A model generated the notes under the pieces. It had not been told where the DNA came from, searched no databases, and saw nothing but the letters and a program-made list of their open reading frames with translations. A DNA stretch of 60,357 nucleotides, the filler included, from Squatina squatina (Eukaryota): the NCBI GenBank assembly GCA_031763465.1. It is 3 parts of 3 records of this genome, joined end to end, with 100 filler letters (N's around TTAATTAATTAA, not from the genome) between each part and the next. Parts side by side here need not be neighbours in the genome. Positions count along the whole stretch, not along the records: positions 1 to 30,416 come from JARFOE010000057.1; 2 more parts are not named here. The stretch is one strand, 5' to 3'. Positions 1 through 60,357 of this stretch are shown here, one piece after another; within the stretch, counting starts at the first letter, position 1, and every line of letters starts with the position of its first letter. Made by a program: the position numbers and the translations under genes.

Positions 1-898
1 AGGGTCTGGTCACGGTCAGGTGCCTCCAATTCTCCTCTTTCAGTTTTTCTAGCACTGACCGAAGCAGTCGCTGTGTGTGGGAAAGGCTTGATGTGGGCTC
101 ATAGCCAAGTGGAAGCAGTTAGGCCAATTGAGGAATTCGACAGCTGAAATAAACTAAGAAAATCAGCGCTAAGCATGGGCTCTTTAGCGCTGAAATCAGC
201 ACGTTTTTTAAAGCTGTCCGTGAGTTTTTTTCTAAGTGTCAAATTGCTGGACTTTTAAAAAAAATTCAAAGACCTGAACTTTGCGCACCCCAATTCGTCC
301 CTTAACGCCAGAAACTCAGGGCAGTCTAATTGGGTGCCCTCAGTCTTTCTGACAAAACTTCTGTGCTTTCTGTGCACTAACATTAGGTACTTATCACAAT
401 CTTCACTATATCACTCCATATATTACCATATGACTACATTAACATGCCCCTAAAAAGCAATCCTTTTCACTTGCATTTTTGTTAAAAATTTCAAACAGAA
501 TTTCAAACATATAAGTGAGATATAGCAGCTGCTATTAATTAATCTCAATTGCAGAAATAATGATACACAAACAGACAGACTGACACTGCAACAGTGAGTC
601 TGGTCTAAAAACAATTGCTTCAGTAGAATTCCCTTGAAGGCCAACAACTTCTTTTAAAAACAGATAGGGAGCAGTTTTTGAACTTTTTTTTACTGATAGT
701 GATTTACAGCAGATTTGAGAACTGAGTGAACGGCCTTGCGCCTGCAATTTGTTCTCATTAAGAGCCAAGGTTTAACTGTCATAAGCATATGTTAATGTAA
801 ACAGCTTAGAATAACTTGTACAACATTATTACTAGAAGATTCCTAAAATATCTTGGGATGGGGATGGGGCTGGGGTGGGGGGGCGGCAATTTCTGTTT

Positions 899-973
899 GA
901 AACATAGAAACATAGAAAATAGGTGCAGGAGTAGGCCATTCGGCCCTTCGAGCCTGCACCGCCATTCAACACG
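899..973 (-). mobile_element. CR1-type LINE 3' end with (TTCTATGT)n tail
   Basis: gaaacatagaaacatagaaaataggtgcaggagtaggccattcggcccttcgagcc; near-identical to 4178-4293; runs into a gap. Confidence 0.8.
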
Positions 974-3894
974 NNNNNNNNNNNNNNNNNNNNNNNNNNN
1001 NNNNNNNNNNNNNNNNNNNNNNNNNNNNNNNNNNNNNNNNNNNNNNNNNNNNNNNNNNNNNNNNNNNNNNNNNGTGTTGTTTGGCTAGACTAACACAGAG
1101 CAATGCTGTCATAGTTTAGGACATCATTTGAACTCTGATTAAATTACAACCTTAACAGCCAGTCCTGACATGCACAATTCTATGTATTATTGGCAGACCT
1201 TTACAATAAAATTACCTTTTCATTCCAAATGCTTTTACTTTTGGCTTACACAAGTCTATGGTAGCCTATTTTGGCAGCATAGGCTGTAATAATACCACAT
1301 AAAAAATATAGTAAGATGCACTTTAAAACTTTAAAGTAACAAAATCCCGTCAAAAATAATACACTATTTTTCTCTGATAGGACAAATGTACAAAGTTATT
1401 TATGTTTGTTATTCAGATATAACTAGGAAGTGAGGTGAAAATAAAAAAATATATTTTTTAAACTGGGAGATTTGTTTAATTCTCTCCTCTTAGATCCACT
1501 CACTGTTTAATGCTGGAGTAATAACTGCCTAAAATCCATGATATCATCAGAGCTTTTCACTCAATAATGCATAGTTAAAAACAATCTACTGACTGGGAAA
1601 AGAAAAATACACAAATGTAATAGCTGAAGGATGAGATTAGTATAATGTCCTTGAAATGACAGTGTAAGAGTGAACAGAATGAAAGATGATCAGATGTTCT
1701 GTATTAAAACCTGGAGCTCACTGCCAGATGCAGTAAATGTATATGAAAGCCATAATGATCATAACCTAAACCTTACCATGTGGTTCACTTCTTTTATATG
1801 TGCTGGTACACATAATCTCACATGGATATCACCCTGTTGGCCTCTGAGTATAATGAGACCAGGAACTATGCTTGTAAATGTACAAGGTTCAAAGTAGTGC
1901 AAGATAAATTAAGCTCCAGCTTGTGACATTAATTAACCTTTGGTCACCCAAAACGACCTCTCTTTGCCCTTTCAGCCCCCAATGGCCCGTATCCGAGGCT
2001 CTGTCTTAACTGATAGTAATTTAAATTTCAAATAACATCGAAGTCTTCAGGGGAGGATAAACTCCCTCAAGCGAGAAAATGAATAACAATAAAACTTTAA
2101 ATGAGGATTAATGCCTCTGTTAAAATAGCAAAAAAAAATATATGACTATGTTAAGCATTTGTGTAGTACAGTAATATTGTACAGAATTGTTTTCAGGTTG
2201 CTGTTGTTTTCCCCAGATTAACTGATTTAAAGTGTTGTGATGTACATATCTGGTTATTAGAGAATAGGAGAGTGATCTTAAATGGTTCTATTAAAACTAT
2301 AGCATAGTTTGACCTCACAGAATTGATGTTAATTGCGAATTATTCCTTTTGGTAAATTAAAGAATTTACTAGGTACTGTTTAATCATAAGCAGGATAGCT
2401 ACTCCTCCATGTCAGTTCTCACTGTGCCTCTCCACACCGTAATATTTTGGAATAAAGACACAGGTGACACCTCAGCCCCTCTGTGATATTAGTGTGGCAA
2501 AATCATAGGAAAATATCCCCACGATTATAGGTACTCACGGATATCAGAAACCTATCAGTGTAACCACGGATTCTTTTAAGCCACATTGTTCATAGTTCCT
2601 GTAAGAGGTGCACGCAATACAGTTATTGCCTCCTTGCCCGGAGTCTTGCTGTGCTTCCCCCGCAGCCCGATTGANNNNNNNNNNNNNNNNNNNNNNNNNN
2701 NNNNNNNNNNNNNNNNNNNNNNNNNNNNNNNNNNNNNNNNNNNNNNNNNNNNNNNNNNNNNNNNNNNNNNNNNNGATTGAATTAATCACCCTTGGGAGTT
2801 ATCGCTAATGGTGCCCATTTGTGGGCCTTCCAGGACGCTTTTTAAATTAAGTTGGTTCTTTTGGGTGCAAGGACACTACCAGGAATGTTCAAAAAATTTT
2901 GAATTTTTAAAAAAAAAGTTACGAAGAAACTGATTACTGTGCACCGATATAACTAGTAAATGGTTCTGTATGTTTTTTTTAAAGTAATTTTCAGTTATTT
3001 ATTTCGGGTTACTCACAGTTGGTACACTAGAGACTGATTAAAAATACTTAGTTTTTATGATAAGCCCATTTTCAGCTGTATTAATGAAATTGCACCAAGT
3101 TCCCACTCTTAAATATATCACGGAATATTTTTTAAAATCAAAAACATTTTAAAAACACTATGTTCTAAAATGCTGCCCGATTGTACTGGTTTCATTGCAA
3201 ATATAACGTTCGACGATATGCAAATTCCTTTGAAAAATAAATGTCCCTGTTTTCAAAGGGCTAAAAATAAACTTATTGCAGAGTCTTTCATGTATAAATG
3301 ATTGATAAAATTTTATTTTTTATGTTTTTTTAAACTCATGCTGGTACATGCAGGTCTTACTGCTTTTACCAGGTGTAAGAATTTCACGGGCATTTGCTGG
3401 GCAGATTCCCGGGGATGCGTTGGATCTAAATTCTTGACAGATCGCAAGTTCCTGGTTTTCACGCATGCGTTTCGCGCAAGAATACCCAGAGCTTGCGCAG
3501 TCCCTATGGTCGCGTATGTACCTCATAGGAGCCAGCAAATTCTGGCCCAATATAACCTTGAATATTTAACTCTCAGTCATGACTCGCTTGCTGGCATTTC
3601 TCAGCAATGGCTTTATTTGAGTCTTTAATTCACTCAATTTATTTCCTACGCTTTAGCACATAAAACTCTTATTTGGGCAGGAATCCTAACCTCTCCTTCT
3701 GCTGTCATTCTCACAGTTTAACTTAACACATGTCTTATTTGTCACTCCTGCTGTAACTACTTCAGTTATTTTAGTATTCCCTTCACCTGGAGTATCTGTA
3801 TTACTGTTTGTGACCTGAATCCCTTTTAAAATCTGTAAACCATCATTTTTATGATTGTTTCTGACTGAGCACTCATCTCCCCCTCCCACCCCCA

Positions 3895-4050
3895 TTTAAT
3901 AGTTTAAAGTCCTTATTTCCAGCTTATTTATCCTTTCAGCTGGGACGTTGTCCCAGCCCGGTTCAGGTGCAGCCCATCCCAACACTATAGCTCCCTCCTG
4001 TCCCAGTACTGGTGCCAGGGTCCCATGAAATGGAACTCCTTCTTCCCATA
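3895..4050 (-). mobile_element. CR1 ORF1 SGNH-esterase fragment
   Basis: Minus-strand translation GKKEFHFMGPWHQYWDRREL*CWDGLHLNRAGT carries the DGLHLN motif of CR1 ORF1 esterases. Confidence 0.75.
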
Positions 4051-4177
4051 CCGTCAAGGAGCTAGCCTTTCACCCATCCATCCATGTTTCTACCTCAAAA
4101 AAAATACATTATTTTCCAATAGGAATTTGCACATAGGTGGAATTTTTGATGCCTTTCTGGTTAAGGCATGGCATAAG

Positions 4178-4293
4178 ACATAGAAACATAGAAACATAGA
4201 AAATAGGTGCAGGAGTAGGCCATTCGACCCTTCGAGCCTGCACCGCCATTCAACACGATCATGGCTGATCTTTCAACTCAGTACCCCGTACCT
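4178..4293 (-). mobile_element. CR1-type LINE 3' end
   Basis: Three ACATAGAA octamer units followed by the same terminal sequence as 899-973. Confidence 0.8.
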
Positions 4294-5003
4294 NNNNNNN
4301 NNNNNNNNNNNNNNNNNNNNNNNNNNNNNNNNNNNNNNNNNNNNNNNNNNNNNNNNNNNNNNNNNNNNNNNNNNNNNNNNNNNNNNNNNNNNNAACAATA
4401 ATACATTTTCCAAATTTAATACATAGGTATCAACACAATTTTTTGCATGTTTTTTGTTAAACACCCTGAGATAGATGCATTCTCCCAAAAGGAGACAACT
4501 GTGTTGTGTTAAGATAAAATCGATGTGGACAGGCCCTCAAATCACATGTTGCACTGTGCAGGGAGTGTCTGACAAGGTCGGAGGTCAGCTAAGCGAACGA
4601 GGTCCTGTTCCTTTTCACTTCTGGGAGACATTTGTCTTCATTGCAGACACTAAGATGCTTGTAAATGGAGACGTTGCTATGGTGAGGCTTGGGTGCTCCG
4701 CTTCTAGGGGCGGACTGGGTGACCTTGAGGTTTCAAAGGTAGAGATGAGCTTGAAAGGAAAGAGATTCCTGGAAAAAAGGTCACAAGGCAAAAAATAGTG
4801 TTAATGAATTGAAGGATGCCAATAGCATTGCAGTAGCAAAAGATGACCTAAAATAAGATGGGTCTTTAAATTCATTGTATTCAGAACTTTGGATAATAAA
4901 AGAAATGTTCTTTTGCTATGTGGATTTCTCAAATTTGTTCTTAATGAAGCAGTTGAAATTTAGAAACATTTTTGCTGCAGTTAAAGTCTGTTCAGTAACA
5001 CAA

Positions 5004-5245
5004 CAGGGTAAATTTTATGATTTTTTTTGACTTCCAGTGCACAGCTTTGATCGTTGAGAGCACATACCGGGAATTCAGGCACAGAAATCAGTAGGGCCCC
5101 CACTGGATTTTTTCCATTCATTATGAGGTATGTTGAGCCAAATGGCCTTCATTATGCATTTCTATCTTGTGGTCGTAGGGTAGATTTTACAAATTTGTGC
5201 TTTTGGCACAAAAGTTTTGAGCACAAATTTATAAACTTTGCCCTG
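5004..5245. mobile_element. MITE with imperfect terminal inverted repeats
   Basis: CAGGGTAAATTTTAT at the left end versus ATAAACTTTGCCCTG at the right end. Confidence 0.5.
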
Positions 5246-5709
5246 AGATCACAAGATAGATATGGATAATGAAGGCCATTCTTCATTTTGGCCCATATTA
5301 TCTCATCCATCAAGAAGAAAGCTACAGTTCCCCCTTCAAAACATGCAACTGTTTCTTAAATGATTACAAAGTTTTTGCCTTCACGACTCTAGCCAAATCA
5401 TTATCTGTGTGAAGAACCTACTGACTTGATGTATTGTAGTTTCCAATACCTTAATTGTAAGTTTCACAAACAAGCTTTGAGCTGTATTTGAAAAAACACA
5501 GTGTAAGATACTAAGCGATGCATTACTGCATACGATAGCTGATGATTTGTTTAATTTCCTTCTTTACGTCTGGTTTCCCTGTACCTAGTTGCATTTCCTG
5601 TCTGGNNNNNNNNNNATCCAGATCAGCTGCCCCTATGCCTCTGACAGTGCTCCTCTGTACCAGAATAGCTTTGCCTTCCAATGTCCCGATTCTTCTGTAA
5701 GTAAACTTA

Positions 5710-5909
5710 GAATCACATAAATTTTACATGCACAGAAACTGGCCATTCGGTCCAACTGGTCTATGCCAGTGTTTATGCTCCACACAAGCCTCCTCCCACC
5801 TCTCTTCATCTCACCCTATCAACATATCCTTCTATTCCTTTCTCCCTCATGCACTTATCTACTTCCCTTTAAATATATCTATGCTATTCACCTCATCTAT
5901 TTCATGTGG
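5710..5909 (-). mobile_element. CR1-type LINE 3' end (second subfamily)
   Basis: Reverse complement resembles 53780-53932 (cataaacactggcatagac...gaatggcc.gtttctgtgc). Confidence 0.75.
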
Positions 5910-6197
5910 NNNNNNNNNNNNNNNNNNNNNNNNNNNNNNNNNNNNNNNNNNNNNNNNNNNNNNNNNNNNNNNNNNNNNNNNNNNNNNNNNNNNNNNNNNN
6001 NNNNNNNNNGCTGTGATCTGAATGCCCAGCTGTGAAGGAGGAAACCCGCAAGCTCGGGTGGAACGAGGACTGCCAGGTAAGTTCGCAGACATTTTTGCGA
6101 TCGGAGGCATCTGCACACAGGAAGCCTCCGATTGCAATTTCAGGGCCAATATTTGCTTTTTAGACAATAAAAATATTTGAAGCCCTTACTAGCTATT

Positions 6198-6368
6198 GGG
6201 GTAGATTTTCATCTGCACTGCCTGGGCAGTGGATTTCCTGCTCTTTTAGATCCTGCCTGATTTTCTTCCATGAATTTTAATGGAATGAAAATTGGATGGG
6301 TTTTATAAAGGATGAGTGATCTGCTCTGCCAGATCAGTGCCCAAACGGTGAAGATGAAAATCTACCAC
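6198..6368. mobile_element. MITE, about 170 bp
   Basis: TIR GGGGTAGATTTTCATCT / AGATGAAAATCTACCAC (16 of 17 match) with a central palindrome ttccatgaattttaatggaa. Confidence 0.75.
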
Positions 6369-9300
6369 AATTTGTCTACCCCATAAGATACAGAAGTAAG
6401 CAAAAAGCATGGGCATCCACTGTAAAAAAAAAGGTTTTTGTGGTGTGATTTCTTTTTAGAGAAATCTCCAAAATCAGAGATAGCCATCCCATGTCTCTTG
6501 GATTGGCCTACATGTATGCAATGGATGCCTCACTAAAGACTCTGGGGAAAAAAAACAATATACGGACAGAACTGATATTTTGAAAGCTGTAGTGCACTTT
6601 CTGAAACATAAGGGTTAACATGAAAGGAACAGAACAGTAAACAGCACAGGACTGACTCACAAAGTATGTCAGCAGCTCCTCCGCAAACGAAAATCAAATT
6701 TTGCTCTGGCAGTTCAAGCAGTCAAGTGCTTGACTCTAATCCAAACAGTCTTGAGTTGAAGACTCAGGCTAATCTGTGCTAATCTTGATTGCTTCAGCCA
6801 GGTAAATCTCAACATTCCCCAATATGCTTGCTAGGTAAAGCACTACTGCAAGGTGCTCAATCACGAGGGTGAAAGAGAGAGGGAGTCAAGATTGCCTGGC
6901 TTACCCTCTGCCTGAATCAGGCCTCTTGCCTGCTAATCAAAGAACAGCATTTAGTTTAGTCATGGGAACCATGTTATTCTCCCAGCTGAGAGTAAGGACC
7001 CTGCCAAGAGAAAAATGGAGGGAAAGAAACAGAACCAAGGGGAAAAGGAAAGAGAATGATATCTGGCTTTACTGCGGGGTAACAAAATAGGAATGCAAAT
7101 GAATCCTTAAAATATTGACTTCTCATAATAGTCTCAGGCTGCTTGCTCTTGTCAGGCATATATTACTATTTATTTTAATAAAGTGAAACCAAGTTCCCAA
7201 GCCTATTTATTTACAAATATATATAAATATTCATAAATTCAAATACATCCATGCTTCTCACTTTCTTCNNNNNNNNNNNNNNNNNNNNNNNNNNNNNNNN
7301 NNNNNNNNNNNNNNNNNNNNNNNNNNNNNNNNNNNNNNNNNNNNNNNNNNNNNNNNNNNNNNNNNNNNNNNNNNNNNNNNNNNNNNNNNNNNNNNNNNNN
7401 NNNNNNNNNNNNNNNNNNNNNNNNNNNNNNNNNNNNNNNNNNNNNNNNNNNNNNNNNNNNNNNNNNNNNNNNNNNNNNNNNNNNNNNNNNNNNNNNNNNN
7501 NNNNNNNNNNNNNNNNNNNNNNNNNNNNNNNNNNNNNNNNNNNNNNNNNNNNNNNNNNNNNATCAGAGAAGAGAGCTTCATCGTTTCTGTTGAATTTGAA
7601 CCCAAGTTCTTCAGGTGAAACAGCAGAGTAGAAATGCAGTTTGCCTCTGGCTTTCTAGTTTTTCACGTTTGGGCAGATACCAATTTTCAGAGCTGAAAAG
7701 TCAGTATTTAATCACACTGGACCACCCAGCTTAACGGTTATCAGCTTGATGCAGGGTAATTTTTACAATTGTCTGCAAGTTCTTATTTTCAAATCATTTG
7801 GGCTATATCTAAGGAATATGATCAGATTATTTTTTAGGGGCCAGCCATTTGGTATTGGTGCAAAATTGGCAGCTGGCAGCTGGCAGCTGTGGAGCTTTGA
7901 TTTGGGCAGTTTGCTTAGTCCTAGACATGTGGTGATAGCTGGCATTGTTACCCTGTAATTTGGTCACTTTCCAAGCTACATGGGAAGACATTCCTTGTGC
8001 ATGGAGAGTGAAACCAGCAGTGCTCAAAGCTGCTCCAGCTATTAAACAACAGTAAGCAATTAAGTCTATACTCCTGTCTGCTAATCAGATGGACTCCAGG
8101 TATTATAAGAAAGCATGGATTGAGAAGCAGAGCCAATACTAGGAAGTATCTAACCTAACAACTAAAGAGAACAAAATGAAATTGAAAGTATAGCAATTGA
8201 AAAAGGGAACTTAACATTGTCTAGACATCAAATAAAGAAGAAAGGGTTGTAGGAATGGTGTTTGAATAAAAATGTCTGATCAAAGCTCTACACATTTTCA
8301 GTGCAAGTGAGGAAGCTGCTCACCTCTACACGATGTGCTAAAATGTTTATGTGTGTCTGTTTGCAAGTTAGTGGCAACTTATTAAAGGAATTTTAAATTA
8401 ATAAAAAATGGTCTTGTGTTTTGAAATTCCATGATATTGATCAAGTTTCAGTGCACCACTATAAAAATGAAATGTCCTATAAATAACTTGAGTTTGTTAT
8501 TTTAGATATTGGAATTTTTGTGAATGAAGGTTGATATTTTTCAGCAAGTGCTTGTTTAAAAACAGCAGCCCACCAGTGCTGAGCACAATGCTGTCAATTA
8601 AGCAAGGCTAGATCCCCTGTTCCTCAGTCACAGAGTGCCATGTAGTTGGCATAACAGTGATTGACAGCACTGGCGGTTGCTTGATAAACATAAAGCACGT
8701 GTGCCAAACATGGATTTCAGATGCAAAAATGGATCAACTAGCATCAATGAAAGAATCAATGAATATTCACTATCTTCTTGTTATGAAGTTAATATTAAAA
8801 GAATGTACTAAATATCCAGTAAGATTAAGGATTATTATTAAAATGTAATCAGTAAGCAGGAACTGTTTTCTTCAGTAAAACTTTCTCCTTGGTAATTTGG
8901 TTTTCTGAGACTTCTGTTATATTTTGGACATATTTCCCTGACAAATATTGCTGCGTAACCTTTCTTATTTTTCTCCCTTCTTTCCTGAAAGCTCTGACTC
9001 TCATTGGGAAATGGCTCCATAGGTGCTCGAAGCCCTCCGTATCTCACCCAAGTACCCATTCTTTACACGTCAGTCTAGATAGTGTGTGTCACCAGACTAC
9101 TTGACAAGTGGATCTGACAACAGCCAAGACCAATTCTGTTCTGTCCTGATCTGAAGTCCATAGCTGTGTATTGCAATCTGGACAATTTTGTTTCCCCCTC
9201 CCCATCCAGCGACTTAAGAGGTCAATTATACTCTCCCTAACGATACTTTGACAGAGATCAGACAACTCAAAATAGATCGGGGATATTGCTTTCAACCATT

Positions 9301-10014
9301 AGTATGACAGCAGGCAGTGCTTCTGCTGCTGAGCCATCTGGTGAGCATTTACAAAAAGTACGATATTTTCCCTCCAATTCTTATCATGAAGTTCTTCACG
9401 TATCCTCTATCTACTGAAAGTGGTAAGACTCCAGGCTATCCACTTGATTGATTGATTGATGTAACTGTGATGGGTGAGAGCCATGGATTATTGATGTACT
9501 TAATTTTTTTTTACGTATCAGTGAGGAATGCCAAAGGAAATCAAGTAAGATAGTATGAAACTCATGTTATAAATAAAAGACCAACGATCATAGCTAGATT
9601 AAACTGTAGATAACTAACTGGTATGGAGTGTTTAACTGGGGTTTTCTTAATCGAATTGATGAATAACACATTGGTGACCAGTAAAATGAGATGGCCGAAA
9701 CAGAACCAAGCAATACATGTCTTGACAATTTTCACATGGAATGAATGACATCCTGCTATGTAAAGGGATGCATTTAGAAATTAGTACAGGTTCAGTATTC
9801 ATGCATAGTGGGCAGAATCCAAATGCCATCTTATGAAAGGTTAGAGCAATTGATTATAGCACTTCTCTGTTGCCCATTTCCCTAAATTTAGTCCTGGATT
9901 TTATTATTGACATATTCCTAAATCTAAAATTGTTTTACTTTTGCAGTCTCTGCAACTATACTTTTCTAACATTTATATATTTTCCCATGCACTTTAAATG
10001 TTTAACTGAACCTG

Positions 10015-10038
10015 AATTAATTAATTAATTAATTAATT
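10015..10038. repeat. (AATT)n microsatellite
   Basis: aattaattaattaattaattaatt with no flanking Ns. Confidence 0.8.
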
Positions 10039-10473
10039 CCTGCTAGTATTAGTTTCTTTTTAGCACTCTTTACTGTGAGTGAATTAATTGGTAACAGATT
10101 TCTCTCTATTGATTGTAATTTTTTTTTAAATTGTGTTTAGAAATCATTATTGGGAGAAAATAACAATGTTCTCTTCAAATGTGCAGTGGGCATATATACT
10201 TTTTCTATTTAGAAATTTTCAGTGAAGAAGTAGCAACAATATCAACTGTACAGCATGGTATTTTAGACAGCAATTGTTTTTCTAACAGAAGATACAGCCT
10301 ATGCAGTTGTTAAAGTGACTTCTGCTCTCTTCAACTTTGGTTCCTGCTTCTGTGATGGGTACTGGGGAGAAGAGNNNNNNNNNNNNNNNNNNNNNNNNNN
10401 NNNNNNNNNNNNNNNNNNNNNNNNNNNNNNNNNNNNNNNNNNNNNNNNNNNNNNNNNNNNNNNNNNNNNNNNN

Positions 10474-10823
10474 NGCTTCAGTTAGTAGCACTCTCGCCTC
10501 TGAGTCAAAAGGTTGTGGGTTCAAGTCCCACTCCAGGGATTTGACCATAAAAATCTAGGCTGACACTCCAGTGCAGAACAGGTGAGTTACCCCCGGTGTC
10601 CTGGCCAATATTTATCCCTCCATCAACATCACTGAAACAGATTAATTGGTTATTATCACACTGCTGTTATTGGGAGCTTGCTGTGTGCAAGTTGGCTGCT
10701 GTGTTTCCTACATTACAATGGTGACTACACTTCAAAAAGTACTTCATTGGCTGTAAAGCACTTTGAGATGTCCAGTGGTCATGAAAGGTGCTATATAAAT
10801 GCAAGTCTTTCTTTCCTTTCTTC
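10474..10823 (+). mobile_element. tRNA-derived DeuSINE (SacSINE1-like), internally deleted
   Basis: B box GGTTCAAGTCC and the same body and tail as 18839-19301, but missing about 125 bp of the central domain. Confidence 0.85.
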
Positions 10824-11955
10824 TATTATACAAATCATCAAATCAATGTATTAGTCCAATATCACCATCCATAAAATGTAGATAGTGATAAAAAATACAT
10901 CCAACTGCTCAATTGATGCTTGGTAGAATTTACATTTTGAAGAGAAGGTTCCTTTAAAGCCTGAATTTAAATTTGAAAATTCATGTGGACACCTTATTAC
11001 TGCAGACCTACTTAAAAATATTAAATACTTTTAGTGCACTGATGTCCTGCTTATTTATCATTTCAAAAGTTTTGTTTTGGTATCAAGTAATCTATGTTAC
11101 ATGTTTTTAGATGACAAAGACTGTAGTAAACGGGGACAAGCATGACAATGTATGCAAGGTTAAAGAACATGGAATTAATGCAGTCTTGCTGCTTGAACAT
11201 TGATGTAAAAACATCCTGTGTGATGCTCTACCTCAGTTAAGCTCCCCGTCACGCTGCCTGCTCCATAAAGTCTAAAAATGGTTGCAAATAAAATTGCATT
11301 AAATACATTTGCACTCACTGCTTATAATGAGTAGTATGCCATTGAATCAACAGTAATCAATGTTAGAGGAAAATAAACTCCAAAATGAAATACTGCACTG
11401 AAGAAAGCATGCAAATACCACCATAGATGTGAAACCAGGTACCTAGTATCATCAGTCATTTACAGTGTCCTCCATTTGGCTTGTAAATTTAGTACAGTAA
11501 TAAGAGGTTGGCGCTGTGACAGGAATTTACTGCTAAAACATTCATTTAACAGCACTGAATCTATTGAAAGTGGTTAATGGAGATGCCAAGGCATCCTTTA
11601 ACTGAAGTGACTCTAACTGCAACAGCCTTTACATTAGATTGCAGTGTTTACACAGAGATCTGGGTGGCTGCCACTGTCTGGGGACTTTGGGGACTGCAGC
11701 AGAATTTCTGCACTAACATAACAATATAACAGCATTGCAACTGGTTCCATTGAGAAACAAAGAATGCAAATGACAGGAATCATCTGATGATTTTCTCCGT
11801 TGTTGCAGTTCCTAATTTACAATCAGCATTTTGTATAGTTTGGAAGCACTTAAAAACAGCCAGGGTTAAAAGTCTCAAAATCAGGAGCTGGCTATTGACT
11901 ATATTTTTCAGCAACTGGTTAATTTTCTGCTTGCAAACTTATAAATAAACACTAG

Positions 11956-12132
11956 AGGGGTGAAATTCATATTGGGCTGTAGCATAAGGCGGGTGATGGT
12001 GAGTCAGCAGCCTGTTTAACACTCTTCCCAATGTTCTTTTCTATTGAGTTCAATGGACCAGAACTCGTGGCACAGTACTTCAAATTTACTGTCGCCTATT
12101 GTGAACTACAGCCTAATACCAATTTCACGTCC
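11956..12132. mobile_element. MITE with 3-bp TAG target-site duplication (PIF/Harbinger-like)
   Basis: tag|AGGGGTGAAATTcatattgggctgtag ... ctacagcctaataccAATTTCACGTCC|tag; imperfect TIR of about 27 bp; central ctattgagttcaatgg palindrome. Confidence 0.7.
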
Positions 12133-13717
12133 TAGAGGTTCTATTGGTAAATCAAATATGTGACTGCCTTCTGTGACAGGAACACATCGTACTGACAAAA
12201 GAGCGGCTCTANNNNNNNNNNNNNNNNNNNNNNNNNNNNNNNNNNNNNNNNNNNNNNNNNNNNNNNNNNNNNNNNNNNNNNNNNNNNNNNNNNNNNNNNN
12301 NNNNNNNNNNNCTCTGTTTTTCTCTCCACAGATGCTGCCTGACCTGCTGAGTTTTTCCAGCAATTTTTGTCTGTAACCCAATTTCGGACCCTGCCGAATT
12401 TCACCCCCTAAGACTTGATAGTGAAATTACCAAGTAGATTTAACAGTGATTTTGGTAATTTACTGCCTTCATGTCTCCATGAACTTTTCCAGGTTAACCC
12501 TCTGCACCCATAAAGAATGGACTTGTATTTATATGAAATTGTACTGTTTATATGCTGAAGAGAGTGAGAAGATTTTGCCTGCAATAATTTTTGCTGCTGT
12601 CAGGTCAACCAGCTGGAAGGCATGTTCGAGTGGTGCAGGACAGAACTCTCTCCCTCACTGGTTTACTCTTCATGTGGAGACGTCATGCCGAGATCAGTCA
12701 AGCTTGTTCTCTTTAGGAAGTCTAATTATAAATGCTAGTGAACATTGTGATTTGAACTCGGGCCTTCAAGCTTAAAGAGGCCAGCTTTCTATGATTGCAA
12801 CCGCCAGGCCTCCTCTTCAGTGACAAATTTTAGAAATATGTTTCAAAGGCCACTTTTTTGAATATTTTTACTTTTCCACACCATTGTTAGCTTTTCCCTT
12901 CCTGCCGTTAGTTGGTCCCTATGGCACACAACAGTCTCTGCTAATCTACTGTGTAACCAGACACCAGAACATGTAGCACAGTACCATGGGTCAACTCCCC
13001 CTTTCATTTTCTTTTCCTCCCTGTGCTGGTCCAGCCAAGATTGGAATTCCTTGCTCAAAGAATGACATCTGTCAAGCAGATATCTTATGGTGTCTAACCA
13101 CTTTTGTGGCACTACACTTTGTGCCAAACTATTTTTTTGGCACAGCCCTTTAGTAAATGAAGGTGCTGCAAGACAATCTATGAAAATCAAATTTGAATAA
13201 AACCCAACATTGTTTAATGTCTTTATTTTTGAGGTATTGCTTTAGTTTAAATCATTTACCCATTAAGTATCTGAACTTTGAACTCCCTATTGTGAGGATG
13301 AGTGATTTTGTAACAGCTTCCCAGGCCTCCTTATTTACTTAGGACAGCTATAAAAATAATTCCCCAAAAATTCAAAATGTTGGTATCCAATTAACAAAAC
13401 TTACTTCTTTCTTCAGCTTTTGACTTGGCAGCCATTTCTGAGAGACCCTTTGGGTGCCACAGCAATAGTTCTTTACTAAGAGAAAATAGTAAGTCAAAGG
13501 TGATCTTGTATTATAGCACTTTGGTGTACTAATGAATTTCATTACAGCTGGAAGGACATGGGTGTCATGGCCTACCTACTCAAATGGTAAGTTCTGAGTA
13601 TTCACCAAGATGCCAGATTGGGGGAGGATTAAAAATAGAGGTTAGGATCATCCCCACTGAAAGAGACAGAAACTCAGAGGGTGGGTCTCCCAAGACTGCT
13701 CTGAAAACATCTCCCAA

Positions 13718-14148
13718 TAGAAATAACTTGCACTTATATCATTCCTTTCATGACCACAGGGTGTCCCAAAGTGCTTCACACCAATGCAGTATTTTTGAAG
13801 TGCAGTCACTATTGTAATGTACAGAACGTGCACAGCAAGGTCCCACAAACAGCAGTGAGATAAGTACCCGACAATCTGTGTTTTTGGTGAGGTTGGTTGA
13901 GGGATAAATATTGTCGACACAAGGAAAAATTCCCTGTAGACATCCAATGTATACACCCAAACAATCTTTTACATCCACCTGAGTGGATAGACGGGGCGCT
14001 GGTTTAGCGTCTCACCTGAAAGACGGCACCTCCAACTTAGGCAATGCTGCACTAGAGCACCAGCCTATATTTTATGCTCAAGTCTTGGGACTTGAACCCA
14101 CAACCTGCTGACTCAGAGTTGAGAGTGCCATCACTGAGCCACAGCTGA
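13718..14148 (-). mobile_element. DeuSINE (SacSINE1-like), near full length
   Basis: Reverse complement of the 18839-19301 element, with head ...gggacttgaacccacaacc...ctgagccacagctg. Confidence 0.85.
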
Positions 14149-15119
14149 AGGTAGGGAATGTCTCAGACTCCCATGTTTTTGGCCACAGACACCGNNNNNN
14201 NNNNNNNNNNNNNNNNNNNNNNNNNNNNNNNNNNNNNNNNNNNNNNNNNNNNNNNNNNNNNNNNNNNNNNNNNNNNNNNNNNNNNNNNNNNNNNTTATTA
14301 GAATCTTAAAATTTATATTTGTACATAAACCATTAAACAGAAATTTGTTATTCTGATTCTGTTTCTATTCACACACATTTTTCATAGTGTTCCCTGGAGT
14401 ATTTCATTAAGATTGGTTCTGGCATTGACTTCAAACTAAACCAAGCTTCCAGGCATCAGCCAATTCACTCACCCCTACAGCAATATATATGTAGGTCAGG
14501 TATCATTGATCATTAAAGTTAAATATAGACTAACAGTTGGCTGGGAGTGTGTACCAAGTCATTAGCACAATCTCAGGCTTCTGAAAAGTTAATGCAGTCA
14601 TCAGAGCCAGGAGATTGTATTACAGCCGTCACACACTCCGTGGCATCTGTTACTTTATACAACACCACTCTGGGCAGGTGGACTGCTCCCTGATCTCCAA
14701 CAAAGTTGCTCTTGAGCCAGCCATGACTGTCCAGACTGACTCCCATTACAATTCCCAACCATCTGTAACATAGTATATTGGAGTACAACATCCTGCACCA
14801 CCTCACCACCAATGTTTCAAGGTTAATATATGGTTGGTTTACAAGGGTTTGCATTTATGACTGTTAACTCATGTGATATTGAGACTGGATAGGATAAGCA
14901 TTATAAAGAAATTACCATCATGTGACAGGAAAGGAATGGTTTTTATATGTTGATTTGACTATGTGCAAAGAATCCGATCCCTGCAGGTTTGTGATAAGCT
15001 CTAAATACAGCACTTTCATNNNNNNNNNNNNNNNNNNNNNNNNNNNNNNNNNNNNNNNNNNNNNNNNNNNNNNNNNNNNNNNNNNNNNNNNNNNNNNNNN
15101 NNNNNNNNNNNNNNNNNNN

Positions 15120-15325
15120 GGAGTGGGAGTGCAACGAATAATTAAAATGACAAACAACCAGAAGTCCAGGGTCACGCTTGCGCCTGAACAGAGGTGTTCA
15201 GTAAAGCGATCCTCCAATATGCATTTGGTCTCCTCAATGTAGAGGAGAGTGCATCGTGAGCAATGAATACAGTATACTAAATTGAAAGAAGCACAAGTTA
15301 AATTGCTGTATGACCTGAAAGGAGG
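15120..15325 (-). mobile_element. Penelope-like element, GIY-YIG endonuclease fragment
   Basis: TCASFNLVYCIHCSRCTLLYIEETKCILEDRFTEHL fits the N-x-VY-x-I-x-C-xx-C...YIGET...RF-x-EH pattern of PLE endonucleases. Confidence 0.8.
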
Positions 15326-15834
15326 TTTTATCTGGAAAAAGTCCAATGAGCTGAAATTAAGAATGACTTACCTTCTTTACGTAGAACAACTTATTTTTGT
15401 GCCAGAAACAGCAGATGTTTTTGCAACGTAAAGTACGAAGGCATCTTGCCAAGAATAGCAGTCATTAGGAATCCACAGACTGTAAAAAGATACATGCATT
15501 ATCTTGGGGGCTGGGTTAGATTATATATAAGTCAGCCTCTTGTCTGACCTTGATCAGCTACCGACCACACTGCTCCCTCAGGTCCATTTGGTAATAATTT
15601 CATAGAGTCAAGCAGGGAAGTGCACAGGAATGAACCATGACCCACACCATTGCAAACAGGAGCAGATCCTATCATTTAAGATAGCAATGGTGCACAATTT
15701 TTAACTGTCATGCTGATGTGCAAAATAAAATGGANNNNNNNNNNNNNNNNNNNNNNNNNNNNNNNNNNNNNNNNNNNNNNNNNNNNNNNNNNNNNNNNNN
15801 NNNNNNNNNNNNNNNNNNNNNNNNNNNNNNNNNN

Positions 15835-16368
15835 TCCCTCCACTGCAAGCACACCATGTGTGTACTATCAGCAAGATGTGCTGCAGCAACTCACCAAAGC
15901 TCCTTCACCAGCACCTCCCAAATGCACAAACTCCACCATCTAGAAGGACAGGGCAGCAGGTGCATGGGAACAGCACCAATGTTCCCTTTAGGCTGTATGG
16001 CCGCGCTCCAAGGATCTCACGCAGTCGGCTTGCCAGCTTTTCAATGCAAAAACTGCATGCGCGGTATTCTGAATGGTCCACACAACCCCTTAAAGTGGCT
16101 GTGCGGTGCCTAAAAAAATACAGGGAACATTGAACACCACCACCTGCAAGTTCCCCTTCAAGTCACACACTATCCTGACTTGGAAATGTATCGCCATTGG
16201 TTCATCGTTGCTGGGTTTAAATCCTGGAACTTCCTCCCTAACAGCACTGAGGGAGTACCTTCACCTCACAGACTGCTGCTATAACACCACCTCCTTCTCA
16301 AGAGCAATTAGGGATGGGAAATAAATGTTGGCCTTTCCAGGGAAGCCCACATTCCCATGAATAAATAC
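15835..16368 (+). mobile_element. CR1/L2-group LINE 3' end interrupted by a hAT MITE
   Basis: Degraded ORF2 C-terminus (CTISKMCCSNSPKLLHQHLPN...SWN) and 3' UTR caattagggatgggaaataaatg. Confidence 0.7.
15977..16132. mobile_element. Non-autonomous hAT element (156 bp)
   Basis: Perfect 11-bp TIR CAATGTTCCCT / AGGGAACATTG; 8-bp TSD aacagcac / aacaccac (7 of 8 match). Confidence 0.85.
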
Positions 16369-17006
16369 AAAACATTGCACCCCTATGAGGTTGTCAATAT
16401 TCAAACCAGACAAAGTGCATGCATTGTACAACCACAGCATGTTTCTCATGTGTTTCAATGGTAACCTTTAGCAATTTTTCAACATTTTGATATTGAGTTA
16501 ATTTTAATGATGGCTTAAAAGTTTCTTGTTTTTCCCTTGTGTAATATTGCAGCTGCCATCAATAACACACACACACACACACGCATAGGGATAAATCTGT
16601 ATATTTCTAAGGAATGCATTTTCTTGAAAGGATTTATGTCAATGACATGTTTCATTAAAAGTAATTATAACTATCTGCTGACAGCTTCCAATTCCTTTCC
16701 AAATGATTCATTTAATCCTCAGTTAAAACATAGAAAACAAATTCCTAGGGACAAGCAGAATTTATAGGAAGTGATACGACATCCTCAGTAGCTTCCAGGA
16801 AGGTTGTGCAGCAGTTTGCAGAGACAGCTATTTCCAGATGTCATAAGCTGACTTTAGTCCTTGGGAGACAGACTTTTCCGATTTTCATTTGCACGTGCTA
16901 TATCAGNNNNNNNNNNNNNNNNNNNNNNNNNNNNNNNNNNNNNNNNNNNNNNNNNNNNNNNNNNNNNNNNNNNNNNNNNNNNNNNNNNNNNNNNNNNNNN
17001 NNNNNN

Positions 17007-18470
17007 GGAGTGAACCCACCGCTGGGACAGTGTGTTGGTACACATCACACTGGCATACCCACCCATTTCGATATGTTGACAACATTCCAGGTCTGGGGCC
17101 ACCCATGCTCAATTTCGGTCAAACAACCATTGAGGGTGGTCCCTGAATTCCTTGAAGATGTACCCTCATTAGAATGTTCAATGTGCTCCTATGGACTCTA
17201 CCTTGTACAACCAGGCAGGAGGAATTGCGATGTTGGTGATGATTGGGACTGCTAAAATCACTGGGATCTGATCATCCCCGCTCTGGGAGTGAGCCCGAGT
17301 TGTGAAAAAGGCTAGGCCATGCTACTTTATAGTCTTCTTCTGTCTAACTGGCAAGTAGCCAAGTGGTGATTCTTGACAAATGTGGGGACATGGTTAGATC
17401 GAGGTCAGATAGTCCCTTCTGTAGTAGGGTAAGTTACAAAATTCCCATAGATGCTACTTGGAGATGGTCTGTTGGACATATTCTTGATTATTAACCCCAA
17501 CAATTTCATTAAATTTATTGAGATAGATTGCATGGCCGCCACTATTTCCTGGGTGGATAGCAAGGAGTTATCGTGCTCATGGATTAAGTTTGGTCAATAA
17601 TCCCTTCAGTTGCCTTTGCATGACTTTGTTGTGCTCCCATATTTTTTCTACATCTATTCGATTCTTACCAGCCATGCCTGCTGCAGCTCCTATTCCCACC
17701 CACTCCACCTGTTGGTGTCAGGCCTTTACCCTTCTTCTTCATCTGAGTTAGGGCTTTCCTATTTTTTCTCTGGTTTCTGTGAGTCCTCTACAAACTCCTT
17801 CAACATGAGGCAGAACAAATCGAGGTAATTATCTTGGCATTCCCAATCAGCAGGTGTAAAAAGGTCAAACTAAAAATGATTGAGACAATCTCAAAGTGCA
17901 CATCATTGTACAATACCGCTCTTGAGTCAGTCACTTCCAACCCATACTTCTGTGGAATAGGGAATATCATAGGGCGCGGAGGGCCGAGGCTACTGGTGAC
18001 ATCTATACCTGGTTTCTTGGTAGTTTCTAATTTTACGTGCAAGGTGCTATATCCCTCTTGGTTTGGCTCACAACGGACATTACCACTGAGGCAAATTTAA
18101 CGTTTGAGACTACACTAGGCCATGCTTCCCATCAGGTTGTCGGAACAAGTTCCTCTTTCTAAGGAATTTCAAAATCTCCTATGGGAGGGGCAAACATGCT
18201 AAGTTGGTCTTGAAACCACTCTCACCTTCCGCCATTCCATTTCCTTTACAAATACATTTTACCCGTACTCCCTTCCCTTCTTCCACATACATGCCAGTAA
18301 TTCAATTCCTGTTCAATAATTCTTCGCATCTGCGGTTCCACCATCGACTCAGTCATTCTTCAACTTCTTTTGTCCTTTCTTCTCTGGTCTGATTATATCT
18401 GTATTGTTCATCTAGAGGGTTATGTTGGCACCAATCCTTAAACACTACTGAGCAGCTTTCCTGGAGCATA
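17007..18470 (-). pseudogene. Degraded envelope / class I viral fusion glycoprotein-like ORF (endogenous retroelement relic)
   Basis: Stitched by hand across stops and frameshifts: IFPIPQKYGLEVTDSRAVLYNDVHFEIVSIIF; basic cluster RRRVK; Gly/Ala-rich WVGIGAAAGMAG; heptad-like NRIDVEKIWEHNKVMQRQLKGLLTKL; LLQKGLSDL/NHVPTFV; IPVILAVPII...LYKVESIG; APDLECCQH..WVCQC. Confidence 0.6.
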
Positions 18471-18838
18471 CTGCCCACAATATAATAATTGATACATTTT
18501 CAGGTCCTTTAAGAGTTCACCAGCCCATTGAAATCAAGCACAGTTGCACAGTATATGGCTACCAGTTTTGCCATTGACTTAGTTTGCAAAAGACTTCAAT
18601 TGATTGATGTACCATTTGCTGACCTTATTAGCCCATCCATTTAGGCTCAAATACATGTTCCTTTTTACCATAATTTTGTATCATTACCACATTTCCAATC
18701 TCATATTTGGCTGGTTTCACCTTTTTATTGAAATACTTCTTAATCTGCTGTTTAGATTTGCCAATATTCCTGGCTACGAAACAGTTCATTTTGTTGACTT
18801 ACTCCACCATCTGTTCCAACCATTTTTGCCCTACCAGT

Positions 18839-19301
18839 GCCAGCTGTGGCTCAGTGGGTAGCACTCTCGCCTCTGAGACAGAAGGTTGTGGGTTCAAGTC
18901 CCACTCCAGAGACTTGAGCACATGAATCTAGGTTGACACGCCAGTGCAATACGAAAGGAGTGCTGCACTGTCAGAGGTGCTGTCTTTCAGATGAGGCGTT
19001 AAACTGAGGCCTCGTCTACCCTCTCAGGTGGATGTAAAAGGTCCTATGGCACTATTTTGAAGAAGAGCAGGGGAGTTATACCCCGATGCCCCGGCCAAGA
19101 TTTATCCCTCAGTCAACATAACAAAAACATTATCTGGTCACTATCACATTGCTGTTTGTGGGAGCTTGCTGTGCGCAACTTGGCTGCTGCGTTTCCCACA
19201 TTACAACAGTGCCTGCACTCTAAAAGTACTCCATTGGCTGTAAGGTGCTTTGGGATGACCTGAGGTCATGAAGGGAGGTGTATAAATGTAAGTTCCTTCT
19301 T
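18839..19301 (+). mobile_element. Full-length tRNA-derived DeuSINE (SacSINE1-like)
   Basis: A box TGGCTCAGTGGG, B box GGTTCAAGTCC, central Deu-like domain (gtggatgtaaaaggtcctatggcactatttt), L2-like tail tataaatgtaagtt. Confidence 0.88.
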
Positions 19302-19854
19302 GTCCATGTAAAGCACAGAAAATCTTGAACAACACATTCTCTCTTCAACAGTCTGAAGCAATAATAATATGCATTAACTTGATAAAGCTTCCCAGCATGC
19401 CTTCTGATTTTGGTTACGTTTAACAGTTCTGTGTTCTTTCCTTTTTTGTTAACCAAATTCTGCTCTTTTACCAAGTAATTTAAGGTTTCTAATCCATCCC
19501 TTTAGTTTTCTTTAAAAAGCCGGTATTGAAAATCCATATTGAAAAGTCCAAAATCATTCACCATCCATTTGGGAAAATGCCACCATTCATTGTAAGTTAC
19601 AAGTCAAACAGGAGTAGAGTGTGTCCTCAGTAAGATGTGCCCATCTAATTGATCCATAGGTACTGCAGTAGTCAGTAAGATGAATGCTGCACTCTGGACA
19701 GATGGACGTTACTGGGTTCAAGCTAAACGTCAGATGGACTGCAACTGGAAGCTCAACCAATGGGAACGTGAGTCTTAACAGCAATGAGAGATTTAACCAT
19801 CTAATTTTAATGGCCTGCCTTCATTTTTCTAAAATAAAATATTATTTTTCCTAG

Positions 19855-19932
19855 CGACGATTGTAGACTGGATTTTGAATCAAACAAGCGAGGGAGAAAC
19901 AGTCGCTGCTGACCCCTTTGTGTTTTCTGTTG
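19855..19932 (+). CDS. XPNPEP2: Xaa-Pro aminopeptidase 2, internal exon (78 nt, phase 1-1)
   Basis: Acceptor ttatttttcctag and donor gtaagg. Encodes TIVDWILNQTSEGETVAADPFVFSV, resembling the XPNPEP2 segment PIVTWLLTEIPAGGRVGFDPFLLSI. Lies upstream of a second, clearer XPNPEP2 exon. Confidence 0.8.
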
Positions 19933-20299
19933 GTAAGGAAACAGTACTCATAAGCATTTTCTGTTCTATTTACTCTGTGCATCATCACCATGTTTAAATC
20001 AAGACTCACTGCAATCTCCAACTCTAACTCATTTTTTCCAAGGACCTCCAACCAGAGCAATTCCTTATTACCCTCAGTCTCGTCTTCCTCCTCTAATCGT
20101 CAAGATTTTAGAACCCAAGATTGGGTGGTAAATACATTTTCCTGCCTTTGCTCATTTTAGTCAACGGCTGGGAGNNNNNNNNNNNNNNNNNNNNNNNNNN
20201 NNNNNNNNNNNNNNNNNNNNNNNNNNNNNNNNNNNNNNNNNNNNNNNNNNNNNNNNNNNNNNNNNNNNNNNNNNTCTGAGCTTGGGTATAGGGAGTACA

Positions 20300-20745
20300 A
20301 TTTTGAAGTTTGTGGAAAATACAAAATTTGGCAAAATAGTAAACAGTGAGGTGGAAAATAGCAGCCTTCAGGAGGACATGGAGAAGCTGGTGAAATGAGC
20401 AGACATGTCACGGCAGATACAATTTAAGGGTAAGTGTGAAGTGATGTACTTTAGGACAAACAACATGGAGAGGCAGTATAATCTAACTGGTACAATTTTG
20501 AGGGGTGTGTAAGAGCAAAGGGACCTGGGTGTATATATTCACAAATCTTTGAAGGTGGCAGGGCAAGATGATAAGGTGGTAAGGAAAGTATATAGGATAC
20601 TTGGATTTGTAAATAGGGGCATTGAATACAAAAACAGGGAAATCATGCTAAACCTTTACAAATCACTGGTTAGGGCTCAGCTGGAGTACTGTGTTCATTT
20701 CTGGGCACCAAACTTTAGGAAGAACGTGAAGGCTTTATGGAGGTA
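20300..20745 (+). mobile_element. CR1 ORF2 (RT C-terminal) fragment
   Basis: DLGVYIHKSLKVAGQ...RGIEYKNREIMLNLYKSLVRAQLEYCVHFWAPNFRK. Confidence 0.9.
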
Positions 20746-21623
20746 AATATCTGTTGAGGTCTCCGTGTAAGATGCGGTAGTCAGGATGGCAAATTAGTGC
20801 CAGAAAAAATTAAACACAAAATCTTTCTACAAACTGAATCCACGAGGGATAGTTCGACCTAACCTCCTGGTAACCTTGACTAATATTGTTATCGGATATG
20901 ATGGAATTTCTTTCCATACCTTTAACTCATCTGGTGGGCTGGGGGGAGGTGTGAAAGAATTCATTTTTAAAACTGCAGTTGTCAAATCTGTTTCAGGTCG
21001 ATTTGATTTGAAGTCATGCTTTGTTCATTTTAGGAAAAAAATGTTTTTTTTTTAATGAATTTGTATCATATTAGATTTTCTGCTCGAATTTTATTTCAGA
21101 TTAATTTTTGTTTAAAAATGTGGACCAAGGACAAAATTTAAGCCTGGAAAGTCCTGTTTGTACTATTAAGATACTAACTTTTGACACATTTATATGACAT
21201 TCGTTGGTCCGCTATTTTAACAGAGCTGCTAATTTATTTAAAATAAATGAGTGAACAACTCCATTAAAATAGTGGCAAAGGAATTTCATATAAACATTAA
21301 GTGTTTGTATACCATTATTTGGAGAGCCTTATTACAAATATTAATACTCATATCTCATCCCCTCAATACTTACCCACTCAAAATTTTACCTGATGATAAA
21401 GAAAGCATCTTAATTTTTTTTTTAATTCCATGCAAAGCCAGGTCTCTTTTTTCATTAAATGCCTAAATTCTGAACAAACCCTTCTTCAGTAACTGAATTG
21501 TTGCAGGTTGACAACATTTCTGTNNNNNNNNNNNNNNNNNNNNNNNNNNNNNNNNNNNNNNNNNNNNNNNNNNNNNNNNNNNNNNNNNNNNNNNNNNNNN
21601 NNNNNNNNNNNNNNNNNNNNNNN

Positions 21624-21895
21624 AAGGTGTTGCTTAACCAGGAGCCAATGTAGGTCAGCGAGCACAGGGGTTATGGATGAGCGGGACTTGGTGCGAGTTA
21701 GGACACAGGCAACCGAATTTTGGATCACCTCTGGTTTACGTAGGGTAGAATGTGGGAGGCCACCCAGCAGTGCGTTGGAATAGTCAAGTCTAGGGTAACA
21801 AAGGCATGGATGATGGCTTCAGCAGTGGATGCACTGAGGCAAGGGCGGAGACAGGCGATGTTGCGGAGTTGGAAATAGGCAGTCTTAGTTATGGT
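21624..21895 (-). mobile_element. L2 LINE ORF2 fragment
   Basis: IQNSVACVLTRTKSRSSITPVLADLHWL, the typical L2 QN-AAR...ITP-L--LHWL motif. Confidence 0.88.
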
Positions 21896-21984
21896 GTAAC
21901 TTAGTATTATTCATGTAGGGGACAGTGATGGGTGCGATGTGGATATAATACAGTATTTTCCTTTACAACTACTATGTTTTTCAG

Positions 21985-22094
21985 GTGCGTGATGCAGTCG
22001 CTGTCATACGATATCTTGTATGGCTGGAAAACAACGTTCCAAAAGGAACAGTGACTGAACTCTCAGGTGCACATTATGTAAACAAGTTACGCAG
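21985..22094 (+). CDS. XPNPEP2: Xaa-Pro aminopeptidase 2, internal exon (110 nt), start of the M24 catalytic domain
   Basis: Acceptor tttttcag and donor gtataa. Encodes VRDAVAVIRYLVWLENNVPKGTVTELSGAHYVNKLR, close to mammalian VRDAVAVIRYLVWLEKNVPKGTVDEFSGA. Adjacent to SASH3. Confidence 0.93.
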
Positions 22095-24980
22095 GTATAA
22101 ATCCTATAGGAAGTTTACATGAAAACACATGATGTGTGCGCTGGCTGATGCTCAGTTCTGATGATAGTGGATTTAATTAAAACACAATTTACCAACATTC
22201 TGCATCACAAAGGCAATATGTTCAAAACTAAACGTATTGTATCAAATTATTAACCTCCACTCTCCAAATATATTAAATATTTCCTCATTGTATTATGAAA
22301 TATAGTATTAAACTCCCAGAAGAATTTGGAATATAGGCCTTGTAAATGATAAACACACTCATATGAAATTATTTTTTTAATGTATTTTAAAATGAACAAA
22401 TTAACACCTTAGTTAAAATTGTGAGTAAGAAATATCAGACACCCAAAATTAAGCAGTTATATATTAATATTCATACAGTGTGATTTCAANNNNNNNNNNT
22501 AACCTCTGTAGAGGCATCCTCAACCTAAGTCTTCTGAGGAGGACCCCATGAACTATTTTAAGAGTAATATCTTAGAATTTTCTCACCTTTTCCTTTCTTC
22601 AAGTTTTCACTGAATTCTGATTACTTTCGAATGTTTCAGTTTACTCAGTTCCGCCTTTACCATTTATAGCAAAATTCCAGTGTCAAGTTGGACAGAAATC
22701 CTTGTTTATGTCTTTTAAAGGGTCTTGTACTTATTCAAATTGTCATAGAGTCCTAAACCTTGTAATATTACCAGTGCTGCACAGTTCTCACTGTTGTCTC
22801 TTGTATGCTTTAGAATTGCTTACCAGTGGCAGCTATATAATTCATATCAGCTTTCAGTCCAGAGGAGGGGCCTACACAGAGCACCTTACTTTGTGTCAAC
22901 TGTTTTGATGTTCAAGTCCACTGCAAAGTACCAGACTTACTCATCGCCAATTGCTTAATCCAGGACCTTACATGAGGGACTTTGGCAAAGAGGCGTGCCG
23001 TTCTTTAGCTGACTCCTCTTAAAGGGTACTCAGTGACAGCTGAGTGTAGGCCACGGCCCTCCATCCTGGCAACTGTTATCCATTTTGCCACGGATTAATA
23101 TCACAGCTTGATCCTGCATCTCACACCTGAGATTGACAAAGCTCCTCCAATGCTGGAGTTCTAAATTATGAAGAACTGCTTGACACATGTCTTCACTGAC
23201 ATTATGAAGGGGATACACGGGCCAAATCTAACTGCAACAAGAAGTTGCCTTTACCTTGTATTGCGATTGCGAGAGNNNNNNNNNNNNNNNNNNNNNNNNN
23301 NNNNNNNNNNNNNNNNNNNNNNNNNNNNNNNNNNNNNNNNNNNNNNNNNNNNNNNNNNNNNNNNNNNNNNNNNNNATTCGTCAGACATGATTTACCTTTC
23401 ATAAATCGGGGTTGGTTTCATGGAATCGTTAGGTTGGATTAACTGGCTATACACCTCATTGCTGTTTATGGCATTGAAGCTGGTGGCTAAAAAAGTCAGA
23501 TGCACAACATTAGCTAGAAAAGGATCCTGAAAATCAGGTTAAAAAAAACAAGCAAGCAATATTAATTGAGAAATGACTTCATATTTAGGCAATCTTCTTA
23601 CTGGGCCCATTAAAGTCACAGCTGTACATAGTTCAGCACCTAGCAAGTAGGGCTGCCCAATATTTATGGGTGTGCTATATCTCAGTGTCATGCATTCTTG
23701 AACTCCAGAAAATGACATGCAAGATGTAATGACATCATGCTCCACCCCAAATTTTATTACAATTAAGCTCCCTAACCCTATTTTTCATTGGCAGAAATGT
23801 ACGTAATGTGCAAAGCGGGAGTAGACCCAACATAATGGATCTACACACATTTTTCCAATCTAGTTCCACCAATTCACACCTGTTTGTCAAGTGAACCCCT
23901 CAGAAAATCTACCTAGTGTTAATGTGTTTATACACTCCTGGCCCAGTTCCCTACGCTTTCACTTTTAGATCAGTTACAGCATCCACTGCCATTTGCAATG
24001 ACGTTAGTTATCCCACCATTTTTCACTTGTAAAAAATTCTTCAAAACACAGAAATGACTAATTCAATTCTACAAAAAGCAATCGTATTCTAAAAGGTGAG
24101 TTATAGCTCTCCACCAGGCTATTGCTTAGCACAGGACTCCGGCTAAAAAAAATGATGCAACCCCCATGACACCACTTCAGTTTCTTGTCACACTTTCTCA
24201 CAGGACTGAACACTAGACAGCAGCAACACTACATAGGAGGAATCAGATCTATACAAACCTGCAAACAATACCACAGAAGATGCACAAGTACAGCTGAATT
24301 ATTAGAATCTGCAGCGATTGAAATAATTTGGTGCGAAAGTGAACAACATTGTAACAGGATTTATTACTGTTTGTTGGGTTTTGCAGATCTATTGTAATGG
24401 GGTTGTGGCACTGATAATAGTGCAGCTGTGACCCATATCAATGCAGGAGATAATCAGCATTAGCACACACACAGCTTTTACTGGTTAAAGATCTTCACGA
24501 GCAACAGGAGAGCTTTGTGGCTTGGTTTGGTTTTTTGCTGCACTAACTCCTATGCGAAGAGCCGTACCACTTCGACCCCAGGCAGTTGTTTTTGATTTTT
24601 ATCTATCATGAGAGAAGGGTTTCCTGGCATAAAGACTACAAGGTAGAAATTATTGTCGATGGTGCTATCTTACAAGCTCATTGTGCTTGTACCAAAATAC
24701 CTTGGGCGGCCAATTCGATAATTACCGCCTCTGGTAAGCGTCATTAAAACGGCGTTCGACCCCAAACGCCGTTTTTTGCCAGTAACTGCCATGCTGAGCA
24801 ATTCGTCAGGGCCTAGAATAGTGTACAAAATGGCGCTAAGCTCAGCGTACGGCACTAGGTGGTGTCCATGACGTCATCAGNNNNNNNNNNNNNNNNNNNN
24901 NNNNNNNNNNNNNNNNNNNNNNNNNNNNNNNNNNNNNNNNNNNNNNNNNNNNNNNNNNNNNNNNNNNNNNNNNNNNNNNN

Positions 24981-25092
24981 ATTTCTTACCTCCACCCAAA
25001 TGGATTCTATATCTTGACCGTCTGAGCCAAGATCATTTCTCACTATCATACTCATTTCATCCTTTATTAACAGAGCTATCCCACCTCCTTTT
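24981..25092 (-). mobile_element. CR1 APE endonuclease fragment
   Basis: GGGIALLIKDEM...IESIWVEVRN. Confidence 0.8.
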
Positions 25093-25800
25093 TTGTACCA
25101 ATTTATACACTTAACAGTGACCATTAAGGTGGCTATAGTGTACACTTGAGCAAATTTTGTGCTGGACGTCTGAACAAAAGAACTAACTGTAGCAAAGGGT
25201 AGAGCATGCATATTTATACCCCATCGCCATGAAGAGCTTTGCAACATGTAGTAACTAAGAAAACACATAGCAACACTTTGATGTTATAAACGTTCTGAGA
25301 ATATGGAACCCTATCAGGAATTAGTGACTGCTGTCCAGGGGATGTGATCACCTCATTTCAATAAACTAATTACTGATTAATGCTCTACCACTAGGTATAT
25401 AATTTTTCTGCATTTAGCCACAATAATGTTTGGTGCATTAAGCCACAGCACGGTCAAAGCCACATGTATAAAATAGGTGACAACCTCAAATTATGGCAAA
25501 ATTATAATATTTCCCAATTTTGCTGTGACATAATCAAGAATGATATTTGCAATCTTTTATATGTAGATCTTTGACTTACCCACTAAATATGTGAATAATG
25601 CAACTATATACACACATTTTATTGCACTATATATCATATTTAATTGCATGTTTTGTAACTTCTTTTGCATAAATTTGCAAAACTGACAGCTGAAACCTTA
25701 GAATGTAAGAGTATGACTTAAATATTAACAACTGCTTTTGTCATTTTTAACACCTTGGTTCTGTTGCTGTGCAAGCAAACAGCACTCAGTAAGACTTGCT

Positions 25801-25905
25801 ACTTCCTTCCTGGTTCAATGCGAAAGATTGACATTAGAGTTCTAACCAACACCATTTTGCTGCGGTAACGACTTGCCATGTGACTCTCCTTCCTGTGACT
25901 CAGAT
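25801..25905 (+). promoter_or_regulatory. Putative SASH3 proximal promoter motif cluster (ETS, RUNX, E-box, ETS-AP-1)
   Basis: ACTTCCTTCCTG 25801-25812, TGCGGT 25861-25866, CATGTG 25877-25882, and CTTCCTG directly followed by TGACTCA 25889-25902. All lie 70-170 nt upstream of the SASH3 ATG. Confidence 0.4.
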
Positions 25906-25969
25906 TCCTTCAGTTAAGCAGAAACTCTTTAATTTATATCCTATCTTTATTTTTACTTTCCTAAAAAAA

Positions 25970-26026
25970 ATGTTACGAAGAAAACCTTCCAATGCATCAG
26001 AAAAGGAGCAAAATCGAAAACCAAAG
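25970..26026 (+). CDS. SASH3: SAM and SH3 domain-containing protein 3, first coding exon
   Basis: ATG to donor gtaggg; encodes MLRRKPSNASEKEQNRKPK, matching the SASH3 N-terminus MLRRKPSNASEKE. Confidence 0.92.
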
Positions 26027-26563
26027 GTAGGGAATTTAATTAACCGGCAATTAAGGTAACAGAAATAGCAANNNNNNNNNNNNNNNNNNNNNNNNNNNNN
26101 NNNNNNNNNNNNNNNNNNNNNNNNNNNNNNNNNNNNNNNNNNNNNNNNNNNNNNNNNNNNNNNNNNNNNNNTTGAGTGGCAACATACTGGTTGAATGTAC
26201 CGTTTTGATAATTAATGTTTCAGTAACTAGGAAAATATTACAAGTGAGGCTCACAGCTCAATATCCCATAATTTACTCTCTGCGGTGTTACAGGCATGAA
26301 CTATCATATATTATATATACTGTTACTATTGAAAATATTTGTGGGTGTAAATTGTATTGTGCAATATTAGTCATAAATGAGTTAAAGCATTCACATGAAG
26401 TACCGGTGTCCACTTTTTTAAAGAAGGCAATAGCCTATTTAAAAATAATTAGGCTAATGTCTTGTTAGAATTGCAGACAAAAGAATCTCATACAACTGCA
26501 GTAATACATTTATCAGTAATATCAGAGTATAATTTCAACCTGTTGACCAGACTTTGATTTTAG

Positions 26564-26770
<207 letters not shown>

Positions 26771-26934
26771 TGATTATTTTACGCTGCCAATTTCCATTAA
26801 AATTAAAGAAATTGCTAAAAGTTCTGGGTAGGAAAGGATTCATGCATGCATACTGGCTTGGCTTATTTTGTTTAAAAGAGCATTGTCCATATCTCAAAGT
26901 GCCAAATAGCTCATGTCCAACAAGAGATTAGTGC

Positions 26935-27156
26935 CTTAAAATTCCTGGGTGGCCAATTGGCACTCTGGTGCTAGCGCTAAATGGGCGTAAAACAGACATT
27001 AGGGGTCTAACGCCCGCTTTTGGCGCTAAATTGAAATTTGCAAAATTGGCCTAAATTTAGCACCGGCGCTAAATGGGCGCTAACTCAGGAGCACTAGAAA
27101 TGTGGCACTAGGCGCAAAACGGCCTCCATGACATCATCAAGGGCGCACCGCCCAAA
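26935..27156 (+). mobile_element. GC-rich repeat-family end with reiterated GGCGCTAA units (probable non-autonomous DNA transposon)
   Basis: Shares ggcgctaa...ggcactagg...ccatgac.tcatca with 24700-24880. Related ends at 32840-33052 and 58923-59132; all run into gaps. Confidence 0.55.
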
Positions 27157-27469
27157 NNNNNNNNNNNNNNNNNNNNNNNNNNNNNNNNNNNNNNNNNNNN
27201 NNNNNNNNNNNNNNNNNNNNNNNNNNNNNNNNNNNNNNNNNNNNNNNNNNNNNNNNTCCGAGGTTTGTTTGTTGTTGTAGTGCCTCTATGAGCACAAAAA
27301 TGAAAGTTCATTGTGACCAGAGCAAAAAATAGTTTCAAGCACTCTGCTGTTTTGATAATGTAGTTCAGTATCACATGAAGATGTAAAAAGATGGATGGAA
27401 ATAAAGGAGCCTCTTATAAATTCCGGTTTAACCTTGTTCCATTTATCTAACCTGTTTTCTCTTTACTAA

Positions 27470-27742
<273 letters not shown>

Positions 27743-27772
<30 letters not shown>
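27743..27772. repeat. (GA)n microsatellite
   Basis: Pure GA run ending at a gap. Confidence 0.95.
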
Positions 27773-29489
27773 NNNNNNNNNNNNNNNNNNNNNNNNNNNN
27801 NNNNNNNNNNNNNNNNNNNNNNNNNNNNNNNNNNNNNNNNNNNNNNNNNNNNNNNNNNNNNNNNNNNNNNNNCCCAGGTGCTGACTGGTCTAGGAATAGA
27901 ATCATGCAGCACAGAAGGAGGCCATACTGCTCATTGTGCCTGTGCCAGCTCTTTGAAAGAGCAATCCAATTAGTCCCACTCTGCCACACGTACCCCAAAA
28001 TAATGTACAGATAAACAAAACCTCTGTACTAATATTTTAGCACTGCCATTCAGTTACTAGTCCATATCCATATCGTATTGGCATTTGCTTTACAGCAGGA
28101 AGTGAGACAGAAGAGCAAGGAGATAGTACTGATGCACAACTCTCAAGCTCAGCCCCATTGTGTGATATTCCACGGGATTCAGGCTGCTATGAAAGTTCAG
28201 AGAATTTGGAGAACGTGCGGGAAGAATCTGAATTAAGCACCACTGAAGAGCAAATGCAGGGCCCTCCTGCTGAAGACTGAGCCAGATCATTCTACTAGCT
28301 GTTCAATGGACTCTAATGCTGACATCTAGTGGCTTAAAGAATACAAAACAATTGAAAACTGCAATACCACTTTTGTATCAAGCTGCAAAATATGAAATGA
28401 TGAGTGTTTGTAAAGCATTCAAAGAATACTGGGAATTGAGAGCCAATTTTTTTGTTTGGAGTTTATCGTATATTCTCCTGTATGATATTCAGCTTTAGCA
28501 ATTGGTAGAAAGGAATTTTTTGTGGGACTTTGTGCGATAGAAATTTTGTGCATGTTCAAAGATCCAAATAGGATACCATTCTCAGGGGATTAAAGGACTG
28601 ACAACTACGTGTCTTCCTCGCCAGGAGATGCTGTGTCTGCACATATTTGCCCATTTATAACTTTTGGTAATATTTCATCAGTGCAAGTTGGTAGCATAGA
28701 ATACTGGAGACATAAGGGCCAGTTTTACGAGTGCGCATTAACAGTGGGGAGCCCTGTCCACTGCCCTCATATCAGAATATTGTTGGTGAAGCTGCCCACA
28801 ATATTCTGTTGTGCTTGGCTAGCGGGTGACCTCATACATCTGTGTACTGCCAGCTGTCGAGTTTGCTGTAATCCCATCCCCAAAAGGCTGCAGTTGCATG
28901 ACGTACACATGGCAATCATGAAAATTGCCCGCTTGGGGGTAGGTGCAATTATACACCCAGAAAGATGTGCTGCTGCTGCACAAATATCATTTTATAGCTC
29001 ATGTATAGTTCAGGAACCAATCTCTGATTTTGAAATGTTTTGTGTGAAGATTTTGTACTGGTGAAGGTCTGAATTTGAAATTTAATTTTTTTTAAATAAA
29101 TTTGATTTACAAGTTATCTTTATATTTTTCTATCTGATTTTAGAACCAATATATGTGTACTTTAGTTTAAATAAAGCATTTCTTTGCTCAAAAATTATCG
29201 TATTCATTTTTAAAACTTGCATGTGTTATATTCTTCCAACTGACTATATTACACACTAAATTCCTTTCTTATTTCCAGCATTCTTAATCTGGTTGCTAGA
29301 AGTAGGAATCTGTAGTACAAAATGCATAATCCAGCAGTAATTAACTTGTCAAATTGATAATGCTACCCCTATAAACCTGACAAGTGTGGAAATAGAAATG
29401 TCACACTTAGATAACCCTGCCTATCACTGCCAATACCCGTTTCCACCTCTAACACCATATGCCTCTGCCCTACCTCAAGCCAGCTGCAT

Positions 29490-30042
29490 ACAACACTCCT
29501 ATATATCCTTGTCACCTCCAGATTTGATTATTTCAGTGCTTTCTGGGCTGTCGCCCACTCTTCATCCTCTACAAACTTCAGCTCATCCAAAATTCTGCTC
29601 CCACACCAAGTCCTGCTCACCCACCTTTGCTGACCTAAATTGGTTCCGGTCCCTATACACCTCCAGTTTAAAATTCTTCTTCTTGTGTTTAAACTCCCTC
29701 ATGGCCTTGTTGCTCCCTATCTCGAACCTCCAGCCCTATAACCACTTTCCCCAGAACTCTCCTCCGACCATCTAACTCTTGACCTTTTGTGCATCCTCCC
29801 CTGCCATCGCCCCACCATTGCTGGCCATACCTTCAGTCGTCTAGGCGCCACGATCTGGAATTCCCTCCCTAACTTCCTCTACCCCTCTCTTCCTTTTAAG
29901 GCCCCTCTTTGACCAAGCTTTTGGTTATCTCTCTTAACATTGTCTTTGCTTTGGCATGTAATTTTGTCAGATCACGCCTCCATGAAACACCTTTGGATAT
30001 TTTTCAGTGTTCAAGGCACTATACAAATGCAAGTTGCTGCTG
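29490..30042 (+). mobile_element. Degraded L2 LINE 3' end
   Basis: cagctcatccaaaattctgc...ttcagtcgtctaggc...tggaattccctccc...aggcactatacaaatgcaagttg; the tail is shared with the DeuSINEs. Confidence 0.75.
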
Positions 30043-30416
30043 TTTACCTTTGGGAATAAGACTTGCACTAAACTCATTAAATTGGATGAAGAGGAAGTAA
30101 TACAAACTAAGCAGTGCAATAATGTGGTGACATTTTGGAATTTTTTTCCCCAACTAAGTGTTCAACAACACATCTCAACCAACACCTTTGAATACAAAAA
30201 TGCTCCAAGTAATTTCACAAATAGTAAAAAGGTAAAGGAATGGATGCTGAGCCATGGAGAGTGTAATTTAGACAAATAACCAAAACCTTGGTCAAAAAGA
30301 TGCTCTTTTCAGAGTTCAAACCATGCAGGAGATTAATTAGGGAGTTCTAAGGAGAGAGGGGACTAGTCAGGTGAAGTTTCTCCCACCAATGGTGGGGTGA
30401 AGGGAGGCGAATAAAT

Positions 30417-30516
30417 NNNNNNNNNNNNNNNNNNNNNNNNNNNNNNNNNNNNNNNNNNNNTTAATTAATTAANNNNNNNNNNNNNNNNNNNNNNNNNNNN
30501 NNNNNNNNNNNNNNNN
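30417..30516. other. Artificial scaffold-concatenation linker
   Basis: 44 N + TTAATTAATTAA (stops in all six frames) + 44 N. Confidence 0.97.
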
Positions 30517-31243
30517 GTTCGAAGACCCTTCTTCAGAACTTCACCTGTTGAGTATTTCCAGCATTCTCTGTTTCTATTAGTGTTTTATATAGTTCAAGCA
30601 GACCTCCCTACTCTTTATTCTGTGCCTCGGCTAATAAAGGCAAGTATCACCTCTGCCTTCTTAACTTCAGAGCTTGTTCTATAAACTTGGGAGATCAGGA
30701 GCTGTGATATGGATTTGTTGTAAAGTGGAATTGCAGCATAAAACAAGTAAAAGTGCAATGTTCATAACATGTTGTTGCAGTTCTGTGTATAGTGTATTCC
30801 AGGTGAAGTAATTTGCATAATTAATGGCATGAACCAAAGCTTTTTTTCTGGGGAAAGAAATCCCCCTTTGCCCAAATGTTGTCCATTCCTCCTCAGGACT
30901 GTGCTGACTCTGGCACATGCCCTCTGGTACTTTGCCCAAATGGACAATTTTTTGTGTAAGCCGAGACAGGGAGGGAGTTTGAACATAGGGGCATTGCAAT
31001 AATGTTTCATCCTGTCTTAACCTCTTTTCACACATAATTACTTTCCAGCAGAGTCACTGAATACCAATCAGCAACTGATTTTTTTTCTCCTTCCCTAACC
31101 CAATAGTGCTGAGCTTTTATTAATTAATATTATGCTGAACATTTTGATAATTAATTGATGTTTTGAATTATTGTTTAAAATGTGTCATTGGCATGCTGTT
31201 TCTGATTTTGATATGCTTAGCACAATGCAACTTGCATTGATAA

Positions 31244-31489
<246 letters not shown>

Positions 31490-33394
31490 TGAGCTGGTTT
31501 AATAAGTGCCCATAGTATTAATCATGAGGCACTGATTCTTTTATATCTAAACTTAACCTTATTGTATGGAATAGAATAAAGATCAACTTCTTTGTTTTCT
31601 CTGCTGTTATAAATCGTTAATGTATAGCCATCACTTTTATGCTAAATATAAGCTTGTCTTCAGTAGATTGACAACTAAANNNNNNNNNNNNNNNNNNNNN
31701 NNNNNNNNNNNNNNNNNNNNNNNNNNNNNNNNNNNNNNNNNNNNNNNNNNNNNNNNNNNNNNNNNNNNNNNNNNNNNNNTAATCGACTCCCTACATTGCT
31801 GGTGGTAGTCAGGCAGTCATTTTTTAAAGTTTTGCTAAAAGCTATATGTGGAAGAGAGATGAGAAAAATGAATGTTTTTCACATATTATGATTTAGGATA
31901 AATTTTTGATGTTGAAGTGTATGGAGTAATAAAACATTTTATAATCCACAATATTTTCAGACTTAAGTGATAATAAATTTTCCCACTCCCTAGTTATGAT
32001 GCAGGAATGTTACTGCAGGCATCAGTCTTTAAACCTAATGTTGTGCTCCTTTTGTTTCTGCACTTTCTCTGTGCTTCAGTGTACACAATGGTGCTACTCA
32101 CTGGAGTCCATGACCTTTTGGATTTAAAAGAGGATTTTACATAGACTTAAGTTCTTTCCATTGTCTGTGTACAATGTCTTCCTCTCCCAACAGCTGCTGG
32201 TGANNNNNNNNNNTCCCGTTTTTAAAAAATGCTGCTGTCAGGGATTAGTGCAGGAAACTCCACTGGATGAACTAAGGCACCATACCTTAGTATAATCACA
32301 ACTTGGACAGGAATCATTTCTTGGTACTGGCTATATTTGCATTGTCTGATCCATGTCTGAATGCTGTTTTGTCTAAAGTTACTTTTAATTTTCAATGTTG
32401 TGAGGATTATGAACGAGTTCTTTTTGGCTGTTTAGGTTTCCTTGTGTCAGGGGTTGGCAGGTAAGGTTTCCTTTGTATATAAAGAAAGACTTGTGTTCAG
32501 TAAATGCTCTGGATAAGTTTAAATTCACTTCTCTTTGTGCCCCTATCCCCGGAATTTGTATAGTTGTTTGTTTAATAGATCTCTTATGCATGTCTTGTCA
32601 AGCAATTGAGTTATTACCCAGAAATTACTATTAAAATTTTAATTTGTACTTGTACGATAATATAGGCATGTATTCACCTGGCATCAAGGTACATCACAGT
32701 TAAATGGGAAAGAAGCACATACACTATTAGATGATACACAGGAGAGTGGCAAAGACTTGCTTGTGACAATGCCTAAATTTTGAAAATATTGGTTTTTTTT
32801 GATGGGGAAGTATAGTCTTATTATGCTGTAAAAACATCTAGGGCCCAAAATTCCCCAACGCCCTAAAGGATTTACGCAAAACGTTTGAGGCTCAGTTGCA
32901 CCTCCATTCGAAGGTGCTATGACGTATCAAAATTCGGCACTTTTTCCCAGGAGGCGAGATTGGGAGTCGCAAAGCGCCGACTTTAGGCCCGGTGAGGTGA
33001 GAGTCCCTGTGGGTCCTGGAGGCGTGGCGCTAAGCTACCTTTGCCGTTGCTGNNNNNNNNNNNNNNNNNNNNNNNNNNNNNNNNNNNNNNNNNNNNNNNN
33101 NNNNNNNNNNNNNNNNNNNNNNNNNNNNNNNNNNNNNNNNNNNNNNNNNNNNCAGGACCCAGAAACTGCTGCACTCCTTCCCTCCCTCTTTCATCTACAG
33201 GCCTTTAAAACTCAATCTTGATGTCACCTAACTACTGTTTACTGATTTATCCATCCCTTACTCTTTGTAACCCCAATGGTGTCCTGCGCTATGGGCCTTA
33301 GTATTTTCAATAGAGCGTAAGGAACAAATCAATGAATGGAGAACAGACAGTTTTCATAGCATTTTAGTGCCAAGCATAAACATCCTTTTCTAGT

Positions 33395-33740
33395 GTTTTT
33401 CATGTGCTCAGGATGTCCTAAGCGCTTCACAGCCAATGATTTACTTTTGAAGTCACTTGGTTTGTAGGCAAATGCAGGCAGCCAATTACCACATAAAACA
33501 AGATCCCACATACAGCAAAGGAGATGAATATCCAGTTGGTCCATTTCTGGTGGTGTTAGTTGGAGGAGGAGGAGCCTCGGTATCAATGCTCGAGATTGGC
33601 CAGGACATTTGAATGCCCCGCTCTTCGAGCAGTCCATGGGATCTTTTACATGCATTTGAGCAGGTAGACTGGGTTTAATATTTCATCGGTAAGACAGCAC
33701 CTCTGGCAATGCAGCGCCCCACTCAGTACTGCGCTGAAGC
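33395..33740 (-). mobile_element. Degraded DeuSINE
   Basis: aagcgcttcacagccaatga...ccatgggatcttttacat...aagacagcacctctggcaatgcagc is the reverse complement of the SINE body. Confidence 0.7.
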
Positions 33741-34408
33741 ACAAGAAAATAATGAATGAGAAATCTCCCAAATTCTTCAAAATGATCAGGATTTCATGAG
33801 AAGTTGATTCTAAAGGTTTAGACATCAAGTCATGCAGCGGCGAAGGCTGAGAGAGGCAGGATGGTCAGCTGAACTTTTAAATTGTGTGAGTCAAAGCATG
33901 TGAGGACTTTGACATTTTTCTAGTTCCAAGCATTTAATCTTCTTCAAGGCAAAGATGTTAAGTGTTAAGTGTTGAAGAATGGAATACTTTATCCAGTCGA
34001 ACCAAGTGTCTGTAGCAAGCACTCCCAGCTCAGGTAGAGCACAGCTATATACCGAGAAAAAGCTCCTTCTAGTCTTGCCCAACAACATGCCTCAACCTCG
34101 ACCTGGAGGAAAGTGCCCTCTACTGCATGGGGCGGGGGGGGCGACGGTTTCCCATTTCCTACACCATTCATCCGTGTAACCTTTCACTGAGACTTAATAC
34201 TGAATCAGTAGTTTTGTGCTGGAGCTCTTGCCCACAGAAAATTTGATATTCCAAATTCATTTTTCTTGAGAACATTATAGCGAGCAGAGAAAATACTCTT
34301 TTATTTCAATACCCTGTATATATTCAACCCTAATCCAGGAGATGAAAGCACAATTTGAAAATCTTAGACACCTATTACCAATTCTTAGTAAAAAATACAA
34401 AAATCTAA

Positions 34409-34570
<162 letters not shown>

Positions 34571-37500
34571 TAGGGTTCACCCTTGTTTGTTTTTCTAACT
34601 TATAGTTGCTTTAAAATGTACTTGGCCCCTAAATGCCTAAATGTTTGCTCTATGTAAGTTATTAAATATGCCAGCAGTACATCTTGTGGAGGAAGCGTGA
34701 ACGAGAGACTGTGAAGTTCTTAAGCTTCCAATATGGNNNNNNNNNNNNNNNNNNNNNNNNNNNNNNNNNNNNNNNNNNNNNNNNNNNNNNNNNNNNNNNN
34801 NNNNNNNNNNNNNNNNNNNNNNNNNNNNNNNNNNNNTTTAAATCAGCTGATGCGGTTGCTAACTTCAGTGGTTGGGACATGTACTTTAATCTCCAATGAA
34901 TCACTGAATGAACTGTAACTTGATTTTCATGGGCAAATCATATGCATTACATTTGTGCATTTGTTTTCCTCTGTTTCTGAAATGTGAAAAAGACATCTGT
35001 GTTGAGAACAAAAACTGTTATTCATGGAATCATTAAGAAGAGCTTTTCCCTCCAAATGCTGTTCTTCTCCTGTGCAGCTGCCTGACATCTTTAGGTCTTA
35101 TTGGTAAAATAGTTCTACAGTTGAAGTTCATTAAGTAGCTTGCCCAAGTGGAAATTAAATTGTCCTATTTATCAAATTTCCCTGTAAGCACAACTAATTT
35201 TAGATAAATTGAGCTTCTATTAGAGTGTGAGAAAATTCTGAGCACCCTGTTTGGGGGCTGTAACCTTCGCGAGGCAGGACTTCCTGCGCCCGGCCCCCGT
35301 GTCGCGAGAATCGACATGGAGGCCGGACCAGTAAGTCAGAGGTCAGCACAAAATGGTGCCATGCACCTCCCCTTTTAAATTTCGCCCTGTGAGCAGGGTG
35401 CAGCCCAATTTCTGCCAAGGGGCGTGAACGGGCTGCTGCAGGGCGAAAAAGAGTCACCGCTCACGGTGATAATGTCAACGCCGCAGGCGCAGCGGTTAGG
35501 GGCGCTACCAGCAGGGATGTGGCACTACTGGAGTGTCCTGAAAATTTTGCTTTGCAAACATTTTCTGCTCACTTTCATGGGCGATGCTATTTTGTTTCTC
35601 CTACAACCTGTCACAGAACCTGCAATATTCCAATACATGAAGTGAGTTTAGCTGTCCCTCAATTGTACGACTAAAATATAGCACAAAAGGCTATTGGGGG
35701 TGGGTGGGGGAGAGAATAAGANNNNNNNNNNNNNNNNNNNNNNNNNNNNNNNNNNNNNNNNNNNNNNNNNNNNNNNNNNNNNNNNNNNNNNNNNNNNNNN
35801 NNNNNNNNNNNNNNNNNNNNNCCCACCACCCCCCAAAAAGAATTGCCATCCATATTTATGCTATGGCCAAACAGTGAACTCAGGCCCAGTTTTTTCAATT
35901 TGCCTGGTCTATTAATTCAGAGTTCATACAAACCATGGATATTGTACAAGTACTGCACTATTACTTTTACCATGTTGTCTGCTATAGCTCAGAGTTTCTC
36001 TCATAAAAATTAAAGATCTCAGATAGTGCAAAGTTTATATTTTGTTCTTGATCAACAGTTTTTCCCAGTACTTAATTGTCACAAGCAATAAACTACTTTT
36101 GTTTAATTGGCAAGTTTTAATTGCATCACAGGTCTACATTTATCAGGTTTCATTTTAGGTGAAGAGTTAGCTGGACACCAGAAAATTCAATAGTTCAAAG
36201 CAAACTTTATTCTATATCATTTTTAGAAATATGGCAAGACACGGTTAAAAGTGAAATCTGTTGAATGCACAAGGAGATTTTTTTTGAAGAGTGTTGACCA
36301 CACAGAACTTGTAAATGCTGTGGCACTCGGACCACCTTGTCTGAAGTGATGCAGGAGCAATGAACCCTATACTTGATTTGATTGTGTCAAACAATAGCAT
36401 TTGTGGCAATGCCAATGCAATTTCTTTTTAGATTATTACTATTTTATAAAAAAAAAACACAAGTTAAACTGGTTTCTTTAGTATCCAATGGAATAGCTTT
36501 CTACATTTTAAAGTACTCAGTGCCTTCCTAGCAATAATAAAAGTTACCAAAGCTAGACAAATGGTCCACATTAGATGGGCCACATTACTACATTTTACTG
36601 TTCTTTAGCACGGTAGAAGTTATAAGAAAAGGAATGAGGTAAAGTAATAACATGTGCTTAGGAATCTTCGTTGTAATATTTCGCCACGGATGATTTGTTT
36701 TTACACTTTCTTCAAATGGCATTTAATTTCTCAGCTGGTTAATCCCTTAACTACACTTTTTTTTTAACCAAAATTCCACCATTGTAATTCGTGCTGCTGA
36801 GGATAAGCAGCATTTATTTTGGATGAAATTAAAAGAAGTTTGGTTAAGTAGCACACTGTGNNNNNNNNNNNNNNNNNNNNNNNNNNNNNNNNNNNNNNNN
36901 NNNNNNNNNNNNNNNNNNNNNNNNNNNNNNNNNNNNNNNNNNNNNNNNNNNNNNNNNNNNTTCAACAGTGTCCCCAATGCCTTCAAATGACAGTCCTTCT
37001 GTTTAGATACTTAAGAATAATAAATGCATTAAAACATTTCAAGGAAAATGTTATTATGCTGATTAATTTAAGTCCTATTAGAAGTGCAGTAGGGTGTTGT
37101 TTTATGTGCATGCTTGCTTTCATTGCTCAGGGTTACTATGGGTCCAAAGATTATTTTGATTAGATTTTGGGCCATTGTTGAATGTACTAACTTTGTATGG
37201 GTTGATACTGATGGTGTTTAGGTCGAAACTGAAAATAAACCAGAAGTATGTGAATTAATATNNNNNNNNNNGTAACTAGTAAAGCACTTAAAAAATCATT
37301 ATCAAAGGAGTCTATGTACTTTGTAACAAGAAACATTTTCAACTGCGTAAAAGAGTGAATCTTTGTAAATGCTTCAAAGCTGACAACATGCATCATAAAT
37401 GCTGGATTATGCAAGTGGTTAGACTGAATCAGAAGCAATCCATCAGTTATACTCAAACTAACTTGCCCCGCCTCTACATCTGTTCACAGACTAAATGGTT

Positions 37501-40500
37501 GATTCAGCTCAGGAAAAATGATGTATACATTGATCTAAATTAAAGTTGATCCAAGACCATTCACGGTGCATTTTTAAACTGGATTCACTCAACCTCCATT
37601 TATGTGGCCACTGCTAGTTGATTTTATTGAATGTTCTACTTTATACATAAAGAAGCGTAAGCTGAAAATTATTACTGTTTTACAATTGGGGAAGGAAGTA
37701 AATGCAGTTGTGAATTTTCCCTTAATCGAACTGGGTTTTACAGATTTCCATAATGAATATTGAGTTCTGTGTTTGAATCATAATGTCTATGTGTATATTA
37801 ATTTTACTGTTTATTGCTTTTGTTTGTGTGAAATGTTTGCCTTATACCTTTTGTAATCTGTGCGAATACTTCAATAGAGATCCTACAGCTGCTACAATCT
37901 ATTAACCAACATTTATTAATAACCTGTTTCCTTTGATTTTAGCCAGAATTTTACTTTTGGCATTTTTTTCTAATCGGATAACTAGTTATCAGCTGATTAT
38001 GATGTNNNNNNNNNNNNNNNNNNNNNNNNNNNNNNNNNNNNNNNNNNNNNNNNNNNNNNNNNNNNNNNNNNNNNNNNNNNNNNNNNNNNNNNNNNNNNNN
38101 NNNNNTCTTGCAGTGACTCTTCTCATTCGTTCCACTGGTTTTCAACTTTGCTGATCACTGGCTGTGGACTCTCTACACTTCCTATAGCTTCTGGACTTCA
38201 CTCGCTTGCTTTGGACAGCGGTTCGTCGATGCTCCGTGCTGGCCCCATCTTGTTCGTGTCTGCTTTGTCCTTGCATGGGACTGTGGCTTTGAACCTGGCC
38301 TCCCTAACTACATTTAAACAGGGCTATGCAACCAGACCCGAGCCATTCAATACTTTTCCACTTTCCCCCCTCTTTCCTTTTCTCTTTATCCCTCCCTGAC
38401 CACTCTCTCTTGTCATCAAGCCTCCTTTCATCTCCCAACAATGCCTTTGCTTTGCTGCAATACTGAGTCGACGCCCATCTCTTCAATCGCATATGAATAA
38501 CATTAAATAGTGTTTATGCTAGCCATTGTCGTCTTTTGTATCCTTCGTCTAGTGCCCGGAGAAAGGCCTGCTTTTGTAGTCTGGGATTTAGGCTACCTTC
38601 TCATACAGCATGGGTGCGGACATGTAGAATGTCAGAAATGAAAACAAGTCTGAAAACACTAAGCTGTTGCACTCAGAGGTATTCTGTTTCCGATAGACAT
38701 TAGTGTGAAGAGTTTAGAGCGGTTACATTACCCCTCCCGAGTTCTCTCCATATTGATAGCACATAGGCACAAAAAGAGCAGAAAGATTGAATTTGCTGCC
38801 GATCTTAAAAACAGAAAATGCTGCAAACACTCAGGAGGCAAGCCAAGGCTTCAGGTGTCGGCCCTTTTCACAAAACATTAGGACCACCAAAGCAACAGAG
38901 GTCATAAAATTCAATAGGTTTCCTGAACTGACTGAACCACCTTTGTGATGATTTTTGTTTTTGGTGAGAGAGTAAGAGGCCTTATGTTACCCTGGCAGCC
39001 ATTTTAAACAAGAGCACAGTTCTTGTTTGGAACATTCTAGAACAATTCATATTTTTCAGTAGATAGCTGGTGTAGGTGCGTCAGCAGTGCCGTAACACTA
39101 CACCGCTCATTAGGAATCAACACATAAAGGATATCCCATTGGTGACAGGATTCAACTCATGATAGCTTAGCACAGTTGGAATGCTTTTGCTTCAAAGTCA
39201 GAAGGTTACGGGTTCAAGTCCATTTCTAGGATTTGAGCTCTTAGTCTCGAATAATACACCAGTACAGTACTGAGTGCTGCACTGTGTTTGTGGGATCGTG
39301 CCATGTGTGTCTAAAAGCATTTCAATGAATTAATTGGGCCTGAAATTGCGATCTCCCCAGGTGGGGACGATGTTTCCGCGCATCTGAGGAGACATCGCAA
39401 AAGCCGGTTATGGGGCTGTCAATCGTAAGCCCATATAACCGGCAGTTACGATCTGTCCAGAAACTTGGTTGCGAAACCCATCCCCAGCACAGAGCTTTGC
39501 AATATTTTTGCAAAGTTTTGTGCTGGGGATCTCTTGAAATTTCTTACGCTTGTTAAAACCTAGCGTATCTGCTTGGTTTTAACATCGTAAGAAAAGTTTA
39601 AAAAATTTAATTCAAAAAAATTACTGGGACATTACTTTNNNNNNNNNNNNNNNNNNNNNNNNNNNNNNNNNNNNNNNNNNNNNNNNNNNNNNNNNNNNNN
39701 NNNNNNNNNNNNNNNNNNNNNNNNNNNNNNNNNNNNNNAAAGGTATTATTTACGATGTTTCAGTGGCAGAGTCCTGTCTGGTTCTTAATATGTGCTGTGA
39801 ATTTAAACAGTTCCCAACATGGACAGTAGATGCAACACTTTCCACCCCAGATGCAACACTTTGTTGTGCAAACAAAAAACTGACAAATCTAGACAACCTG
39901 CTGGTCGATCCATAAACTAGCAATTGGAAACTGCTCTCCCACAGGAGAGCAAAATACCATTGGAAATTAACCACTTCATTGCTAAAGTTGTGAATAATTT
40001 GCTACGTCTGTTGATTTCTGTTTTAAATACAGCGTTTCTAGGCAGTCTTATTCTGTTGGGTATCAAAGAATGAGGTAATTTTTTATTCATGAGTTCACAG
40101 ACTACAGAACCATCATTTTGCAACAGTTTTGATCCTAATTGTAGGACTATCTTTGATTGGAGTCGGAAGGAACAGTTGCACATTGTTATTGGAGTTGAAA
40201 ACTTTCTAAAGTTGCTATAGTGCCACAGTTACATTTTAATGCAGTCAACCATCAATTATGTCATTGCTGTTCTCTTCCTCACAGCTGCTATTGGATCTCA
40301 GTTCTTTTGAAACTGGTGTTTTTGGTGTAGCTGAAAGGACTGATGACCTTGTCCATCCATCTATCTGTGTCTAGATTGATAACAGTTATATTACCTCAAC
40401 TTTGTGAACGTCTACACTAATATAAATAACAGTTCAAATTTCAAGTGATTCTGACCAGGAGCATTCCAAATGACTTTAAAATTTATATATTATGATTACT

Positions 40501-42661
40501 TAGTTAGCTTCAGCAAAGTTGTCTTTACAGTGTAATGATCCAAACAAATATGAGTTATTGTGATGCGATTAGCATAACAATATGAAACACCAATTAGAAC
40601 AATAGTAATACAGAATGACCTATTATGAGTTCTTTCATTAAGTAACAATGGTATCATTGGCTTAAAAAGTATACAGGCCTTATATAATCTGTCACTAAAT
40701 CCAAACACAGCAATCAGAGAATACAATGAAGATAGAACCAAGGAAGACATTAATTAAGAAATCAGTCTCTCAATCCAACGTTATCCCTTTCGTTCACATC
40801 TAGTCCCATCCCTATACTATCAGGCCTTCTCTATAACTTTTATAGCCACCAATTTCTGTTTCTATTTTATCATATTAATACAATCAGTCTCAAAAATAAT
40901 CAGCGACTCCCATGAATTGATTAAAATACTTAAGCCATTTCCATACCGAGTAACAATTATATATGAAATGCTCCTATCCATACATTGTAACCTGAAAATC
41001 AACTCCCCTTTTTGAAATCAATCTTATCTAAGTCTACAGCCTAACCACAAAACAATGGGAAACTTCAAAATTAAAATACAAAGTAAGCCACAATGTTTTA
41101 AGGTTTCTTGCCCCAATGAGTGATGCACTGAATTGCCATTTGTACTAAATGCTCATTGTGAGACAATTTTAATGTTGTGCTTGAGACGGTAAATAATACA
41201 AGCACCAAAAAGACGAAAGCATACCTGAAAGAGAGATTTACACAGTAGCAAGAAAAAAAGGAAGCAAAAAGAAAGTTTAATAAAAATGTGAAGCTGTCTG
41301 AAAGCCGAACTCTATTGCTAGGTTAAAATGTGAGTAAAACACATCACCTCCTACTCTTACAACACATGTTTAGAGCGTGGAACACAAGCAGTGATTAATA
41401 ACAGCTGTATTCTTGGATTTTCTTAAACAATCTATGAAGTTTAATGTTTTAATGCTCTAAAAATGTAACATTATGGGGCCCCAATTGGTGTGTACTCGCG
41501 CCTGGCAAAGCTGCATACAAATAAAAAATGGCGATTTGCTCTATTGGGCCTAGCGCCCCAGAGCCGCTTAGGCCTCGTTGCTGGGGATGCAGTTGGTGCC
41601 GGGGTCAGACGCACGATGTCATTAGATTGCGCACCGACCCCTGTACGCCTGGTCATGACCCCCCTGTGTGGGTGAGCCGCCTTTGGAATTGGAGGTCGGC
41701 TGACCCACGGCACCACTGGCATTGGCAAGAACAGGTGTTTCACCTGTCATTGCCAAGGCACATTAAAGGCGCGGGTTCTGCGCCGATGGCTGCCATCTTT
41801 AAACATCGGTCGATTTTATTGGCTGACGTCTGACTGCCGTTTTCATTTTTTGTTGGATGTTTACTTAAATGGTTTTTCCTATTTTTGATTGGTACCGCCT
41901 CTGTCTCTTTAGTTGTGTTTTACGAATGTGAAATAGTAGCAAATTAGATGCAAATATGGCAAAAAATTTCATCTGCAAAAGTATGACAGTAAAAACAACT
42001 TTAAAAACAGTGGATCTGATATTCATGTGGAAGCTTTGGGAGAGCAGAAGTTGTGGTGTGGGACAGAACTTCACCCAGCCAATGCCAAAGTCTCTGACCT
42101 AATCCAAAATCTTAGGATCAAGTTCCTTTTCTCCTGAGGTTTGTAACAGGCAGTGAGGTATTGTTCCATTGATAAGTATTTTGGTACCTAGCATAATGCA
42201 TTTTCTGCACAATTTTCATCATATTATACATAATGAATAATGTTTTTAGGTAGTTAAAAAAAATAGGGCATCATCCCAGAATCTGAGGGGCTGGGGAGGG
42301 TGGGATGATAATCAAGACCATAATTGCTCAAGATCTCAAGTCAAAATTTTTCACAAGATCACACAACACAAAGGGGGTGAAATTGCCCTGTTAGTGCCCA
42401 GTTCAGAAGTCCTGCCCCCGCCACGGAATTGCCCTTCCTGCACCCACCCACCAAAGGAAGTGGAGCGCAATCTTGCAAGCTCCACTTCTTGTGGGGGCAG
42501 TAACCGGGGCGCTACTGGGTCACTGAGGAAGAAACGCACTTCAACGCCCCTCCCCTTGGAGNNNNNNNNNNNNNNNNNNNNNNNNNNNNNNNNNNNNNNN
42601 NNNNNNNNNNNNNNNNNNNNNNNNNNNNNNNNNNNNNNNNNNNNNNNNNNNNNNNNNNNNN

Positions 42662-42975
42662 ATCACACTACAGTGAATAGATAATCAAACTACAACTTTT
42701 ATTCACTGTAATTAATTATTGTTTTTATTCACACTCCATTAATTACTGCAATACATTATTAATATTAATCACACTAAAACTAATTTTATTAACCACACTT
42801 CAATGTTTATCATTTTTATTCAATGTAATTAGCGCTTTTCATCGCACTAGCAAATCATTGATTTTAGTAATATTCCAATTACCAATTCAATCACAATGCA
42901 ATTAATTGTTGATTTTAATCAAATTATAATTCTTTTTGCCATAGCAAGTTACCAATAATAATTACATTATAATTG
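42662..42975. repeat. Degenerate AT-rich minisatellite
   Basis: Recurring units resembling ttaatcacact..aattaattattgtt. Confidence 0.45.
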
Positions 42976-43510
42976 ATTTTTAAATTTTTAAAGGAAGGCT
43001 TTTATGAAAATATCATGCTTTCTTTGTAGTTAATTTCTTGTTTTTCCTTAATTAGATCTCCTGCTGTCTCCCTCTGTCCGAGACCATAACAATAGATGAC
43101 CGATGAATGTCCAAACCTCCATCAACTCTATTTTTAAACTGCAAGGTGTGGCAATGGTAAGGGTGTAATTTCCTTCTGTCGGGATAGCGTTAGTCTCTGC
43201 TCACTACATCTCAATTACAGCTTTTCAGAGTTCATTAGGGTGGGTAACTACTGGCATGGCCATGTCCCATCAATTTACAACACATCCTGGTGCCCCTGCA
43301 AGCTACACCATCACTCTACAACTCTCATCTTTAATCAGAGTGAAAAAATTAGCATTCATAACCACTCTCTGGNNNNNNNNNNNNNNNNNNNNNNNNNNNN
43401 NNNNNNNNNNNNNNNNNNNNNNNNNNNNNNNNNNNNNNNNNNNNNNNNNNNNNNNNNNNNNNNNNNNNNNNNAGCCAGAAACGAGATTACAACATTGAAT
43501 CATTTCTCTT

Positions 43511-43642
43511 ACAAAAGCAGAATACTGCGGATGCTGGAAATCTGAAATAAAAACAGAAAATGCTGGAAATACTCGGCAGGTCAGGCTTTCTCCACAGATG
43601 CTGCCCGACCTGCTGAGTGTTTTCCAGCATTTTCTGTTTTTA
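43511..43642. mobile_element. Collapsed Penelope-like element with inverted termini (hairpin)
   Basis: 43548-43586 is an inverted repeat of 43603-43642. The same terminal sequence occurs at 12312-12372, 44626-44700 and 59296-59358. Confidence 0.65.
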
Positions 43643-45504
43643 AATCATTCTTGGTATTGGTTATCATTTGTAAATTCCACAGTTTCAATTTTATGTCGGT
43701 TTTCTACTTTATTTCTTGGTCCGTTTCCTGGGAGCAGCTGCAGATATCAACTGTCATGCACTCCACATCATAGATGTCTAATGATATACAAACATGTTGG
43801 TTAATGGTTGTGAGATTATTATTACAGTTTTATTAAGAAGCAATCTGCAGTTGTTCACCAGGAAATTACAGTGAATAACAGTTTAACGAAGAGGGGTCAA
43901 ACTGAATTGATTTCATTCTTTCAAATATTGTAGCTCTTAATGTAATTTAATATTAAAATGATCCCACTATAATCCAAGGCACAGAGAAAGGGGGATTGTA
44001 CTATTTTCATATACTTAGAATATTTTCCTCTTCATTTAAAATTTCTCAAATATTCTTTCCACACAGTGAGTTAATAGATAGGGGCCAGTATTGAACAGCT
44101 TGTCGATGACTAGTAGGCAGTCAATACCTACCTGACAGTTTCCAGAGTCAACCATTACTATAGCATGAGCTGAAACTGAGACACAAATTAAGGCTAAGTA
44201 TGGCCTCTATTGTTCTGTTGTCTTCCCTCACAAATCACTTAGCAAAAGCTGCACAGCATGGTCAAAACATACTAGCTTTTCTTTCCTTTTCATATGCATT
44301 AGTTTCATTATTGCCCACAAAGGGTTCAAACAAAACAGGCAGTGATTGTAGTTCAACTCATCACAGCTGAAGCCTTCAGGGAAATTAAAGGATGTAGCTG
44401 ACCTGGGGAGGAGAAGTTGGGATCACACATCTGATGCTTTCATTGATGCTAATGGCTAAGCATATCCGAATACAACCAACTGACCCTTCAGAGAATGAGA
44501 GATTTAATTCATTAGCTTGCAAACCNNNNNNNNNNNNNNNNNNNNNNNNNNNNNNNNNNNNNNNNNNNNNNNNNNNNNNNNNNNNNNNNNNNNNNNNNNN
44601 NNNNNNNNNNNNNNNNNNNNNNNNNCCTGAAACGTTAACTGTTTCTCTCTCCACAGATGATGCCTGACCTGCTGAATGTTTCCAGCTTTTTCTGTTCTTA
44701 TTTTGTATTATATAAGCATATGTTATTTAGTAAGACAGTGGATTTTAGAGGCTTTTTGTTTGCATTTTCATATGGGGATATAGGAGCTAATGCTATTTCC
44801 GAAGTTAAACGCGAAACATGATTATTACGAGCAGTAAGGCATTTGTTCAGCATGTTACTGTTTAGCAGCGATCATATTTGATGCTGTGATCTCTTCAACT
44901 AATCCTTCAATCCCATCCACAGCACCATTCCGCCTGTGCCCATGAAGTAAATTTTTTTTGGCATGAGTGAGGTGACAATTGCTCAGAAACACTTCAACGT
45001 TTGAAGTATTTACTTTGTAACTGGTGGGTTTCAGTCTATTTTTCTTCTGCAGCTCTTATTCATTTTGATTTATCTCCCATCCATATACAGCCACTGCCTC
45101 ACCACGCTTCCATTGTTCCACCAGAACAGGGCTTTTACTGCGGAACATAATGTCCCTACGACCACCACTTTGCTAAAAGCAGATTTTCATTATTCGCAGC
45201 CGCTGTAATGGCTTTTTAGAACCACTTTAGATGGGAACTGAATTTGATACTACATTACGTTGTAGGGCTTCTCACAATAGGTTATGGGTTGTTCTGTGTC
45301 TGCACACAATTAGAGAGACCCAATTAAATCATTTGCGACAATAATAGGAAACAAAAGATAGCAAGGACCTAAAGTGGGGCTTCATTATTGTATTTTCTAC
45401 ATTATGTTAATTAGCTTTCTTTAAAGAACACAAAATGAAGGCGAGGTAGCAGCTTGTCTGGACCATGTAAAGCTTTGGATGAAATTATCATTTGAGAAAT
45501 TATC

Positions 45505-45604
45505 NNNNNNNNNNNNNNNNNNNNNNNNNNNNNNNNNNNNNNNNNNNNTTAATTAATTAANNNNNNNNNNNNNNNNNNNNNNNNNNNNNNNNNNNNNNNN
45601 NNNN
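45505..45604. other. Artificial scaffold-concatenation linker
   Basis: 44 N + TTAATTAATTAA + 44 N. Confidence 0.97.
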
Positions 45605-45712
45605 CCAAAGAAGTACGAATACTTCAAATCCCTTGCATTTGAGGAAACCAAAAATCAGTACACGATCAAGAAGGCAGCAGCATTTGAAGCAGAGATGGAA
45701 TACAGATGTTAA
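45605..45712 (+). CDS. Candidate C-terminal coding fragment of an unidentified gene
   Basis: Open from the scaffold start: PKKYEYFKSLAFEETKNQYTIKKAAAFEAEMEYRC*. Protein-like composition, followed by an AT-rich tract with AATAAA at 45921-45926. Not recognised. Confidence 0.3.
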   Translation, partial: PKKYEYFKSLAFEETKNQYTIKKAAAFEAEMEYRC

Positions 45713-47835
45713 AATTCTGGCAGTCTAAGGAAATACTTGCCTATTGTGGACTTAATCGACTAGTTATTTGCAGTGATGTATGTTTTGTGAGGCAGTATAT
45801 TTCATTGCCAGTCACATCACCATTACTGTAACCTGTTCAGTCATGAGAGTATTGAAACAACACTCCCCATTGGACCAGACCTCCTTTCTGGTTTGTCTCC
45901 CATAATAGTATTTTCTTTATAATAAAAAAAAGAGTACATTTAATCAAGTTTTATTGAAAATGACAATCTAAATCAAACCCTTTGTGGAAGCTTTACAGAC
46001 TACCTGGTGCTCCTGGAACACCATATTACATTGTCCATTTACCATCTGAACTTTTCAAGATCTGCTGTAAGTTTTTAGTGCCTTTTTAAACATGCCAAAC
46101 TTCAGTTCCCCCTCCGACCAAAGATCTTCAGTAAAATAGATGTAAAGAATGAGGAACTGTTCTCCAGCTACTCTTTTGAAATCCTCTCTGTACTTTTTAA
46201 AAGCAAGAATATTAATTAAGACAATTTAGCAATATAACAATGTCAAATTTGAAAGTCAGATTGGGGAAATGGAGGGTGAAGAGACTCATGAGAATATGAA
46301 TTCATTTTCTGGCCAGATTAAGAATGTGGTATTTGAAATAGACCCTTCACTTTTTTCCCCCGCTTCATCTGTGATAAAGTGGAAGCATAATTGATGGTGT
46401 GATTTTTAAAAAAAATCAAGTTGAGAATGGAGCTTGTTCTGTGAAGGCTGGTGATCAAAGTATATTTACATGGGAAATGCACATCTCTAGTTAAATGTAT
46501 AAACTTCAAAATGTTTAAGCATTTATAGGTTTTTGTTCAATACTATTGTAAACAATGAGTGTTGAATATAACCGAGCATTGGATATATTTTTTATTTCAA
46601 AAGGCAACTGATTGTTTCAGGAGCAGAATTAAAAATAGGGCACAAAATGCCTCATTTTCTCTATCATAAGTGTGGCTTTTATGAAATTTATTTTCATTTT
46701 GGGGATTTACTGTTTCCTTTTTACTGAAAGAAGTAATTGGTTTTTCTGAGCACTGAGTAGACTAAATGACAGCACTAAATGAGGAGCTAATGATTTATTC
46801 TGTACACTTGTGATGTAATGGAGTTTGGTAATCTATCATTTATCTACACTGGAAAATATTGTCTATTCTGACTAACTAGAAATTTTATATTGATTTATAT
46901 GGATAATTCTTGGAATCAGTTCCTTGGTTAATTTTAAAGCCTGCATCAACTTTCTTGTACATGATTTTAGATTTCATTTTTCTAAACAATAAAGTACATT
47001 TGGCATTTTGATGTATTGCATTTATGAAAAACACATGTTTTTGAAATCCAATTATGCATCCCCCACACTCTCCATTAATACATGAATATTTTGTGAAATC
47101 ATTGAGTACAAATTGGTGCTAGGTAGAATGTATTCAAGGTGAAGTTGACTGTTTACTTATTAAAAAGTCAACTGCATTTGTGCTGGCCAGTTGATAGCAT
47201 GGACTCGCTCTCAAATAGCAGTCATTTTTAATGACCATCTCTACCCTCCCCACATTGAGAATTGGATCACTGTTACTGACTCAAAGTGAACAGCAACTTT
47301 AGTCTGAAGAGTAAATCAATGAAGGCCAATTCCAGCTAGNNNNNNNNNNNNNNNNNNNNNNNNNNNNNNNNNNNNNNNNNNNNNNNNNNNNNNNNNNNNN
47401 NNNNNNNNNNNNNNNNNNNNNNNNNNNNNNNNNNNNNNNTGTCACAATAGAGACTACATTTCAAAAGCTGGTAAAGTGCTTTGGAATGTTTGAAAGGCGC
47501 TATGTAAATGCAAGTTCTGTATTTTTTTTCTACCTTTTCGCAGTGACGAGGGAGAGGCTGGATTTTGGTAAGAAAAATGAGGACTCTTCAATCCAATTGG
47601 ATGTGTTGGAGGGAGATTTACACTATTCTTAATGGAATATTGAGTAGGCACATTCAAATAGGGACAATATTAGGATATGTGTTCATGAAAATTAAAGTAA
47701 AGGCAAAATAGATGCTGGAACTGGAAGAAAAGGCTTCAAACCTTTCCTCTTCTACGTCACCCATGACTCAAACTATAAAAATACACTAATGCTTTTAGCT
47801 TTGTTTTTAAAAAAAGTTTGTTACATAAATTTTAC

Positions 47836-48605
47836 CTCATAAGTTGCTCCAATGGATTATTTTCACAAATATAAAGGACCTCATGTCTTTCACAGTGGAA
47901 GGTGTTGATAATCCTTTCAATGAGTTGCCCGGCTATAATTGTTTTGCCAGTTCCAGGAAGACCATGCACAAAGAGTTTTTTGCATTTCTCAATATTGTGT
48001 TTTGAATGAAGAATCTGAAATTGCTTCAGTGTTAGCAGATTGAGAAACTCACAGCCAAGTTGGTCACTTAGGAAGGATCTGAAACCTAGTAGAACAATAG
48101 TGAGCGCCCTCAGCAATGCTCTGATGTGAATGTCTTTTAAGTCAGTATAAGCGGGTGGGTACTGAACTTGTAACTTGCTCACAGACCCCTGCACATTGCC
48201 AAATCCCAACATAGATGCATTGCCATCTTCGTCTGACACACTGTCTATATACAGGATTGCTGAGATTACACAGAGTTTTCCTGCATAGCCACCTGGATTC
48301 ACCAGTTTTTGTTTGATGGAAAATGCTGTGGCTTTTGAATAACTGGTCACTCCCTCATTTTTCTGTCTGACGATGGTGTACAATAGTGGCGCACTCTTTG
48401 TGGCCACTAGGAGAGCATCACATATTACATCCAGGTTCTTTGGCAGGCCAATGTCAACAGCCCAGCTTCTGGAGAAAATCAGAATTCCTCGACTTCCTGC
48501 CAGTTTCATTGTAGGCAGCAGATTCCACAGAGCCGGATAATCTTCTAACAGTTCTTTATGCAAGTTCTCTGGTATTATACGGATTCCACTGGAGGAAGTA
48601 AATTC
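47836..48605 (-). CDS. Schlafen family, long helicase-containing type (SLFN5/11/13-like); large internal exon truncated by a gap at its 5' end
   Basis: Uninterrupted ORF with SRSWAVDIGL (SWAVDL motif), KQKLVNPGGYAGKLCV, FRSFLSDQLGCEFLNLLT, Walker A GLPGTGKT and LYICENNPL. Ends at AG|gtaaa donor. Confidence 0.92.
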
Positions 48606-49136
48606 NNNNNNNNNNNNNNNNNNNNNNNNNNNNNNNNNNNNNNNNNNNNNNNNNNNNNNNNNNNNNNNNNNNNNNNNNNNNNNNNNNNNNNNNNNNNNNN
48701 NNNNNGGGCAGCAAGGGATGGTCAAGAAATGCTCACCTTCAGAGAACAAAAATAAAGGATGTCTGTTTCAAGATGCAACATGAGAATTTGGTGCAAATAA
48801 GAGGCAGTAATGTGTAGCAGTCCTTTTCAGGGTTGAGCTCTAAGCTTCCAGGCTTAATAAAGAGAAAAGCAGCACTCGCATAACCTAAGTATTAACCACA
48901 GGTCGGTCCAAGGCTGAGTCTTTACAAGAACTGGTTTAAATAAGTCTTATCAGAAAGTAGCAAGCTAGCTAACAAATGGTCGATTTTTGGAGGAAACGGG
49001 AAGCAGTGGGAATTTATTGCAGTGCTAGAACCTCAAGTGATTCAATTATCAACATGACCGTCGTAGTAGTCGTATTTTACTGGTATTGCTCGACAGCTGT
49101 CCTCTGTTTCACTTCACCTTTTATTTCCTTGCACAG

Positions 49137-49305
49137 AACAATGCCAGGGTGGCAGTATTAGGTGCATCAGGTGGCATTGGGCAGCCTCTTTCTCTGCTGC
49201 TGAAGAACAGCCCTCTTGTGAGTGAGCTATCCCTGTATGATATCGCGCACACACCCGGTGTTGCAGCTGATCTCAGCCACATTGAGACCAGGGCAAAGGT
49301 TGTTG
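49137..49305 (+). CDS. MDH2: Mitochondrial malate dehydrogenase, exon 2
   Basis: Acceptor ttgcacag, donor gtgagt. Encodes [56 protein letters not shown] (Rossmann GASGGIG). Confidence 0.97.
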
Positions 49306-49665
49306 GTGAGTAAAAGTTTAAAGGTATGATGTATTTACTGCTGCCGAAGTGCTTATAATATGTATGTATTAATACCAAACTGCTTAATAGTCCAAGGCAG
49401 TACTTGTCTGAGGCTAATCCATAGTCTGATTGACCTCAGCAAAACATTTCACAACGGATGAATATTCTGAGGGAAAGTCTCTATAGTGGTTTACCTCAGA
49501 ATCAGACTGTCTAGAGCTTTGTTTGTCAGATTGTCTTAGCCAGATAGTCATGGGTTCAAGTCCCACNNNNNNNNNNNNNNNNNNNNNNNNNNNNNNNNNN
49601 NNNNNNNNNNNNNNNNNNNNNNNNNNNNNNNNNNNNNNNNNNNNNNNNNNNNNNNNNNNNNNNNN

Positions 49666-49810
49666 NCCTCCCACCATCAGACAACCCCCGGCCACCATCG
49701 GACCCCACATACCACAATCAGAATTGTCACTGCGATAGGGGACCATTCCTGCAATCAGGACTACCCTACGTGATCGGGACCCCACTCACAATCTCTCCCC
49801 CCACCACTAG
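49666..49810. repeat. Degenerate C-rich minisatellite of about 20-nt units
   Basis: Repeated ccaccatcag / ccaccatcggacc / gcaatcaggact / gtgatcgggacc variants. Confidence 0.5.
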
Positions 49811-50939
49811 ACAAAGCCTTGTGCTGCCGGCTTCCCTGCCTGACAGGCTTTGAGCCTGTTAATCAGGCTGACATTGGGTGGGAAACCGACAGAAAAAATT
49901 GCAAGATATTTGGGAAACCCGTTCTTCCAGGTTCACCCCCCAAAAATAAAATGCCCATCTGACTGAGAAAGCAGCCACCCACCCTGAGCCTTCCCCATTA
50001 CATCAGNNNNNNNNNNTGTCGGCAGGTAGACTTGGCTTCATTCTTCACCGTGTTTGTCTTTCTCACAAACCTATCTCGCCCCAAGAAGTACCAGCACTAC
50101 AAAGCTGCTATTGTTCGGATCAGTATGGTGTCCCAGAGGTGGAAAGCACAGTGGAGGCCATTGCTGAAGCATCACTTGAAACCTGTGGGTCTTTAAAGAT
50201 TGAAATAGACTGTGAATAACTGATTCGGTTGATATTTTGCGCAGTAAAGCTTAACTAGAAAGATCCTAGTGGATTTAGTGTTTCTGCATATTTTTAGAAA
50301 GTCATGAATTTCCCTCTAGAATATTTGTTCCACTTTTTGAAGGAGAGGATGATGAGGATGTGGAGGCGGAGAGGATGAAAGTCTGGCATCATAGATACTC
50401 ANNNNNNNNNNATTTCTCACACAGGCAGATGAGCCAACGATAAGATAAAACGGCTTGTAAATCCTAAATTGTGGAGAATCAAAAAATGCAATATAGAATT
50501 CTAAGTGGGAGTAAAAGACTATTTTAAACTTCCAAAGCAATGAAATTACTACCTGAATAGAGACTTTAATAGCCATGTACCATTATTTAGTTCGATCTGC
50601 TAAAGATCTCAAGTGGAACCATTAATATATTCCTATTTTTCAGTTTGAGAGAATTTGACAGTTTTCACATTTTAACTTGCTCTGTTCTTTGATTCAGAGA
50701 ACCAGCAAGATACCTGGGCTTATCTGGGCACAGTTCAGCCTGGCAAGAATCTGACTTAAATACGGCTAATCAGAGGGAAATAAGCACTACAGCAACAGAT
50801 GTTACAATGGTTGCCAAGTGAATGAGCTAATTTCTTTGTCACTAATATTCAGACAATCTGTTGAGTTGCCTCTGCTGCTTTCAGCCCCTTTGCCCTTTGC
50901 TGTAGCTGGAACCTGCATCCCCTCGTTTCTCTCCCATCT

Positions 50940-51305
50940 CCACTCGTGCCTCTCGTCCAGGAGACCCACCTGCTGCTGCTGCTCTCAACCTCATTCCCAC
51001 TAAATTGTTGAGCACCCCTACTTGCGTTCCTGGCCTGCATTGTAAATGGTTCCCATTTCTCAGGCACTCCTCCTTTCATCCTCTCCTCTCCTCCGTCCTT
51101 GCAAAATACAGCCCCATCTGCAACTTATCTTAAGATCTTTAATGTCGTGTTCCCATAACTCTTCTCCCTGCCTCCTTAAACCCTAATTGACCAAGCTTCT
51201 AATTACCCCTTCTAATATATCCCCCCTCAGCATCCTTTACACATCTGTAAAGTGCCTTGGGACACTTATCTATGTGCAGGTGCTATAATAAATGCAGATT
51301 GTTGC
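50940..51305 (+). mobile_element. Old L2 LINE 3' end in an MDH2 intron
   Basis: ttgaccaagcttct...ctgtaaagtgccttgggaca...ggtgctatataaatgcagattgttg tail. Confidence 0.6.
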
Positions 51306-51780
51306 TTGAGGGCAGTGGGGTTTCACGCAGCATATCACGTGAACCAACTTTGTGTCCGCAGCAGTGCTGAGCTCCGTGCTTCAGTCTCAGCCTGAACAAC
51401 TAAGCTTGATGGTGGCTGAAAGTATGTGAGGCACAGTCCAGATGGCAGCATACGGAACAGTACAGGGGAATTGGAGATTTACAGAATCTGCCCAAAATAT
51501 TGTCCCTTCAAGTGACCCAGTATATTACAAATTGAAGCACCCTCACACAAGAGACTTGGAACAGATTTCCTTTAGCATGTGGAATTGCAGTTTTTTATTG
51601 TTGGCCCTTGATTTACAAGGTGCCATTGTTGTGTGTACAGTGCTTTTTTTTCTGCTTTTTGCGTTCCATATTTAACGAAGGGGGGATTTGTTTTTCTGGT
51701 TGTCACCCAGTGCCTGTTAACATGGTGCAGTGCATCATGGATTTTAAGGAGGATTTTTGACTCTTCTGTCCAATATTTAG

Positions 51781-51932
51781 GTTCCGCCACCCTATCCATG
51801 GCTTACGCCGGTGCCAGATTTGTCTTCTCGCTCTTGGATGCTATGAATGGTAAAGAAGGAGTGATGGAATGTGCGTTTGTCAGGTCTGAAGAAACTGAGT
51901 CACCATATTTCTCTACACCGCTGCTTCTCGGG
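51781..51932 (+). CDS. MDH2: MDH2 penultimate exon
   Basis: Acceptor tatttag, donor gtgagt. Encodes (G)[50 protein letters not shown]. Confidence 0.97.
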
Positions 51933-52860
51933 GTGAGTTTGTGTGCTGTTTGGACTGGGCACGTTGTCCAGCTTTTAAATGATCAGCAGAAACCTTTTTT
52001 TTTCTCCCCACTTTTTACAAACTGCAAATGGTCAGCATCTTAAATCAGGCATGTACTTTAAATCTGACTTGTCCTATTTTGCTAGAATTGTTGCCTTTAA
52101 ACTTGAAATAAGAGGTCTACTCGCTGCCTTCTGTTTGTGTATTTCAATCTGCAGTTAGAAGCAAAGCCTACGTTTCCACAGTCAAACTTTGGTTACTGCT
52201 TACTCTTGCCGCAGTCCTATGTGCAATGATTTGNNNNNNNNNNNNNNNNNNNNNNNNNNNNNNNNNNNNNNNNNNNNNNNNNNNNNNNNNNNNNNNNNNN
52301 NNNNNNNNNNNNNNNNNNNNNNNNNNNNNNNNNCAGGAGGCTGCCTTTTGACTTTGTTTAATTTTAAACTTGCAAACTTCTTGCACTCTCCACATCCCCC
52401 AATGAAGACACTGACTCTTGCAGAGGTACAATTCTGCTGTTATCAGGAGCTCACCCAAATGGCCCAGTTTGTGAGCCGAGGTGATTTGACTGGAGGGCAT
52501 CTTGGCCATGTCCAATTCTGCACCCCTATGCCTTGTGTACACATACTTTCTGGCAGAGACCAGGCTAGTAATTGGAATTATGAAACATAATTTTCCTTCG
52601 CCCTCTTCCCCAGGGATGACGAGACCAACTATCGCATCCAGCTGCTGTCTTGGCTGAGATCACAGACCAGGAAATGAACCTGAGACTTTTTGGTCTTTTA
52701 CACCTTAGTGTAGTACGGTGTATCTCCTCACTTGTAAGGTCTCACTGTAGTATTTTTATCAGTTTAAATGCATTGCATCCCTCTAAGCTGTCTGCTGTTC
52801 TTAAAATTAGTTTTCTAATTTTGGTGTATTTCATTAAAAAAATATTGCCTTTTTTTCCAG

Positions 52861-52992
52861 AAAAATGGTATTGAGAAGAATCTTGGTCTAGGCAAGCTAT
52901 CTGCTTTTGAAGAGAAGCTTGTAGCTGAAGCTATGGGTGAACTCAAGGGCTCTATAAAGAAAGGAGAGGACTTTGTGAAGAACAGGAAGTAA
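52861..52992 (+). CDS. MDH2: MDH2 last coding exon
   Basis: Acceptor ttttttccag. Encodes [43 protein letters not shown], stop TAA at 52990-52992. Confidence 0.97.
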
Positions 52993-53456
52993 ATGAGTGG
53001 TTGCATTGATGTGTACAGAAGGGGAAAACTCCAACCTGTTGCAGACATCCCAACACAAGTAGCCATCCCATAGTGTTGGTCACTGCTGTATGTCTGTGTT
53101 GTGTGAGCAGTTTTTAAACCTCGAATCGTCATGGCAGATCTCTTAAGCTGATCATTAAATTACTAGCACCATTTCTCAAATGTTGCGTGCAGTTTTTATT
53201 TTCTCCAAAGACGACCAGTCAATCTTGTGCTATGTGTTGCATTTCCAAGACTTGTGTAAGTAATAGCACATCTAGATCTTAGCCTAAATGTATGTATGTG
53301 CTCAGTGTTTGGAAATACCTTGTCTGAGAGGATTTCCAAAGCTAGAATATACAATACTTGGAAGCTGAGTTCTGGGCTTTTCCTTGCACCTCAGGATGTT
53401 TTTCTACATTAATCGCATTATATAAATGTAATATTGCTGCTTGTTACAAAGCAGAC

Positions 53457-53505
53457 CATAAACTTGCATCTTCTTGACAAGTGTCTGCGTTATGTTTTCT
53501 TTTCT
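53457..53505 (+). terminator. Candidate MDH2 polyadenylation signal (variant CATAAA plus GU/U-rich downstream element)
   Basis: No AATAAA seen in the 3' UTR contig. CATAAA at 53457-53462 is followed about 20 nt later by gtgtctgcgttatgttttctttt. ATTAAA near 53154 is an alternative. Confidence 0.3.
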
Positions 53506-53668
53506 GGTCCCACCCCATACATTTTGAGATGCATGTAACTTCTTTTAAAACAGTTAAATATATCTTANNNNNNNNNNNNNNNNNNNNNNNNNNNNNNNNN
53601 NNNNNNNNNNNNNNNNNNNNNNNNNNNNNNNNNNNNNNNNNNNNNNNNNNNNNNNNNNNNNNNNNNNC

Positions 53669-53932
53669 ATGAATATAAGATAATCACCAAGAAATCAAAT
53701 GGAGAATTCAGAAGAAATCTCTTTTTACCTCGAGTGGTGAGAATGTGGAACTCGCTAATAGTATAGATGCATTTAAGGGGTGGTTAGATAACCATACGAG
53801 GGAGAAGGGAATAGAGGGTTATGCTAATAGGGTTAGATGAGGGAAGATGGGAGGTGGCTCGAATGGAACATAAACACTGGCATAGACTGGTTGGGCGGAA
53901 TGGCCTGTTTCTGTGCTGTATATCCTATGTAA
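53669..53932 (+). mobile_element. CR1 LINE 3' end
   Basis: RVVRMWNSL-type ORF2 end followed by gaatggcctgtttctgtgctgta. Confidence 0.85.
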
Positions 53933-53959
53933 ATTAATTTGTCCCAGATTAATGTGTCT

Positions 53960-54479
53960 CAAAGTTTTCTCACCACTGACATTGGACTGATTGGCCTGTA
54001 ATTGCCTGGTTTATCCCTCTTCCCCCTTTTTTGAACAGGGTGTAACATTTGCAAGTTTCCATTCCTCTGGCATCACTCCCATATCTAAGGAGGATTGGAA
54101 GATTGTGGCCCAAACCTTTGCAATTTCCACCCTACTTCCCTCAGAAACCTAGGATGCATCCCATCTGGACCAGGTGACTTTTCTACTTTATCCTATGCAA
54201 TTTCTCTCCGACCTCCTCCTCCTTCACTATCTTTTGTCATCCAAGGAGCTCTAGCTTTGGATGCCCTTCTCTACCCCATTGTGGGAATGTGTCTAGCCTG
54301 TACCCAAACTATCTCCTCTTTGAAGATCTCCCATTGCTCATTGACTATTTTACCTGCCAATCTTTGATTCTAGTCCACTCCATCTCTTTTCAACTCATTG
54401 AAATGAGCCCTCCTCCGGTTAAATAGTTTCACTTTTGATTTTTTCCTTGTCCTTTTCCATAAGTACTTTAAACCTAATA
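53960..54479 (-). mobile_element. CR1 ORF2 fragments
   Basis: Minus strand gives KSPGPDGMHPRFLREVG and ANVTPCSKKG...PGNYRPIS motifs. Confidence 0.8.
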
Positions 54480-57400
54480 NNNNNNNNNNNNNNNNNNNNN
54501 NNNNNNNNNNNNNNNNNNNNNNNNNNNNNNNNNNNNNNNNNNNNNNNNNNNNNNNNNNNNNNNNNNNNNNNNNNNNNNNTGTGCACAGCAAGCTCCCAGA
54601 GATAGCAGTAAGTGTCACAAGGTCAATAGTGATAGGTTGCTCCTCACATAAATCTTCACATGATGGCGTTGACTCTCCGATGCTCGGTTTCTGCGGTGGA
54701 TGCTTGCTGGTACAATCAGGGGGACAGGGCTACCACGCTGTAACCTCTAATTTCCCACCCCTCGCTTGCCACTACAAGGTTTCTGCACTGAGAGCAAATG
54801 CTCACAAAATGACTCAATTTCTCCCAGGTACCAGTCCACTGTAGAGAAACATGCAGCAAGATTGAAATTTGATTGCCTTTGTTGGGAAGATGGATTCAAT
54901 GAATTTTCTGCACTTTGCTTCTGATGGGATGTAATGAATAATTTAAAGCTTTATATTGTCTCTACAAATGAAATACACAAGAATGGAAGATTTATTTCAA
55001 TGAACATTATTCTTATTCTGTTTTTGGGAGGGTGCTTTTGCATTCTGAATCCTAGTTTCAGGAGCAGTGGTCCCAGTGCAGCACCTCTCTGCCTGCCCGC
55101 CTGCCTGTCTGTCTGTCACTCTTCCTCTCTGCTTGGCCAACCGTCCCTGACCAATGCTGTCTCTCTCTAAACTAAAACAGTTGATAGAAGTCTGAAACAT
55201 TACCTGAAAAATTCATTCTGCGACTTGTTTTCAAACAATTTGGGAAAACTGCATCAGCAATCCCTGCACACAGTGCCTGCCGGTCCCATCCGGTTGTGAA
55301 TCAGACTGTCGCTCGCGTTGACAGAACCCTACTGCTGCATGACGGGAAATTCTGCTCAGACGACATCGTCTCTCGAAACCCAAAAGTGGATCGGCGGTTG
55401 GTGAAAATATACCCTGGGCGTTTGAGGGCATCAAATAAAAACATTAGCGGAATATTAAAGCACGCAAAGGATAACTTTACAGGTAAATTTAATCAGAGTT
55501 TTGAAAAGTGTGACTGAAAATTCCTCGGAGGTTCTGCCAATCTCTCAAGTAACTCCAACAGGAGACCAGCGGAGTCCCCTATTAAATGGGCAGGCCTCCA
55601 CTATTTCTAGGAGCTGCCAACTTGCCTGGTAAGGGGTGGAACATCCCCTCCCCCACTTCCCACCACCACACTGCCACCAACACCCCCCTTACAAGGCAGA
55701 TGTTATCAATAGGACAGAGCCAGAGGGGGAGTAATCCCTATGTTGGTGTTCCAATTCCAGTAGTTCAGTTGGGGCTCAGCATATCTCTGGAAGCTGGTCG
55801 ACTTAGTGGGGTGAGGTACAAAGGATGATGGGGGAGGGGGTCTGGGCCACACCATGCCCAGCCATGGTGGGTGCATGCCTGATTTTGGCCACGTGGGGCG
55901 GGCATGCCAACGATGCACCTACAAGTTAGTTAAGCACCCTCTCTATATCCCTGTAAAAACATGCAGGGTCAGTGCTGAAGAGCACGGTGGGTGCACTCCC
56001 AGTCTAACTGCTGGGATTGCNNNNNNNNNNNNNNNNNNNNNNNNNNNNNNNNNNNNNNNNNNNNNNNNNNNNNNNNNNNNNNNNNNNNNNNNNNNNNNNN
56101 NNNNNNNNNNNNNNNNNNNNCATTTTAGACAAGTTCAGCGGTAACAATAAAAATAATTATTTTTTAATTAGACGCTTTGAATGCTTTTGTCTGGAGTAAC
56201 TGTAACGAAAAATAAATTGATGAGAGAAAGGTGAGCTATAACTCTGCAAAATTATATTTGCCTGAATGTGACCCCCACATTAACTTAACTTCTTTTAAGT
56301 TTGGATATAAACCATTGCTTGCCGTTGATCTTTTAAATAAACAGGAATTTTAGCAGTTGGGTGTGGTTGGATTTAACAATGTGAGTTTGATAGGCTTGGG
56401 TCAGTCTGAATCAAACCCAATAGCTGAACCCAGCCCAATATCCCGGAGACATTTTCAAACCATGACCACAGGCATTCATTTTCATTTGTTGCCTTTTTAA
56501 ATTTGCCTTACAGAGATCAGCTCAGTCTCCGATAGTCAGCGCTCCAACCAACTGTAATGTTAGGCATTAGTGACAGATAGCATCGGAAGCCTGGCTGTAT
56601 TCTTTTCATGAATTAGAGCCTGAATTGTTTCTACAGCATTAATCAGAGCCTGGAGCATGTTGGAACCCAGAGTACTGTTGTCATTTGCCTAAGTGGGTTT
56701 GTCTGCGGTTTTTGACTTTCCCTCAGGAGATTATTATATTCATCTATTAAGTGCTTCTGTTAAATATATAATTACTGTATATGACNNNNNNNNNNGCAGT
56801 TGCTGACGGGGACATGGCAATGCAGGAAGATGGTATAACTGTGGACTGGCCACTGTATAACCTTATGTACATAAAATGTACAGAAATAGATGTATTGAAA
56901 GGCAATGTAAAGAGCTCTGAAAGCACGGCTAAATTGTAAATTTAGAAAATAAAGCAGAAGGAAATGTTTATTTATAATTCAACATATTTGAACCAGCGAG
57001 GAATGTCAACTAGAGTCGGACAAAGGAAGGACGGGGAACTAGAATAAATTTGCATAATAAGTAGTCATTTAGAAACAGGGAATCAATTTAAGGTATATGG
57101 AGACAAGTTAAAGGTGATTTTCAGAGAAACGGAAGAGATTTCAAGGAAAAGGCTAAGCCATTGTGAGGAGTGGTTTCAAGAATAATTATTGCACAGTGGA
57201 ACGCCATTCTTAGGCAAATACATTGAAACACAGGCCATTTAGCCCCTCGAGCCTGTTCCGCCATTCGATGAGATCATTGNNNNNNNNNNNNNNNNNNNNN
57301 NNNNNNNNNNNNNNNNNNNNNNNNNNNNNNNNNNNNNNNNNNNNNNNNNNNNNNNNNNNNNNNNNNNNNNNNNNNNNNNATGAAACAGATGGGCACTAAT

Positions 57401-57951
57401 TGCAGAGTGAAATATGTAAATCGTTACTTCACACACACACCATAGAAACCATTCGTAGCACAGATGCCATCATTACAACACTGTTTGTACAAAGCTTTGA
57501 AGATGCAAATTTACAATTGGCATGTTTACTGGGAACAGATGGTTTTACAGAGTTGCTAATTCTAGAGAAAATTACCCTTTTATTTTCAGTAAGGAATGAC
57601 TGCATAGATATACTTCTGGCACATGACTGTGCATCAAATAATTATTCATGAAAAAGAGTCTTTTATTAGAGAAAAAATAGTATTGACTTGTCAAAAACAT
57701 GGTCTGTCAAGATCGCATCAGCCTCCTCCTCTCGCAATGAATGTGTGAGTGAGTGATATCCAAGTTAATCACAACATGAAGCTGTCACTTCAGAACCCGT
57801 CCTTAGCTACGAAGTTGTTCAGCTTGTCTCCAGCAGAGATGAAGGCCTCGAACAACTCTGAACCTTGAGCCCAGCCAAATTAAGCAGACTTTTCGGGAAA
57901 TGTTAAGACCATCTGGTTGTTTTCTATGCCCTTTGCAGCTGACAGTACGAA

Positions 57952-58410
57952 GGAACATTGGAACAGGAGTAAGCCATTCAGCCCTCGAGCCTGTTCCGCC
58001 ATTCAATTAGATCATAGCTCATCTATGTTTTAACTCCATCTACCCATCNNNNNNNNNNNNNNNNNNNNNNNNNNNNNNNNNNNNNNNNNNNNNNNNNNNN
58101 NNNNNNNNNNNNNNNNNNNNNNNNNNNNNNNNNNNNNNNNNNNNNNNNGCTGGATCATTCAGAAATGTTGCCAGAAAGCACTTCTTTACACCCAGGGTAG
58201 TGGAAATTTGAACTCTTGCCCTGAAAAAGCTGCTGAAGCTAGGTCAATTGAAAATGTCAAAACTGGGATTGATAGATTTCAGTTAGGTAAGGATATGAAG
58301 GGTTACGGAACCAAAGCGGGTAGATGGGGCTTAAGACGCAAATCAGCCATGATCTAATTGAACAGCGGAACAGGCTTTGGGGGCTGAATGACCTACTCCT
58401 GCTCCTATGT
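57952..58410. mobile_element. Two CR1 3' ends in opposite orientation flanking a gap
   Basis: 57952-58048 (minus) and 58149-58410 (plus) share gatctaattgaa.ggcggaacaggct...gggctgaatg.c.tactcctg. Another copy lies at 57225-57279. Confidence 0.75.
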
Positions 58411-59267
58411 CTGCATAATTATAACAAACCTGGGAATGCTTGATGTTGGCACTGACGAGAAAATAAATGAAATAGTTTCCATTTCCCCAGCAATGACATT
58501 TTTCACAGCTCAAAATTTACTAATGTATTTATACAGATATAATTTACACAAAACTGTAATTTGAGAATATATGTTGCTTGGATAATTTCTGATATGGGGA
58601 GTGTGATTAAAACTTCTGATTTGTAATTTACATATAAATAGAATCATTTTGGAGTGGTACAGTCTTAAATTAAGGTATCAGATAACATGTTGCATAATAA
58701 TGGAATGAAGGATTCCTTTTACTCATTATATTTGAGACAACAGTAGCTCTAATCTGACAGATTGAGGTCATAGTTTTTACACTGTGTAGAATATTTAGAT
58801 CTAAGCTTTTCTTGGTTATAGTTGGAACAAGAACATCCATTTGAAATGAGCTTGGTGCTATATGGTGTTTTGTGAATCAAAATATGGGCATATTGAATTT
58901 TCACCAGGCCTATTAAATGTTTGGGGGGTGAAATTCGGTAGCGTCACGCTAAAAGCATTGCACCACTTTTTAGCGCATTCACCTCTCCAGGCTGTGAAGG
59001 CGTTATTTGGACCCGAAATTTGGCAGCGTTTTCACTTTTTTTGGGAGTGGCGCTGTTCGGTGGCACCGACAGCTGAGTGGAGGTGCTGACGCCAGAGTCC
59101 AGCCCCTGAGTGCAGAGTGAAGAGGACTTCAGNNNNNNNNNNNNNNNNNNNNNNNNNNNNNNNNNNNNNNNNNNNNNNNNNNNNNNNNNNNNNNNNNNNN
59201 NNNNNNNNNNNNNNNNNNNNNNNNNNNNNNNNACCTGCTTAAAATCTGTTACATCTCTTAAGTTTTC

Positions 59268-59358
59268 CAGTTCTAACGTAGGGTCTCAGACCTGAAACTG
59301 TTTCTCTCTCCACGGATGCTGCCTGGCCCGCTGAGTGTTTCCAACATTTTCTGTTTTT
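59268..59358 (+). mobile_element. Penelope-like terminal repeat with a degenerate minimal hammerhead ribozyme
   Basis: CAGTT-CTAACGTA-GGGTC-TCA-GACCT-GAAAC-TG followed by the ctctcca..gatgctgcctg tail. Confidence 0.55.
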
Positions 59359-60357
59359 GTATCAAGCAACTGTGTATCTCCTTAACCAGTCAAATTGAAG
59401 GACTGTGAAATAAACAGTGCAAGGAAGTGTAAATGAGAGTGGGTGAATTCAATGTTAAATCAGATACAGAAAGAGAAATAAAGAAAGATTGGATAGAGGA
59501 AAAAAAGACAAAAAGCAAAATGTTTTAATTAAATTTTAAATTTCACATTTTTAAAATATCCAACAACAATTAAACCTGAAGGAACGAGACTCCACACTTC
59601 TAATAGTGAATTTTTGGTGCCAATGAAGTTCATTGGCAGCAATTAACAATTAGGACATTAAAAGAATCTGACAGCTAATCCATGCTTAATTAAATATGCA
59701 TAGACCTTAAATGGCTCCAAAACAGGCTCATTGCGTCACTTCGGACCAGCTCCAATATTGAGGCGCGTTTTAGTTTGCATCTACAGTGTAAGTATCGCAA
59801 CTTCATGCTTTCCAATTCAGACAGCGAGATGTCATTTTCGCAAAGCTATCGGCAGAGTGGCGCATAACGGATAGCAAATTTTGGATTTCCATGTTTAATT
59901 GCACACCTGCCCGCGTCTGAAGTTGCTGTAGCATTTGTGCAGAAATAACGGAGAGCACGGTTACTCTCACCATTATTTTGACAGCAAATTATGGGCAATG
60001 TGTTTTTGAATGTGTTTGACATTTTTTTTGTTTGCAAATTATTTTTGCAATAGTTATTTTTGAGACAAGTCATTTCAAAATAAGTGACAATATTGTATTT
60101 AATGATTTATGCCAAATGGGCATTATGGGAAATGTTTTTCATTTGTTTACAGTTTTTCATAATTACACTGCCCCTTTAAAGGACAGTGTAAACATTTGGA
60201 ACTAACGTTCAATAAATTCAAAAGATTTTAATTGTCTAGTCGGCTGGGGGCTTGCTTTTGCAAATCAAAACTCATAGGGTTGAAATCTTACCATCCAAGG
60301 TGCTTCAGTGATAGAATTTGGGAGTCAGATCTGCAGTAAACTTAGAGATTTCAAAGC

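Follow-up and report, generated by a model that had tools for sequence, protein, structure and literature searches.

The analysed window, a stretch of 60,357 nucleotides of Squatina squatina DNA (filler included), carries on its minus strand the decayed remains of a retroviral env gene and a probable integrase tail, with a high-copy repeat directly upstream. The env stretch, the tail and a plus-strand exon of XPNPEP2 lie together on one contig, 17007-20174, and an assembly gap cuts the env gene short (Table 1).

Table 1. Features of the env element and its surroundings, with their positions in the window
Feature	Position	Strand	Basis or remark
Assembly gap, 100 N	16907..17006	.	Remainder of env (HR2, TM) and 3′ LTR would fall here
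Decayed env gene	17014..18472	-	Cut at 17006 by the assembly gap; 306/472 identity, 7 stops, 14 frameshifts
Cys-containing beta-rich ectodomain, 5′ part	17014..17330	-	Alignments
WVCQC	17047-17061	-	Motif check
PDLECCQH	17073-17096	-	Motif check
LYKVESIG	17187-17210	-	Motif check
IPVILAVPII	17238-17267	-	Motif check
HR1-like helices	17460..17660	-	Alignment; heptad role inferred from position
WVGIGAAAGMAG	17667-17702	-	Motif check
Gly/Ala-rich fusion-peptide-like stretch	17667..17705	-	Alignment; best of 7 Envs tested is snakehead retrovirus
Furin-type cleavage site position, decayed	17709..17720	-	Aligns to R-x-[KR]-R, residue 287 of the Scyliorhinus and Heterodontus proteins
RRRVK	17724-17738	-	Motif check
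F2-like strand and helix preceding the cleavage site	17770..17945	-	Alignment; Atlas F-like alignments start at residues 198-203
GLEVTDS...SIIF	17872-17943	-	Motif check
Head domain, probably Ig-like (about residues 85-185 of the intact protein)	18025..18290	-	Sub-threshold Ig matches on intact relatives
NQT	18386-18394	-	Motif check
Probable integrase C-terminal tail, pol 3′ end, 56 codons	18631..18798	-	158 nt upstream of env
High-copy SINE-like repeat, 5′ break of element	18837..19300	.	6 other matches in the window; >80,000 contigs per run
XPNPEP2 exon, residues about 104-140	19660..19767	+	76-79% identity to shark XPNPEP2; AG/GT boundaries; same contig as env
XPNPEP2 second exon, residues about 371-408	21985-22095	+	Homology

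The env homology matches residues 15-540 of an intact 754-aa relative by frameshift-aware alignment, and tblastn with the intact proteins places residues about 16-540 at 18469-17014 and at no other place in the window. A single frame with its stops read as X yields two protein matches among 455 candidates, a 754-aa protein of Scyliorhinus torazame (E 1.5e-49) and a 739-aa protein of Chiloscyllium punctatum (E 3.8e-49). A 754-aa protein of Heterodontus francisci shares a cluster with the S. torazame protein. Frameshift-aware reconstruction of the open reading frame, as proposed by an earlier, sequence-only reading of this DNA, gives 65% identity to the Heterodontus protein (the 306/472 of Table 1) and 62-63% to the other two. 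The alignment scores 1262 over residues 15-540, versus 29-42 for three shuffles of the first 300 residues only. The numbers of stops and frameshifts, about 7 and about 14, do not change at three penalties.

The window copy has 118 substitutions in 354 core positions, 29.7% of them conservative, with the 7 stops counted across the whole alignment; the neutral expectation is 31-33% conservative changes and 0.062 stops per change. Only 5 of the 15 arginines that are invariant in the three intact proteins are retained. The conservative fraction, the stops and the lost arginines together indicate neutral decay from a sequence near the present intact proteins. These comparisons identify the stretch as a retroviral env gene that has decayed neutrally, and the copy itself has no protein function. 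Searches for tRNAs and Rfam families gave no match. The last 214 residues of the intact protein, including the TM helix (about 700-718), are missing; the window env breaks off after residue 540, where it meets the 100-N gap in which the sequence-only reading had placed the lost membrane anchor, and tblastn beyond the gap finds no match past that residue.

The motifs listed in that reading, which had described a broken minus-strand ORF, are all present on the minus strand in the order given, spread over three frames. Its polybasic RRRVK cluster is not the cleavage site, as RRRV is largely an off-frame reading of the acidic spacer that precedes this site. The true site has decayed, its basic residues being lost and a stop being present at that position. 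The intact relatives have R-x-[KR]-R at residue 287, a TM helix at about 700-718, and 19 invariant cysteines, and their layout fits that of F-like fusogens: signal peptide, basic cleavage site, fusion peptide, HR1, Cys-rich ectodomain, HR2, and TM. Ahead of the F-like core they bear an extra N-terminal domain of ~180 residues. Its second half gives Pfam matches that all fall short of the cut-off (Ig_3 E 0.015, Ig_2 0.053, I-set 0.31), Ig matches occur among ESM Atlas structure rows 9-10, and the UniRef label is 'Ig-like'. An AlphaFold2 model of the head has a pLDDT of 39, and Foldseek with that low-confidence model returned nothing at E 0.001. The domain is probably an Ig-like head, and it would be the receptor-binding part.

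Structure-based comparison supports the earlier suggestion of an F-like class I env. Residues 195-690 have a feature score of 0.92 to Baculo_F and Fusion_gly clusters in the ESM Atlas, with 191-198 of 256 features in common. The structure TM values over these residues are 0.54 for Baculo_F, 0.47 for Fusion_gly, and 0.45 for foamy Env, and two unnamed 874-aa chordate clusters reach 0.52. The Fusion_gly and Baculo_F rows attain the Atlas naming bar, and the Heterodontus protein model from which they derive is of low confidence (pLDDT 0.52) and a single source. AlphaFold2 on the three-sequence alignment gives a pLDDT of 28, the alignment being too shallow for a usable fold. The profile half of the same check came back empty: Pfam and PDB sequence searches with the window frames and the intact proteins show no fusogen match above the cut-off.

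Shuffle tests on the ectodomain core covered snakehead retrovirus (SnRV), foamy, lentiviral, and betaretroviral Envs, loki Env not being among them. Against SnRV Env, z is 3.8-5.3 with BLOSUM45 and 1.5-3.6 with BLOSUM62. With BLOSUM45, eight foamy Envs give z of 1.0-7.3, and six control Envs, labelled from genome layout as three lentiviral and three betaretroviral, give -1.4 to 0.9. In profile comparisons the similarity to foamy and SnRV Env falls short of significance, and under an HMM of foamy Env the shark proteins score among shuffles. Foamy Env is itself structurally F-like according to the accessible part of PMC11468914. On these model-based grounds, the intact relatives are predicted, with high confidence, to be F-type class I fusogens.

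The 56 codons upstream of env have no Pfam or PDB match. Compared with the corresponding part of SnRV integrase they reach E 0.13, and against the published Loki-Bsp Pol tail 10 of 28 ungapped positions are identical by eye. A contig of another organism joins 18237-18287 to 18731-18777, 517 letters apart versus 443 in the window. Position and this linkage to env assign the stretch to the element; it is probably an integrase C-terminal tail, an identification that would be weak taken alone. The adjoining repeat is presumably of the SINE class. From the provirus layout LTR-gag-pol-env-LTR, the pol tail and env alone remain in the window. The earlier statement that no gag, pol, or LTR is visible thus stands for gag, RT, and LTRs, and fails for pol by the probable tail. 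No LTR pair or second copy occurs within the window, and tblastn with 49 retroviral Pol and Env ORFs, each 850-1300 aa long, finds no match there. Viral and metagenome contigs, scanned for env and for the pol tail, likewise yielded no relative of either.

The antisense position in XPNPEP2, also proposed from the sequence, is supported by the exon on the same contig. Because the preceding exon is absent from this contig, the element is placed in an intron. In a comparison covering four of 21 runs, contigs of two other organisms span the junction between tail and repeat, with about 9-11% substitutions and many gaps relative to the window, which indicates an old insertion common to related sharks. 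In a second set of four runs, three of them new, the env and tail stretch is matched by 35, 10, 28, and 37 contigs, every run being positive; several different contigs cover the same places, which shows a multi-copy family in those genomes. Several frameshift positions of the window copy are not common to those contigs, as expected from separate decay.

Other features of the window were recorded alongside. Minus-strand ORFs at 19220-20099 were rejected, one being antisense to the XPNPEP2 exon and none having a family match. The stretch 20513-20746 (+) has no Pfam match and presumably resembles the C-terminus of a CR1/LINE reverse transcriptase. The scaffold is very fragmented, with 49 N runs, mostly of 100 N, and only two XPNPEP2 exons; adjacency across gaps is uncertain. 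Exon-like pieces at 25970, 26627, and 27476 (+) belong to an SH3/SAM adaptor (SH3_2 E 0.016), which we take to be SASH3, a neighbour of XPNPEP2 in other vertebrates. A Schlafen-like open frame of 257 codons at 47835-48605 (-) has an SLFN GTPase-like domain (E 1e-43) and a P-loop start. It lies antisense, just 5′ of a malate dehydrogenase exon at 49140; the malate dehydrogenase exons, 49140-49310 and 51720-51941 (+), match Ldh_1_N and Ldh_1_C and are probably from MDH2.

The intact relatives XP_072333160.1, XP_067889054.1, and GCC29952.1 are 739-754 aa long and come from Scyliorhinus, Heterodontus, and Chiloscyllium, that is, from three shark orders. Their pairwise identity is 84.8-87.8%, and the Chiloscyllium-Heterodontus pair is 84.8% identical in env versus 81.7% in XPNPEP2. 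Foamy Envs, by contrast, have a median identity of 50%. Across 142 variable columns the trio has no stops where 8.8 are expected under neutrality, no internal indels, and none of its 19 cysteines lost where 3.8 losses are expected. Its changes are conservative in 44-48% of cases, compared with 45% in XPNPEP2 and 31-33% under neutrality. At the protein level, this pattern demonstrates purifying selection on the trio. Heterodontus has its intact env on a contig of 163.0 Mb and XPNPEP2 on another of 107.9 Mb, and in C. punctatum the two are on different scaffolds. The window copy is therefore a fossil paralogue of the intact gene.

The simplest reading of the trio, and a fairly probable one on the alignments, is a single env gene captured early and kept by host selection. 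The horn, carpet, and ground shark split presumably lies well over 150 My in the past. It is somewhat favoured that galeomorphs have a domesticated, Ig-headed F-type fusogen captured before that split, with the window copy as its dead proviral sibling. The account as a whole, in which a decayed env follows what is probably an integrase tail, the two lying antisense within an intron of XPNPEP2, and its intact relatives are predicted F-type proteins likely to descend from one captured gene, is held to be reasonably probable. The Scyliorhinus, Heterodontus, and Chiloscyllium species with an annotated intact copy are egg layers. No viviparous shark yielded an intact copy, perhaps only for reasons of annotation. 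A published description of the intact gene was not found in titles and opening lines of abstracts, most subscription literature lying outside that search.

The strongest competitor, although unlikely, takes the intact proteins for young copies of an ERV that is still replicating, or did so recently, and spread between shark orders, the selection being viral. The ERV family has several copies per genome, and host jumps are described for lokiretroviruses and for most retroviruses of fish in the accessible parts of PMC7947760 and PMC6001957. Young copies of a conserved virus are conceivable because only three sequences are at hand, because they were found as annotated ORFs, an ascertainment that favours intact frames, and because sharks evolve slowly (PMC10587355, in the portion available). 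Against this, a single contig is recorded for each intact protein, and no fourth relative appears among 8000 candidates; a search with the intact protein returns only itself and the Chiloscyllium protein. Moreover, the old fossil differs from the trio neutrally, which implies that the protein has hardly moved from the time of that insertion on, unlike the Envs of replicating foamy viruses.

For the source lineage, placement on the SnRV side of class III is the leading candidate and an evenly balanced call on present sequence comparisons. The TM subunit of SnRV Env is colinear with that of the shark Env above shuffles. The stretch of the cleavage site and fusion peptide, picked after its likeness to SnRV had been noticed, gives z 4.7 against SnRV (1/300 shuffles), and at most 1.5 against the other six Envs tested, none of them from a lokiretrovirus. 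In the tail, SnRV integrase has the F-x-P-K-W-x-G motif in common with the window, and the upstream part is unmatched. The two Envs are distant, with an hhalign probability of 1%, and the SnRV env frame has 1134 codons from stop to stop versus 739-754 aa in sharks. According to the available text of the respective sources, SnRV-related ERVs occur in Callorhinchus, including CmiERV lineage I (PMC4422223), the hosts of clade Huo span all major vertebrate lineages (PMC6001957), and the ERV RTs of cartilaginous fish are mostly of clade III (10.1101/2023.10.17.562709). By eye the head resembles the N-terminus of SnRV Env, but this likeness was lost under shuffling and is not significant.

SnRV Env (6131-9532, +, in the SnRV record) has no fusogen match in Pfam or PDB, yet it is colinear with the F-like shark Env, and its N-terminus has an Ig-like Cys/Trp pattern by eye. 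It may therefore be an F-type protein too. No paper describing it so was found among titles and abstract openings.

The sequence-only reading had assigned the element to the lokiretroviruses. This alternative, which is rather improbable, would make the element a lokiretrovirus, or a member of a loki sister lineage, with an acquired Ig-like head, and it would be the first loki element of a chondrichthyan. Lokiretroviruses are defined by an RT clade sister to the sampled retroviruses, and the window retains no RT. Its Env is F-like as in lokiretroviruses, which also have, in the entries accessible, a signal peptide, an RXKR-type site, a fusion peptide, a coiled coil, and a TM, and motifs colinear by eye with the loki Env TM subunit can be traced as far as those entries go. 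The integrase tail is more loki- or Gypsy-like than SnRV-like, with nothing found for foamy; of the CGIN1-related integrase of lokiretroviruses, only the 56-residue tail is present for comparison. Such tails are also common in Gypsy elements, which counts against the loki reading. The assignment finds no support in the screen of Wang and Han, where loki RT is recorded in 0/6 chondrichthyan genomes, S. torazame included, in the accessible text of PMC7947760. The loki Envs in the same source (8 of 23 entries, 2 of them partial) are without the ~180-residue head of the shark Env, and their fusion peptide is by eye of another type. The cleavage site lies at about residue 118 in Loki-Bsp, as excerpted there, versus 290 in the shark Env. 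A loki layout defined here from these entries, with a short F2 right after the signal peptide followed by the loki fusion peptide, is by eye not that of the shark Env. An F0-like Env with RXKR is present in the shark protein, and it is common to foamy viruses and SnRV; since foamy Env is F-like and the shark Env aligns with SnRV and foamy Envs above shuffles, such an Env is not diagnostic of lokiretroviruses.

Decidedly doubtful is a third possibility, that the element is a foamy-like ERV of clade Tu or an env-bearing Gypsy element. As separate lineage assignments from sequence, the foamy-like one has little probability and the Gypsy one very little. When 137 retroviral ORFs are compared with the shark profile, the six top scorers are foamy Envs, colinear and with a best E of 0.01, the top shuffle z values are also foamy, and foamy-like ERVs have been published for sharks (PMC5512871, in the part available). 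These are countered by the lack of a PF03408 match, by null results of reverse HMM and hhalign comparisons, by an Env of 754 versus about 990 aa, and by a tail unlike the foamy integrase end (SH3_11). For Gypsy, the top Atlas structure row is Baculo_F, mostly from arthropods; the accessible text of 10.1101/2023.10.26.564294 reports no intact vertebrate element homologous to the invertebrate env-bearing Gypsy elements.

It is very improbable that the window copy is a pseudogenised orthologue or duplicate of a conserved host gene without a separate proviral insertion. The copy does depart from the trio neutrally, as a lost host gene would, and at 30 of 55 two-state sites it agrees with the majority of the trio, but the intact gene lies apart from XPNPEP2 in Heterodontus and C. 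punctatum, and many related copies exist.

Under the favoured account of capture, an ERV family, most likely of class III on the snakehead retrovirus side, would have invaded early sharks. The window copy would have become fixed antisense in the intron, lost gag and most of pol with a SINE at the break, and then decayed. The Env precursor would carry a signal peptide and be cut by furin into a surface part with the Ig-like head and a fusion part. The head would likely grip a receptor, and the fusion part (fusion peptide, HR1, beta-rich domains, HR2, and TM) would fold back so that the membranes merge. Another env copy at a separate locus would have survived intact, its most likely role being that of an antiviral factor that blocks a receptor or of a cell-cell fusogen. 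Captured env genes have these two known roles, receptor interference and cell fusion, according to the available part of PMC6669660.

Earlier publications cover F-like Envs of vertebrate ERVs, shark ERVs of the SnRV-like and foamy-like kinds, and a co-opted F-like (foamy) env in geckos. Taken alone, the fossil adds another dead ERV to those known; its interest lies in the lesson on F-like Envs and in the candidate captured fusogen. An F-like Env in a vertebrate genome is no marker of lokiretroviruses, and the F-like core appears to link the loki, foamy, and snakehead retroviruses with a shark lineage that bears an Ig-like head. The candidate bears on whether sharks, some of which are placental, own syncytin-like or receptor-blocking env genes. 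If the capture is true, the gene would be among the oldest captured env genes and the first in cartilaginous fish. It would also come from a source lineage (SnRV-side or loki-sister) without a known captured env, and the fossil would tie it to a pol-env element.

The predicted fold and layout of the shark Env are common to the F proteins of paramyxo- and pneumoviruses (PF00523) and of baculoviruses and errantiviruses (PF12259), although there is no match at the level of sequence. Unlike paramyxovirus and baculovirus F, the shark Env follows a probable pol tail and bears its own Ig-like head. Foamy Env has the F-like core in common with it and differs in lineage, length, and host class. The closest precedent for a host-kept F-like env is the gecko foamy env ERV-Spuma-Ppi/Gja, for which the accessible text of PMC6669660 gives an age of at least 96 My and a dN/dS of 0.14. 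The captured env genes known as syncytins and percomORF are of gamma type, whereas the shark Env is F-type. In syncytins and percomORF the env ORF stays intact across deep host splits, as it would in the shark trio, a candidate captured gene.
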